A DNA stretch of 64,000 nt from a virus. Shown in pieces: positions 1 through 64,000 of this stretch (position 1 is its first letter; every line of letters begins with the position of its first letter). Location: the IMG/VR virus record IMGVR_UViG_3300003323_000920, one strand, 5' to 3'. The notes under the pieces were generated by a model that was given only the letters and a program-made list of their open reading frames with translations, was not told the origin of the DNA and made no database searches. The translations under genes and the position numbers were made by a program.

Positions 1-235
1 CTGCCAATAAACAACCTGTAACAGACCCCATTGCCGCCCCTGAACAATATAGTAATCGGTCTTTCATAGTACCAAAACAAATTTTCTTAACATTCCAAGA
101 CCACACAAATGATATCAAGAATCCCACTATGAAAATACCTACCCATAACTTATGAGCAATTTGATAAGTGTTACAACTAACGAGAGCTACTTGAATAAAA
201 CCTGTCAGGAATAACTTAATTGATTCTTTATTCAT
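1..235 (-). CDS. small hydrophobic membrane protein, truncated by window edge
   Basis: Read by hand: MNKESIKLFLTGFIQVALVSCNTYQIAHKLWVGIFIVGFLISFVWSWNVKK...; ATG overlaps the stop of 228..581. Confidence 0.55.
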   Translation of the reverse strand, partial: MNKESIKLFLTGFIQVALVSCNTYQIAHKLWVGIFIVGFLISFVWSWNVKKICFGTMKDRLLYCSGAAMGSVTGCLLA

Positions 236-581
236 TGGTTAAGGGTTTCCAGTTTACAGTAACTACGGTGGGGGACTTCTTACTTTCAATATATCCTGCC
301 AATAGTGCGCTATAGTTTGCCAAATCCCTAAGAGTATCTATAACAGATTCATCTTTTACTTGTAATTCCCCATTTTGAACAAAAGAAGAAATCCGTTTCA
401 TTTTATCAAACATTCTAGTCAGAAATCCGTGTTCAGTTTTAATTCCTAATACTTCAACTGAAGTAAAATTGGAAAAGGGGTCTTGTGCTTGGCCAGTATA
501 GTCGGCATTCTTTTTCTTAGAAAGTTCCACACATTGTCCAAAAAAAGATGTCGCAAATTCAAAATATTGTTCTTTTGTCAT
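228..581 (-). CDS. DUF1599 / nucleotide-modification-associated domain 1-like protein
   Basis: KKNADY...FSNF...LTRMFDKMKRI...DESVIDTLRDLANYS pattern. Confidence 0.7.
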   Translation of the reverse strand: MTKEQYFEFATSFFGQCVELSKKKNADYTGQAQDPFSNFTSVEVLGIKTEHGFLTRMFDKMKRISSFVQNGELQVKDESVIDTLRDLANYSALLAGYIESKKSPTVVTVNWKPLTNE

Positions 582-928
582 TTTAATTGTTTTTCAAGTT
601 TTTCAAATGCTGCTGTAAAGGCTGCCTTTTCCGCCTCTCTACGTTCATCAAATCCATTGTCTAACATTCCATTTTTGGATTGTCCAATACCATACCCAAA
701 CGAATCACCATCTCTCGCTATAAAAACGTAAACTTCGTTCTCATCAAAGAACTCATACATACCCCGTTGCATTTTGATAGTAATGTCAACAAGCATATTG
801 GGATCCATTTGTTCTTTCATATTTGGAGGAATACCTGGCCCGTCAAATCCCTTTAAACAGAATTTCTTTAACTTTTCAACGGATTTGGGGAACTTTATTT
901 TAATTTCTTCAGTATTTAATGGTGTCAT
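578..928 (-). CDS. hypothetical phage protein
   Basis: Overlapping start/stop in operon; C-terminal RREAEKAAFTAAFEKLE helix. Confidence 0.6.
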   Translation of the reverse strand: MTPLNTEEIKIKFPKSVEKLKKFCLKGFDGPGIPPNMKEQMDPNMLVDITIKMQRGMYEFFDENEVYVFIARDGDSFGYGIGQSKNGMLDNGFDERREAEKAAFTAAFEKLEKQLK

Positions 929-1995
929 AATGCAAATTCTTTTATTGAAAGATTACCGCGATTTCTATAATTGTCATATGCTATTCTCCATTCATTTTTT
1001 TCAGTATGCCATTTAATCTCTTTTAAAGCCTCATATACACCTTTATAATGCCGTCCTCTGTAGTCAAATCCATTCATTCCTTGTTTAGCATGATTATCGC
1101 TTGTATGCCATACCAATGGCCTTAAAAAGGCATTACTGTCGCCCACAATGAAATCCACCGGCTCGATCCGGTAATCTGGAAATAACTCAGAAAGAGCGTA
1201 CACATACAAGCCATTTTGGATAAAGTACTTATCATCAAGGTAAGCCCATTCAAAAGTCTCTACTTGAAATGTAATTTTAATATCCCAGGGTTTTATATAG
1301 AGACGTGTCTTATTGATCATCATGCGATCAATCTTTCCCCTAATTATATAACCATCAATTTCAATTTCAAAAGGAAACTGATTTAAATATTCTACCTCAT
1401 CTTCAGTATCCTGTGGATTGAATATTTCAAATGTATTAGGATCTCTGAGTAACTGATCGGTGATCACTTTTGCTTTTTCCACCTCTTCTAGGGTTACAAC
1501 CATTTTGTTCATGGATTTACGAAACTCCATATAATAATCATAACCCACTTTTTTCTCCAGAAACTCAGTTAATACATAGGTGAGATCTTTCTTCTTAAAT
1601 TTAACCTCATTACCGGCAGCATCAAACTTGACTTCATTGAAAGCGATTTCAATTAACTCATCCAAATCTTTTTGGATCACATCGTTTTTATCTACAGCTT
1701 CTACAGTCCTCTTTTTCAAGACTTCAACGAAATCCAACATTTGTCCGTTTGGTTTTGGGGCAGATGTGAGAACAAACTGTTTATCAAAATCTTGTTCTTT
1801 GGTTAAAGGGTTGCAGGTGAGATTGAAATCAACTAAATTACCCAACCGGATACTATCGTTTTCCTCTTTTGTTTTCTCTTTTAATATATACTTCTTTCTA
1901 AATTTAGTCCTGTTGTCCAGGAACATTTTGATTGCGCTGTAACTAAGATATTTTATATCTACCGGAGCTTGTAATTGAGAGGTTCCTGAAACCAT
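925..1995 (-). CDS. PD-(D/E)XK exonuclease (RecE/exonuclease VIII-like)
   Basis: LSYSAIKMF N-terminus; IRGKIDRMMI...IKPWDIK catalytic motif; QNGLY. Confidence 0.8.
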   Translation of the reverse strand: MVSGTSQLQAPVDIKYLSYSAIKMFLDNRTKFRKKYILKEKTKEENDSIRLGNLVDFNLTCNPLTKEQDFDKQFVLTSAPKPNGQMLDFVEVLKKRTVEAVDKNDVIQKDLDELIEIAFNEVKFDAAGNEVKFKKKDLTYVLTEFLEKKVGYDYYMEFRKSMNKMVVTLEEVEKAKVITDQLLRDPNTFEIFNPQDTEDEVEYLNQFPFEIEIDGYIIRGKIDRMMINKTRLYIKPWDIKITFQVETFEWAYLDDKYFIQNGLYVYALSELFPDYRIEPVDFIVGDSNAFLRPLVWHTSDNHAKQGMNGFDYRGRHYKGVYEALKEIKWHTEKNEWRIAYDNYRNRGNLSIKEFAL

Positions 1996-2414
1996 TAGGA
2001 TAGAGAAAATTTGTTTTCTATTGGACTGTCTTTGACACGTATTACTTTTCCCGCATCATTTCTTAAAGTCTCTCTTCTATAGGTAACAAACTTAAACTTT
2101 CTGGAAAAAAAGTTTTCATTACACCAATTAAGAAATGACTTTTTAGGTTTATTATCAATAATTTCAATATATTTGATAACAGCTTTAGGTGTCTCTTCCA
2201 TGGGAACTAAAACCCCTCCCATAAGAGCATTATGGTTTGCATACAACTCCCATCCTCTAGCTTTAGAGAATTGATCTGCCTTGGAGCAAGGAAAATACAC
2301 TACTTTCAAAGAATTGGGTGCTTGATTATCATCTATAGCAAAAATATTTAACCGCCTTCCCTTTTCATCGTACTTTTGAAAATTTGCAAATATTTTATTC
2401 ATAAAAAATTTCAT
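1995..2414 (-). CDS. hypothetical phage protein
   Basis: 139-aa ORF coupled to neighbours. Confidence 0.55.
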   Translation of the reverse strand: MKFFMNKIFANFQKYDEKGRRLNIFAIDDNQAPNSLKVVYFPCSKADQFSKARGWELYANHNALMGGVLVPMEETPKAVIKYIEIIDNKPKKSFLNWCNENFFSRKFKFVTYRRETLRNDAGKVIRVKDSPIENKFSLS

Positions 2415-3442
2415 TTACTTGTTTTTGGGAACGAATAAAAACCAACACTTGATTTTGTTTCTTTATTATATTCTGATTCGTGTGGTAATTGCTTCATTTG
2501 TTTTAAACGTTCCACAGTCATATCAAAATCATTGCCTAATATTGCCACACATTTTATCAACTCTGCCAGGTGTGCCATGGTCATTTCTTCTGTGGCATTT
2601 ACCCACTTATCTATACCGATTGCCGACAAATCATCCGCCTTTAGTTTGTGTTCAAAATAAATCTTACGAGCTTCAGCAGATGGGTATTTAACTTCCACAC
2701 GTAAATCAAAACGAGATGGTCTATTTACAATTCTTTCATTCAAGTGTGAGATGAAGTTTGTTGTTGCCACATGAACTACATTTGCCATTTGGTTAACACC
2801 ATCTAAAATGTTTAAAAGAGTGGTCTCATTTTCCTTATAAGAACACAGTCCATCTATATCCTCAAAAACTGTAATCACCGGACGATCAGGCTCAATTATC
2901 CGTAATATCTCCCCGGTAAAAGTGTAGTATAACCCTAATTCACCAGTCTGTGAAATATAGAACACCACCCCATCCAGCTCATCCACCAAGTATTTACATA
3001 ATTGATTAATGATAGTTGTTTTTCCACCTCCGGCGACACCGTATAGTAATACTCCCCTTTTATATGTGAAACCGTATTCATCGAATTTCGCCTTCCTTTT
3101 CCAGAATGTCTGAATACCATCTAAAACCTCATCCGCCTCCTTACTGGGCAATTTAATAATCTCATCAAGATTCAGAGTCTTCTTATGTAGATAAATTCCA
3201 ATAGCATCAGAGGCACGAAGATTATACACTCCCGCATCTAACCGTTTTTGTGTTTTACTATTATCTGTTGGGATGAACGTATTTGATCCACGTTTCATCC
3301 ATTGACTATATTGTACTTTTTCTTCTGTTTGATTTTTTTCAGCCATTTCTAGTTCATTGTTATCAATTAAATCACTTGTGTCAAAAATAATAAGCGATCC
3401 ATCTTTCGGATCTGCATTCCATTCAAAATTGAATTGTTCCAT
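2411..3442 (-). CDS. AAA+ ATPase (FtsH/BCS1-like classical clade)
   Basis: Walker A GVAGGGKT, Walker B VFEDID, sensor ATTN, arginine finger RPSRFD. Confidence 0.9.
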   Translation of the reverse strand: MEQFNFEWNADPKDGSLIIFDTSDLIDNNELEMAEKNQTEEKVQYSQWMKRGSNTFIPTDNSKTQKRLDAGVYNLRASDAIGIYLHKKTLNLDEIIKLPSKEADEVLDGIQTFWKRKAKFDEYGFTYKRGVLLYGVAGGGKTTIINQLCKYLVDELDGVVFYISQTGELGLYYTFTGEILRIIEPDRPVITVFEDIDGLCSYKENETTLLNILDGVNQMANVVHVATTNFISHLNERIVNRPSRFDLRVEVKYPSAEARKIYFEHKLKADDLSAIGIDKWVNATEEMTMAHLAELIKCVAILGNDFDMTVERLKQMKQLPHESEYNKETKSSVGFYSFPKTSK

Positions 3443-4094
3443 TCGATAAATATTGATCTATTGTTTTGATTGGGTATTTTATCTTTCTTTCCTTTCCAGT
3501 TGCAGTTTTTAAATAAGCAGCGGGGCAGAACGTACACTCAAAAAGTTTATCAGGCTTAATCAAATTCACATACATTTTATATTTATCAAATAGGAACTTT
3601 TGGTTATTAATAAACAACCTCGTCATATTAGAAAAATCAAAAGAACTTTTACATTCAATGAGTGTAAAAATCCTTCCATTCTCGTCTTTATGACCAATAA
3701 ATGTTTTGTCAAATTTGGTATTGCTACCTATTATCCAAACTAAATTATCAGCTTTCTTATTCCATACAACATGGAATTCGGGCGTGTAGGAAGATGGCCG
3801 GAGTACTACCTGATCTTTGGTGCGAGAACTTGTACCTCTTTTTATTGGTTCAGTATAATAATTATAAAAGCCCTCCGTTAAAAGAAAGGATTTTGCTCTC
3901 TCTATCTCTTCTATATACCCTTTCTCTTTGAGTTCAAATAACCATTGTAGGGTATACAATTCAGTAAGGGATTCGTGGGGGATTCCTTTATATTGACCTA
4001 CTCCAGGTTTAATTTTTTTTTCTTTCTTCTTGGCCGATGCTCTTTTCTTTATGGAAGCATCGTTACGTACACTGGGTTTTCTATTTTTGGGCAT
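3423..4094 (-). CDS. PD-(D/E)XK-family endonuclease, crAss-like
   Basis: ESLTE...SYTPEF...LIECK motif (YTPDF/ExK variant). Confidence 0.6.
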   Translation of the reverse strand: MPKNRKPSVRNDASIKKRASAKKKEKKIKPGVGQYKGIPHESLTELYTLQWLFELKEKGYIEEIERAKSFLLTEGFYNYYTEPIKRGTSSRTKDQVVLRPSSYTPEFHVVWNKKADNLVWIIGSNTKFDKTFIGHKDENGRIFTLIECKSSFDFSNMTRLFINNQKFLFDKYKMYVNLIKPDKLFECTFCPAAYLKTATGKERKIKYPIKTIDQYLSNGTIQF

Positions 4095-4446
4095 TCTGTT
4101 TTTCTTCCGCTATCTGCTCCTCAATATCTATTTGTCTATACTTCGTTTTTTTCTTTGGAAACAATTCTATGTATTTACAGTGACTGGATTTCCATATGTT
4201 ATTGATACACTCCTCAACTTTTGATATCGAATCCCAATATTTAATCACAACAGTAAATATTGATGAATTAGGGTTTATGAGAATGGTTTCAAATATTTCT
4301 TGATCCGTACAGTTTATATAGTATTTAATTCCAGTTTTGTCCTTAATTTGTTTTTGATAAGAAGGTTTTCCTAATATTTTTTGCCAATCACTCGCCACAT
4401 ACATAAGCGAATAACCGGCAGTCAAAAGTTCATCAGTCGTAACCAT
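4081..4446 (-). CDS. hypothetical phage protein
   Basis: 121-aa ORF downstream of a TAnnTTTG promoter. Confidence 0.5.
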   Translation of the reverse strand: MVTTDELLTAGYSLMYVASDWQKILGKPSYQKQIKDKTGIKYYINCTDQEIFETILINPNSSIFTVVIKYWDSISKVEECINNIWKSSHCKYIELFPKKKTKYRQIDIEEQIAEEKQNAQK

Positions 4447-4470
4447 TTTTCCAATTTTTCTATTATTCTA

Positions 4471-4478
4471 CAAATTTA
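4471..4478 (-). promoter_or_regulatory. Bacteroidota-type -7 promoter element (TAAATTTG)
   Basis: caaattta on + strand, 25 nt upstream of the 4446 start. Confidence 0.5.
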
Positions 4479-4479
4479 C

Positions 4480-5223
4480 TCAATTTTCCTTATACTCAAA
4501 CTCTTCTGCCCATAATATTTCTAAATTTCTTTCTTTTTTAAGAAATTCATTTGTTTTTGAGAATATTCCGTTGGAACGCCACGTTCGTCTTTCTTTGAGA
4601 GCCTTTATTGGATGCTCACATTTTATTATCTGATGAGTTGTATTTGTAAAAATTTCTGAGAATTCCTTTGCTTGATCACCAATTAAAATGCAAGCCAGGG
4701 TCGCCGGATAATCATTGCGTATTTTTTCCAATACAGCATCCATGAATGGTTTCCATAATTGGAAATGTGAAACATTATCCCCCTCCATGGCTGTAATCCC
4801 GGAATTAAGCATCAATACTCCCTGTTCGGCAAGAAAATTCAAATTTTGATTCAGATATAAATTAAGGTTTAATCCCCCATGTAATTCTCTCTCAATTCCC
4901 TGGTACCAGTGATTTTCTATTAAATCCACTGATCCTTCAACAAGACTGGCAGAAAGAGCAAGTCCATCAGCCAATACAAATGTTCCCTGCTTATTAGTAT
5001 GCTTATAGTTATAGGGTCCATCGGCAATCAACACTACTTTTAAATTTTCATAAGGACACAAATTAAACGGTCTCCAAAAATGACGAGATGCTGGGTATAT
5101 TGTTGCCCCAGCTGCATGATCATTCCGCAATTGAGCATATATGTGATCAAAATATTCACAATCAATAAAGGGGGATAGGAATTGCTTCCACCCCACTTCA
5201 ATATCAAATTTATCTGGATTCAT
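4480..5223 (-). CDS. ung: uracil-DNA glycosylase family 1-like protein with altered catalytic motifs
   Basis: LKVVLIADGPY (cf. VKVVILGQDPY), ADGLALS, QGVLMLN, CEHP. Confidence 0.75.
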   Translation of the reverse strand: MNPDKFDIEVGWKQFLSPFIDCEYFDHIYAQLRNDHAAGATIYPASRHFWRPFNLCPYENLKVVLIADGPYNYKHTNKQGTFVLADGLALSASLVEGSVDLIENHWYQGIERELHGGLNLNLYLNQNLNFLAEQGVLMLNSGITAMEGDNVSHFQLWKPFMDAVLEKIRNDYPATLACILIGDQAKEFSEIFTNTTHQIIKCEHPIKALKERRTWRSNGIFSKTNEFLKKERNLEILWAEEFEYKEN

Positions 5224-5240
5224 CCCATGTGAATTTACAG

Positions 5241-6809
5241 TTAATCTTCCCCCTCTTCTATACCGAAGTATTCCATTGCGGCAGATTGACCTATTGCTTC
5301 CAGAAAATCATCTTTTCCAAAATGTCTAATGATATCAGTGATATCAAAATTATCCAATATTTCACCTTGCTCTGCGCCTACAATCGTGACATAATTTCTA
5401 CTAGAGCTATGTGATACAGTTATTTCTTTGGCTTTGATTTCTAAATCCATATTATTTTTGTTTTATTAATTCAAGTTCCTTTTTCTCTACAACAGTAAAA
5501 GATCCAGAAATTTCATGTATAACTTCACCATTTTTCAATGACCCATCTTTCAACCACAGCTCTAAATTATCCTTATCACCAATCCATGTAAATTCCCCCT
5601 GATAAGGGTAATCATGCTGTACTATATAATACTTTTCGATCTTATCCATTGTATTTAACATTAAAAAATTGAAAGGCTTCCGAATCCTTTTCTATACTGT
5701 GACCCCACTCCCCATGTGCAGTATTGTAAACCTTACTCAGCCTTCCATTATCGAAAATTAAATCGTAGGCTACATACATATATTCTTCTTTACCAAATTT
5801 ATTGTAGAACAAATATCCTCTTGTTTCTCTCTTTGTCGTTGTCATATAATACTAGAAGTTAAATTAGTGGCAGTGGCATTCGTCTTGTGGAAACATATCA
5901 TCCTCAAAATTCGTTGTATCCATAGTAATGTGAGAATTAGAAAAAATAATTCGTGCTATATAAGATGTAAAGTTATCAGACAATACATCTTTTACAAAAG
6001 GCAATTCCAATTCTGCGTTATCAACTATCAATTTCATTTTGTGTTGAGTCTTATCTCCATACTTCCAAGGAAGGCTTCCAATCCAATATTTTTTTATTGA
6101 TTCATTCCTTGTTTCGTAGCACTCATGAAAAGTAATCTCATACTCCTTACTCTTACATGATATTTTCACATTTAACCAATTAAATGGCGATCCATTCTCT
6201 TCAATGGATAAATAGTAGTCTTTCGGATCGTCCTCATCCATATCTTCGATAAACTGCTTTAAAATGTCAGAGAAATTAATCTCTTTATCTACTCGTGTCA
6301 GAATTTTACTAACTACCGGTATAAAAGATTTGGCAACAGCTGTATTTGCAATTAAATCGATTTCTTTACTCAATTTATCATTGATCAAACTAACTATATC
6401 CGGCAATTCCAAACCATGACCGACCTCCTGCTTTTCCAACTCTGCTTTTAATGCTTTGCGATATGGAGAACCGTATCCGCTGTAAAATTCCTTGATCTCC
6501 TCAATTGCTCCCTTCATAGCAAACTCATTAGCCTTCTGTTTGAGAGCTTCGGTATCAATCATTGGTAATATTTCCATTGTGTTCATTTTATTTTGTTCCT
6601 TTTTCATAAACTACTTTTGGATATTTAGATTTCTCAACCAACTGATCAACTTTTGCTTTTGCTTGCGCAAAGGCTGAATCACCTACACACTTATCAATGG
6701 TAACCCAATCATAATATGGTTCCCTATCTCTTGGATCAGAAAATGTAGGTTTGTATTCTTGCACTTCATATTTCGATTCTTCAGTTTGTACAACACGATA
6801 CTTACTCAT
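5241..6809 (-). other. five hypothetical ORFs (5241-5450, 5452-5661, 5642-5845, 5864-6607, 6588-6809)
   Basis: Co-oriented, abutting ORFs from the ORF track; no motif recognised. Confidence 0.55.
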
Positions 6810-7789
6810 ATTATTTTTTTTTCTTTTAGTAGTTTAATTAATTCCTTCAACCCATAGTTTTTTACCAAATCTGAAGGATCCTTTGATTTTGTTTCTTGAT
6901 AATATTTCTGTGGTACATTCCAGTATTTAAATCCATACTGGTTGTAAAATTTACAACTCCTTACCCCGGCAGCATCGTTATCAAATATGATATACACCTC
7001 CTTGCAAGATTGCAACATCTCTAAATTTTGCTGGTTTATGGCTACTTCACTCTCATTCTGTGTAGCACACACATAGGGGTAAATGGCCGATAATACCAGA
7101 TAATCTTTATGAGATTTCGTCACAATCACCTTCTGTTGTCCAATAACATTCTCCAAACCGTGCATTCGGTCATTGGGTGTGTTATTCCAAATCCATTTCC
7201 ATTTACGCTCAACTAAGGGGCGATAAATCTTCCAATAGGGATCGTAATGGTAGGCGAATTTTAAGCTGGAGTCTTCTATCAGTTTTCCATTTTTCCAAAG
7301 CTCCTTAATAGCATAGACGTGGTTAGCTACAAGTTCTGATTTGGTTATTTCATATTGCTTCCAGTATGCGAGTTCCTCTTGTGTAAAGTCTCTAGATATT
7401 ACCTCAATTACATCGGGTACTTTTTGTTTTAAATTTCCCGGTTTTTTAAAATCAGCAATAATTCTTTGGTATTCTTTATTATTTTTTCTAATACTGAAGT
7501 CATTTTCAATTTTTAATATAGCATCTTTATATGAAATATTATATAGTTGCTGTACAAAATTTATACAATTTCCAGCCTTGGTGGCATCTCCATAATCTTT
7601 ATGAAATAAAGAGCCATCAGAAGCAACCTTAATTCTAAATGATGGATGATCATCCTCCCTAAAAGGAGAACTTATGTTCCTGGATGTAGAAAATTTATTA
7701 CCTAAATAATAGGAATAAATATAATATGGGTCAACTTTATCAAGAATATTCTCAAATTTCTCTGACTTTTTGGGCGTACCCTTAACCAT
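6806..7789 (-). CDS. DNA primase (degenerate Zn-binding domain plus Toprim)
   Basis: SSPFREDDHPSF...DYG...GNCINFVQQL N-domain; IIFDNDAAG Toprim DxD; KDPSD. Confidence 0.85.
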   Translation of the reverse strand: MVKGTPKKSEKFENILDKVDPYYIYSYYLGNKFSTSRNISSPFREDDHPSFRIKVASDGSLFHKDYGDATKAGNCINFVQQLYNISYKDAILKIENDFSIRKNNKEYQRIIADFKKPGNLKQKVPDVIEVISRDFTQEELAYWKQYEITKSELVANHVYAIKELWKNGKLIEDSSLKFAYHYDPYWKIYRPLVERKWKWIWNNTPNDRMHGLENVIGQQKVIVTKSHKDYLVLSAIYPYVCATQNESEVAINQQNLEMLQSCKEVYIIFDNDAAGVRSCKFYNQYGFKYWNVPQKYYQETKSKDPSDLVKNYGLKELIKLLKEKKII

Positions 7790-7822
7790 TTCTCACAAAA
7801 ACTAAAATCCATTTATTTCTGT

Positions 7823-8785
7823 CTAAAAGATTCTGTCCACGATGGTGGCTAGATACCCATAATCTAATTTGAATTCTTGCCCTTCTTCTTTTTTCCTTTC
7901 CGCATGATTTTTTAGACCATCTATCAGCTCCATAAAATAAGCCACATCTACGCCGATTAATTGATCTTCTAAAGTATCCAAATTGGTTAAATCCAATTTC
8001 GATATCTGAAATGCCATTTTTAAATATTGCCCGGCATTAATAGTCCATCCACGCTTTAAGAATTTCCTGGTACGAATTACTGAAGCTAGAGGATATTTAG
8101 AGCCTATGTACTGAAGTTCTTTGGAAAGTAAGGATTCTAACGCTTCTTGTTTAAGTGTAACTTTCCTTTCCTTTGAAGACCAATAATTAGTACAATGTAC
8201 ATAATCATAGTTATCGTGAATTTCCTCCGGATTTCCATAAAATCTAATAATCAACTGTACATTGTCTGATAATGTAATAGCATTCGCTGAAAGGAAAACC
8301 GGTCTGTATCGTTCTTTCACAACTTCTACGGCCTCAGTAGCATTATTTATTACATCTTCTTTCTCAGTTAAAGATTCAACTAAATTATTTACATAATTCT
8401 CCCCCTCTTCAGCTGGTCGTGATTCAAAATATTGATAATTATTTTTATCGTTTTCTCCGGCAATTCCAGCAGATTTTATATGTATTTTAACCCTTTCCGT
8501 TTCAGCATCCACATATATTAATATTGGCTTACTATCTTTATGTTTTGGTTTTTTTATTTTCTTAAATTCCTCTACATAATAGTTAGCAACTGCTACCACA
8601 GTTTCCTTATTGGTAAAGTAAATATCATAATCATTTACATCTTCACGCAATAACATAGAGGCAATACATCCTCCCGTAATTAGGGAATTTTCTTCTACAA
8701 GATCCCTAACTTTATCATCTTTTATTGATTGTAAAAAATCATCAAATTTTTTACACATTACAGCATTTATTGTTTTCTTTTTCAT
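7823..8785 (-). CDS. DNA polymerase beta-superfamily nucleotidyltransferase-like protein
   Basis: LITGGCIASMLLREDVNDYDIYF (GG...DxD signature); RTRKFLKRGW C-terminal motif. Confidence 0.7.
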   Translation of the reverse strand: MKKKTINAVMCKKFDDFLQSIKDDKVRDLVEENSLITGGCIASMLLREDVNDYDIYFTNKETVVAVANYYVEEFKKIKKPKHKDSKPILIYVDAETERVKIHIKSAGIAGENDKNNYQYFESRPAEEGENYVNNLVESLTEKEDVINNATEAVEVVKERYRPVFLSANAITLSDNVQLIIRFYGNPEEIHDNYDYVHCTNYWSSKERKVTLKQEALESLLSKELQYIGSKYPLASVIRTRKFLKRGWTINAGQYLKMAFQISKLDLTNLDTLEDQLIGVDVAYFMELIDGLKNHAERKKEEGQEFKLDYGYLATIVDRIF

Positions 8786-8801
8786 ATTTATTTTTTAATT
8801 T

Positions 8802-8832
8802 AAAAAGAACCCTCCCTGAAAAAGGAGGGTAT
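8802..8832 (-). terminator. intrinsic terminator after the SSB gene
   Basis: accctcc/ggagggt 7-bp stem with A-tract on the left of the + strand; coordinates approximate. Confidence 0.65.
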
Positions 8833-8862
8833 ACAGTTAGGCCATTAAACTATTACTCATGT

Positions 8863-9732
8863 TTAGAAAGGTAAATCATCATCAGCTGGTGGGGGATCCG
8901 CTTTAGGAGCTGCTGATACTTCTTGTGTTTTAACCGAATTATTTGATGGAACATATTTTTGGAAAGGTTCCAGTTTATAAAAATCTTTGCAGCCAAATTT
9001 CTCTTTAGTTATATTTTTTGTAAACCATTCTATATCCTTTGGTGCTTTTACTCCAGGTTTAAAATAATTTACTGTAGGATTACCAAATATCTCAGCAGGT
9101 AAGAAATCCAAATTGCAAACATTTTGAACTTGATGAGGTTGTGAGTTTTTTTCATAACTATTAATCGTGGCAAGCACTACTACTTTTTGTTCAGAAAAAG
9201 TAGATACAACATCATGTAACTCGCGGAAATTACCACGGAGCAATTTGTTAAGGTTGAATTCCAATTCTGCATCATCGCCTTTTAAGCACAACCATTTCCG
9301 CATGAAGTTATAAAATGCACTCTCACCTTCTTTAGCAAGCCTATATGGTCTGCTGGCAAATGTGGATTTCAATTCATCCTCAGATTTTGCCCAAGCCTCC
9401 CACCCTAGATTGTTCAAATATTGATAGGTTTCGGATTTTGATTTTCCTCGTACTTTATCCCATATAGTAAATCTTAATGGAAGGTATGTTCCGGTGGTAG
9501 TTTCTTTTAGAATGATGGAGATTGTAACCGTGTCTGTACCATCTTTTGCTGTGTCGATGTACTCAGGATCCTTTTCTACCTTCCACCCCAAAGCCTGCAT
9601 TTGCTCTTTAGACATATTAATACCTACTACATTACATTCAGCAATGCCTGTATATAGCTTTTTCTCAAACTTTTTTCTTTCTTGATTTTCAGCAGGAGTA
9701 TTGGTACTCTCTTGCCCTTTTACTATTGCCAT
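8863..9732 (-). CDS. single-stranded DNA-binding protein, crAss-type
   Basis: Adjacent to ERF and primase; acidic tail PPPADDDLPF typical of Bacteroidota/crAss SSBs. Confidence 0.6.
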   Translation of the reverse strand: MAIVKGQESTNTPAENQERKKFEKKLYTGIAECNVVGINMSKEQMQALGWKVEKDPEYIDTAKDGTDTVTISIILKETTTGTYLPLRFTIWDKVRGKSKSETYQYLNNLGWEAWAKSEDELKSTFASRPYRLAKEGESAFYNFMRKWLCLKGDDAELEFNLNKLLRGNFRELHDVVSTFSEQKVVVLATINSYEKNSQPHQVQNVCNLDFLPAEIFGNPTVNYFKPGVKAPKDIEWFTKNITKEKFGCKDFYKLEPFQKYVPSNNSVKTQEVSAAPKADPPPADDDLPF

Positions 9733-9743
9733 TATTATAATTT

Positions 9744-10385
9744 TTAAATATCTGCATCAGTCATTAATGACTGTTGTACTGCTTTGGTAATTCGATACTG
9801 TGCTTTTAAACTGTCCAAGTTGCCCTCTTTCTTGACTATCTCAACAGCTGTAAGATATTCTGGTAACAATTCGGTAGAACCCAAAGCTGTTCTATTTAAG
9901 AAAGGCTTTTTTTCTTCTTCGGACCTATCTGGTTTTTCGCCAGGCTTATTGCCATCATTATCCTTATCAATATTTAAATTGAGAATGGAAACAATTGCGA
10001 ATCGTCGCCCATAGGTAACAGCAGCTCCCCATTTTTGAGAATCCTCATAAGAATCACTTCTCCAAACTATAGCACCTTCCCTATCCTTTTCTTTATTCTG
10101 AGAAGGTTCAATATTAAGTTTGAAAGTAGTCATCATATATTGCCCACTTTTTCCATGAACAACCATGGCAGTCATACAATTATTACCAGTTGGTAAACAA
10201 GTAATAACAAGACCAGTTTCAGCCAATTTAGGTTCCACTTCATTTAATATTGCAGAAAGATCTGCATATTTGGCTTTGAAGAAGGGGTTATCTTCTGTTT
10301 TATAGATTTTACCTACCTTATTCTTAAACTCCAGGATGGCACTAAACAATTCCTTAATTTCTTGAGAAAATTTAATTTCTTCCAT
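9744..10385 (-). CDS. erf: ERF-family ssDNA-annealing recombinase
   Basis: NPFFKAKYADLSAIL and QKWGAAVTYGRRFAIVSILNL...DNDG motifs. Confidence 0.9.
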   Translation of the reverse strand: MEEIKFSQEIKELFSAILEFKNKVGKIYKTEDNPFFKAKYADLSAILNEVEPKLAETGLVITCLPTGNNCMTAMVVHGKSGQYMMTTFKLNIEPSQNKEKDREGAIVWRSDSYEDSQKWGAAVTYGRRFAIVSILNLNIDKDNDGNKPGEKPDRSEEEKKPFLNRTALGSTELLPEYLTAVEIVKKEGNLDSLKAQYRITKAVQQSLMTDADI

Positions 10386-10399
10386 TTATATTATTTATG

Positions 10400-10439
10400 C
10401 AAATATAAGAAAAATAAGTTAATTGGAAAATAGAAAAAT
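10400..10439 (-). promoter_or_regulatory. TATATTTG promoter element plus 19-nt motif AATTGGAAAATAGAAAAAT
   Basis: caaatata at 10400-10407; the motif at 10421-10439 recurs exactly, inverted, at 42320 and 42383. Confidence 0.6.
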
Positions 10440-10588
10440 AGAAAATATAATTAGGCAAATTTTTTTATCCCATTGGATCATTATTCCAGCTGAAACACTG
10501 ATTATAAGATCCCTTTACTCTTTTAAATCCCAGAAAGAACCCCCGGACGGTCTCCAGTCTAATGCCAAATTTTGATTTAACTAATTTC

Positions 10589-10858
10589 TTATTTTTCTTC
10601 TTTGTGTGGGGTTTCTTCATATAAGAGATTTTTTATGGAATCACAAGGAACGCAAGTGAACGAATAGTCATTTGATGTGCCGCGTTCTGCAAAGCACAAG
10701 TTTGTACGCCCATCTTTGAAATATCTAATTTCTTGGTATTGCGAATCACCCCACCTCTTACTATCCCCTCTTATATAATTGGGTTGTTTTTGAAAATCAG
10801 TGCTACAACTTGCCAGTAGAATGGAACAAAATATTATTGCCTTATTCATTATTAACAT
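10589..10858 (-). CDS. small lipoprotein
   Basis: Signal peptide with lipobox IIFCSILLAS-C. Confidence 0.6.
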   Translation of the reverse strand: MLIMNKAIIFCSILLASCSTDFQKQPNYIRGDSKRWGDSQYQEIRYFKDGRTNLCFAERGTSNDYSFTCVPCDSIKNLLYEETPHKEEK

Positions 10859-11057
10859 TTTTTGTTTTAAAATTTTTTAATATTGAGACTTCATATTCTA
10901 GTTCATCTATTCTTTTTTGCAAAGCATTAAGATGTGCTTCAACTTCAGCATGACCATGAAGTGCCCAACTGTCCGTTTGAAAACTTGTTCGTAGTTTTAT
11001 TTCCTTTGAATTTCCGGATTTCTTTCTCATAAATCTATTTTCAAGTATCATAAAAGT

Positions 11058-11609
11058 TTAATGAAAATGTCCACAAGGTCCAAGAACTCTTACTACAAAA
11101 TGGGAGAAGTATTGATGGAGCATCCACTCCCTGATTATATCAAAATCACTCCTCTCTACCTCAGCACCAATCACTTTAGCATTAGCGTCTCCATTATGAT
11201 TAAACACAACGAACAAACGTTCATGAATCTGCCCCTCATCAAACTCATCTTCTTCCTTAACCCACTTGGCCTCGGCTGATACTTCTCCTACCACTTTAAA
11301 GAATCCATATTCCTCAGCATTCTTTAGGTCTGCTTCATTAGCAACTTTACAAAGTTGATTATCTCCATCCTGTACTATATCGTCCACTTGTATATCTCTG
11401 GAGCAGAGGAAGAGTTTAACTTTTTGACACTTTTCAGGTAGTGAGTACAAATTTCTCACATCAGTAATAACAGTAGTATTAAATCCTTTTATTTCTCCTA
11501 CTTTGGCACATATTCTAATAGATTTATCTGCCGCCCAGTTATCTACAAAATAATCTCCGTATTTTATCTCCCCCTTTACAGGAAGATACTTAGCAAAGTA
11601 TTTTTTCAT
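11058..11609 (-). CDS. hypothetical protein, 'YFAKYLPV...KVKLFLCSRDI' family
   Basis: Paralogue of 37067..37552 with identical DNA blocks. Confidence 0.7.
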   Translation of the reverse strand: MKKYFAKYLPVKGEIKYGDYFVDNWAADKSIRICAKVGEIKGFNTTVITDVRNLYSLPEKCQKVKLFLCSRDIQVDDIVQDGDNQLCKVANEADLKNAEEYGFFKVVGEVSAEAKWVKEEDEFDEGQIHERLFVVFNHNGDANAKVIGAEVERSDFDIIREWMLHQYFSHFVVRVLGPCGHFH

Positions 11610-12034
11610 ACCAACTGCCTTTTTTGAAGTGTTACTTCTTCTTCAATAATTTCACCTTTTGAAATATGTAGTTGTTTGAGCATTTCAAGAGTGGACACCA
11701 TTGCTAAGAATAACCCCTCTTCAGTTTGTTCCCAATCTTGAGTTCTATTATCATCTATAATATCTAAAAAGTTCTTTTCCAAAAGAAGAACATCTTGTAA
11801 AGAATACAAACCGCTTGATTCAATAAAAACTGAGTCAATAGCATGAGGAAGTCCGGGATGATTTTCCCAAATTTTACCCCTGTTATGTGACCCAGGTAAT
11901 CGACTCACCCACTTACCACTGCGGTTTAAAAGATTTCCCACAAAACAAGCGCAGGGTGCCCATGGATTAATTTCGCATTTCAAGTATGCTTGAATAATTT
12001 TTTCTGATTGTTCTTTAAATGTTGGTTTATTCAT
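11606..12034 (-). CDS. hypothetical protein, 'CxCxVGNL' family
   Basis: Paralogue of 24649..25095 (CACFVGNLL vs CGCAVGNLV). Confidence 0.6.
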   Translation of the reverse strand: MNKPTFKEQSEKIIQAYLKCEINPWAPCACFVGNLLNRSGKWVSRLPGSHNRGKIWENHPGLPHAIDSVFIESSGLYSLQDVLLLEKNFLDIIDDNRTQDWEQTEEGLFLAMVSTLEMLKQLHISKGEIIEEEVTLQKRQLV

Positions 12035-12216
12035 TTTATAGTTATTTAAAATTCAATTATGGTTCGGTAATTTCTGCTAGTAAAAATACATTCGGTATTG
12101 TAAACAATACGATAATCGCTAACTTATAAAAGTTATCTATTGGTCCCATTTCGTGAGCACAAAATGCCGCAAAAGCGATAATGTTACATATAAGTACTGG
12201 AAATATTATCCGAAAT

Positions 12217-12717
12217 TTATCTCTCTTGTTCATAATTTACAATTGTTACATCACAGGCGTTGAGCGTGTTCTTAATAATTTTTTTCACTCGTTCCCAATC
12301 ACCTCCTGCCAATCCACATCCTATTTTGGGGAGTCCAATGTGGTTAGCTTTAAAAAGATGATTCATCTTCAGAAGGCACAAATAAAGAGCATCATAATTT
12401 AAAGGTACTCCACTTAGGGGATCCGGATCATTCCAGTGATATTGGGTATACATATTCACTACCTGAATTTCTTTACATATTTGATCACGATTTTCTAATT
12501 GTATCTCAACATGATCAAAATCTATTTGACCTAGTTTATTTATATCACCTTTAAAGTCTGGATATTCAAGTGGATATTTATCACATCTAAACTCATTGGC
12601 CATTTGAGGCGCTATACCACGTTTCATTGTACAAAAACAATTACAACCATGACCGATAACATCAAAAACGCCTTCTTTTGCAAGGGTAATTAGATTACCA
12701 TTTATTTCCATTACCAT
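12217..12717 (-). CDS. macro-domain (ADP-ribose binding/hydrolase) protein
   Basis: GNL...IGHGCNCFCTMKRGIA; VVNMYTQY; IGLPKIGCGLAGGDW. Confidence 0.85.
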   Translation of the reverse strand: MVMEINGNLITLAKEGVFDVIGHGCNCFCTMKRGIAPQMANEFRCDKYPLEYPDFKGDINKLGQIDFDHVEIQLENRDQICKEIQVVNMYTQYHWNDPDPLSGVPLNYDALYLCLLKMNHLFKANHIGLPKIGCGLAGGDWERVKKIIKNTLNACDVTIVNYEQER

Positions 12718-13679
12718 GTGTTAAATATTAATTCTTTTTCTTCGTTTGTAATTATGGGATTATTATTACAGCTTCTTAACATTAATTCTAATCCCAATTT
12801 GAGATCATCAATATCCCCAGCTAATAATTTTACAGGATCTTTAGTAATACCTATAAAATCACCATTGTTATCAAAGAAAACCTCATGGAGTTCAATATAC
12901 TTATTATTTAGTACTTCTTTTTCAACCGGAACATGAGTCCATTTTCCATTTCTCTCTCCATCAGGATTAAGGAGTTTTTTCAATTCTTCAATTGTTCTCA
13001 TCATTTTCAATTTAAACAGTGAAACATTGTCCATCTACTTTCTGGGGTTATATCCCATCTTAGCGCCCTAACTACTTCGTAATGTAATTCCATCATTGTA
13101 CGACTAATGGGTTCATACATTGGACCAAGAAGACTATATTTAGGAAGTTTCATTACCCTTATTTTTTATACATGAAATAATTGCGACACAATAAGTAATA
13201 CATATGACACAAATTGCCGCGATACATATTATTTTACACATTTTGTGTCGCAATAAAGTTTGAGGTATTTATTTCTTATTTCTATTATTTTTCTTGCGGT
13301 TGCAAAATTCCTTTCCCCACCACCCATTAATGTATCCATTTCGTCTTCACTCATTCCAGCAGTCATGAAGTTTAATTCATTAATGGTAATATTAAGCCAA
13401 TGCATCATTTGATTATCAAATAAATCAAATAATCCTCCACTGCTTATAAGGCATTCTTCCACTTCAGGACGCAGTATTTTCATACGGTTTAACTTTAATA
13501 CAATCAAATAATTTTGTTTTAAACCCGAAGAAGGTCAATAGTCTTCTCCACCATGTTCGTTTGTAAATCTTTGTAACAACTACTTGCATTTGTCCCATGT
13601 TTAATATATCGCCTTTTACGTAGGGATTGTTATCTAACTGTATTTTAAATCCCTTTTTCTCAGTACTTGGGTAGTTCAC
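12711..13679 (-). other. hypothetical ORFs (12711-13034, 13229-13507, 13464-13679)
   Basis: Co-oriented ORFs; no motif recognised. Confidence 0.5.
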
Positions 13680-13680
13680 T

Positions 13681-14937
13681 TTACAATATTTTACTTAGTT
13701 TTTGTTTCTTTTCTTCATTTGTAATTTTGAATGTATACAGTGGTTTTCCAGTAATTACCCCAACCTCAGTTTCAACCGTATCTCTAAACCCATCGGCCTC
13801 CTTTCCCATACGAATTGTTTCCACACGGCCCATTCTGGCTAAGTTATTTGTACAATCTATAACCTTTGATCTTTTAAAAAGATTCGTCGGATCTAGCCGC
13901 ATCCCTCTCCCTACGATTTGGTACCACAATGCTAATGAGAACATGGGGCGGCCTACTGTAACACAATCTAATCCAGGAAAATCAAATCCTGTAGTAAGCA
14001 TACCCACAACAATCAACCGTTTATTCTTTCCCGATTTAAAATCTCCAATTTTTTTATCCCTTTCTTTGTCCTCCGAAAATAAAGTATCACAATCAAATCC
14101 AAGTGACACTAACCCGTTTGCAACTAATCTGGCCTGTCTTTTGGAAGAACAAAAGATTAAGTTATGCTTTATTTGAGAATCATATTTAATAACGGCTGCT
14201 ATGATTTTTTCAACATTTTCCGGAAGACTCATGAAATCATCCAGCGCTGTTTCATCATAATCTGAACCTGACTTATTTACTGGCAGATTATTTACATCTA
14301 TATAGGTATCGGAATGGGTGTAATAATCCAAAGGACAGAGAAAACCTTGATCATATAAACTCTGAATTGAAATATTATAACAAAATTTCTTAAAGAAAAA
14401 TGGATGAATACGGTTCAATACCTGGAGATAAGAACTGTAATACATATCCTCATCTTCTTTGAAGTATTTTTGAACCATTCTATAAGGAGATGCAGTTAGT
14501 CCCAGAACTCTGGGATTGCCAATGGCTGTAAAGAACGATGCGTACATTCCCTTCTTACTACGTTCAAAATTCTTAGGATCAATTGCGTGACATTCATCAA
14601 CAATTACATACTTAAAATGTTTGAATAACTCTGGTTTTTTATAAATAGATCCAATAGTAGCATAGGTATATTTTGATATTTCCTTGGACTTCATTGAATC
14701 AGAAAACATGGAAATATCATCGATCCCATATTCCAGTAGCTTATTATAGTTCTGTACGAGAATTTCCTTTGAGGGCTGAAGGATGAGTGTATGATCATTT
14801 AATTCTTCTGCAATACCGGCAGTTATAACACTTTTACCGGAGGCAGTGGGAGCCACGATTACATCATTGCTTTTCCCCTTTAATGCCTTTATTCCGGCTG
14901 TAATAGCCTTTTCTTGATAGGGGCGTAGCTGTATCAT
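13681..14937 (-). CDS. superfamily 2 (DExH) helicase
   Basis: LRPYQ, APTASGKS, IVDECH, LGLTASP, LTTGFDFP, QIVGRGMR. Confidence 0.92.
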   Translation of the reverse strand: MIQLRPYQEKAITAGIKALKGKSNDVIVAPTASGKSVITAGIAEELNDHTLILQPSKEILVQNYNKLLEYGIDDISMFSDSMKSKEISKYTYATIGSIYKKPELFKHFKYVIVDECHAIDPKNFERSKKGMYASFFTAIGNPRVLGLTASPYRMVQKYFKEDEDMYYSSYLQVLNRIHPFFFKKFCYNISIQSLYDQGFLCPLDYYTHSDTYIDVNNLPVNKSGSDYDETALDDFMSLPENVEKIIAAVIKYDSQIKHNLIFCSSKRQARLVANGLVSLGFDCDTLFSEDKERDKKIGDFKSGKNKRLIVVGMLTTGFDFPGLDCVTVGRPMFSLALWYQIVGRGMRLDPTNLFKRSKVIDCTNNLARMGRVETIRMGKEADGFRDTVETEVGVITGKPLYTFKITNEEKKQKLSKIL

Positions 14938-15122
14938 TACCTTTTGATTTAATAAATAAAATTCGTGTGAGATGTAAACAAATCGGGTGAATTAGATCAG
15001 GGAATTTAAATGTGAAAACGTTACCTGATTTATATTGGTACACTGCCTGGTTCTCAAACATTTTATAATTACCTCCGCTGGACAAATACGCTAATGACAC
15101 ATTATCTCCCTTTCTTGGAACC

Positions 15123-15389
15123 CTAATTTTCATCTTCTGTCAGTTTATTTTCATTGTATATGCAGTCATCTGCCATTATATAAACCCAATGGGGAAAGGC
15201 ATTTTCGTTTAATATTGAAATACATTCTCCATCAGAATCAATATCATCTATTTCATAATCATATAATTTCCCATCATCGCCATATCTGGATACAATATCT
15301 CCTTCTTCCATACCCTGACAATAGGCGCACCACCCGCACTTATTTTTACATTTATTGTGAATAGATTCTAGGTATTTTATATCTTTCAT
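15123..15389 (-). CDS. hypothetical protein with N-terminal Cys cluster
   Basis: CKNKCGWCAYC. Confidence 0.5.
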   Translation of the reverse strand: MKDIKYLESIHNKCKNKCGWCAYCQGMEEGDIVSRYGDDGKLYDYEIDDIDSDGECISILNENAFPHWVYIMADDCIYNENKLTEDEN

Positions 15390-15510
15390 TTTCCAATTGA
15401 ATTATTATGAATTCTATTTTGCTTTTTATGATACTCAACCACGCCCATTAAAATGAACCCGATGAGTGCAATAAATAATATAACCTTAAATATTTCTTCC
15501 AAGATCTTCA

Positions 15511-15972
15511 TTATAATACTTTTAAAATTGGATTAGTTAGAGAGTGACACATTACCAAAATTCCTTTGTCATTGTCGATAAATAAATAAGTGTAAATTTT
15601 CTTATTGGAATTATATACAACCATTTCCGTAGATCGCAACAATAATGTGGTTACATCTTTATTCATTTCGATATTCCTTTGTACCTGATCGGCAAATTCT
15701 GGACTGTTTATAAATGTCGTACTCACATATTTTAATTCTCTACCCTTATAAGTTAGGGTCACTCCCAATAAATTCCCCTCTCTACGAAATTGATATTTAA
15801 TATGAGTTAACTGTTTTTTAACGTTTATCACTTTTCTTACATCTATTATTACATACTGCCGCTTAATAGTTGAATCAATATGAGAAAAGGTGTGAGAAAA
15901 TATTTTGTAATCTTGTGCTGAGATATTTATACTTGGAATAAGTGATATCAATAGAAATATTAAAACTTTCAT
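15511..15972 (-). CDS. exported protein (signal peptide), moron-like
   Basis: MKVLIFLLISLIPSINISAQ Sec signal; lies downstream of the 16002 terminator. Confidence 0.6.
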   Translation of the reverse strand: MKVLIFLLISLIPSINISAQDYKIFSHTFSHIDSTIKRQYVIIDVRKVINVKKQLTHIKYQFRREGNLLGVTLTYKGRELKYVSTTFINSPEFADQVQRNIEMNKDVTTLLLRSTEMVVYNSNKKIYTYLFIDNDKGILVMCHSLTNPILKVL

Positions 15973-16001
15973 ATTAGATCATTGTTCATGTATATTGAAA
16001 T

Positions 16002-16028
16002 AAAAAATCCCCGCATATAGCGAGGATT
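16002..16028 (-). terminator. intrinsic terminator
   Basis: aatcc-c-cgc/gcg-a-ggatt stem preceded by A6 on + strand. Confidence 0.6.
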
Positions 16029-16057
16029 AAATCTTTAAGGAATGACTTAACGATATG

Positions 16058-16348
16058 TTAGAGAGTCCTCCAAACCCTTATAATTGCTTCTACCTCCGGA
16101 TTTTCTGCTGTTTTTGGATCTTTACCTACCGAAAATCTCATTTTCCTAACTTCCTTTTGTGGATGATTTGCCAATATCAAAAGGATACGGCCACGAATTT
16201 TGGCAACATTCTTTCTATCATATACTTCTCCAGGAATTGCGAAAGAATCTCCCACAAGCATTTTGTCTAATGGGTATCCCCAGTCCTCTTTTTTCGTCTG
16301 TGTTTTTCCACCCTTTACTTTTTGTATTCCCTTTTGAATTTTAAACAT
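16058..16348 (-). CDS. small basic putative DNA-binding protein
   Basis: GYPLDKMLVGDSFAIP motif common to small phage DNA-binding proteins; own promoter at 16410. Confidence 0.45.
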   Translation of the reverse strand: MFKIQKGIQKVKGGKTQTKKEDWGYPLDKMLVGDSFAIPGEVYDRKNVAKIRGRILLILANHPQKEVRKMRFSVGKDPKTAENPEVEAIIRVWRTL

Positions 16349-16409
16349 TTTCTTAAAGATTTTTTTAATTGTTAAATGAATTTCCGTTTTACGAGTCGTT
16401 ATTTAGTTG

Positions 16410-16417
16410 CAAATTTA
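16410..16417 (-). promoter_or_regulatory. Bacteroidota-type -7 element (TAAATTTG)
   Basis: caaattta in an AT-rich intergenic gap. Confidence 0.55.
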
Positions 16418-16508
16418 CTCTATTTTTATAATTTTCCGCAATTTTCTTGTTAATTTTTGTTAATTTTTTCACGGACTTATCATATTATTATTTTATTACT
16501 GACTATTT

Positions 16509-17819
16509 TCATAGAAAGAAGGCAAATCTTTCCTCCTTTTCTGTCAAAAATAATTGTATCCAATGGTTCTGAAATTCCCGGCTACAGTCCTTTAAATTGG
16601 TCTTTAAATGCTCATTTTCCTCGATAATGGTCATTACCAACTCTTTCAGTCCCCTATCAAATACTTTAGAAGCAATATGAATTTCATTAACTCCTATTCC
16701 ACCCAATTGGTGATCCCTGTCAAATTCCCCTATAAGAATTGGATAATTGACCTGGTATCCTGTTTCATTAAAGAATTCTTGAGCTTTAGTTAACATGTAC
16801 TGCGCTTTGGGTGAACCTGAAGTCTTCCTAAAAACCCCCACATTAGCATTGTCTCGCAAGCCATAAACAGTCACATCTGGGAAATTTCTCTTTATAAGTT
16901 TAGCTAAAGTTTCTGTTACAATAAAATGAGCACATTTACTCTGCTCTTCCATGAACCAGCCAGCTACTGAGCTTACTATGATTATTCTATTTCCTATAGC
17001 TGTACGCCAGTTAGGATTAAGATTTTCCGCCCATCCTAGCCACCAAAAACTCTCCTCCCAATACTCGGAGTTGCTTGAATTATTCAAAATGTTGAATGCG
17101 ATATCTTCAGTAGCTTCCGCAGAAAGAAATTTTATTATTTTACAGCTCGCATCAGAAATATTTTCAATTACCCTACTTTCATTAATTTCAAAATCTACCA
17201 GGTCATATTGGTATAATGATTTCTTCCAACCACTATAACACCTTATACCTTTCCTATACAAAAGCAATTTCTCATCCTCTTTAGTTACCGGATAAATATT
17301 ATTTCCTTTGGAAGATAGTATATCATCTATTCTATCAAAAGCGAAATATTTATCCCAATTACTTACAACTTCTTCAATTTCTGGCGTATAAGGTATATAT
17401 ATTCTCGTATAACCATTCCGTGACTCCGAATGGCTAATTTTTGTCACAATATTATATCCTCCCTCATCTAATGCATTACTGACAAATTCCCTAACTGCTT
17501 GCCATATTTCCCATTGCGGTCCCATATCAGTTGTCAAACTTGTTTCTTGATCATTTATAAGGATCTTTTCAAATGTCTTATCTCTAAACGTTACAGGAGT
17601 AGTGGTTATAATAATTTCCTCTTCTCCGGCAAATATTTTAAATGGCACTTTATTTTTGACCAAGAGGGCAATAGCATATTTATTTCCACTACCAAAGAAA
17701 CCAATTTTCGATTCATCACCTCTTTTGGTAGTTCCGCCCATTAAAATAAGAGCATTTATGTCCAGGATACCTTTGTTTTCTATTAGTAAATAATTCATTT
17801 CGCTTTCTCCATTTTGCAA
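16509..17819 (-). CDS. GHKL (HATPase-like) ATPase domain protein
   Basis: IENKG...MGGTTKR...IGFFGSGNKYAI (G2 box); REFVSNALDE; C-terminal IIEENEH. Confidence 0.7.
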   Translation of the reverse strand: MQNGESEMNYLLIENKGILDINALILMGGTTKRGDESKIGFFGSGNKYAIALLVKNKVPFKIFAGEEEIIITTTPVTFRDKTFEKILINDQETSLTTDMGPQWEIWQAVREFVSNALDEGGYNIVTKISHSESRNGYTRIYIPYTPEIEEVVSNWDKYFAFDRIDDILSSKGNNIYPVTKEDEKLLLYRKGIRCYSGWKKSLYQYDLVDFEINESRVIENISDASCKIIKFLSAEATEDIAFNILNNSSNSEYWEESFWWLGWAENLNPNWRTAIGNRIIIVSSVAGWFMEEQSKCAHFIVTETLAKLIKRNFPDVTVYGLRDNANVGVFRKTSGSPKAQYMLTKAQEFFNETGYQVNYPILIGEFDRDHQLGGIGVNEIHIASKVFDRGLKELVMTIIEENEHLKTNLKDCSREFQNHWIQLFLTEKEERFAFFL

Positions 17820-18067
17820 AAATTATCTAAAAATGTATCTATACAATTCCATATAGATATATAAACCTCGTTTTTTGAAATATTGAATTCTGACAGTTTG
17901 AAATACATCCAATCTCTATAACCTTTCTCATTCATTTCGCCTCTAAATACAACATGGAATTTATCTGGCCCGTGTTGCCTTTCTTCATAATAACTACTTT
18001 CAATATTTGGATCACGCTCATCACCAAACAGTAGTTCCACTGTTTGTTTGTAATTCTTTTCCGTCAT
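17795..18067 (-). CDS. hypothetical phage protein
   Basis: ORF coupled to the GHKL gene. Confidence 0.5.
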   Translation of the reverse strand: MTEKNYKQTVELLFGDERDPNIESSYYEERQHGPDKFHVVFRGEMNEKGYRDWMYFKLSEFNISKNEVYISIWNCIDTFLDNFCKMEKAK

Positions 18068-18179
18068 TGTGTAAAAAAGTATTTATGACTCTCTTCATTA
18101 ATTGTGGTGCAACATAGTAGGGTATCGATTAATAGGGGTGATGGATTTCTTAGGACGATAAGTATTTATTCATAAGTTA

Positions 18180-19115
18180 TTATTTAAAGTGCTTACTAAA
18201 ATCATATAAATCTTTACCGCTTATGAAGTCAACAAACCGATTTGTTTTTCGGTCGAATTTCATTCGGACTTGCTGTGGAATACCAACTAATTTTTGCTTT
18301 TTTATTTTCTCTGAGGCAAAGATTACTTCTGTGTTTGTTTTATCCATAGCAAAATGTGGTCTCCAAACAATAAGTACATTATCTACACCATCCGGCCAAG
18401 TACCACCACCCTTCACTCCATATGCTGTTGGTTTTGGATAGTTAGTGTTAGCTTGTCTTGGTGGAGTTATCTGATGGGCCACTAAATGCAGAGAAATATG
18501 TTTCTTTCGGGCAAAGTGTGTACCCAATGTAGTTATATATGCAGCATAAGCATCGTCCTTCTCTCCAAAACCTATAGGTTTAGGAAATTTTATCAGTGGA
18601 TCCATAAATGCAGCATCTATGTTATAACTATCCACCAATTGGTCCCATTCTAATAACATTTCCGGAATAGTGATGGCGGAAACAATTTTCTTACTTTTAT
18701 CATCCGCATTGTTTTCTTCCATGGGATAATAAAAAGCATAATTGTTTTTTATGCGATCAAATATTCTTAGGTATAATTTTTCACTAATTTGATTGGGGGA
18801 GTCCTTATCAGTACTTTGTCCGGATATAGTATGAATAAGGTCGTCATAGAATTCCTTAGCTGGGAAATCTTCAGGACAGGCGCATAGGAAATTCCAATTG
18901 TCTTCTAATACTTTTATAGTGGAGAGGTATCTTAGAAAGAGGGATTTGCCTTCATTATTGTATCCAGTCCATAAATTAAATTCTGTCTTTCTCCATTTCC
19001 AACAACAATCAATTGTAGGTATATGTGTTGTGGATCCTTTTTCCTTTCCATGGTGGAGATCATATATCATTTCTTCAATACAATCATCCATCGTTATTAT
19101 TCTCGAATTAATCAC
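18180..19115 (-). CDS. replicative helicase, DnaB/SF4-like
   Basis: Walker A TGYNNEGKS, Walker B AFMDP, HLVAHQ, KIKKQKLVG. Confidence 0.85.
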   Translation of the reverse strand: MINSRIITMDDCIEEMIYDLHHGKEKGSTTHIPTIDCCWKWRKTEFNLWTGYNNEGKSLFLRYLSTIKVLEDNWNFLCACPEDFPAKEFYDDLIHTISGQSTDKDSPNQISEKLYLRIFDRIKNNYAFYYPMEENNADDKSKKIVSAITIPEMLLEWDQLVDSYNIDAAFMDPLIKFPKPIGFGEKDDAYAAYITTLGTHFARKKHISLHLVAHQITPPRQANTNYPKPTAYGVKGGGTWPDGVDNVLIVWRPHFAMDKTNTEVIFASEKIKKQKLVGIPQQVRMKFDRKTNRFVDFISGKDLYDFSKHFK

Positions 19116-19747
19116 TAAAACTCTTCATCAGGATTCAGTAGTTTTTCTGTCTTTTTTTCTTCGGCTTTCCATTTTTTTCCTAAGAATGGTTCAAATTTAC
19201 GTTGATTTAGATAGGGTTCGGGACCAGACATGAACGTTAACGAATTTTTACCAACTTTTTTTGAATTATTTTTTCTCCATTCAACTTCATAGTGCAGCGC
19301 GTCCCAAAGTTGCTCTTCCGAAAATTCTTTCAAGAATTCCACGAATTTACGTTCACATTTATCCTTATTATAGGTAAAATGACGTGTTACTTCAAATCCC
19401 TCTACCCAATCATCTTTCGGCCAAAAAGAACACCAAACTAAAAATCCTGGATGGTAAGCTCTAGTGGATTTAGGTTTCTTTTCCTTCTTCTGACCTTTTA
19501 ATTGCCTTTTTATTTCTTTTTTTATATCTCCAATCGTCAGTATTCCTTGGCTGGTATTATCTAAAGGATAAACCGGAACACTGTCCTTCAGTGCAAATTC
19601 AACTTTATCAAAAGGAGAGATGAAGTTAATTCCATAACTATTCCTGGAAGCCACTTTCACATAATCATTATCTTCAAATTCAGAAATTATATTACCATTT
19701 TCATCTACCTCCACATATCGATTAAATACTGCAAATTCTGTTGACAT
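19115..19747 (-). CDS. putative replication initiator/helicase-loader-like protein
   Basis: C-half FWPK...KDKCERKF...PEPYLNQRKFE resembles phage replication-protein C-termini; coupled to the helicase. Confidence 0.45.
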   Translation of the reverse strand: MSTEFAVFNRYVEVDENGNIISEFEDNDYVKVASRNSYGINFISPFDKVEFALKDSVPVYPLDNTSQGILTIGDIKKEIKRQLKGQKKEKKPKSTRAYHPGFLVWCSFWPKDDWVEGFEVTRHFTYNKDKCERKFVEFLKEFSEEQLWDALHYEVEWRKNNSKKVGKNSLTFMSGPEPYLNQRKFEPFLGKKWKAEEKKTEKLLNPDEEF

Positions 19748-19793
19748 TATTTATTTGGTTTTGTATTGTTCGGTGAGATTTTATACACAGGAT

Positions 19794-20494
19794 TCATTTT
19801 ATTTCGCCTTCGCGTTCGCCTTTTTCGGCCCCCTGATTCGGTTTGTGTAGCTGCTTTTCAATTATAAAAGAAAATTCTGAACTGTGGAAGGGGTTAATAT
19901 ATCCCGGTAGCATCCAGTATCCACCATCTGAATTAGGAAAAAATTCTCCTACAATCCAGACATCATAATATTTCACCCAATAGTATCCTGCTTTCATAAT
20001 TACTCGTCCTCCTGTACATTTATTGCCGCCATATATCCGGCAGAAAAAATGTCAAACATATTACCAACAAATTCCGGCCCGTCCTCTGGGTATGACTGGT
20101 CGAATGCCGTCTCTATTTCTGCTTTATATTTCATCCAGTCAGGTGCTGGGTTATCCGGATTGTGAATGCCTGCGCCTGGTTCACCTGGTTGCAATGTAGG
20201 CAGATCGGGCAGCGCGGTATCGGGTATTAGGCCCTGATATTTCAGTTCCTTTTCTGTGAGTTTATCCGCTTCATATCCTGAATACCCCTCACGAATGAAC
20301 CTTGAATAATATAGATGACGTGCCATGTCCGCCAATTCCGCAACTGCTATGCGGGCAAACTCTGAAAAATCATTTACCTCACTATCTTTCACATCAGTAG
20401 GAATATGCCCATGTTTACGCCTAAAGGCTATCTTTGCATATTCTTTAGCCAGCGCCTGCACGCGCTGTTCGTATGGTTGTTTTTCTGTACTCAT
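19794..20494 (-). other. hypothetical ORFs (19794-19997, 20000-20494)
   Basis: Co-oriented ORFs. Confidence 0.5.
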
Positions 20495-20506
20495 TGAGTT
20501 GAAATT

Positions 20507-20944
20507 TTACATTTTGTTGGATATAAATTCACCTTTCCCCAATACAATGCGAGTGCAGCCGGGCTGCTGTTCCAAATCAGCCAGCCAAGTATCCCAATTT
20601 TTATTTAACAAGTCTATAAATTCTGGGCTACTCCCTCTATCGTAGTAACGTTTTATATATTCGTGCCTCAATCCGCGCATTGGATATACCAAGGTGAATG
20701 GTAGCCCCTCGCGAACCATTGCTTCACGTATTAATTTGTGAGTGCTAATGAAGATGATCTTGTGTTCTCTGATTTCAAATTTCTCTTTTATGTGATCAAT
20801 GTAATTAAATGGAAATAATTCGTTCTTACTAAAAGAGCTGCTGTCACTGTCCAGCGCAAAGCCCTGCGGTACATAATCCCCATGTGTGTAATAAGTTTTC
20901 CCCGTCCCAGGAAATGCGGATACTATTTTTGTTTCATTATACAT
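20507..20944 (-). CDS. P-loop nucleotide kinase-like protein
   Basis: IVSAFPGTGKT Walker A; LDSDSS; YIKRYYDRG. Confidence 0.7.
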   Translation of the reverse strand: MYNETKIVSAFPGTGKTYYTHGDYVPQGFALDSDSSSFSKNELFPFNYIDHIKEKFEIREHKIIFISTHKLIREAMVREGLPFTLVYPMRGLRHEYIKRYYDRGSSPEFIDLLNKNWDTWLADLEQQPGCTRIVLGKGEFISNKM

Positions 20945-21075
20945 GTCATTTTGTTTTTAATTAGTTTTAGATTTTAATTTTTTAATGGCCTCCAGGATCA
21001 TTGATTCTGGGTAGTCTTTTATAAGAAATGCTATTACATCTTCAGGCTCAATTAATGCATAGCACTGATATGGTC

Positions 21076-21900
21076 TCATTGCTGTTCAAATTTTGCTTTT
21101 AATTTCAAATATAGCAGCCGCTCTTCATCCTCTTTTTCTTTATTATTTTTTGCCTCCTCACGCATTCTCTCCAGGTACTGTTCATCTGTTTCCTCAACTT
21201 CCCGTTCAACAACTAAATATGGGACATAATATTGACTATTATTAGGTTCAGAGTACCCAAAATTCGGGAATTCTTGCAGTTTCCATTCTATCATCTTTAC
21301 GCTATCATCGGGTAATATTCCTTCTATCTTAATTAAATCCTTCCATTTTATATCTACTTTCCATGATTCTAAAAGAGGTACAGGAATTGGAAGTAAAATG
21401 AACTTATTGATTGTTCTTTTCATTTTTTGAATTCTTTATCTATTTCATCTAATTCATCTTCTGGAATCATTCCTTCCAGTATTATAGAAGCCGCTCTAAT
21501 TTTCTTCAGAAGTATTCTATATTTTTCCTCATACTCAGAATACGCTTTCCTATAAGTTACAGCGCATGTAATAGCATTGTGGGCTCCTCCAAAACCATAT
21601 TCTTTAGCAAGAGTGTCAAGTTCTTCTAATGTCTTTTTCATGTATATTAAATTTACCTTGTTTATAAAGATCATATTCTTGTAAGGTGGGTTCTCGCGTC
21701 TCCCTCACCAACTTAGATTGCCTGCATTCTGAGAAGCCCTTTTTATTAAACTCATAACCGACCATTAAATCAATTTTACTATTTTCTCGGCTGACATAGA
21801 TTACTTTAAGAAAATCTCCAGGTTTTCTTTTATTAGTCTCTTTTAAATTGACCAATAATTCACCCTCCTTTAATTTCCTCACCTTGAAATATTTTGACAT
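21076..21900 (-). other. hypothetical ORFs (21076-21423, 21420-21674, 21616-21900)
   Basis: Co-oriented, overlapping ORFs. Confidence 0.5.
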
Positions 21901-23918
21901 TACATATGAATTTTAGAGTCAAGTTTATTTAGTATTGTATAAATTTTTTCCAGGTAAAAAGTATAGTTAATATCATACTCTTTCTTTTCCTGGTATATAT
22001 TAAAGACATTCGCCAACCACGGACCGGCTTGTAACTCTTGTTGTCTACCATCCGGATGGCACTTGATCAACTTGTTTCCTTGATTGGAGATATAATATCG
22101 AATTGTTTTTTGTAGCCGATTGCCCTTTTCTTCATATTCTAAGTTTGAAGGATTTACACTCTCAAAAAGGGCAGTTTGTAGTGATATCATTTTTCGTTCT
22201 TCAAAATACCATTGCGCCTTTCCTCTAACTGCACCACAAAAATCAAATATATTCTTTGGTGTTTTTGAAATATGTTCCAGGAGAAAATCTTCAGGTTTAA
22301 TAGAATTAACAAAATATTCTTTTAACGCCAATGGGATTACTCTAAACGATTTATTCTTATGCAATTCAAAATCAACAAGAAAATCTCCCTTCTCTTTAGT
22401 TTTACCATCAGATTTAATTGCCAAATAATCATTTACTGTCAATTGAATTAATTTAGAATAATCGGTATATTCCAATTGACCTAGTGTGTCATTACCAACC
22501 AAGATTTCCCACTCCTTACATACCCTTTCATAATCTTTCTCCTGATTCTTGTTGAAGAGACAAACGATTCCATCAGTATTAGCTGAAACAACAGAAATAT
22601 CCTCAAATTCCATTGCTTCAATTAACATCAACAAATCTATCTGACATCCTATCGTCACCTGCATGGTCACAAATGGATCATATTGCCAGGAAGTGAGTTC
22701 CTGTGTTTTACCGAATAATCCCCCATTAAGTGCGAGTTTTAGCCCTTCTTGAATAGATTGATATTTTTTTTCTTTAGTTTCCTTATATAATCTTTTTGCC
22801 TCTAATCTTTTCTCAATATTATCAATTGCTACACTATTCCAAGCTGGACCCAAATGAATAGGATAAAGTTTACGCTTTCTGATACTATTTGGATACATAG
22901 AACCTACATCCGCATCGCGCAACATCTGGTTCCCGTCTGGCATTAAAATTCTTACCGGATCATTACTATGTAATCCTCCCTTCGCAATAGTATAAGTTGT
23001 ATTAATATAGGTAAACTCATATTGCTGACTTTTATCTTCTAATCTAACTACTTCGTTTCTTATACTTTCAATAAAATCTTTAAACTTTTTAGTTTTGAAT
23101 TTGATATATGAGGGGAAACAATCTCCGAATGTAAAATCTCCACTCCGCTTATACTGCTTTTTTAATTGAAATAACTCGTCTTTTTTACTTAAACCAGATA
23201 ATTTGAAGTAGTTTTTCATATTCATCTGATCTCCGATCTTTACGTCATTCCAATTAAAACAACTATCATAAAAATCATATTCCTTTTTTATGTCCGCCCT
23301 CAGCTCTAACTTATTCACCCCCTTATAAAGCTCAAGTTCAGTTTCACCTTTAGCAATATCAAAAACTGCTTTGGTGCTTTTAGTGTCATTGCAGCAATAA
23401 AATAAAATACTGGGAATCTGCTCTTTAGTTATTACAGTATTGTGTTCAATTGGCATTTCACGCAGATCCGGCCAATCAATCATAAATTGTAACCACTTTA
23501 AACTGGTGGCCTTGGCTCTATTATCAAAATGAAAAATTGTAAATACATCAATATGTTTACAAAATAGTCTCCATTCCGGATATGGGGGAAACTCATTATT
23601 ATTGGTGAGATCTATTACCTTCTGTGCAAATTCATAAATCTCCTTTATTATTTGGGATCTTTCTGTGAAATCCTCATATTTCCAACGCCTATAATTTTCT
23701 AGGATAAATTGGGTAATTTGACTATCAAATTTCAAAACATTATACCCAATTAATAGAGGTTTTTTAGCCAGGAATTCAATTAGGTCATCTAATTGCCAAT
23801 ATTGATCATCATCAAAAAGGGAAAACTCACAAATTTGAGCGGTTTCAACATGGAGGAAAACAAAGCAAATATAATTTGTTAGGGTTTCAATATCGTATAC
23901 GTACTCTTTTTTATTCAC
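21900..23918 (-). CDS. family B DNA polymerase with 3'-5' exonuclease, crAss-type
   Basis: YDIET, GYNVLKFD, YCCND (exo I-III); DADVGSMYPN, KLALNGGLFGK, SANTDG (pol motifs). Confidence 0.93.
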   Translation of the reverse strand: MNKKEYVYDIETLTNYICFVFLHVETAQICEFSLFDDDQYWQLDDLIEFLAKKPLLIGYNVLKFDSQITQFILENYRRWKYEDFTERSQIIKEIYEFAQKVIDLTNNNEFPPYPEWRLFCKHIDVFTIFHFDNRAKATSLKWLQFMIDWPDLREMPIEHNTVITKEQIPSILFYCCNDTKSTKAVFDIAKGETELELYKGVNKLELRADIKKEYDFYDSCFNWNDVKIGDQMNMKNYFKLSGLSKKDELFQLKKQYKRSGDFTFGDCFPSYIKFKTKKFKDFIESIRNEVVRLEDKSQQYEFTYINTTYTIAKGGLHSNDPVRILMPDGNQMLRDADVGSMYPNSIRKRKLYPIHLGPAWNSVAIDNIEKRLEAKRLYKETKEKKYQSIQEGLKLALNGGLFGKTQELTSWQYDPFVTMQVTIGCQIDLLMLIEAMEFEDISVVSANTDGIVCLFNKNQEKDYERVCKEWEILVGNDTLGQLEYTDYSKLIQLTVNDYLAIKSDGKTKEKGDFLVDFELHKNKSFRVIPLALKEYFVNSIKPEDFLLEHISKTPKNIFDFCGAVRGKAQWYFEERKMISLQTALFESVNPSNLEYEEKGNRLQKTIRYYISNQGNKLIKCHPDGRQQELQAGPWLANVFNIYQEKKEYDINYTFYLEKIYTILNKLDSKIHM

Positions 23919-26670
23919 TTAATCACAACATTCAATTTTACCATTCTTTGTCTTTTATTAAACTCTCATCTAAATAAATCCCGGCATTAAAAAATAACTT
24001 TACCAGATCTCCTTCTTCAAATGTTCCTCTAAGAGCATCACCACTATATTCAATATAAGAAACCGTTATATCATCAATATCCAACCTCCCATAGCCCCAT
24101 CTACAACGAACATAAAATTCCTCACCGCTATCGAGTTTTCCTTCGTATTGTTCCGGGCAGGCAAAACAGGTCCGCTGAATTTCTGTAACTTTTTTCATAA
24201 ATTAAACCTTAAAGCTGTCAATAGATATCACTTCATTTTCTAGTAATAATTTTACTTCTATGTAAACACTTTTACCATAGTAATCACGATCTTCCTTTAC
24301 TTCTATTGAAAGATTTTCTTTTAAATATTCAATTATTTGATCTTTATTCATGCTTTTAAATTTTTATAACAGGCACATAGTTTCCCCTATTCCTATCTTC
24401 AATGTAATCAACCCCGGAAGCAATTCTCTTCTCAAACTCTGTATAGAAATAATCATCAACATGCTTCAAAAACAATTCAAACTTCATTCTGTGATCAAGA
24501 TTACTTGGTTCCCATACCTCAGTTTCAGTAAGGTAAGGTTTAACTTTCTTCTTTTGTTCTTTTGATAATCGCTTCCATCGTTTTTCAAGTTCGTAGACCA
24601 TATCATCTGTGTCTATTTCGCTTATATCAATAGTGACAGTAACATAACTCATACCTTAACAAATTTCTGTTTTGAAGTATTGGAGATTGCAGTGTCGGTA
24701 TTTTCATGAATTTCGTCTAGGGTGTCGATTACGGCACATAGAGCATTAAACATAGGATCTTTTCCCAGGTAACCAGATTCAAAAGCCTGCTCTATCTTCA
24801 TTGTTTCAGAAGGCTTATACCCAGTACTATCTATTTGCTCCTTTGCTAATCCCGTATAGTTTTCCATATTCACAATTCTTATGCAATGGACTGTTGCCCA
24901 ACCCATTTCATTCGGATAACTTTGATCCTTCCAGCTTATTGATCCATATGCATCTTTGATTATTTCATAATTCATGTGATGGGCCACTAAATTACCGACT
25001 GCGCATCCGCAAACATTTAGATTTTCTAAAGTATCATTAAAATATGCCTCCACTAAAATATCTACTGTTTTATGATATAATTGTTCGTTCTTCATTTCAA
25101 TATTCTTTTAATTCAACAAAATATATTGTATCGTGATTGGGATCTTTGTACTGCTCTTTTACAAACTCGTAATCTTCTTCGGTAAACATATTAATAATTA
25201 TAAATTCTCTTTCATGAATTCCACGATAGGGACCATTACTACATATGTCTGCTACAGTTACTCCACTGGTACAAAATTCTTTGGAGAAATATCTTCTCAT
25301 TGCTCTGGATAAAGCACAATCTTCATTACTGATGAAAGCACAATCAACAAAATCCTCCGGTAATAAATCAACTTTATATGTTTTCTTTTTCATTATAATA
25401 TTTTAAAGGTATCTTTCAATATATGCAGCAATCCATTTAAATGATTTACCACAATCATTAAATTTTGTGAGCTTTTTTACCAGATCATTTTCCTCTATGG
25501 GACCCATTACCAATTTAGGAATTCTTTTGTGGAATTCATTTAGGGTGCCTTGATGTAATAAATCTATATCTTCATTTCCACACACCTTTCCTAATACCCC
25601 CAAACAACAATAAAATTTCTCCTCTGGTTGGCTATGGATTTCTAATAAGTAACCAGTTCCTTGATTATATTCTCCACTCCTTAAAGCCTTTAACCACTTC
25701 GCTTTTATTCTTTCAGGTAATTTTTGTTTTTTCTGTTTCATGATTATAAGTTTTGTTCAATCCAATCAGCAATTTCAGTAAATGATTTCCCTTGAATATC
25801 ATTCATCCGCGTCAATTTTTCTACAATAATATTAGACCCACAATCGCCCATTAATAGTTTTGGTACATTCATAGAAGAATGAAGAACTCCTAAACCTAAT
25901 AGTACTTCTAAACTAACTCCGCAAACATGTCCCAATACACCTAAACAACAGAAACCGTTTTTGTTATTCCCATTATAAAGAACTCCGATGGTTTGATTAT
26001 ATTTACCACTGCGAAGGGCTTCAACCCATTTTTGTTTTATGTCTAATGACAGTTTTTTTTCAACGAATTCCATTTTTATCAATTTTTGATTGTATTACAA
26101 TAGCATCGTTTACAGCTTTATCGTAAAGGCGGGATGCATCCGGTACAGTAGTTACTGTACATTCACCAGCTAATAGCCTGGTGAGGAGTGTTTTTTCATA
26201 ATCATCTTCGGGTACCAAGAATACCTTAGTATCACCATTGGTAAGAGTAAGTACTTGCACTATAATATTATTTTAAAAATGAGTAAAAAGAATGTGAGTA
26301 TTAAATAAATGCCTCCAGCAATAGCACCTAAAATCAATAAAAAACAAAACCCCTCCTTACATTTAGTCTTCAGTAGATCCGTGTTCAACTTCCATTGATA
26401 TTTCTTCACCGTTTAGCAGTTTTGTATGAGAGGATAAAGCAAGACGTATGGCACGACATGCATCTTCAAATGATACGATGTTGTAATTATAACCATTGTC
26501 CTTACTTTTATATACATGATTTTGGAGCCATGAACAGGCCCTTTCATATGCGTCTTGTTCCATAATTAAAATTTTCTTTTCTTAAAGAATGCAGCGATTA
26601 TACAGGTAGCAACAATCATCCACCACCCAATAGCAATTGGAGTATCCATGAGGTATAGGTATTTTAAATG

Positions 26671-27321
26671 TTATTCTATAAGTCTCTGTTCGTCATATAA
26701 TTTCTGAAGGCCCAGTGCAGTTACTTTATGGAGTATTGCCGACTCTACTTCATTTTTTGCTTCCAACACAACCTTATCCATATTCTCCTGGAAACACTCT
26801 AAAAAGAAAGGAATGTTAGAGCTTATTTCTTGTATGGCGTGGGAGATAATATTATTAAGTTGTAATTGATCATCCTTACTTAATGTTTTCTTCTTAATTA
26901 GCTCTTCTGATTTCTTTTGATACTGATTCAGAGTTTGAGCAAACTCCTTCATTCTATCTTTAAATTTTCTATGGGTAAATTCCTTAGATGTTTCGGGCTT
27001 GTTCTCCATTTCAGGAATATGAACTCCATCTTTATATTCAATGGTGCATGGTACCCCACTTCCCATATTCAGGGATGTAATGAGTTCGGCAAACTGATTG
27101 GAAGTCATTCTTACACTAATAATAGGTTTCGGTTTGGCATAATACCAATCCTTGGATAGAGTTTTCTCAACTTCACCCGGACAAAGTTCCATGGCAATGT
27201 AATGCTCTTGAGGAAGTTCTGACCCAAAGAAATATGGAGTTCGACCATTAACCCTGGAAAATCTTAACATACCAAATGAAGGATGGGAAATACGCTCCAT
27301 CTCATTTTTATCTAATGACAT
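26671..27321 (-). CDS. conserved phage protein of unknown function
   Basis: HPSFGMLRFSRV...LFGS-like...VRMTSNQFAELITSLNMGSGVPCT pattern recognisable from diverse phages. Confidence 0.6.
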   Translation of the reverse strand: MSLDKNEMERISHPSFGMLRFSRVNGRTPYFFGSELPQEHYIAMELCPGEVEKTLSKDWYYAKPKPIISVRMTSNQFAELITSLNMGSGVPCTIEYKDGVHIPEMENKPETSKEFTHRKFKDRMKEFAQTLNQYQKKSEELIKKKTLSKDDQLQLNNIISHAIQEISSNIPFFLECFQENMDKVVLEAKNEVESAILHKVTALGLQKLYDEQRLIE

Positions 27322-27537
27322 AATAAATTTATTTAGCGGTAACCTTTACTCCTACTCATTTGAGTTGGAGAGATTTTGTGGATTTTTAATATTAATGTGC
27401 GGTCTTTTGGAGATTCTCTATGATATGATTTGTTTTGATAATATTTTTTGAAGTCATCTATATCAAATAGTTCTTCACCGTCTTTGTTTTTCTTCATCTA
27501 CTTTATAATTCTTCTCTTTCACTTTAACTGTCTATAA

Positions 27538-27565
27538 ATAAAAAAGTCCTCACCCTGGAGGACTT
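27538..27565 (-). terminator. intrinsic terminator
   Basis: aagtcctc/gaggactt 8-bp stem with A-tract on the left. Confidence 0.7.
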
Positions 27566-29091
27566 ATTGGTTTTGAATAAGTTCTTTTAAATTCTCTATG
27601 ATAAATGATAATTTTTCCAATAAATAGCTAATGTATCCGAAGCCTTAATTATACCATTTTTCTCCAATGAAATCACAGTTCGTAAGTTTACTGGATCCAT
27701 GTCCCCACCTTTACCATTCCACACTAAATATGCCTTTTTATTATATGGGCTAATAAAAGTTTTCAAGCTATATTCTCCGGATTGCAATTTCTCAACAATG
27801 TCTTGTTGGGGTTTACTTAATTTTTTCATTTTTAATCCGGTTTTTAAGTTCGTTTACTTTATACTTTTTAGCACAAGTTTCACATACTGGATTATTTGTT
27901 TGTTCATGCCACATATCAGTTGTTTGTAAGCAAAATACACATTTTTCGTATACGTGTGTATTTTCGTACATTTCTGCTGGCTCCTTCTTAATAGGTATCA
28001 TATGTCAAATGGTTTATTTTAATTTGGCAACCGCTTTCGCCCAAGCTTGGAATGCTTTACATTCATTACATGTAATTTTTTTATCTGTTTCCATGTAATT
28101 ATATTCATCCATTGCTATACCACATGCGGTATAATTATCATCAGCACCTATAAGGTGGATTTTATTATCTACATTTTTATCATAATGGTTACCATCGGTA
28201 TTAATTCCACTGTGACCTTTGAATTCAATTTTTCCTATTTCCATATTCATTTTATACCTCCCTTACTTACCGACTAATATTACTTATTTCATCTGTCTTA
28301 ACTTTTTTACATTCTTCAACAATTCTCTGGCATTTTTCACATGTTACTCTTTTTTTGGTCTCTTTGGCTGATTCATATTCCAAACTGGAATCACCAGTAG
28401 TATCCATGCCGCATAATGTATAATCAAAAGAAGGATCTTCAAAATGAACAATTGAAGTCTTAGTATCGTTATGTTTAATCAATAAGTGTTTCATTTGACA
28501 TAATTTAATTGTAAAAGTTTATTACGAATAGTTAAATCTTCTTCCTCCGGAAACACATCAGCCAAATTTAAATAATTTTCATCAGAATAATACACTTCTG
28601 ATACGGGATCCTTTTTATCCTGGTTAACAATGACAAATTGAATATCCTTATTAGAATATACTCCCTGAACTTCACCGTCCTTTATCTCAATTAAAACCTT
28701 AGTCATTCATAAAAATTATATTTACCTTTCTTTTGTCTTTTAACAAGGAATGGAAGTCAGGGAGGTCATCATTTCACTTTTTGTTTGATGAACATTTTCC
28801 AAAATTAAGTTTTTAAATTCACTTAGGGTTAAACCTATACTTAACTCCATGAAACCATTTACAATAAAAAAAGTATGTGAATTTCTTTCGCGTAAAAACC
28901 TGATTGAAATCTTCAAAACATCGTGAATATAATGTTCAACTCCATATAATGAATCGACTTTGAAATGTGAATATTGTACATCTAGTGGAGTTGCACTTTC
29001 TTTCCAATAATGTCCCATTCTAAATCCAAGGGTTATTAACCAATCAGTGAAATGAGAATACACAGTTAAAAACTCTTGTCTTTTAGCAATT

Positions 29092-29379
29092 TTAGACTTT
29101 TTCATTATTTGAATTATTTATTCTTTCTAGTTCATTTATGTATTCATCAAATGACATTCCTGTTTCCTCATCATACCAATCTTCCCACTCTTCCTCGTCT
29201 GGATTCCATATTTCTAGTCCCCCAGCATTTGCATAATCTCTTCTGTGTCGGTGTTCTAATAGGAAAAGATCATAATTTGCCAGTGCATTATTAACAGCCA
29301 CTGCTTCCTCCAATGTATTAACTGGGAAATGGAATGCTTTGCATGGTATATTTGGAAACCAATATATTCTTAATTTCAT
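29092..29379 (-). CDS. P22 gp17-like (superinfection-exclusion-countering) protein
   Basis: MKLRIYWFPNIPCKAF...V...EEA...ALANYDLF...DYANAGGLE...W.DWYDE matches the gp17 family pattern. Confidence 0.75.
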   Translation of the reverse strand: MKLRIYWFPNIPCKAFHFPVNTLEEAVAVNNALANYDLFLLEHRHRRDYANAGGLEIWNPDEEEWEDWYDEETGMSFDEYINELERINNSNNEKV

Positions 29380-30799
29380 ACTAATTCTTTTATCAATGAT
29401 TGAAGTTCATTTAATTCATGATCTTCTAAATTGTTTAACAGTTTTTTTAAATCAGGGCATTTTCGTGGCTTTTGAATTTCGAGAGTTTCCAAGAAAGTAA
29501 TTCTATAATCTTGGACTTCAATAGTATCTCTTCCTTCTGCATCTTTATAATTGTCACATTTAATTAAGTACCCCATGCTTTCAAAAGCAGACATGAATTT
29601 CTTATAATGGTTATTATAATGCCATCGAAATGTTCTCTTTTCCAGCCCACCAACAATAGTTCCTAAAGTATATGCTGGTTTACCTCCCGTCCAAATTCTC
29701 ACTTGAGCACCGATTTCTTTATTTTTTCTTCTTACTATGAGTGGTTTCATATCAACTTACTTTTTTATCTCTTGAAGGTTTATAGTTTCCTACAAATTTG
29801 ATCTTAATAGGTTCTGCAAATATCTTTTTGGAAGTTAGATATTCCCCAATCTCTTCCACCTCTTTTTCTAAATAATAATTAGCCTCATCAATATCTTCAG
29901 TCCTAACAATCAATTTTGAATCCATACAATTAATTACACCATAGTAATAATTATCAGCAGGATTTTTAAATACATAACGATTCATTTCTTCTTTCCATGG
30001 GTACAAAGGTGTTTGTCTTATAAATATTATTCTCTGATATTTCATGGCTTATTGTTTTTCCACCACTCATTGAATTCTTTTTTTAGCACTAATGAAAAGG
30101 GAAGATGAGTAATATTAGAATCACGATATGCTTCCCACGCTTTATCCCGAACTTCTTCTATAGTGTACATTTTTGATTCACCTATTATCTGAATATCCTT
30201 TATCTTTATATACCACCACTCATCTTCATTTGCGATACTGGTAGCAATTAATTCACAATCTTCCTCGTCTTCGCATTCTTCGTTCTCTTTTAAAAGAACT
30301 TTGGTATTAAGAGAAAATTCATGACTACATGAATTACTAACAATTCTTGCTATTTTTCCAACAAATGGAGCAACACTTGGTTTCATTTTTAAACTGATTT
30401 AGTAAAGAAATTCTCCGGATCTGCTTCAACAGCATCTGCAATTTCAGGCCAAGTAGCACCATTATCATTTGCTGATGCCAAATTTGAATAATTTTTACCT
30501 TTTACTACTACTAATTTATCTCCACATCCCCTGTCAGACTTTAGCCCTAATTTTTTCCATGAATTACCCAGAAATCCAAGACATCCCTTTTCATCGTCAG
30601 GTGTTTTATCACGCAACTCTCCAACTACATTAAAAGGAAAAGCTTTCTTTTTTATACGACAAGATGTTAGTAACAGTTCTCCCAAACAACAGGCTTTATA
30701 TGAGTTACCATGTTTCATACCAAGTTGACTTTTTCCTTGGCGTTCTGGATGCTCCCTGAGCGATTTTATCCAGGCTTTTTGTATTTTTCCTAATTCCAT
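29376..30799 (-). other. hypothetical ORFs (29376-29750, 29752-30045, 30042-30386, 30389-30799)
   Basis: Co-oriented; the last one is a CCLG-family member. Confidence 0.55.
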
Positions 30800-31307
30800 A
30801 ATAATAATTTTAAAAATTTCTCTCTCTAAATGTGTTACCTAGTATTATTGGTAGAAATATTCCAGAAAAAACCGATAACACCACTCTAAACATAATTTCA
30901 TCGAATTTTGATCTAACCTCATCCGTATGGAGAGCAAAATTCAAGAATAGAATACTGAACACCCAATAAAAAGAAATAAATAATATCATAATAAATTTGA
31001 TTTTAAAAAATAAAAAATTCCAAAAAATTGGGGCGCATCATTAGGTATGAAATCCTCTGCCTAATATATTGTCAGCCATTTATGCTCTGGACTATTATCT
31101 CCCCAATATTTAAAAAATACCTGTCCAAATTTCCAGTTGGAATACTTAGGTTATTGCATGACCTTTATTAATTTCACCTAATTAATTTCACCTAAGATTA
31201 ATATCATGCATTATCTCTCCAATAAACATACAGCTACTGGAATAGCTTGTAATTCATTTAGTATTGTTACATCCTAATGGAAAACTCCTATGAATTACTG
31301 TTTATCT

Positions 31308-31673
31308 TCAAGCAGGTATTATAGATTTTAATATTAAATGTACTTTTGCCCTGACTGAAGAAAGCTCGTTAATTACCCAGTGATTACGATGCTCTTTATA
31401 ATCTTCCGCCCAATATTCATAGATGTAATAACCATGTTCTTGCAGGCGTTTAATATCTTCCTGGGGAAACCACAAATACAGATTTTCAATAGTATCTGTG
31501 GTTGATAGCCAACCAACAATTTCGGGATCAAAGGGCATTTGCAATTTACTGTTAGCACAGAAGTCAAACTTGGAATGAATTATTCCAGTGAAATTACCTT
31601 GTGTATCATACCACAAACCCTTTTGGTTTAATGAATGACACACACGATAAAAGCGTTTTATTTCCTTCATCAC
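31308..31673 (-). CDS. hypothetical phage protein
   Basis: FYRV...GLWYD...GNFTG...LQMPFD...GWLS. Confidence 0.55.
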   Translation of the reverse strand: MMKEIKRFYRVCHSLNQKGLWYDTQGNFTGIIHSKFDFCANSKLQMPFDPEIVGWLSTTDTIENLYLWFPQEDIKRLQEHGYYIYEYWAEDYKEHRNHWVINELSSVRAKVHLILKSIIPA

Positions 31674-32545
31674 CCTTCAATTTTTAGCGTTACAGTATTC
31701 TTTTTGAATTCCTCAATCAATTTCATTCCTTCTTCCTCTGATACAGTACGATCCAAAGCAGCCGCCTCCAGCATAGGCTTGGCCTTTCTCTCAAAGTTGT
31801 CTATGTTGGCTGTATATTTTGTAACCGATTCTTCAATCTGCTTCAAAGACTCCTGATATAATTTATATTCTTCAGAATTACCTTTTAAGAATTCTGAGGC
31901 ATTACCAGTAGCTTCTGAAAGTTCTTTTAACGTTTTATATTCTTCCGCTTTGGCATCTAATGTATACTTCAAATCTTCAGCATCCTGTGACATTTGAGAA
32001 TGAAGTTGAATCAAATACTGTTCTTGTTTTTGTACGCTGGTGGCCTGTGGTAACAGAGATTCTATTGTTTTGGTATCCACTGCAATTTTATTTGCTAAAG
32101 CTTTTAAAACAATCGAACTACTGTTTTTATCCTGGTAGGAACCGGCCTTCTTTTTATTGTTATCAACATTTTGCTTTAACTCACCAATTTTTCTCTGTAC
32201 CTTATTTCTTATTTGAGAAATATTTTTAATATTTCCATCTAAAGCATCAATCTTGGTGAGTAAATATTCATGATACCTATACATATATCCAAGTTTATCC
32301 TGACCAATTAGTTTCTTGGTTAAATTCCAGGATAATTGTTTATATACATTCCACATCAACATTGGATTGCATATCACGAATATAGCGGGTATGGCTAAAA
32401 CAGCCGCTAACCAGAGATTTGTCATAAGCACAATAAATGGTGGTAATAAATACCATAACAAACCTAATGTTAATACTACCAAAATACCGGCAAATATCTT
32501 TTGATTCTGATTAGTTAAATCGACTTTCTGAATATCGAATTTCAT
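31670..32545 (-). CDS. two-TM membrane protein with long coiled coil (PspA/ESCRT-III-like)
   Basis: Hydrophobic residues ~17-65 followed by ~200 aa of heptad-rich helix. Confidence 0.55.
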   Translation of the reverse strand: MKFDIQKVDLTNQNQKIFAGILVVLTLGLLWYLLPPFIVLMTNLWLAAVLAIPAIFVICNPMLMWNVYKQLSWNLTKKLIGQDKLGYMYRYHEYLLTKIDALDGNIKNISQIRNKVQRKIGELKQNVDNNKKKAGSYQDKNSSSIVLKALANKIAVDTKTIESLLPQATSVQKQEQYLIQLHSQMSQDAEDLKYTLDAKAEEYKTLKELSEATGNASEFLKGNSEEYKLYQESLKQIEESVTKYTANIDNFERKAKPMLEAAALDRTVSEEEGMKLIEEFKKNTVTLKIEG

Positions 32546-32549
32546 TGCT

Positions 32550-33539
32550 TTAATTTATGGTCATTAAGAAGCCAATAGTGAAATTAGCATCCCAATCGAA
32601 AATGAATGAATCACAATTACTATTTTCATAAATGGCCCGGTAAATATTCAACCCGGATTTCTTTTTCACATCATCACCACCGCTGTATTCATCAGGATTC
32701 TTCAATTGGGTGAAACGTTCTTCTCCGGATCTAGTTTCTTGCGCCAGCTTAAAAGGTACACCACCAATCATAAAACAAAATTGTCTGTTAGCTGCTGGAA
32801 CTTTAGCGATAGCCTCTTTAATTTCGTTGTATACTTCTTGATCAGTTTTGTTTATTTCATAGTATTTAGCACCCGAACATTCAACAGTATTCATTTTATC
32901 ACCGGTATACCAATTAATTTTGGTATTTCCGGAACCAATATCTACAGTAAAGGATTTGTCTTTATATTGTTTGGGCAATAGTGCTTTCAATGCATATTTT
33001 CCTTCTTGATCAGCAGTTACACGATTCACCACAAATCCTTTCTTTTGAATAGCATCTGCAACTAAATCAATTTTGGGATTCTTTAAAGCCCCGGAAGAGA
33101 TTACAAAATGAATATTATTACCTTTAACTCCCTTATCAGCTATATTGGCAATATATTTTTTCAGTTGTGAATAAACATCATCGGTAGTAGCAAAACCTTC
33201 ATAGGCCAATGATGCTCCGAATTCTTTTGATACAAGCTGCCAATTCTTGTCTTTATCAATATTGACAACAAAGGCGTTGAACCCCGATGCCCCTACTTCA
33301 ATAACACCCTTATATTGCCCATTTATAGGGGTTTCTGTAGTAACTTTAACTGCCGGTTTAATAGAGGATGTTGTAGTTTCTGATACAGTAGTACTTTGAA
33401 CTTCTCCTACTGTACCTGGTACTGGGGTTACTGTTGCTGTTTGAACAGCTTTAGGATGATAGACCGAATAAACTTTGAAGCCTACCAAAGCTGCAACCAC
33501 TATTAAAATTACAGCTGATAAAATGTGTTGTTTTTTCAT
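32550..33539 (-). CDS. membrane-anchored ASKHA-fold phosphatase (Ppx/GppA- or NTPDase-like)
   Basis: N-terminal TM/signal, Thr/Pro linker, VIEVGASG (phosphate-1), VISSGA, ADQEG, TVDIGSGNT (phosphate-2). Confidence 0.7.
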   Translation of the reverse strand: MKKQHILSAVILIVVAALVGFKVYSVYHPKAVQTATVTPVPGTVGEVQSTTVSETTTSSIKPAVKVTTETPINGQYKGVIEVGASGFNAFVVNIDKDKNWQLVSKEFGASLAYEGFATTDDVYSQLKKYIANIADKGVKGNNIHFVISSGALKNPKIDLVADAIQKKGFVVNRVTADQEGKYALKALLPKQYKDKSFTVDIGSGNTKINWYTGDKMNTVECSGAKYYEINKTDQEVYNEIKEAIAKVPAANRQFCFMIGGVPFKLAQETRSGEERFTQLKNPDEYSGGDDVKKKSGLNIYRAIYENSNCDSFIFDWDANFTIGFLMTIN

Positions 33540-34974
33540 TTTTTGTCTTGATTTTTAATTATTGTTTGATGGTTTTGAATTGTCTTCAATTTTAGTACAT
33601 AAATCATGTCCAAATAGGCGCATTGCATCACTTTTATTCCAAAAGTTTATTTCCATTGCACATGATTTGCAATAATATTTTTCTGTAGAATGATTATAAT
33701 ATACTGCCGCAGAATTATTACAAGCGGTTCTATTACATTCTTGGTTATATTCTCCTTTCATTGTTAAAGGTTTTCTTCAATCCATTTATTTAAACTTTCT
33801 TTAGACCAATTAATCCTACCTAATTCCCAATTTTTATACTTTGTAAATAGTTGAATTACTTCCTCTTTGCTCCAACTATCTTTTACCTTCTTAATTGTAA
33901 TGGTATTATCTGGTGATATTTTTAATCTATAGTTTGTAAAGCTGCCTTTTAATGCTAATTCTTCTGTTAAATAATCTTCATATTCAACCATCACTTCATC
34001 AATTCCACCTAATTCACAATACTTTTTAATAAATGAATCAGATGGTCTTGGAAATATTTTTCCATTACCAGTACCTTTACAATTACTACAATATCCTTTT
34101 TGGTCATTCCCCCATCCTCTACATTCTGTACATTCATTGTGTGACAACATGGGATCGGTTGCAGCTATTATCTTAATACATTCATCCCTTTGCCTTTCAA
34201 ATGTATAATCAATAACATCTATTTTTAATACCTGAAATTCATTTCCCATATTCCATAATACCCAATCCCCTTCTTTTATTTCTTCATCAGATAAAAAATA
34301 AAGATGTTGATATGTTCCTTTGAGGTGTTCACCACCAATAATATTATTAAAAGTACATTGTAGTATATTTGTAATGTCTCTTTTAATAATCATGGCTTTA
34401 TCACTTGCTTTTTCTGTAGGAAGCATAACTACTATTGATTTTTCAAACTGTGTCATACACTTTGTTTTTAAGAATTATTATCTGATTTAATGCGCCAAAA
34501 TTTGAAATTAAATCTAAGGTCAGATTGGATAAATCCAAAAGTAATTATCACTATTAAACTATCCACTAATGATATAATTCCATCTAATATATTCAAGAGT
34601 TTATTTTTTCTCTTGTCGAGCTTTATCTTAAACATAAGGCAATACTTTCTTTTTAAAGTAACGATTGTATTTATATAACCAATAGAGGGAATATAGATCA
34701 AAATATGTGTAGATTTCATTGTGGATGTAATGGCAATCAGCCAGTTTTATACTACCTGTATCTACGAAGTATATCACATCATTCCCCCTCCCAATTCTCT
34801 CCCTTTCCCATATTAATTCTCTATCTCTTACAAATTGCTTTTTGGGTAATTCCTTATAAACTATTGAATAATATGAATAGTTATCGCTTAACACAAGAAT
34901 ACTTGCAAACATGAAAATTAAGAGTACAAGCAAAAAAATAAACAAAATTGACATTGTTAAATATTTTTGGTAAT

Positions 34975-35005
34975 AAAAAATGCCCACCATAAAAATGATG
35001 GGCTT
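34975..35005 (-). terminator. intrinsic terminator
   Basis: gccca-ccat/atga-tgggc stem with A6 on the left. Confidence 0.55.
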
Positions 35006-36122
35006 GTGGTTATACTTATTATTATGTAAACAGTAATATTTTTATGGTAAATTTCCTATAGTTGCATCGGATGCAATGCGTTTATAACAATTCATTCGAT
35101 CTGCCAATACCTCAGCTACTTTCCAACCAAAAGCGACTTGATCCAGGGGCATTATTTGATCGAGTGGCTTATTAGTTTCTTCAGCAATTAACAACCTGGT
35201 ATTCTCTGGTATGTATGTTAACGTATTTATTTCAGTTATGAGGTTAATTAATTCCTCATCAGACATTTCAATTAGCTTCATAAGGTATAAAATTTATAAA
35301 TGGTATCTTTTAAGTTGCGGTCTAAATGTGTGACCTGTATATATTCCTTAACAGTACCGGGCCAGCTGATTTCCCCTCGCTTCAAAGCGTGTGTAATTCG
35401 TCCTTTGAGGGCCTTAAATTCTGTTTTATATTGCCGGTTGGCTATTTTATGTAGATGTTGTTGTATTGTGTTCATGATTTATGGTTATTTAATTGTTTAA
35501 TTTTCTGAACTATACTTAATACTTTTTGAACTACGTTTTGACCCTCCTTACCTACAAGCTTAACATTGTCTTTAATTGCATATGCTTCATCTTTTTCCTC
35601 CGAATAATAAAAGGCCCAACCTTCAGCTTCTAGTTCATCAATAGTTTTTTCATTCGCATACAGCCTCATAAAAACTTATTTGTTTTAGATCCCCACACTC
35701 TTTTTCTAATTCAGATAATGCTCCATTTATCCGATACCAATCATAACCAGATAATTGATTATTCTTTGGATTAATGTCAGCACAAGTGGAAAGAATTTCA
35801 ATTGTTTCTATGTGAGGTTTTATTTTTCCTGTTATTAATTTCATTTCTTCCCATTCTTTCCGTTCTTCTTCATTCAGTTTATCCCAAAAAAAGAGAGTTT
35901 TAAATCTATTAAATTTGGATTCATTTTCTCCAAAGTCATAATTGTGATGATATATAATTAAAGCGGCCCTATTATCTAAATCGACAAACTTTTTCATAAC
36001 AATTATTTTAAATAGTGAGCTAATTGTAATAGTTTAATAACAACTATTACACATACGAAAATCCCAATTGATTTTGCAACGAAGGGGAAATACGATTTAA
36101 CATTCGTATACTTCGTACAAAT

Positions 36123-36146
36123 AAAAAATGCTCCCATAAGGAAGCA
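36123..36146 (-). terminator. intrinsic terminator
   Basis: Minus strand tgcttcc-ttat-gggagca-tttttt. Confidence 0.6.
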
Positions 36147-37066
36147 GCAGATGTAAAATATTATATCGATCATTTTAATGGTTTTTTAATATTTACTCCC
36201 TCCTTTATTAATATATTCTTTTATTTCTTCATCATTCATTACCTTGTCTGGTGCTACACAATTAAATATATTTTCTTCATTATCATGATCAAGAATTTGA
36301 ATATTAATATCGTGTGTATTAGTGTAGATATTCCATATCATGCCTTTTCTAACTTCTATTGTAATTGTTGGAGTAGTCATAACATTAAACATTAAGAGTG
36401 ATAGAATTGAATATAAAGAACATGATGGGTGTTATATAATGGTACATTTCCATATACCCCCTCATACCATTTAGCACATTCCCAGGCATCTTCACGGTCA
36501 TTTGCTTTTATAAGGGTACTTTTACCATTTGAAAAATATAGTTTGTATGTGCGCATAATTATATCATTTTGTCATAAGCTGCCCAATAATCCTTATTGGT
36601 CAATTTATTTTTACAATTACCAATGGGGAAAGAAGCTACAAATTCATAACCTATTCCGGTTTTAGATTGCCGATATTGATCCAAATACAATTGTACATCC
36701 TTGCCCGAATATTGACTATATACATTCATGAAATCCTCCCTTTCATGTTCTATATTTGTTCCATTGGGCCAATGTGCCCTTATTATTTTCATCAACATAG
36801 GTAATCAATTTAAACCAATGATAAAACAACTTGAAAACTGTGTTCCAGATATTTCACCTGGAAGAATATTTGATTTCTGATCAGCCACACTATAAATAGT
36901 ACTTTTTTCGTGCATTTCTATAGTATGAGTAATGCAAGACCACAACCCGTTATCCAGGTCATTGTAAAAAGTATCGGAATACATAAAATTGGAATTAAAT
37001 GTGGGAGGGGTTATTTATTTTGTTTATTGTACCATTTATCATAAATGAAGTTTCAACAACTATTAT

Positions 37067-37552
37067 TTATGATTCAATAGTCAAATATTCTATTTCTTTT
37101 TCAGTAAATTCTTGTCCTTCTTTAATATTCGGTGTTAAAATTTCTCCTACTGTTTTGAAACATCCTGTAGTCATTTCAATACATTTATACTTGTGTGTAT
37201 TACACTGAAACTTACTTAGTATTTCAGTAACTACCCCAAAACTACCTTTGATAGGAGAAATTATTTCATCCCCCACCTCTATATCTCTGGAGCAGAGGAA
37301 GAGTTTAACTTTTTTACAGTATGACTTATTTAATCTAAAATCGCCATCTGATTCAGTGACTAGTAGACCAATATTATTTATGTTTTTAACAAAAAAATAA
37401 GAGTTAGCATATAATACCCAATCCCCTTCCTTTATCTCTCCCTCTACAGGAAGATATTTAGCAAAGTAATTTTTCATAATAATAAGTTTTAAAACGAAAA
37501 AACCGGACAATATGCCCGGCCTGAAATTATATACAGAGTTAGTAATTACCAA
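37067..37552 (-). CDS. hypothetical protein, 'YFAKYLPV...KVKLFLCSRDI' family (likely start at 37477)
   Basis: Paralogue of 11058..11609. Confidence 0.7.
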   Translation of the reverse strand: MVITNSVYNFRPGILSGFFVLKLIIMKNYFAKYLPVEGEIKEGDWVLYANSYFFVKNINNIGLLVTESDGDFRLNKSYCKKVKLFLCSRDIEVGDEIISPIKGSFGVVTEILSKFQCNTHKYKCIEMTTGCFKTVGEILTPNIKEGQEFTEKEIEYLTIES

Positions 37553-37893
37553 TCAGTAATTTTGGGACCGAATGCAGTAAAACGCATTGATTCGCCCGTA
37601 ATTTTTAGTTCATTATCCCACTTACAAATAAAACTAAATAATGGTTCTAAAGCAGGATATTCCTTTATATCTGCATTATCAATATGATGACCATGCTTAT
37701 CAACAAAAAACCAGGTTCCCATGGCCATGATAAACTCTTTTAATTCTGGATTATGAGCTAATATTTCGCGGGCCATTTTTTCAACATTATCAACAGCTAA
37801 TTTTGTAGCTTTATCTAAATGAGATTGTATTTCATCATTTAATACCTTGCGGTCTAATTCTTCTAAAGCTCTCATATAATGTAAGTTGAAAAG

Positions 37894-38307
37894 TTATTGA
37901 ATTTCCTGTAATTCTTCCAGTTCTTCAGCTGTAAACATTGATTCAACGGCCTTCCATTGTTTTACTACAGCCTCATATGTTTTTTTAATTTTTGGATATT
38001 CAGAGAGCGGTAAATCATTATATCCGTAATTATCACAAAAATCCTCAAAGGATCCCGGATCATATTTTTCAATACTCGTTAAAAAGTCATAAGCACTGGG
38101 TTCTACTCCTTGGTCGGCTATACTTTGCCCAAATTCGCAGCTATATGATTTTTTACCTCTCCGCAAAGTAATTTTATAAATATCCCTTTCTTCCCCGTTT
38201 TTATCCCATGGCATTGAACCATAACGTAGGTATTTAACATTTACTTTTGCGCCCGTTTTGGTTAAAAAATTTATTGCTTGCTGTTGATAGTCTGTAGTTG
38301 TAGACAT
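37894..38307 (-). CDS. conserved phage protein of unknown function
   Basis: FGQS...PSAYDFLTS...DPGSFEDFCDNYGY pattern. Confidence 0.6.
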   Translation of the reverse strand: MSTTTDYQQQAINFLTKTGAKVNVKYLRYGSMPWDKNGEERDIYKITLRRGKKSYSCEFGQSIADQGVEPSAYDFLTSIEKYDPGSFEDFCDNYGYNDLPLSEYPKIKKTYEAVVKQWKAVESMFTAEELEELQEIQ

Positions 38308-39417
38308 AATACTAAGTTTTTTAATATTTTTATAAAATTATTTCTTATTCATATCCGTAGCCGGTGCGGTTTTGTGTTTGTCGATGTACTCTGCACACTT
38401 TTTATACGCATCCATATAGCTTTCTGAGCTGCCAACATTATAACGAAATCTGGGAACTTTGGGGGAAGTGATCAGAGTGGTTAACGATCTCGTTTTTGCG
38501 CGCGGGTGAGTATTGGCACTTCTGTATATGTTTGCTCCGTTGTGTGTTCCTATAATTATTAATGGTACTGCCATTCTTTTATCATTTGTGCGCCTTACGG
38601 GGCACTGGTGAATTTATTTTGAGAATTTTTTACGTAGATTCAATAAGGCGCGCCAGCGTTTATTTACTATTGGAATTTCATCCGGTGCCTTTTTATGCAT
38701 TGCAATACACCAATCTTGTAGCGCTTTTAATGTTATTTCTACATCTGACAAATCAGAACAGTCTTTTGCACGATATATGGAAGATGGGATTTTCATTTCT
38801 TTTTGTTTAAGGGCAGGCCCGCAGGCCTGGCAGGTGAATTAATCATTAAAATAATAATTATCCCCTCTAAACAATTCCTTCCCTTGTTCGTCTAATACTT
38901 CAGCAACCCATCCCGCACAATCAACAATCGGACGGTTATTATGAACTAATGGCGTAATTCTACTTTCTATAGCTCCTGCCCTCTCCCACTGATCAACAAT
39001 AGTTACATCTTTAGGATCGGTGTATTCCTTATGGTCAATTTCAAAACTTTGTGAAAAATAAGGTACTTCGGTCATAAACTGACTGGCTTCATTAAGCTGC
39101 CAAATGTTTAAAATGAATTTTGCGTTCATAAAAAGCAATTTAATAATTATAATACATACAATGGGTAATTACAACTTGGTTTTGTCTATAGGTAAAAATC
39201 ATATTTTCACCCAAAAAACAACCACAACAATCATGTGAGCAGCCACAATCTTCCACATTATGGGAATGTAAGTTGCAATAATTTTCTATTATTTTTTTTC
39301 TTCTTTCTGTCATTCTACCAGAAAAAGAGCGCTCAAAAATAGAGTAATCAAGTTCCCAACTAACTAAAGTTAGCCTATAATTAGGTTTAATAGTTATTGT
39401 TGACATAAGAGTAAGTT

Positions 39418-39708
39418 TTAAAGTTTTAATTTAATCTCTTTACAACCCAATGCCCTTGCGTATCTATACGTAAAGGTAAGGGAGCCATTAAATTTGTTTT
39501 TACTGCTGGGGGTTTCATAATGATTAACGTTTGATGGATCACACCCCATGCGTTCCCCCATTACATTAAAAGATAAACCTAAAAATAGTCTATATTCCCG
39601 CAATTGTTGCCCCAGATGTTTGTTAACATCTAAAGTTATAGATTTAAACCGTATTCCTGTCCGAGGTTTTTTAATGGGTCCATATGATACCCCTTTATGT
39701 CTACCCAT
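39418..39708 (-). CDS. XRE/Cro-like helix-turn-helix regulator
   Basis: LGQQLREYRLFLGLSFNVMGERMGCDPSNVNHYE. Confidence 0.75.
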   Translation of the reverse strand: MGRHKGVSYGPIKKPRTGIRFKSITLDVNKHLGQQLREYRLFLGLSFNVMGERMGCDPSNVNHYETPSSKNKFNGSLTFTYRYARALGCKEIKLKL

Positions 39709-39712
39709 TTTA

Positions 39713-39985
39713 TTAAAATTCTCTCATCATTTCATTGAGACGCTTATAATCTAACCGGGTTCCGGTCCATGCTATCCCATCAGGGGTATTAGTACCTGTT
39801 AAACCCGCCCATTTACAAAAATTCTTATAAACGGCGGCATTCCTATTTTTACAAATACCTCTCATATAATCAACGGCCTGATTATATAAACCTTGATCGT
39901 TATTAATCCATAACGCAACGTTCCAGGTTTGGTAATTTTTCCAACCATTATAGGTAGTATCTTTCTTAACTGTTTGAGTATTCAT
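39713..39985 (-). CDS. conserved phage protein (GWxNYxTWxVxLW family)
   Basis: YNGWKNYQTWNVALWINND. Confidence 0.6.
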   Translation of the reverse strand: MNTQTVKKDTTYNGWKNYQTWNVALWINNDQGLYNQAVDYMRGICKNRNAAVYKNFCKWAGLTGTNTPDGIAWTGTRLDYKRLNEMMREF

Positions 39986-41014
39986 AATAATAAGATTTTA
40001 CATTAATTCTTTAATACCTAAAAGGGAGACAATAGTAATATAATCCTGTTGAGTTAAAGCCGCATTGATAGTAGTAAATTGCCTGTCTGCTTTACCGTCT
40101 AAATAATTCGTTTCTATTAGATAGAATTCTCCATACATCCCAATACAACATTCTAATGTTGTGGGGCTTTTAGTATGACGATAAACCTCAAACAATGGTT
40201 TATCCATTATTAACTCCCATCCTTTGGAAATTAGAAATTCCCTATTTATTGCATTGGGCCGGTTCATCATTGCAATAGATAATGGGGTTGTTGGTGTTTT
40301 CATGATAATATTATTTTTCTTGGCTGTTATACCATTCTATAAACTTAATTACCGCATTATAAACAGCACTTAGTTTATTATTTTTAACTCGAATTTCAAA
40401 ATCCGGAACATTCACAATTTGGGGATGTGAATGTAATAATATAAATCCTGGTCCTATTTCAAACCAATAGGCATTGGTAATTTTACTGTCTGTTAAAGAT
40501 TCAATTTTTTCTACTACTCCCATTATCCAGTCCCATGAATTATGGTATTTCATGCTTTCTACATTCATCTGTTCACAATTATAATTATATTCGCCTGTTT
40601 CATCATTTGGAAGATATAGTAAATTTATACCGTTTGGTCCTTCGGTTACTGAAGGCTTCCAACCCATGAATTTTGCAATAACTATATTATTACTAATAAT
40701 TTGGGCTGTGGCTTCAGATGTTAAATTTTCCATAATAATAGGTTTTTATGCGAAAAGTAAAATAATTTATTTTTCGTTAATGGTTGGTATACGCCACCTT
40801 CCGCTATTATCTTTAATAGCAAGAATTTTCACCACATAACCGTTATTATACCTTATTGATACTTTACTATAACCATGTCGAGTAGCGTACATTTTAGCGC
40901 CCCTTTCCGTCATACTCACATCAATATGTTCACCGTTTTTATTTATCACTCCATAAGTGTGTGCCATAATAATAAGTTTTAAAATGTAAGGACTAAATAT
41001 TACCCCTCCGCATT

Positions 41015-41097
41015 CAATAGTAATATGCTAAACCTATCCTCTTTACAGGGGAACGGCGGGATTTGAACCCCCATATTAGCCCATCATATTACTATTG
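41015..41097 (-). ncRNA. structured element: 13-bp stem enclosing a tRNA T-arm-like hairpin
   Basis: caatagtaatatg (41015-27) / catattactattg (41085-97); minus strand GGGGG-TTCAAAT-CCCGC inside. Confidence 0.35.
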
Positions 41098-41539
41098 CCC
41101 ACCCTTGGGAAGTGAGTGTGATGCGTTAATTTATTTATTCAGGTAATTCTACTATACCCAACTCTTTTAATTTTTCTTTATCCAAAGGATAAAATAAAAT
41201 ATCCTCAATGCGTGCTAATGTTTTAAATTTCCCATCGATAGTAATACCCATTACAGAAGGAATAAAACCGGCTGCTAAATATTCCTTAACCACTTTAAAT
41301 TTCATATTTCTACCAATAAGGCGAAAATATTTATCAGTTTTCATAATCCATTGATTTAAAATATGTTAAATAAATAACAAGGAAATTAACAAAAAATAGA
41401 TGTATTTTTGCACCGTTCAAAGTTACATAATACATTCATTTAATGTTAACCCCTTGTTATTTAATATGATAAATGATTTGTAAAAGTAAATAACCTCATT
41501 ATGCCGTGATCAGCTTTACCCGTTATAGTGATATTCAAG

Positions 41540-41880
41540 TTAAGGGCCTACTATTCCGGTAGGTAACCGGTGAAATGAATACAGCGGCTCCGTGAATGTT
41601 ACCCAAATTATTTACCTTCACAAATCAATGAGATAATCAATTTTTATTTAATACGGATCGTTTAATGTGATCCTTTTCGCGGATGCCAACATTAGGGACA
41701 AGTCAACCTAACGGCGTGTATCTCGCTACCTTTCCTGCTGTTTTATGATGTGGTTCTACCACTTCAGGGCGTACATGTTACATAGGCTCATACGCTTGCC
41801 TTTATTGGTTACTGCCAATTATCAGGAGGAAATAACATTTCCCCATGACGGTTACTATAATTTTCACCGGTTACAACAAT
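41540..41880. ncRNA. candidate large structured ncRNA
   Basis: 13-bp closing stem 41563-75/41862-74 plus five internal hairpins; no credible ORF. Confidence 0.45.
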
Positions 41881-42168
41881 CCACGATCATAGAAATAATA
41901 AGGGGTTTGCTTTTAAATCAGCCTTATCCTTATTTGTGGTAGTTGATTATTCTACCTTTCAACGATTATATCTATAACCTCCAAATTGTTTGACGTTTGT
42001 TAGCTGTACGTGTTGTAAATAATCCTTATTGCTTACCATCTTGTGGGCAGCATTCGTTCGGGAATGTATATCTTCACTACAACTAACAATAAAAGAACTG
42101 CTGCATTAAACACATTTCCTACTACCATATCTATAAAAATGCCCTTAAATTAGAAAGGTAGTTTATCA

Positions 42169-42176
42169 CAAATATA
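42169..42176 (-). promoter_or_regulatory. TATATTTG -7 element
   Basis: caaatata directly adjoining the first 39-nt repeat. Confidence 0.5.
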
Positions 42177-42181
42177 TTGCC

Positions 42182-42291
42182 GGTATCTGTTCCCGTGCTT
42201 AGTAAGGCACGTTATCTGTTGCAGGCATAAAAAGAACTTTGTTTGTCAACTTGGTATCTGTTCCCACACTTAACTAGGTGTGTTATCTGTT
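42182..42291. repeat. two 39-nt hairpin-containing repeats separated by 32 nt
   Basis: ggtatctgttcc-cgtgc-ttagtaag-gcacg-ttatctgtt and ggtatctgttcc-cacac-ttaactag-gtgtg-ttatctgtt. Confidence 0.9.
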
Positions 42292-42306
42292 TCATCGTTG
42301 CCAATA

Positions 42307-42314
42307 CAAATATA
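42307..42314 (-). promoter_or_regulatory. TATATTTG -7 element
   Basis: caaatata, with 24-nt direct repeats upstream. Confidence 0.55.
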
Positions 42315-42316
42315 CA

Positions 42317-42403
42317 CCCATTTTTCTATTTTCCAATTTTTTTATCATATTTTTTTGTCATTGTTTTGTCAGTTATTTTCCCATTTTTCTATTTTCCAAT
42401 TTT
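42317..42403. repeat. 24-nt direct repeat cccatttttctattttccaatttt (two copies)
   Basis: 42317-42340 and 42380-42403. Confidence 0.85.
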
Positions 42404-42624
42404 CCCCAAACAGTACGCAATCCCCTTAAATACCTACATCACTAAGAAAGTATAAACCATAATAAAGAGAAAGAAAGGAGTAAATAGAATATACTTCGGG
42501 AGAATACATTTATTACATTCCCATTTATTCAATTATTCTATGGCCCATTTAATTTGCTACTGTTTATTATTTGTAGTCATTTAATCAGCTTTGACCTGGT
42601 TGTTGTGCTACGAGATGTTCGTAG

Positions 42625-42642
42625 ATACGAATCGATTCGTAT
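42625..42642. repeat. perfect 18-bp palindrome atacgaatcgattcgtat
   Basis: Read directly; abuts the hairpin ctacga-gatgt-tcgtag (42608-24). Confidence 0.9.
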
Positions 42643-43466
42643 GTTATCGCTATATTATTGCGTATTCGCAGTGTATTATTGCACATTTATTGCGTATTTA
42701 TTGATGTTGTATTGTGTTTACGCCCTTTCTCTAACATACATATCACCACACCATAATGGATTATTCTACTGTAATAAATTGATAAAACCCCGTGTTTATT
42801 TGCCATTCATGCATTATTCTATTGTATTGCATTGTCATTGCTTATTATTTATTATTATTTTTTCCTTTTTCCTAATGAATTAATGAATGATTGGACCAGG
42901 AAGTGACCGGGGGGATACCGGCAGGTTGAAATTTATGATGGGGGCTGAAGAATGATGTACACTACAATCCAATACACATAGCGAAATTCCAATTTCAATG
43001 AAAATCAATAATTTAACAAATCAAATTCTGGCCAATTATTTCAATTTTTGGCAAATGTTTGTAAGGATTTTTACAATTTTCCTGACAAAAACAAGATTTT
43101 AAACATAAAAATCAATAATTGCAATAAAAACCTTCTCTGCATGGAGGTCGAAGAGTGGAAAAGCTAACAGATCCTGTAAAATGATGAATATTTTCAGCAA
43201 AATCCCAATAAATGATGAAAATATCCTACATTTAATATGATAGAATACTTTGTTACTTCTGGTAGAAGTATTACTGTCTTTAGATACAAATAATAAGGCC
43301 CCACGTTTCTACGGAGGGGCTTCTTTATTGAATGCTATTTATATAAAGACAAAATACCAGGCGAGAACACCCGGTATCCATTTCTTTCAAAGTAGAAGTT
43401 ATCTCCCCAATATCGAGGATTGAAACAAAGATATTATGTAGTCATATAAATATTGTTAATTAAACG

Positions 43467-43796
43467 TTAACGCTTTTCATCTGGAATTGTATCATACCAT
43501 TTCCAAGCATCATCTAAAACCCACTCCAGCTCCTCGATAGTGGAAAGATTAAATTCTGAAATTCCATCATTAAAAGGCATTGCTACCAATTGGAATATTT
43601 CAGCATTTTTTCCCTCTTCTACCCTGGAGTAATCTTTACTTACATGTTTTACTACGGGGCCGGTTTTATCCATATTTAATACACCAATAAGAGTAACTGG
43701 CGGATCCATTCTCAATATGTACTCAAAATCTGGCTCATAAGGATTTTTAGCCAATAAATAATTACTCATATAATAAAAAAATTTTAATAAAATCAA
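43467..43796 (-). CDS. hypothetical protein (moron-like; likely start MSNYLLAKN)
   Basis: Isolated ORF flanked by terminator-like hairpins. Confidence 0.55.
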   Translation of the reverse strand: MILLKFFYYMSNYLLAKNPYEPDFEYILRMDPPVTLIGVLNMDKTGPVVKHVSKDYSRVEEGKNAEIFQLVAMPFNDGISEFNLSTIEELEWVLDDAWKWYDTIPDEKR

Positions 43797-43846
43797 AGAT
43801 GTTTCAATCTCTCATTTTATTAGGTTAATTATAAGTTAACATAAAT

Positions 43847-43876
43847 AAAAAAACCAGGCAATAATGCCCGGTTCGC
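43847..43876 (-). terminator. intrinsic terminator
   Basis: Minus strand aaccgggc-attatt-gcctggtt-ttttt. Confidence 0.65.
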
Positions 43877-44023
43877 TTATATTTTATTTATCCAATAATT
43901 ATGTGAATGACCCCCTTTAAACAAAGCGGGAATTATTTCGCTCTATCTTAATTGATAATTTGCACAACGTTCTTAGTATAATATTAATGGATATATACGA
44001 TGAAAAGAGTATTGTCGGTTTTT

Positions 44024-44056
44024 AAAAACCACCATAACTTGAAAGAAATGGTGGTA
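44024..44056 (-). terminator. intrinsic terminator (ACCACCAT/ATGGTGGT)
   Basis: 8-bp stem with A5 on the left of the + strand. Confidence 0.65.
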
Positions 44057-44132
44057 TTAGGTGAAAAATTAAATCTTCGGGGAGGGAAAATTGTAGCCTT
44101 CCACTCCTATTGCAATATAACATTTTCCAAAT

Positions 44133-44166
44133 AAAAAACCACCAGTCCTGTCTGGGAACCTGGTGG
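44133..44166 (-). terminator. intrinsic terminator (CCACCAG/CTGGTGG)
   Basis: 7-bp stem with A6 on the left of the + strand. Confidence 0.65.
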
Positions 44167-44247
44167 CCTGTCCTTAATACTTAGAGGGACCATACTTTTC
44201 TAAATATCAAGACCGCAATAATATAGCAATTCTACGATTTGACAAAT

Positions 44248-44715
44248 TTAATATTCCTCATTAGGACTTATTTCCCTAAAAATCAGCATTTTTTTCTCTT
44301 TATGAATAATCTGTTCAATCTTCATTACCTTATTCCCTTTCCTTATTACCCAATAATTTGCCGCTTTTTTTATATTCTCCTCATCAAAGCTCTCAACCAA
44401 TGCCTTTAATACAATACTATCTCCAGGAATAAGACAAGTAGTTACAGAAAGGCCGGTAAACTTGTTAAATGCAACCATAACCTTACATTCAATCTCACTA
44501 TCGTACCATTCCAGTGAATAAGCCTTATCCTGGTACCATCTCTTATTAAAGGTAATACTGGAGTCTCCCCCAAGAATCCGGGCGCTTTCCCTAACCCCTT
44601 CCTCATTTAACCCCAGTAGATATTGACTCCTCACCTGGTTACTTCCCACCAGGAACAAAACAACCATCAATAGCACTTTCATAAAAAGGAATTTACCAAA
44701 TATATCAATTTTCAA
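44248..44715 (-). CDS. exported protein (signal peptide), moron-like
   Basis: MKVLLMVVLFLVGSNQVRSQ Sec signal. Confidence 0.6.
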   Translation of the reverse strand: MKIDIFGKFLFMKVLLMVVLFLVGSNQVRSQYLLGLNEEGVRESARILGGDSSITFNKRWYQDKAYSLEWYDSEIECKVMVAFNKFTGLSVTTCLIPGDSIVLKALVESFDEENIKKAANYWVIRKGNKVMKIEQIIHKEKKMLIFREISPNEEY

Positions 44716-44792
44716 TAATACTGAACCAAAAATTTTTTGAAAAAATTAACTGGTAAATAGAATAATAGAAAATATCATTGGAAATTATTACG

Positions 44793-44800
44793 TAAATTTG
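44793..44800 (+). promoter_or_regulatory. TAAATTTG -7 element driving the plus-strand accessory array
   Basis: Consensus match just upstream of the first plus-strand ORF. Confidence 0.55.
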
Positions 44801-44816
44801 TAGGAAATAATAGGAA

Positions 44817-47800
44817 ATGCAATTAGAAGAATTACCCGAACCGGTGGGATCTTTTATAATTAAAAATTGTGGCGATTCTTTAATGTTAGCTGATGGTGCA
44901 TATTATCACTATTCGCAAGTATGTGTTCTACTTAAAAAGTATGTGGAAGAGAAACTGAAAGATATGATAAAACAACGGGATACTGCATTAGACGAAAGAG
45001 ATAATGCAAGAATCTGGGTCAAGTCCCTTCAAAAAGAACGGAATAAGGCAATTGACCATCTAAAATCGTTAAAAAATTTGATTAGTAAAGATGATGAATG
45101 GTCTGCGTTGAACCTATGCCACTATTTGAACAACGAACTTCAGGAATTTTTTAATTCAATTAAATAAAATGAAAATACCAAGATTTATAAAGAACTATAT
45201 AATGGGGAACTACGCAACGTGTCCCCAATGCGGTGAACCAACTCTTTGTCAAGTACCAAGAGGTGATAGTTGTGACAACTGTGGGTACTGGGTATATTAC
45301 CCTTAATGATTAAATAAAAAATAATATAAAATGGATAACATTAATAATGTGTATAGAACCAATGGATGGTTGATAATAGGTATCATATCACTTAGTATAT
45401 CTTCAATGATCAATGGAACTGACAACATTCAGCACAATAGAAAAATCAGAAAACAGCAACAAACAATAGAACAATTATCCAGGAAAGTTGATTCTTTAAT
45501 AATTCTTCAAAATAAAAAGTAACTGGATATGGATTCTGGAATGTTCAATGGCTTTTTTGAAGGACTGCTTACAATATTCATAGTTGGAGTTTTAACCTTT
45601 GGTACAGTTGGGTTCTTTATAGGTAAAAAGGTTGGTTATAATAAAGCCGTTAAAGAATTTGCCATGGGTAAGATTCAACTTAAAAAAGAAGTAAAAATTG
45701 ATAGCACATATAAACTAATACGAAAATGAATGGAGTTTGGACAAAAGAATGGCAACCGTTTACTGGGTATTATGAAAAACATATGGTTGATATTAAACTA
45801 AAAAATGGGGAAACAGTACTGTGTTGTTGGCCGAACGCAGGATTTATGAATCCTTGTTCTAATGAAGGAAATCCTCAAAACTATGAACACATACCTTATA
45901 AAGAGGTTACTGAGGTAAGATTAACTCATGATAAAATGTGGAATTAAATGAAACAAATGTGGTTTGCCGTTTGTGGAAACTGGGAACGAAATACCTCAAC
46001 TGGAAAGGAAACTAAGCTCCAACAAAAAATATACTCTGATTGCAGCACCCAAGAAGAAGCACTGGGTAAATATGTTCTTGAACATTCAAACGCTATTGAA
46101 GGATACAAATTATATACTTATCAGGTAACGACTTTTACTCCTTCTGAAGTTGAAGATAACATACATTATATCAGATCAATCGACCTGTTAAGGCAAATAG
46201 ATAGTATTCTAAACAGTACTCGAGTAGATATTATGGCAACTAGTCCAATTGCTGAAAATGTCAGAATATTCCTTAATTCTATTGATGCACAAAAATGAAA
46301 ACAATAATAATAAATACAGAAAACACGGAAATAACAATAGACGGTAAGAAATACATTCTTATTCCAGATGATGTCCCCGCTCCCAAAGAATCCGAACTCA
46401 AGACATTTGAAGACTGTTGGAATAAGATCAAACCTAAATGGTTTCTAAATAGTAGCAATAGAATTTGTGAAGCATCTGACCCCACATTTAATAATTTAAC
46501 TAATAATTCAGCTAACCAACTCCCAACAGAAAAATCGGCAAAGCAAATACAAGCAACAATAAAACTTCATGTAGTCAGCCACGCATTACAGGGAGAATAT
46601 GTCCATTACGGGAATCAAAAGAATTATAATTATGTGGTATTGTTGAACAATAAACGTGAACTAGATGTGATGCAAGCGTTCAATGTATACTCTCCGTTTT
46701 CATTTAAAGATGAAGAGACTGCCCGAAAATCAATCGAGATAGCAAAGGATATTTGGTTGGAATATTTTGGAGTAAAATAGATTAGAATGAAAACAAAGCT
46801 CTTAAAAAGGATCCGATCTAAATATCATTATGTGTATCGTGAAGGAATGTGGATAATATATCGACTACCCTCCTTCCCTATTGGATATTGCGAAACAACT
46901 CATAAAGCTCTCGATATTATGGCAGCTCCGATGTTGGCATTTAGTGAACTGACAAGGTGGTATCGGAAAGTATTTCATCTACATGGCACTTGGGGAAAAT
47001 TTCATATTTATTATCAAAGAAAAAGAAAATGACAGGATTAGAAAGAAAGGCATTTGATGAAATTAAATCTATTATAAATAGAATGCAAGTAAGTGTTACA
47101 ATAATGAGAAATTATGTTTCATTTCCTCAAGATAGACAGAAAGAAAAAATACTTTATTATGAAGTAATAGACACCTACGATTCCGAAAAATATAAACTTA
47201 ATAAACTATTAAAAGATTTTGAAGAATGAAACTAATACTAATCGAAAACAAAATCTATAAAGTACCTAAAAAAGTATTTGAAGCACTTCAAAAACTAAGG
47301 GAAGAAGAACAAATAGACTACAAGGCCGGATTGGTCTTGGATGAATACTGTGATTATATTAAAAATGGTGATACATACGGAGTACGGTACTTAGGAGAAG
47401 TAGAATTCCAAAAATCTGAGAAAATTCCATTTTAAATGTGGACCTACGAGAACTTACTAAAAATAGTAAACAAAAGAGAAAAAATGGAAAAGACAAATAA
47501 AAAATGTCCAAAATGTAAAAGTAATAATCTCTTTCTTACTGAAATATGGAATGGACATACGATCTCTTGGGAATGCGTAAATGGTCAACTTAACTTACCT
47601 GAAGGAAATTGTGAAGTGGGATCCCCTGTAAAAGTAGAAAGTAGATGTAAAGAATGTGGGCATTCTTGGACAATTAGAAATGTTACGCAAATCCATCAAA
47701 CACTTATTTAACATGCCAAAAGAAATAACAATAAAACTAACGTTCGACGAAACATGGGATAGTTACGAGGAGGAAAACATTGCTGATGACTTCTATGTGA

Positions 47801-50800
47801 TAGATGCTATAAGGGATCTTGCACCTGGTGTAGTGTGGCAGATTCAAAAAGAGGAGGATTGTGATGAGAAATGAATTAATAAAATTTGGAAAATGGTTAA
47901 AACATCTCGATAACGGAACTGAACACTATGATCCAGAAACAAAGCAGTTCACCGAATCTATTGGCTTTAGTCCGTGGGATTGTTTTACAGACGATATAAT
48001 GACGGTTGAAGAAATAGTGAATGCATATTTAAAACAAATTTATGAAATAAAATAAACAAAAATGAAGGAATTTAATTTAGACCGGGCATTAGCCGGAGAT
48101 CCGGTGATCACAAGAATGGGTATTGCTGTTTCACAATTCGTACTATTTAATTTGACTAAAAGCTCATTTCCACTACATGGCGTATTTGAGGATGGTGTGA
48201 ATTGCTGGACTATCCATGGTCGATATGGAATCGATGGAGATCACGACTTTGATCTTTTCATGGCCCCAGTTAAAAAGCAGGAATGGATTAATATATACAA
48301 TCATGGATTTGGTAATTATCAAACCGGGGCTTGTGTTTACACCTCTCAAGAATTGGCAATACGATCCAAGGATTTATACAATAATTATGTAACATCCGTA
48401 CTTGTAAAAGAATGGGAAGAATAAAATAAACAACAATGAATAGCTACATAGAATTAATGCTCTATCTGACAGAGCTTGGAAAGAAACAAGAAGAAAAAAA
48501 CAAGGAAAAGGAATTGGAAGAACTAGAAAAACAGAATGAAATCAGAAGGAGGTTGCACAGTGAAGTTCGTCCAGATTTCTTTATTGAAGGTTATAACGAA
48601 AACAATACTAGATAATAAATGAGCGAAATAATAACAAATAAAAGAATATCAGAATTGGCGGTTCACCTTTTTCCTTCTCAAGAGGGTAATATGGAAGATG
48701 ACATAAACGCTTCAAAGAGATTTATTTTTGAACTTGGTGCTCTTCAGGGTGCGCAAGATGTTGTTGATAGAATCCATTCGGCGCTTAAAGGATTAGGTTT
48801 AGAGAAACACAGTATAGCTCTAAACGTGTTAAAGATAGCAGCTATCGAACTTCCTAAAAGTTAGAAATGAAAAAAGAGAATAAATACAATTCTGATACTT
48901 ACGAACCCAATGGAGAATTAATTCCAACTGTTATTGTAGCATTCCAGGTATGGCCGGATATGTGGATGACACTTGAGGAATATAATAGTAGGGGTAAATT
49001 CAAAGGATTGCTCAAAGATTTTAGATTTTCAATTAGAAATGTTCATCGGATTTATAAACTTTTAAAACACCCCTCCAGCTATCCAACGGCTGATTGGGAA
49101 CCATAAATAAAATGAAAACGACAAAACCAAAACCAGTTAAACAAATATATTCCCAAACTTATCACAAGGGTAAAAATATATTAGATATAGAACTCCTAAA
49201 GAGTTTTATTGAAAGAAATCTAGTAGAAGGATACATAATAAAAGATGGGAAGCTTAGTGATGGTAATTCCTTCGCGGAAATCCACTTGACAATAAATGAA
49301 GAGAAGAAAAAAAAATTTAAATGATGAAAGTAGGTAGTTTGGTAGAATGTCGTGTTGGCGGAGAATGGTATTGTAAGTACACAGATGAAGTTGTACCTGG
49401 TCCAGATAAAGACGAAATAACTGAAATTGCGGGATTTGATAAAGATGGGGATCTAATTTTTTATGAATATCCTCTTGTAACTATAAAAGGAACATTAAGA
49501 TCTTATCCTAAAAATTGCTTTAGGGAGTTACTTCCGCCAACTGAAATTAAATCGTTACTTCAACAAAAAGAAAATGTATGAACATAACAATAACAGAAGA
49601 ACAGGCTCGTAACATCAGGCACTGGAGGAAAAATGAAGAATGTACATTTGGCCGGGTTGCCGAATTAGTGTGGGAATATTTCCCAGAATTACATAATGAA
49701 ATGAAACAGAAAGGAAGTATAGTTGGGCGGGAATTATGTGAATTAGCTATGAATTTTTATGATGAAGAAATAGAGGACGGTTGGAATTAAAATAAATCGA
49801 TATGAACAGATTACCAAAACCAGAAAACAGATCAATATTTCACAAGGCAATGTTTAATAGACATAGTCATGCCGAAGAAGTATATGAATTCAATCCAAAT
49901 GAAATAATATATCGAGAAAAGGATGTACTAGAATTAATGAGATTGGTTAAATGTGAGGTATTGGATTGGGCGGCAGAAAATGCAGTTATTGAAATGGTTC
50001 AAATACCATACACCGGTGAACGATCCGGTGATCCTAAAACTGCCTGGTATCCATCATATCAAGTAAGTAAAAAATCAATATTGAAAGGTAAAACAAATAA
50101 AGATCTAAAAATATGAAAATAGAAATCCAATTAAAAGAGACATCTAAAATTATAACTCATTACAATGTAATCAATGCATATACAAAAGGGTCATTTTATT
50201 GTGTATATGAAGAAGGGGAAATAGTATATAAATACCCATTAAATAATATTTGGAGAGTAAGAGAAGATTATTAAAAATTAAATGATATGAAAACAAAAAA
50301 TAAGCCTGAAGAATATAATTTCCCAAGATGGCATAAGGAAGGAGGTTATTATCATTATCAACTCAATCGTCCATATAAAATGTATGGTGGGGCTATAACA
50401 AGATGCTGGGAGGATGAAGAAGGTCAATTCTGGGTTGATAATGGAGAGTATTGTAGTCAAGTGAATTACTGTCCCTATACAGGAACTAAAGCACCTAAAC
50501 AAATTGAAATATGAGAAGACCAAATTTAGATATAAAATTGTTTTCAGAAGTGATGCAAGCCGTAGATCACTATAATTCTCTACCCAATCATTTCACTCAA
50601 TTAGATCAATCTCAAACAGAAACACTAAGGGCTTTCTGGGATAAGTTATATGGAGGTAGCTGGGAAAGAATGAATGCGGATTATGAAAGATGGAAATCTC
50701 CCAATATACATATTGTACATCAAACGTGGGGAAGTACTACATGTGGTTGGGGAGGAATGGGTGGAGCTGCTATGACTAGTGCATATACTGTAATTATTGA

Positions 50801-50978
50801 AAATAAATGGGCAGGATTTATAGCTGTTTATTGGGATGGTAAGCTGGCATACATAGCAGAATTAGATGAAAAATTAGATAAATACCGTGCGGCCGGTTTT
50901 GAATATTTACCAGGTCTTAGTGAGGCCAGAACAGAATTAACAATAGTTTATTATCACATTACATGGAAGAAAAAATGA
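44817..50978 (+). other. plus-strand array of about 24 small hypothetical ORFs
   Basis: Abutting co-oriented ORFs, several with Zn ribbons (47436-47711 CPKC...CKEC) or TM segments. Confidence 0.6.
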
Positions 50979-51385
50979 TTTTAGCAGTAATAGGATCTAG
51001 GACATTTAAAAATAAAAAAGTCATTTATCAGGCAATAGATGAAATACGTGAGAAGTATAATATTACAGCTATAGTATCCGGTGTTTCCAAAGATGATACC
51101 AATGACACTGGGCCTGATACATATGGGCGAGACTATGCCTTAGATAATAATTTAGAATACATTGGATTCCCTGCGGATTGGGATAATATGGATCCACCCT
51201 GCGTAATTAAGTATACAAAGTTTAACAAACCATATAATGCACTTGCAGGATTTAACCGCAATACAAATATTGCAGAAACCGGATTTTTAGGATATGCTAA
51301 ATGGGATGGTAAAAGTAAAGGAACTAAAGATACAATAGATAAAATGACAGCATTGGGTAAAGAAGTAATAATTGATCTTTATTAA
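50963..51385 (+). CDS. SLOG-superfamily (YspA/DUF2493-like) protein
   Basis: LAVIGSRTF, IVSG, GPDTYG..YA, FPADWD, AGFNRN, WDGKSKGT. Confidence 0.8.
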   Translation: MEEKMILAVIGSRTFKNKKVIYQAIDEIREKYNITAIVSGVSKDDTNDTGPDTYGRDYALDNNLEYIGFPADWDNMDPPCVIKYTKFNKPYNALAGFNRNTNIAETGFLGYAKWDGKSKGTKDTIDKMTALGKEVIIDLY

Positions 51386-51618
51386 TGGAAGAAAAGAAAT
51401 ATTATATCCGCGATATAGAAACTGGATGGCCTACTGAAGTCAGTAAAGAACAATGGGAACTTTATCAGCAACTATTGGAATGCTACCGACCCAAATTATC
51501 TGATAATTTCAAAGGTAAAGTAATAATATTCGGAACAGGTGGTGATTTAGAAGGAGGAGATAACTTTAAACAATTATTTTATAATAATGACTTTAGAACA
51601 GGTAACGATTCAATTTAA
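51385..51618 (+). CDS. small ORF containing a TerL ATPase-domain fragment
   Basis: KVIIFGTGGDLEGGDNFKQLFYN aligns with TerL IPVLVGTGGSFEKGNDAKRFFEN. Confidence 0.6.
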   Translation: MEEKKYYIRDIETGWPTEVSKEQWELYQQLLECYRPKLSDNFKGKVIIFGTGGDLEGGDNFKQLFYNNDFRTGNDSI

Positions 51619-51832
51619 GATAGCAGAGGCTGAGGAGAAGAAAGCTAAGATAAAAATTGATCAAGACAAAATATTAATTGAAAAAATAGAAGCCTTACGT
51701 TACCTTCTGGCAGAAACAGTAGCAGATCCTCAAACAACAGTGGGTTCAGAAACAAGATATAAGCCAGTATTAGATGAAGGGGAAATGGAAATGGTAAAAG
51801 ACAAAATATTCGATTTAATAAAATTGTTATAA
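51587..51832 (+). CDS. hypothetical protein
   Basis: Coupled ORF. Confidence 0.5.
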   Translation: MTLEQVTIQFKIAEAEEKKAKIKIDQDKILIEKIEALRYLLAETVADPQTTVGSETRYKPVLDEGEMEMVKDKIFDLIKLL

Positions 51833-51834
51833 AA

Positions 51835-52107
51835 ATGAAGTTTAGAAAAAAACCAATAATTATTGAGGCTGTTCGGTGGGATGGAACACCGCACGCATGG
51901 AATAATATTATTGATTTGGGATGTTCCCCGACACAAGATGAAACTTGCAAAGAATATGAAATTATTATCCCTACCCTGGAAGATGGTTCATCAAACCAAG
52001 TAAAGCATATCGCTTCCAAAGGGGATTATATTATCAAAGGTATAAAAGGAGAATTTTACCCCTGTAAGCCTGAAATTTTTGAAGAAACTTATGAACTTGT
52101 AATTTAA
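51835..52107 (+). CDS. conserved phage protein (RKKP.xIEA...GDYIIKG..GEFYPCKP family)
   Basis: Recognisable motif set. Confidence 0.75.
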   Translation: MKFRKKPIIIEAVRWDGTPHAWNNIIDLGCSPTQDETCKEYEIIIPTLEDGSSNQVKHIASKGDYIIKGIKGEFYPCKPEIFEETYELVI

Positions 52108-52112
52108 GTAAA

Positions 52113-52379
52113 ATGACAAAGAGAGAATTAATAAACCAATTAGAAAATATTCCTGTATCAGACAATACTCTTATTGTTCTACAAAAAGATGCTGAAGGTA
52201 ATGGGTATAGTCCATTATCAGGATGTGAGAGGGCTATTTACATAGCCGAAGAAACTTGGTGGGGAGAGGTTTATAATCCTGATTGGTCATCAGAAGATGC
52301 TGGCCTAGAGGAAGATGAGTGGGAACAACTTAAAACTGAAAAAGACAAACAATGTATAGTATTATGGCCGGTTCATTAA
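52113..52379 (+). CDS. conserved hypothetical phage protein
   Basis: VLQKDAEGNGYSPL...VLWP. Confidence 0.6.
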   Translation: MTKRELINQLENIPVSDNTLIVLQKDAEGNGYSPLSGCERAIYIAEETWWGEVYNPDWSSEDAGLEEDEWEQLKTEKDKQCIVLWPVH

Positions 52380-52380
52380 T

Positions 52381-52548
52381 ATGTGCAACAAAGTAAAACA
52401 CAAGACTACTTACGGAGCAGCAAAACATGCAGATGCATTACGTAATAAGAAGAAATTCAAAAATAGACAGATAGGTATTTACTGGTGTTCTTCATGTGAA
52501 GATTATCATATCACCACTCATCCAGGTAAAGGATGTATAATAATATGA
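52381..52548 (+). CDS. small Zn-finger-like protein (55 aa, not in ORF track)
   Basis: MCNKVKH...IYWCSSCEDYHITT; stop overlaps the next ATG (ATGA). Confidence 0.55.
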   Translation: MCNKVKHKTTYGAAKHADALRNKKKFKNRQIGIYWCSSCEDYHITTHPGKGCIII

Positions 52549-52883
52549 ACAGAAAGAATGATTGCATTGCCTGCCGATTTAAAAGGGATGGGGTTAAAAC
52601 CAGAAGGGCTTTAGTACATACATGTGGTAAATATATAAAGGAATTGCCGCCGGTAAACCCAAATAAGGAATACTACGTAAGTTGTGATCTGTATGATAAT
52701 ACTTACGGGCCTGGGGCAATACTGGTTATGAGTAAAAGTGAAGATGGTAAAACCTTAAAGGTTGAATACTCTACAAACACCACCGTTAAGGATTTTAAAA
52801 GAGAGGTGTTAAGAATAGCTCAATATTATAATGCAGTACCAATATATGATGAAGTTACAGAGAGATCGATGAATAATAGTTAA
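52533..52883 (+). CDS. Zn-module fused to a TerL nuclease-domain fragment (likely start 52545)
   Basis: ELPPVNPNKEYYVSCDLY...GAILV...EVLRIAQYYNA aligns with TerL residues ~433-517. Confidence 0.65.
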   Translation: MYNNMNRKNDCIACRFKRDGVKTRRALVHTCGKYIKELPPVNPNKEYYVSCDLYDNTYGPGAILVMSKSEDGKTLKVEYSTNTTVKDFKREVLRIAQYYNAVPIYDEVTERSMNNS

Positions 52884-52916
52884 AAGAAAACCCCGCAATT
52901 AGCGGGGTTATTTTAT
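52883..52916. terminator. bidirectional terminator between convergent arrays
   Basis: aaaaccccgc-aatta-gcggggttatttt with A- and T-tracts on both sides. Confidence 0.85.
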
Positions 52917-55129
52917 TCTTAACATTTTACATATCCATCGAAAGTCGTTAATATCTTGACATTGACCCCGATAAACCCGATCTGCAAAATTACTATCCCA
53001 TATCTCCAAAATACTATTCGGTCTATATTCAGCCACTGTATAAGTAGCTTTATAAATCGTTCCATCATTAGCATTAAATATTCCAGAGAAGGTCCAATTT
53101 TCTCCTAGCCCTTTAATGGATTCCCTTACTTGATACCATCCCGGCTCCTTTATCAAATCGTCAATTGAAAACAGGGAAACTCTGAATTGAGCATACCCAT
53201 CATCTAATGCAATAATAGCCTCTTCTAAATCATGAAGATATGTACCATCCTCATCTTTCAATTGGATAACTTCCTTATCAAAAATTTCCACATAACCTCT
53301 AGCCCAATTAACTTCTCCTTCCCAACCTATCCTCAAATCTTCTATATCAGGGTAATAATATTTATCAACTTCCCACGTTTTCATATACTCTTTATAGTAC
53401 TCTTTGTTTACCTCAGTTTTCTTACCTGTCCGCTGATTGCAGATGTAGTATTTATTCTCCATTTTTCCATTTTAAATATGACCGAATAAAAACATACATG
53501 TTAACTCCTCTTTCATTTGTCTTTTCTACAAATGTATCAAGTAACTCCGGAGCATTATCTGATATGTCCTCATATAAGTCATGTAAGAAATAAATGTTAC
53601 GACGTACTTTAGCATTAAATGGAGAACTCCAATACTGGCTTTGATACATATAAGGCTCACCTCCATATCCTGCATCGGGTCCATAATCCAATTCATCGTA
53701 TTCTACAATCCTATACCAATTTTTATAATTGCTATTTTCATTACTAGGGTCTTCCCTTACTCCGAATGTTCTTTCTCCGAATTCTCCACACCCGGCCCAA
53801 TATTCTGTAAATCCTAGTTTATCCAGAACACCGGATGTGATAAGTAATTCTGTAAAAGGGAAAGGATATATAAGTGTTTTATTTTCCATTTAATCTCATT
53901 ATTAATTTTGAAAGATCTGCAAATTCATAATAGTCCATCCAAATACTCACTTCCACACTATCTTCCTCATTATACTTTACAAGATTTATAATGGAAGAAG
54001 TACTATGATGGAAGAAATCCCAAGTTCCCTTCTCCGATTCCGCATTTACCAAATTATGCCAGATTTCATTGTCCATTGTCGATTTCTTTAACTGTTAAAA
54101 CACTGAGAGGTAATTTTCCCATCTCAGTATGGCAAAAAATAATTGATCCTATTATTTCATCAGATAATCCTTCTTTCCTACAAGTATCTACAAATAATTT
54201 TGCCCCATCTTCTCCTGTTTGAGCAATAATATTTCTCTGACCAGGCATTGCGATTTTTTCTTCACTATCACCTATCTCATAGCAATAACCTGGAAGTATT
54301 TTATCTTTTAATTCGTCTTCGCTCATTTCTATTTATTTACAATGGGATCATCACCCTCAATACCCCATTTAGTTACTATTAAGAAACCATCTTTTACATA
54401 GTGAAGAACTATTGGATCGGGTATTTCTTTATATGCAAATACTCCGTTCAATTTATATCCTTCCATATGCATTTCAGATTTCGGAGCACAAATGAAAAAT
54501 GGTATTTTTACTCTATGTCTATTATTATAGATACTAAATTCTCGATTTACACGTTTTTCTTGTTCAACCTCTATATAACTCTCTACATGTGCGTTTTCGC
54601 TTAATGCAGCATTTGGATCTACATACCAACTACTGCTAGAAGAATATATATAATATCTATCATCATCACTCACTTTAAATGTTTCCATTTCCTTTAAGTT
54701 CTTTAAAGGTATGTCACCTTTATACATACCAGCCATACCACATATTAGTCCATACTTTTCGCATATTTGTTTTATTTGATCTAAAAATATGAATTTATAT
54801 TGGGGATATTTCTCTTTGTATTTATTAACAATATTAGCCTTCTTTTTAGCTGCATTATCTATTTCAATCCGTTTCTCCAATTCTCTTACTTGAGCAGTGT
54901 GAGTAAATCCTAATTTTTGCATCAATTGGGCCTTCTCCTTTTTGGTTTCTTCTATCCCTTTCTGACTTAAAATAAATAAAGCCTCATTGAGAGCACGATC
55001 CGCTGCACTATCAAACTCATTGTGAATCTTCTCAATCACATTAGATGTTTTTGCTTCCTGTGGAACAGTTCCGTCTGTTACGTTTTCTACAATTTTATTT
55101 TTTAGTTTTTTTAAGAAGTTAAATTTCAT
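52908..55129 (-). other. hypothetical ORFs (52908-53462, 53452-53889, 53879-54076, 54066-54326, 54329-55129)
   Basis: Co-oriented coupled ORFs; 54329-55129 has a recognisable phage family pattern (ICEKYGL...DPIVL...LIVTKWG). Confidence 0.6.
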
Positions 55130-55829
55130 ATACTTTTTCTATTAAATCAATTTGATTGTTATCATTTAATGTTATTAACCAGGGATTATTTATAGGACTA
55201 TAATCCTCATCGCAAATAGCACCGTTTAAATACGCTGTGCTGCTCCAATCGTGTATACCATATCCGAAATGAATATGACCTGATAAATGCAGCATTGGAG
55301 AAACCTCATTTATTCTTTTTCTTAAATCCTCACACCCCACTCTTTGCCCATTCATTAAATCATCTAATACTCCATGTACTGGCCCATGAGTAACCACAAT
55401 ATCTACTTTATCGGGGATATTTTTCCATACTTCATTAATCTCCTCTCCCCTATCCTTATTAAAGGCCCAAAACTCTTTTCCGAATGATGGGGTAACTGGA
55501 GAACCCCAAATAGTTAATCCTTCAATTTCACAACTACTATTTTCTAAATAATAATTCGTTCCACAATTCTTAAATTCCTCTAACGCCTCAACTAACCATT
55601 CAGGTTTCTCTCCAGTTGGGTTTTTCTCAGGATCAAATGATCTGTCATGATTTCCTGCAATAAAAACTCTATAGGTTGCCAGTTGTCTTTTAAACCATTT
55701 CAAAAATCGCTCAACCTCTCTCCTTTCGCCTACTCCCGAAATATCTCCTCCACATATTAAAAGGTCACAGGGGGGAATTTTTACTTGGTCATGGAAATTA
55801 TGAGTATCTGAAAAATATATTATTCTCAT
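55119..55829 (-). CDS. calcineurin-like metallophosphoesterase
   Basis: SDTH, ICGGD, IAGNHD, VTHGP, GHIH. Confidence 0.92.
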   Translation of the reverse strand: MRIIYFSDTHNFHDQVKIPPCDLLICGGDISGVGERREVERFLKWFKRQLATYRVFIAGNHDRSFDPEKNPTGEKPEWLVEALEEFKNCGTNYYLENSSCEIEGLTIWGSPVTPSFGKEFWAFNKDRGEEINEVWKNIPDKVDIVVTHGPVHGVLDDLMNGQRVGCEDLRKRINEVSPMLHLSGHIHFGYGIHDWSSTAYLNGAICDEDYSPINNPWLITLNDNNQIDLIEKVYEI

Positions 55830-56260
55830 TCGTTCACTTTTTCTTTCAATATTCCTAATTCGACGAATTCATATCTCACAGCTACCCAGTCCACATATGC
55901 TCTTGGATGTATCGGAAATTCCTCATCATAGAATACACCATCTATATTGTAGATTAACGGGCATCCTATTGCCGCATCATCCACATAACGATGAGCATAA
56001 ATTTTTGGAGATTTCGTCCAAATTTTCTGGGAAGGATTTTCATTCACGCCATATAACTCAATACCTCTTTTTTTAAACCAGTTAGCAGCCTCCTCCAATT
56101 TCTCATCTGATCTCATCGTGTTAAGAATGATTTTATGACCATTTGCCTGGATATCAAGTAACACATCCACTGCATCTGGTACATCCTTACCAACTAATGG
56201 GTAATCGTGGGTTACAACGGTCCCATCAAAATCTACAGCTATATAAACCTCCTTATTCAT
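55826..56260 (-). CDS. HAD-superfamily hydrolase-like protein
   Basis: IAVDFDGTVV motif I; ILNTMR; YVDD. Confidence 0.85.
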   Translation of the reverse strand: MNKEVYIAVDFDGTVVTHDYPLVGKDVPDAVDVLLDIQANGHKIILNTMRSDEKLEEAANWFKKRGIELYGVNENPSQKIWTKSPKIYAHRYVDDAAIGCPLIYNIDGVFYDEEFPIHPRAYVDWVAVRYEFVELGILKEKVNE

Positions 56261-56400
56261 TTCAATCTTTCAAAAATTCTAGTGCTGAAAAAATATCTAC
56301 GACTAATACAATCCCCAATAATACACACAACTTATATTCAGTTATTTCCATTGATATTCCTACAACACAGAATAGTGTGTAGGCTATTATTCTTATTATT

Positions 56401-57669
56401 TTATAAAGGGTTTTGTTCATTCATTTCGGTTTTATCTTCTACTGCTTTCATCATTAATTCACCCTCTTTAGCTAGGGGATCATGTGTTACATACAAATGT
56501 CCAAATGGGGATCTAATAGATGTGTAAACATGGGTATCAACACTTGGATCTACATTGTCACCAAAGAATATCCACCTGCCCAATTCTTTTAGATGATTTT
56601 TAATATCCAACTGCAATCTATCCATTTCACTTTCTGTTAATAAAATTTCAATACTACAGTCAGGTCCTAAACCATTTTTGGTTTTGAACTCGTAAATCTT
56701 TTCTTTGACTATTTCCAATAAGGTATTATTCATGACTACTTTTTAATATTTCAAATCGTTTAATTAACTCACAAAACAACATATCTGGGTCTTTATTAAA
56801 ATTCACTGGGATCTCTAAACACCAATCCTTTCCACCAGACATTGCCAACCTCGTAATCCAATCCTTACATTGATCTATTAATTCTTCATCAGTCAAGGTA
56901 CATCCTATGTCTTCACTCATAATAGTAGGTTTGTTTAACCTGGTGAATAATGGGTTCCTTTTCCCCTCTTGCATTTATCCTGGTACCAAAATTGAAATAG
57001 GTTTGGCCTTTCAAATAGGCTTTAAGATGGGCATTTTCAAATTTTAACGCTTCTTTAGGAATGGGATCACCATGTTTGTCTGTAGTTCGTGTATATACTA
57101 TACCTAAAAATCTACGTCTGAGTTTTTGTTCACTTTTACTTTGGGTCATTTACAATATAATATATTTATCACCTGTCTGTCCATTTACTAAATGATGTGC
57201 ATCCCACTCATTTGCTTCTCTTATTCCAATAAAATTTGGAATAATTTTTTCATTAAGATAACCCAATACTTTGGTGTCTAATGGAAATTTTTGAAGAAAT
57301 TCTATTAACTGCCCTACATTTTCTATGTAATTATAGATAGGTGGTGGAGGTGTTGGATTATCCTTCCAATACTGGATCATATCGGGATGATAAGTAGTAC
57401 CAGTTGTAGTTGTACTACTGGAGGTAGGGATCTCACTATTCATTCACATTAACATTTTCTTTTGATTTCTCTTTCTTTTGTCTTTTTTGGTGAGACACTG
57501 GAGTTTTGAGTCCTGAATTATGTAATAAGTTATTTATTAAAGTATTTACACTTTCTGGATCACCAAATGTTCCTAATGAGTCATATACTAAATTCTTTAA
57601 GTCATTAACACTCATTAACACGAATTCCTTGTCATTTGAATTAGGTACCAATTTTCTTTTTATTTTCAT
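56401..57669 (-). other. hypothetical ORFs (56401-56733, 56726-56974, 56913-57149, 57150-57443, 57436-57669)
   Basis: Co-oriented coupled ORFs. Confidence 0.55.
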
Positions 57670-57685
57670 ACTTTGATATTTTATA

Positions 57686-57757
57686 CAAATTTACTTATTA
57701 TTTTCCAAATTTTTTTATTTTTCTATTTTTCTATTTGAAATGTTTTCCCTATATTTG
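57686..57757. promoter_or_regulatory. divergent Bacteroidota-type promoters
   Basis: caaattta (57686-93, minus) and tatatttg (57750-57, plus) with an A/T motif between them. Confidence 0.65.
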
Positions 57758-57764
57758 CATTGTT

Positions 57765-58100
57765 GAAGTAAAATACTCCCCCTACTTATGCCCTGATTTC
57801 AGCTGGAGCAATCCAGTAGGTTGTAAGGATTCCATGAGAGGGCGAGATTACCTGGTGAGAAAGGATAAATATCTGGTTCAGCATGTCCAGTTTTTTGTAT
57901 AAAATACTGGACAATTTTTGCAGGATTTTTATCTGGTCATTCTCATAATTCCAGGTTTAACAGGACAATCCAGAAGTTCCCTACCATAAAACGTGGTAAG
58001 CGAAGTGGAACCATTGTAATAAAACCAGGTAACCCAGCGGTGTTGGGCTAGAATTCAGGAAAGAAACTGCATTCGATTGGTAAAAGGCGCTGGAAAGAAA
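57765..58100 (+). ncRNA. candidate ~330-nt structured ncRNA or leader
   Basis: Starts just after a promoter; 9-bp long-range stem, GCAA tetraloop, possible pseudoknot, at least four more hairpins; no ORF of 60 aa or more. Confidence 0.5.
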
Positions 58101-58254
58101 TGTTAAATCTTCTTCTTTATTTTCAAATTTTTGCTCCCTTTTAACCCTACGTGTATCTACTAAGATTCACTAGTCTCAAATTAAAGGTCTAACAAACCAC
58201 CATCCCAGATGAAGGGATTGTATTTTAAAGGGGTGCGATTTTTAATTCAAGCAT

Positions 58255-58638
58255 ATGGAAGCGAAATATAACCCTGAAACTACAGACAGTAGCGATAAAA
58301 AATTGCAGATCAAACTTTTGGAGTACCAGAAGCAAGATGAAGAGATAATTGAACATTATCGAAGAAAAATGGGTGTGTATTTACCCAAACTTTCTACCAT
58401 TGAAACTTATAATGGCCTCATAGAATACGTACAGGAAATGTATTTGAATGGGATGATAGTTGGGGATGAATTTGTGATGAAGCCTTCTGAGGAACAAAGG
58501 AACAAATTAATAGATTCCACCTATTTATCCTTATATGGAGATTTAAAAATAGGAGAACCAACTGGATTTTATAACCATTATCAAGAGGGTGGATTTGTAA
58601 TTGAAACATTTTTTGGTGTTAAAATAATTATAAAATGA
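58255..58638 (+). CDS. hypothetical protein
   Basis: First plus-strand ORF after the structured region. Confidence 0.55.
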   Translation: MEAKYNPETTDSSDKKLQIKLLEYQKQDEEIIEHYRRKMGVYLPKLSTIETYNGLIEYVQEMYLNGMIVGDEFVMKPSEEQRNKLIDSTYLSLYGDLKIGEPTGFYNHYQEGGFVIETFFGVKIIIK

Positions 58639-58717
58639 AAGGATTCATAAAATGGTTCCTTGATGGTTGGAATGAAATAGATCCTTTTCAAGAAGCTGTA
58701 TTAGCAGATCTCAATGA

Positions 58718-59005
58718 ATGGATGAAATCAAAACAAAAAAAAATAAAAAAATGAGTGACATTAAAATTCCCACAGTAGGAAGACAAATACATTATTTCCC
58801 ATGTGAACATGACTTTCATTGTTCATACAATGGAGCTGAAGTATTACCAGCAACAGTCGTACAGGTATTTAGTACAAGGCTTAATCTTGCAGTTACTTGC
58901 ATGAATGTAGATGGACCAGTAGTACTCAGATTTTCTGTACCTCATAAAAGTGAAGCGGATGCTGGAGGGATAATGTCATATTGGGATTGGCCGGAAATGA
59001 AATAA
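58718..59005 (+). CDS. conserved phage protein (likely start 58751)
   Basis: PTVGRQIHY...LPATVVQV...NLAV...W.WP pattern. Confidence 0.65.
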   Translation: MDEIKTKKNKKMSDIKIPTVGRQIHYFPCEHDFHCSYNGAEVLPATVVQVFSTRLNLAVTCMNVDGPVVLRFSVPHKSEADAGGIMSYWDWPEMK

Positions 59006-59050
59006 GCGAATTAAAATATTTTTTATATATTTTCATCATATTTCTATAAC

Positions 59051-59653
59051 ATGTTGAAAATAGGTATAACAGGTGGTATTGGTTCCGGCAAAAGCACGGT
59101 GGCAAAAATATTTGAGCTGCTGGGTATTCCCGTATATTATGCGGATGCGGCTGCCAAAGACATTATGAACCGTGACCCGGAACTGAAGGCCCAGGTGCAG
59201 CAGAATTTTGGCGCGGATATGTATGACAGTAACGGGCAGCTGGACCGTAAACGCCTTAGCAACATTATTTTCAACCACCAGGAAAAACTACTACTGCTGA
59301 ATTCCCTGGTGCACCCGGCTACCATCCGCGATTCTGAGCAATGGGCTCTGAGGCAAAAATCACCCTATCTACTGAAAGAAGCCGCCCTGCTGTTTGAATC
59401 AGAATCTTTTCGTTACTTGGATAAGATCATCGGCGTATCTGCCCCGCAGCCTTTGCGCATCTTACGTACCATGCAGCGGGATAAGGTTAGCCACAATGAA
59501 GTTTTTGCCCGTATGCATAAACAAATGGATGAAACCATTAAAATGCGTTTATGCGATTACGTGATCTATAACGATGAACAGCAGATGGTAATACCGCAGG
59601 TGCTGAGATTACATCAAGAATTAAACTTAATGAGCCGGAACGCCTCTACATAA
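59051..59653 (+). CDS. coaE: dephospho-CoA kinase
   Basis: KIGITGGIGSGKST, ADAAAK, LDRKRL, LNSLVHP, EAALLFE, R..QM, DYVIYND; GC about 47-53% vs about 30% in flanks. Confidence 0.95.
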   Translation: MLKIGITGGIGSGKSTVAKIFELLGIPVYYADAAAKDIMNRDPELKAQVQQNFGADMYDSNGQLDRKRLSNIIFNHQEKLLLLNSLVHPATIRDSEQWALRQKSPYLLKEAALLFESESFRYLDKIIGVSAPQPLRILRTMQRDKVSHNEVFARMHKQMDETIKMRLCDYVIYNDEQQMVIPQVLRLHQELNLMSRNAST

Positions 59654-59719
59654 AGCGCACCAATTGATCTGATCAACAGATATCACCTAAAAGACGTTTT
59701 AGGAGTCGGACATATTAGT

Positions 59720-59752
59720 AACCAGGTATTTTTATACTCTGGTTTTTTCTTT
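59720..59752 (+). terminator. intrinsic terminator after coaE
   Basis: accag-gtat-tttt-atac-t-ctggt followed by T-tract. Confidence 0.65.
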
Positions 59753-59871
59753 TTTAGCATTATATAGCATTCCGTAGTTGTATATATCTTCTGTACGCTT
59801 GGTAACTATTTTGATTATATTTAACTTTACAGTGTGATTGAGTATAATTGATTTAGTTAGAAAAACCAACA

Positions 59872-60267
59872 GTGAAAGAGAAAATTTACGCACAAAAAAT
59901 AAAAAAGGAATGTAATTCCCCAGTTGAGTTAGCCCAAAAATACTACTCCACGCTTTTAGTACTAAATAACATATCTCTTTCTCAGCGTGAAATTGAATTA
60001 ATTTCATTCACAGCAGTACGTGGTACAATTTCTTCATCATCTGCAAAAGATGAATTTATCCGGCAATTTGGATCATCAGTGGACACTATAAACAACATGA
60101 TTTCTAAATTGCGTAAAAAAAGTCTTTTGATTAAACAAAATGGAAAGACAAAAATACATCCCTCAATAGCTCTGGATTTTAATCATAAGACATTTGTAAT
60201 TCAATTAAAGCTAAATATAAAACCGAAAGATGGACTTAGTGAAGGAATGGTCAAAGAAGATAATTAA
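59872..60267 (+). CDS. winged-helix DNA-binding-like protein
   Basis: LSQREIELI...SVDTINNMISKLRKKSLL. Confidence 0.5.
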   Translation: MKEKIYAQKIKKECNSPVELAQKYYSTLLVLNNISLSQREIELISFTAVRGTISSSSAKDEFIRQFGSSVDTINNMISKLRKKSLLIKQNGKTKIHPSIALDFNHKTFVIQLKLNIKPKDGLSEGMVKEDN

Positions 60268-60589
60268 GCAAACTTGTGAAATATTAAATCAACCAGAAGA
60301 TATTGTTACCGCTGTTCACCAGGATCAATGGAAAAGGGCCAAAAGTTCTGCAAAGGAATGTAATCAAATTGAATTTTCTGGATTAGGTAGGTTTACAACG
60401 AAAGCCAAGAAAATAGATAAGCAACTTATTAAATATACCAATCTTTTCAATGCTTGGATACAATGTAAGAAAACTGAAACCGATTTGGGCAAATTACATG
60501 CCCTAGATACAAAGTTGACTCAGATGGAGGCTCAGATAGAAAATTTGGAAAAAAGAATCAAAAGGAGGGAAAATGAAAATAAATGTTAA
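60230..60589 (+). CDS. HU/IHF-like DNA-binding protein
   Basis: IEFSGLGRFTTK beta-arm motif; position upstream of TerL as in crAss-like phages. Confidence 0.55.
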   Translation: MDLVKEWSKKIIKQTCEILNQPEDIVTAVHQDQWKRAKSSAKECNQIEFSGLGRFTTKAKKIDKQLIKYTNLFNAWIQCKKTETDLGKLHALDTKLTQMEAQIENLEKRIKRRENENKC

Positions 60590-60887
60590 AAATATATTAA
60601 CAGGAGCAATTAATTCTGTTATTATAAAAGAAGAAATAGAAATAGTAGCTAAGGAAAGGGAAAAAATATGTAGTGATTGTGAATGGCAATCTGAGAACGC
60701 AAAATTGAGAGGGTATAAAACCTATCGACCTGACACCTTTTGTACTGATTGTTTGTGTAACCTCCATATGAAAACCCGCGTACTTTCTGAAAAATGCCCA
60801 ATGAATAAATGGTCTGCTGAAGTTAGCGATGAAGAAGATGAAAAAATACAAGAAATATTAAAGAAGGAAAATGAAGCCAAAGCATGA
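60573..60887 (+). CDS. Zn-finger protein
   Basis: REKICSDC...FCTDCLC..HMKTR...CPMNKW. Confidence 0.65.
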   Translation: MKINVKNILTGAINSVIIKEEIEIVAKEREKICSDCEWQSENAKLRGYKTYRPDTFCTDCLCNLHMKTRVLSEKCPMNKWSAEVSDEEDEKIQEILKKENEAKA

Positions 60888-61155
60888 TTACTATAGTAAA
60901 ATAATAGAATTACTAAAGAACCTCAAAAAGAATTATCCAAATTACGAATTCTCTACTCATATTACTACGGCCACCGCAGATTATGAAGATGTGGGTGGAT
61001 TAACAGACAGGCAACTTTATGATCTTCTGGTAAAATATGAATTTGATTTAGGTGTGGATGCAAATCTGATCGCCCCAGAATCCGATGTAGACCGCATCCT
61101 AAGAGAAGGTTTAAGTTTAGATACTCTTCTTGATGAAGAAGATGATGAATATTAG
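60871..61155 (+). CDS. hypothetical protein
   Basis: Coupled ORF with acidic C-terminus. Confidence 0.55.
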   Translation: MKPKHDYYSKIIELLKNLKKNYPNYEFSTHITTATADYEDVGGLTDRQLYDLLVKYEFDLGVDANLIAPESDVDRILREGLSLDTLLDEEDDEY

Positions 61156-61377
61156 ATAAATAATCGGAAATCCTCCGATAATTTCCATATCCCTTTACTA
61201 TGCAAATTACATTTGTTAATGTATGGAAGGCATATAATGAATATGCATATCAGGAAAGTGATCTTGATCTAAGTTTCCGTTTCCTATATAACAGATGTGT
61301 TAATAGAAAGAGAATATACCTTGGAATACTAGGATTTGGTATTTCGTTAACCTGGAACCCCAAAAAGAAACTACATA

Positions 61378-61695
61378 ATGCCAAGAAAGAAAATCTATGT
61401 TGAGATGGAATTGGAGTGGGCTGAAGTACAGCTCCACAATTGGAGAGAATATATAGATGCCAATCCTATAGACCTTTTAACTGATAGAATTGAATGGGTG
61501 GATGGAAAATATGGATTAACCCCCAAAGTTATTCAATCAAAAGAAAATCAAATAAAGTCTGTTCAAGAAACCCTCGTTAAATATCTAACCCTTTTAAAAG
61601 AAGTGAATGAAATGCGTGAAGGTAGAGAAATGAGGGTAGCAGCCAAAGGAGATATAGAAATACCCCATAGAATGAAAAAGTCTGATGGAAATTAA
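61378..61695 (+). CDS. conserved protein directly upstream of TerL (possible small terminase)
   Basis: Position and helical character only. Confidence 0.35.
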   Translation: MPRKKIYVEMELEWAEVQLHNWREYIDANPIDLLTDRIEWVDGKYGLTPKVIQSKENQIKSVQETLVKYLTLLKEVNEMREGREMRVAAKGDIEIPHRMKKSDGN

Positions 61696-63736
61696 GACTA
61701 CAGAATTTTTTAAAAATTATCATCTACTGCCTAAAAGAAATACCCCAGAATTCGAGCAATTAGTTGACGAAGAAATTGAGAAATGTAAAGGTGGTGTTAC
61801 AGTCAATGGAATATACTTTTCCGGTTGGCTCTATTTTTATTTGAACCATTGGTGGATTCGTGTAGATAAAAAAGATAATTACGGAAATATTGTAAAAGAA
61901 CCCCTCCAACCATATTTAAGGGATAACGAATGGATCCGGTCAGAAGCTTTAGAACAATGTCGCCAACAGATGAAAGGCTACATGGAAATTGGTCTAAGGC
62001 AAGGTGGTAAATCTGAATTTGAGGCATCTATTACTGCTTACAATGCATTAATGTTCAAAGATACTCAAAATGTAATTGTTGGTGGTAATGATCCTGACTT
62101 AGGATTGTTAAAAGATAAAATAGATTTTGGTTTAAAAAGAGTTTGGGAAGGACTGGCAATTCCCCGGTTGGATAAAGACTGGAGGAAATCGATGGTCAAA
62201 TTGGGCTATAAACAAAAAGATAATGAAGATGAAATATGGTCCTATTTAATTATCAGAAACGCAGATGGGGGCGATAATACCGAAGCACCAGCAGGTACAA
62301 CCGCTAAATCCTTTGTAATGGATGAAGTGGGTAAATACGAATTTAGTCCTGTATTTACCGCCGCAAAACCTGCATTTATATCAGAATTTGGTTGGCGAAC
62401 TATTCCAGTATTAGTAGGAACTGGTGGTTCTTTTGAAAAGGGGAATGATGCCAAAAGGTTCTTTGAAAATCCAGAAGCTAACAACTTCTTAGCATTTGTT
62501 GATCCTGAGACTGGAGCTAAAACCTGTCTTTTTATGCCGGGGTGGTATCGGCAAGATTGTAAATATGATACAACATTAGATAGGTTTCTTATAGATGTTA
62601 GGGGAATGGAACTCAGTGATGTTTCTGAATTATCCAAGATTCCTATTAAAGTTGCCGATAAAGAAAGGGCCATTGCCAGAATAAAAGCTGATAGAGAACA
62701 AAAAGCAAAGGATCCAGATCAAACAGATTATTTAAAGGAAATAATGTATCATCCGCTTACTACTGCGGAGTGCTTTTTATCTTCGGCTACAAATTTTTAT
62801 AATGGTGAATTAGCAGCAAAGCAAAAGACCAAATTAATTGAAAATAATGTTACTGGATCCTGTGTATTTCTAAAACACGATGGTGAAAAAATAATACATG
62901 AATTTGTTCCTCATAAACGACCTATTTCTTCTCACCCAGTTAAAAAAACTGAAGATTTAGATGCCCCTATTGTGATCTGGGAAATGCCCATCTCAAATCC
63001 ACCATATGGTCTTTATGTAGCTGGAGTTGACCCATATAGACAAGATCAAGCTACTTATAGTGATTCGTTAGGGGCTGTATATATATATAAAAGAATGCAT
63101 GATATTGCTGGGGAAAAATTGCAAGATGCATTTGTTGCGGCGTATGTTGCCAGGCCAAAAGACAAAGGTAAATGGGAAGAGCAAGCCCGATTACTTATAA
63201 AATATTATAATGCGAGAGCTTTGTGTGAAAATGATGAAATAAGTTTTATTGATTACATGATCGACAAAGGAGATGAGCATTATTTAGAACCGCAGCCCGA
63301 TTGGCTTAAAACTATTGTACCTAATTCCAAAGTGGATAGAAAAAAGGGTATTCATAGGTCAAGTGAAAGTATAAGAACACACCTCAGAGGTTTATTCAAA
63401 ACCTATATGGAGGAAAAAATTCACACAGAAAAAGATGAACATGGTTCAATCATAAAGGAAACCTATGGTATTTCCCGCGTACTTGATCCAATGTTGTGTG
63501 AAGAAGTTGCTACTTGGAATATAGATGGAAACTTTGACCGTGAAGTTGCTGCATCCCTGGCAATCGCACAGGCCAGGCATATGGATCCAAGAATTGGAAA
63601 AGTTAATTCAGCCGAACAAGATCCTCGTTACAAATCCTACTTTGAAAGAAATAAAAGTAACCCCACTTCCCTTTTTAAAGAAAAGAAAAACAGTACAATA
63701 CGAAAAGGAAGTAGAATAAAAAGATTATTTAAATAG
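61685..63736 (+). CDS. terL: terminase large subunit
   Basis: Walker A GLRQGGKS, Walker B FVMDE, VGTGG, nuclease VAGVDPY, YYNA...EN, GNFDR. Confidence 0.93.
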   Translation: MEIKTTEFFKNYHLLPKRNTPEFEQLVDEEIEKCKGGVTVNGIYFSGWLYFYLNHWWIRVDKKDNYGNIVKEPLQPYLRDNEWIRSEALEQCRQQMKGYMEIGLRQGGKSEFEASITAYNALMFKDTQNVIVGGNDPDLGLLKDKIDFGLKRVWEGLAIPRLDKDWRKSMVKLGYKQKDNEDEIWSYLIIRNADGGDNTEAPAGTTAKSFVMDEVGKYEFSPVFTAAKPAFISEFGWRTIPVLVGTGGSFEKGNDAKRFFENPEANNFLAFVDPETGAKTCLFMPGWYRQDCKYDTTLDRFLIDVRGMELSDVSELSKIPIKVADKERAIARIKADREQKAKDPDQTDYLKEIMYHPLTTAECFLSSATNFYNGELAAKQKTKLIENNVTGSCVFLKHDGEKIIHEFVPHKRPISSHPVKKTEDLDAPIVIWEMPISNPPYGLYVAGVDPYRQDQATYSDSLGAVYIYKRMHDIAGEKLQDAFVAAYVARPKDKGKWEEQARLLIKYYNARALCENDEISFIDYMIDKGDEHYLEPQPDWLKTIVPNSKVDRKKGIHRSSESIRTHLRGLFKTYMEEKIHTEKDEHGSIIKETYGISRVLDPMLCEEVATWNIDGNFDREVAASLAIAQARHMDPRIGKVNSAEQDPRYKSYFERNKSNPTSLFKEKKNSTIRKGSRIKRLFK

Positions 63737-63738
63737 TA

Positions 63739-64000
63739 ATGGCTATTATAAAACATGTTGAGCATAATATTTTTGAAAGCTCATATCAATTCGGTTACCC
63801 TAAACAGATGGTCTCTGATAAGGAGAAAAAATCTGATGAATGGATAAAAAATAATCTTGACTGGTTTGAGTGGGAAGCCCTCAAACAATATAACAGAAAT
63901 AAAGAAACTTTTGCTAAAAATTACAATTTAGTCAAAGGGATCCTTACACCAGAAGATTTTTACGAAGAACCTGAAGTATCAGAGTTAATAGATACCCTTT
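63739..64000 (+). CDS. portal protein N-terminus (truncated by window edge)
   Basis: Read by hand: MAIIKHVEHNIFESSYQFGYPKQMVSDKEKKSDEWIKNNLDWFE...NYNLVKG; directly follows TerL. Confidence 0.75.
   Translation, partial: MAIIKHVEHNIFESSYQFGYPKQMVSDKEKKSDEWIKNNLDWFEWEALKQYNRNKETFAKNYNLVKGILTPEDFYEEPEVSELIDTL

Follow-up and report, generated by a model that had tools for sequence, protein, structure and literature searches.

Evidence for a new family of structured non-coding RNA ahead of the late genes of crAss-like phages

In the intergenic region that separates two divergent gene units of an uncultured crAss-like phage, we find an RNA element for which there is very little doubt that it is real and that it represents a new family of structured non-coding RNA. 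The element lies in a viral DNA of 64,000 nucleotides, the whole of which was analysed and is called the window below. An RNA of about 330 nt, highly structured, non-coding and located just after the box TATATTTG, had been proposed in an initial annotation of this DNA, and the proposal is borne out by covariation in relatives and by reading frames that are closed in every copy. Eleven distinct copies are known, the one in the window and 10 others, which fall into three divergent groups, and together they form a new orphan RNA class. Large RNAs with complex folds backed by covariation are uncommon, and most that have a known function are ribozymes, sensors or the cores of ribonucleoproteins; a further example gives structural biologists and biochemists something definite to work on. 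Furthermore, the position of the RNA coincides with the switch from early to late genes in crAss-like phages, whose late-gene control is poorly understood. The family comprises 11 sequences, all of them from uncultured environmental phages and known from sequence alone.

The assignment of the window to the crAss-like phages places the element in a recognizable gene setting. A 683-aa ORF (61685-63736) encodes the terminase large subunit, TerL (phrog_6681, E = 6e-76), which among isolates is closest to those of Leptolyngbya phage Lbo-JY46 (38% identity), Cellulophaga phages (29%) and gut crAss phages (28%), and in relatives Crass_capsid proteins are encoded immediately downstream of TerL. The leftward block carries genes for a DNA polymerase, a helicase, a primase-type zinc ribbon and an ERF recombinase. 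Between the end of the leftward ORF at 57669 and the start of the first rightward ORF at 58255 there is a gap of 585 nt (57670-58254), which carries two divergent -7 boxes of the Bacteroidota type (TAnnTTTG); both the position of TATATTTG and the stretch free of convincing ORFs up to 58255 are as the initial annotation had described them. In all copies the RNA is found in this divergent intergenic region, 5' of the rightward late unit of packaging and capsid genes. The GC content of the element (0.39-0.40) exceeds that of its immediate flanks (0.25-0.31 in the flanking 57400-57800) but not the coding average, so that the earlier remark on a GC-richer element stands only for the nearest surroundings. 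Pfam searches of 30 ORFs and PHROGs searches of 10, which took in every neighbour of the RNA, found no reverse transcriptase domain; the adjacent reverse-transcriptase gene by which retron and DRT-type ncRNAs are recognized is thus absent among the ORFs scanned. Likewise, a Pfam/PHROGs scan of the neighbouring ORFs gave no IscB/TnpB-type or recombinase gene near the RNA.

The RNA appears to be transcribed on the + strand from the TATATTTG box, a reading that is based on the invariance of the box and on conserved G-U pairs. The distance between TAnnTTTG and the closing helix P1 is fixed across copies, the box lying a few bases 5' of P1, and in three copies (L003, L031 and L122) a further TTTG is located 20 nt upstream of the box. 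Transcription would start at about 57762-57766. A U·G pair in P2 is conserved in 7 of 7 sequences and a G·U pair in P8 in 9 of 10, and both argue for the + strand because on the opposite strand they would be A·C mismatches; a reading on the - strand was rejected on these pairs and the promoter box, which fix the strand. The conserved element extends from about 57762 to 58124 on the + strand, 363 nt in the window with a core of about 275 nt. The end first proposed (58100) thus fell slightly short of the conserved 3' boundary. Across copies the RNA measures about 280-365 bases, and the minimal copies are those of L032 (272 nt) and L033 (280 nt). In a six-frame check of the 11 copies it was found that every frame carries 1 to 11 stops and that no reading frame is held in common, and hence the RNA is non-coding; indels between copies are not multiples of three. 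ORFs that gene callers had placed over the element (57735-57902 in the window, 5537-5755 on the - strand in L029 and 5467-5745 in L122) were dismissed as spurious. The features of the element and its surroundings are listed in Table 1.

Table 1. Positions in the window of the predicted helices, conserved motifs and flanking features of the RNA element
Feature	Position	Strand	Remarks
Divergent -7 box TAAATTTG	57686-57693	-	TAnnTTTG type
-7 promoter box TATATTTG, consensus TAnnTTTG	57750-57757	+	TA..TTTG invariant in all 10-11 copies, flanks variable
P1 5' strand GAAGU	57765-57769	+	Pairs with 58108-58112, clamping both RNA ends
5' domain	57776-57846	+	P2, P2b, P3
P2	57776-78/57844-46, 57780-83/57839-42, 57785-90/57833-38	+	Two pairs compensated
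P2b	57792-94/57826-28	+	5' domain
P3 hairpin	57802-07/57812-17	+	GNRA loop GCAA 57808-11; 4/6 pairs covary
P4 base helix	57850-55/57951-56	+	Two pairs compensated
P4 variable extension	57856-57950	+	Deleted in minimal copies L032, L033
Extra hairpin within P4 extension	57887-57918	+	Insertion specific to the window
3' domain	57957-58106	+	Two three-way junctions; 146-150 nt in all three groups
P5	57957-62/58101-06	+	UUAACA/UGUUAA, UUAUGG/CCAUGA, UCAUAAA/UUUAUGA across groups
P6	57969-73/58090-94	+	UCCAG/CUGGA, UACAG/CUGUA, UUCAG/CUGAA in L122
P7	57976-80/58007-11	+	GUUCC/GGAAC, GGAACUG/CAGUUCC, GCUGUA/UACAGC
P7a	57982-87/57993-98	+	3' domain
Conserved joiner AAUAAAA	58018-24	+	3' domain
P8	58024-28/58077-81	+	P9 and P10 branch from P8
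P9	58033-38/58042-47	+	3' domain
P10	58051-54/58071-74, 58056-58/58067-69	+	Conserved loop GAAAGAAA 58059-66
Conserved joiner J8/6 AAAAGGCG	58082-89	+	3' domain
P1 3' strand	58108-12	+	U-rich tract UUCUUUAUUUU directly after; element ends 58124
Conserved downstream box CCTTTTAACCCTACGTGTA (19 nt)	58137-58155	+	In all copies, rest of spacer diverges; unique in the 64-kb window
First ORF of rightward unit, 127 aa	58255-58638	+	Family found only adjacent to the RNA

All copies are predicted to share one architecture of 15 helices. It was obtained by RNAalifold for groups A and B and by threading by hand for group C, and L032 and L033 were also folded separately by minimum free energy (MFE). In threading, each of 10 sequences was found to hold the 15 helices in identical linear order and to form 65-72 canonical pairs; the exceptions are limited to a tandem U·U in P2 (group B), another in P6 (group C) and one bulge. 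The MFE folds of the two minimal copies, which were made independently, reproduce the same helices. P1 reads GAAGA/UCUUC in group A, AUUGA/UCAAU in group B and GUAAAA/UUUUAC in group C, with three pairs compensated. In the 5' domain the internal-loop sequences GCCCU and UUGUAAGGA are invariant, and the hairpin P3 carries a GCAA or GUAA loop in every copy on a stem that has five sequences (CUGG, CUGA, CCAA, CCGG and CAGA). P4 has a conserved base and a tip of variable size, at its smallest a loop of 6 nt and at its largest, in the window, about 95 nt.

Most of the pairings first proposed by eye recur in this fold. The hairpin ctgga-GCAA-tccag is P3, the pair gttcc/ggaac enclosing taccat/gtggta is P7 with P7a, and cccagc/gttggg is P9, all of them with covariation in relatives; tgagaa/ttctca forms the extension of P4, where L002 has UGGG/CCCA, and tgtccagt/actggaca is the hairpin of the insertion specific to the window. 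Two proposals have to be given up. The 9-bp helix ttacctggt/accaggtaa (57848-56 with 58024-32) is replaced by two others, as ACCUGG at 57850-55 pairs with CCAGGU at 57951-56 in P4, and ACCAG at 58024-28, the 5' strand of P8, pairs with UUGGU at 58077-81. P4 is compensated in relatives as ACCUAG/CUAGGU and ACCUAUA/UAUAGGU, and in L029 and L030, where its 5' strand is ACCUAG and the partner CUAGGU, the distal partner that had been proposed stays CCAGG. The H-type pseudoknot of ccta/tagg crossed by gccct/agggc does not survive comparison either: GCCCU is invariant, but its partner AGGGC is replaced without compensation by AUUGC in group B and by AAAGU in group C.

Folding energy and covariation were both considered as evidence for structure. 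On the + strand, 57765-58100 folds with an MFE of -97.4 kcal/mol (z = -3.0), and 2 of 100 dinucleotide shuffles fold as well; z is -2.1 on the - strand, and among the minimal relatives it is -2.45 for L032 and -0.9 for L033. Folding energy is moderate evidence only, and the case therefore rests on comparative data. In a MAFFT alignment of groups A and B (A3, 7 sequences), the share of cells that pair is 94.4%, compared with 86.1±0.8% after shuffling, and 21 of the 70 pairs have changed on both sides, far above the 10.4±2.2 seen in shuffles (0 of 500 reach 21) and the 0-6 seen when partners were slid, a control in which pairing drops to 33-48%. The 3' domain, aligned over the three groups (A10, 10 distinct sequences), gave similar results: 18 of 38 pairs have changed on both sides, whereas shuffles give 8.8±2.1 and slid partners 2-7. 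This alignment was fitted to the fold model and leans towards it. Compensatory changes are present in nearly every helix; the independent covariation events are modest in number, as the 11 known sequences fall into three clades.

The initial annotation could match the RNA to no recognizable class, and a wide search agrees with it. Rfam 15 (4227 models, which include riboswitches, ribozymes, introns, 6S, SRP, RNase P, GOLLD, ROOL, HEARO, OLE and raiA) gave no match on the 64-kb window at gathering scores. When 57600-58300 was searched up to E = 10 only noise was returned (E = 1.6-6.5, 11-18 bits against thresholds of 39-70), in the form of eukaryotic snoRNA/snRNA and Plasmodium models, and the element had no Rfam 15 match in L030, L032, L033, L035 and six further loci. 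No tmRNA or tRNA was called by ARAGORN in the window or in the RNA-bearing loci, and the RNase P/MRP models did not match even at E = 10 with permissive filters. Group I and group II introns likewise had no Rfam match, and the element is intergenic between divergent units and interrupts no gene. Literature searches turned up no report of a comparable RNA from crAss-like phages.

The copies were sorted into group A (the window, L002, L029, L030, L032 and L122), group B (L003 and L033, which is identical to L034) and group C (L031, L035 and L037, which is identical to L038 and L123). Core identity to the window is 85-90% within group A, about 60% in group B and about 46-57% in group C. The closest TerL homologues, at 87% and 72% identity, belong to L002 and L003, and both loci have the element at the same place, as a match of 81% identity over 416 nt in L002 and as conserved blocks at both ends in L003. 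Further copies were sought in several ways. There was no blastn match of the region in 50,697 phage records, and the 19 IMG/VR matches to a conserved 16-mer, none of them with the rest of the element, are attributed to chance. A two-block pattern of the 5' domain had 0 matches in IMG/VR and 3 in JGI metagenome contigs, all three in one and the same bacterial coding sequence, and these too are taken as chance. A family-wide degenerate pattern hit one contig in IMG/VR (2.9 million contigs), that of L037. The covariance model of the 5' domain (R1) matches family members only, and nhmmer together with R1 and the model of the 3' domain (R2) gave no copy beyond the family in about 85 loci of TerL relatives (45-65% identity). 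A contig scan by TerL yielded three loci, including one in Chitinophaga sp. YR573, and the RNA is in none of them.

The RNA is thus rare, and it moves independently of TerL. L029 has a group-A RNA with 88% core identity to that of the window and a TerL only about 43% identical to the window's, while L003, with a TerL 72% identical to the window's, has a group-B RNA at 60%. It follows from this discordance that the RNA and the gene downstream of it behave as a module moving between phages, and that the RNA changes at a much lower rate than the proteins, the core being 85-90% identical where surrounding proteins are about 43-57% identical.

Downstream of the core, the U-tract is kept in all groups, directly after P1 in A and B and 5 nt after it in C. 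Judging from this position, the U-tract at 58113-58124 is the putative 3' end of the RNA and would act as a terminator or attenuator. P1 with the U-tract is the only conserved 3' signal of the RNA; its geometry is terminator-like but not that of a canonical compact terminator. A consensus terminator scanner made no call there, because the "hairpin" at this site is the whole RNA. No conserved terminator/antiterminator pair was seen, as the GGACU/AGUCU hairpin of L032 and L029 is uncompensated in the window, L030 and L122.

Beyond the U-tract lies a spacer of about 130 nt that diverges fast except for the downstream box CCTTTTAACCCTACGTGTA and a degenerate promoter-like box. The downstream box may belong to the element. 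Its CCUUUUA is complementary to UAAAAGG of the joiner J8/6, and in group C, where CACCUUCU stands opposite GGAAGGUG, one A-U pair has been replaced by G-C and one C·A by U-A; the evidence for this pairing is weak, since the covariation amounts to a single evolutionary event. RNAduplex runs of the core against the downstream spacer gave unrealistically long duplexes and were discarded. The promoter-like box, which reads as a degenerate TAnnTTT(T/A), is likewise conserved; it lies some 25 nt upstream of the ATG and could be the operon's own promoter; an exact TAnnTTTG does not recur on the + strand between the RNA and 61208.

The first ORF of the rightward unit encodes a 127-aa protein that has only 13 relatives among 5.8 billion proteins, and in every locus with fetchable upstream DNA (11 distinct copies) the RNA lies 100-130 nt upstream of this gene. 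The protein has no Pfam match, its AlphaFold model has a pLDDT of 65, and a Foldseek search of the PDB had no hit at E ≤ 0.001; its structural look-alikes in the Atlas are fragments of HK97-type capsid proteins, at a TM of about 0.5. As an RNA-binding partner it was set aside, no RNA-binding fold having been recognized by Pfam, in the AlphaFold model or by Foldseek. No Q-, N- or NusG-like partner was identified for the RNA.

As for function, we tentatively favor, at somewhat less than even confidence, a discrete, stable RNA that ends at the U-tract after P1 and acts in trans. Host RNA polymerase would start at about 57763, and the closing of P1 beside the U-tract at 58113-58124 would end most transcripts and release a stable product, some 360 nt long and protected at both ends by base pairing. 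This compact RNA might then act in trans on a conserved partner, be it a host machine, a small ligand or its own copies, in analogy to ROOL and GOLLD, the orphan RNAs of phage tRNA islands, and read-through transcripts may feed the late genes. The invariant promoter, the paired ends, the U-tract following P1 and the closed frames all favor a discrete RNA. In relatives that lack the RNA, tRNA arrays often occupy the same slot in the same orientation, 25 tRNAs in L004 and 20 in L043/L044, with smaller arrays of 3-5 in the slot of L047, L049 and L075, and there are no tRNAs in the RNA-bearing loci or the window. The slot is therefore one used for stable RNA genes. Furthermore, a core identity of 88% at a TerL identity of about 43% suggests a strongly conserved partner, which is probably a host component. 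On the other side, the start, end and stability of a discrete RNA are all inferred, P1 and the U-tract do not make a canonical compact terminator, and strict linkage to one downstream gene family is usual for leaders.

In a second reading, which has a substantial, if smaller, claim to being correct, the RNA is the 5' part of the late mRNA and acts in cis as a leader that gates the late unit. The folded P1 and U-tract would stop the polymerase, and a signal, namely a phage or host protein, a metabolite or an alteration of the polymerase that the RNA itself brings about as put does, would allow read-through into the packaging and capsid genes, a layout that resembles lambda PR'-6S-tR' or a very large riboswitch/antiterminator. 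In 11 of 11 copies the RNA is on the same strand as the late unit and at a fixed 100-130 nt before its first ORF, it is strictly linked to the 127-aa gene family, and the U-tract directly follows the closing helix. Apart from the promoter of the RNA, the + strand has no exact TAnnTTTG up to 61208, so that the first late ORFs may depend on this promoter, which favors a role in cis. Invariant junctions combined with covarying stems are a pattern typical of aptamers, and the complementarity of the downstream box to J8/6, which covaries once, suggests that functional transcripts run past the U-tract and that read-through matters. However, the downstream box lies 3' of the U-tract and cannot control termination there, an alternative terminator/antiterminator hairpin is not conserved, and the degenerate promoter-like box in the spacer near the ATG also speaks against a leader. 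The core of about 275 nt is far larger than known aptamers or put RNAs, and no Rfam riboswitch or leader model matches. A discrete trans-acting RNA and a cis-acting gate are not mutually exclusive.

It was also considered that the core could be a ribozyme or processing element, which might for instance cleave itself and so free the RNA or trim the late mRNA, with the downstream box as paired substrate or pseudoknot strand and a functional RNA that reaches about 58155. Large, highly structured bacterial RNAs of known function are mostly ribozymes or ribonucleoprotein cores, and both the large complex fold with invariant unpaired nucleotides and the complementarity of the box to J8/6 would fit catalysis. 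Nonetheless we regard it as improbable, as the ribozyme, intron and RNase P models of Rfam do not match even at E = 10, a cleavage-site signature is not recognizable, and the pairing of the box rests on one covariation event. Less probable still is a primer or R-loop transcript for a replication origin in the divergent early/late region, comparable with ColE1 RNA II or T4 oriF/oriG. The element does lie at the switch between the leftward block of replication genes and the rightward late block, in the order promoter, structured RNA and AT-rich stretch, but no iterons or repeats were seen, the change of skew here is explained by gene orientation, tRNA arrays occupy the slot in relatives, nothing links the RNA to the replication genes, and the module moves with the late-side gene and not with the replication block. 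The reading without any functional RNA, in which the element would be an AT-rich spacer that folds by chance, a gene for a small protein or an element acting at the level of DNA, has a negligible chance of being right. Gene callers did put ORFs over it in the window, L029 and L122, and the energy z is as weak as -0.9 in L033; yet every copy has stops in each of the six frames with no common frame, indels are not multiples of three, compensatory changes are far above controls, the G-U pairs and promoter box fix the strand, and the core stays 85-90% identical amid proteins of about 43-57% identity.

One may ask whether the element belongs to a new class of large RNA by which crAss-like phages time their late phase: a ribozyme, a sensor of a host molecule or tRNA-related partner, or an RNA acting directly on host RNA polymerase, able in function to stand in for the tRNA islands that fill this slot in relatives. 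We hold this broader idea to be doubtful; if true, the RNA would switch on or support the expression of packaging and capsid genes. The mobility of the RNA as a module with a small gene, together with the replacement of tRNA arrays, hints at a link to translation or tRNA.

Several known RNAs resemble the element in part. Like RNase P RNA and tmRNA, it is 300-400 nt long and multi-domain, with paired 5' and 3' ends, GGUAA-type motifs and A-rich joiners; unlike them, it has no P4-type conserved regions, tRNA-like end or tag frame that could be recognized by eye. With T-box, cobalamin and other riboswitches it shares a GNRA loop, covarying stems with invariant nucleotides at the junctions, closure by a P1 helix, and a place between the promoter and the first gene, on the strand of that gene, whereas it differs from riboswitch-type leaders in that no Rfam model matches, the core exceeds known aptamers, and a poorly conserved spacer of 130 nt separates it from the ORF. 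As in the PR'-6S-tR' region of lambda, a host-type promoter heads the late unit and a short transcript would run to a U-tract before the late genes (the 3' end being inferred here), but lambda 6S is not a conserved structured RNA. The put RNA of HK022 is likewise a folded RNA that comes first on its transcript after the promoter, yet it consists of two stem-loops of about 70 nt, compared with 15 predicted helices and about 275 nt here. ROOL and GOLLD are phage RNAs that are often found near tRNA islands (PMC12286853). Like them, the RNA described here is phage-encoded, large and multi-branched, with a fold kept by covariation, and is an orphan without a known protein partner, and it too is associated with the place of tRNAs, filling the slot that holds tRNA arrays in relatives. 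The resemblance is one of kind and genomic setting only, as neither Rfam model matches; the core is about 275 nt as against about 580 nt and over 800 nt, and the RNA belongs to crAss-like phages of Bacteroidota-type hosts, in which it replaces the tRNAs rather than adjoining them.

The phylogeny of the RNA and that of TerL, the terminase large subunit, were found to disagree. In relative L029 the core RNA is 88% identical to that of the window while TerL shares only ~43% identity with its counterpart, and in L003 the core RNA is only 60% identical, with TerL at 72%. Because the two phylogenies conflict, these comparisons suggest that the phages exchange the RNA and its ORF as a module. The TerL genes of two group-C phages exceed 1000 codons and match LAGLIDADG/Hom_end families, and they probably contain an intein.

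Downstream of the RNA, and about 100 nt upstream of the first late ORF, lies a 19-nt box (CCTTTTAACCCTACGTGTA) which occurs once in the window and is kept in all copies. The box, which may be either a DNA site or a piece of the RNA itself, is complementary to UAAAAGG, the invariant joiner of the RNA, and in group C the alignment of the two elements holds one apparent compensatory change. On the other side of the RNA, a second TAnnTTTG box (TAAATTTG) points left, to an ORF ending at 57669, so that two host-type promoter boxes of divergent orientation lie in the gap.

Coordinates of features in the window and in the loci of relatives (L-numbers)
Feature	Record	Position	Strand	Remark
ORF over RNA	window	57735-57902	+	
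ORF over RNA	L029	5537-5755	-	
ORF over RNA	L122	5467-5745	+	
TAnnTTTG box	window	57686-57693	-	
19-nt box	window	58137-58155		
127-aa ORF	window	58255-58638		
Dephospho-CoA kinase	window	59051-59653		
RNA	L029	5557-5890		
TerL	L029	8949-11027		
TerL	L031	9824-12399		group C
TerL	L037	9678-12387		group C
tRNA array	L004	1831-7360		25 genes
tRNA array	L043	1720-4082		20 genes
tRNA array	L044	2542-4904		20 genes
tRNA array	L047	3070-3657		5 genes
tRNA array	L049	506-811		3 genes
tRNA array	L075	3068-4652		3 genes

In several records the RNA is overlapped by publicly listed gene calls or by mechanical ORFs; the overlapping ORFs of the window, L029 and L122 have no frame in common and are probably false predictions of protein genes. 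Two models built from the RNA gave no match at 41540-41880 or 42182-42291 of the window, so any structured element there would be unrelated to it in sequence. The ORF that always comes next after the RNA encodes 127 aa and matched no Pfam family. In the ESM Atlas the structures that resemble it, at a TM of ~0.5, are pieces of HK97-type (crAss/SU10) capsid proteins, and a PDB search with a weak AF2 model (pLDDT 65) gave no match. Amid the small ORFs of the late unit there is also a full-length dephospho-CoA kinase gene (Pfam CoaE, E = 1.8e-45), with a GC content of 0.48-0.50, well above its surroundings; no equivalent was flagged in the precomputed Pfam lists of the relatives' loci.

The 64-kb window and the RNA-bearing loci hold zero tRNA genes. 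In related crAss-like phages without the RNA, the rightward late unit is headed by tRNA arrays of the same orientation.
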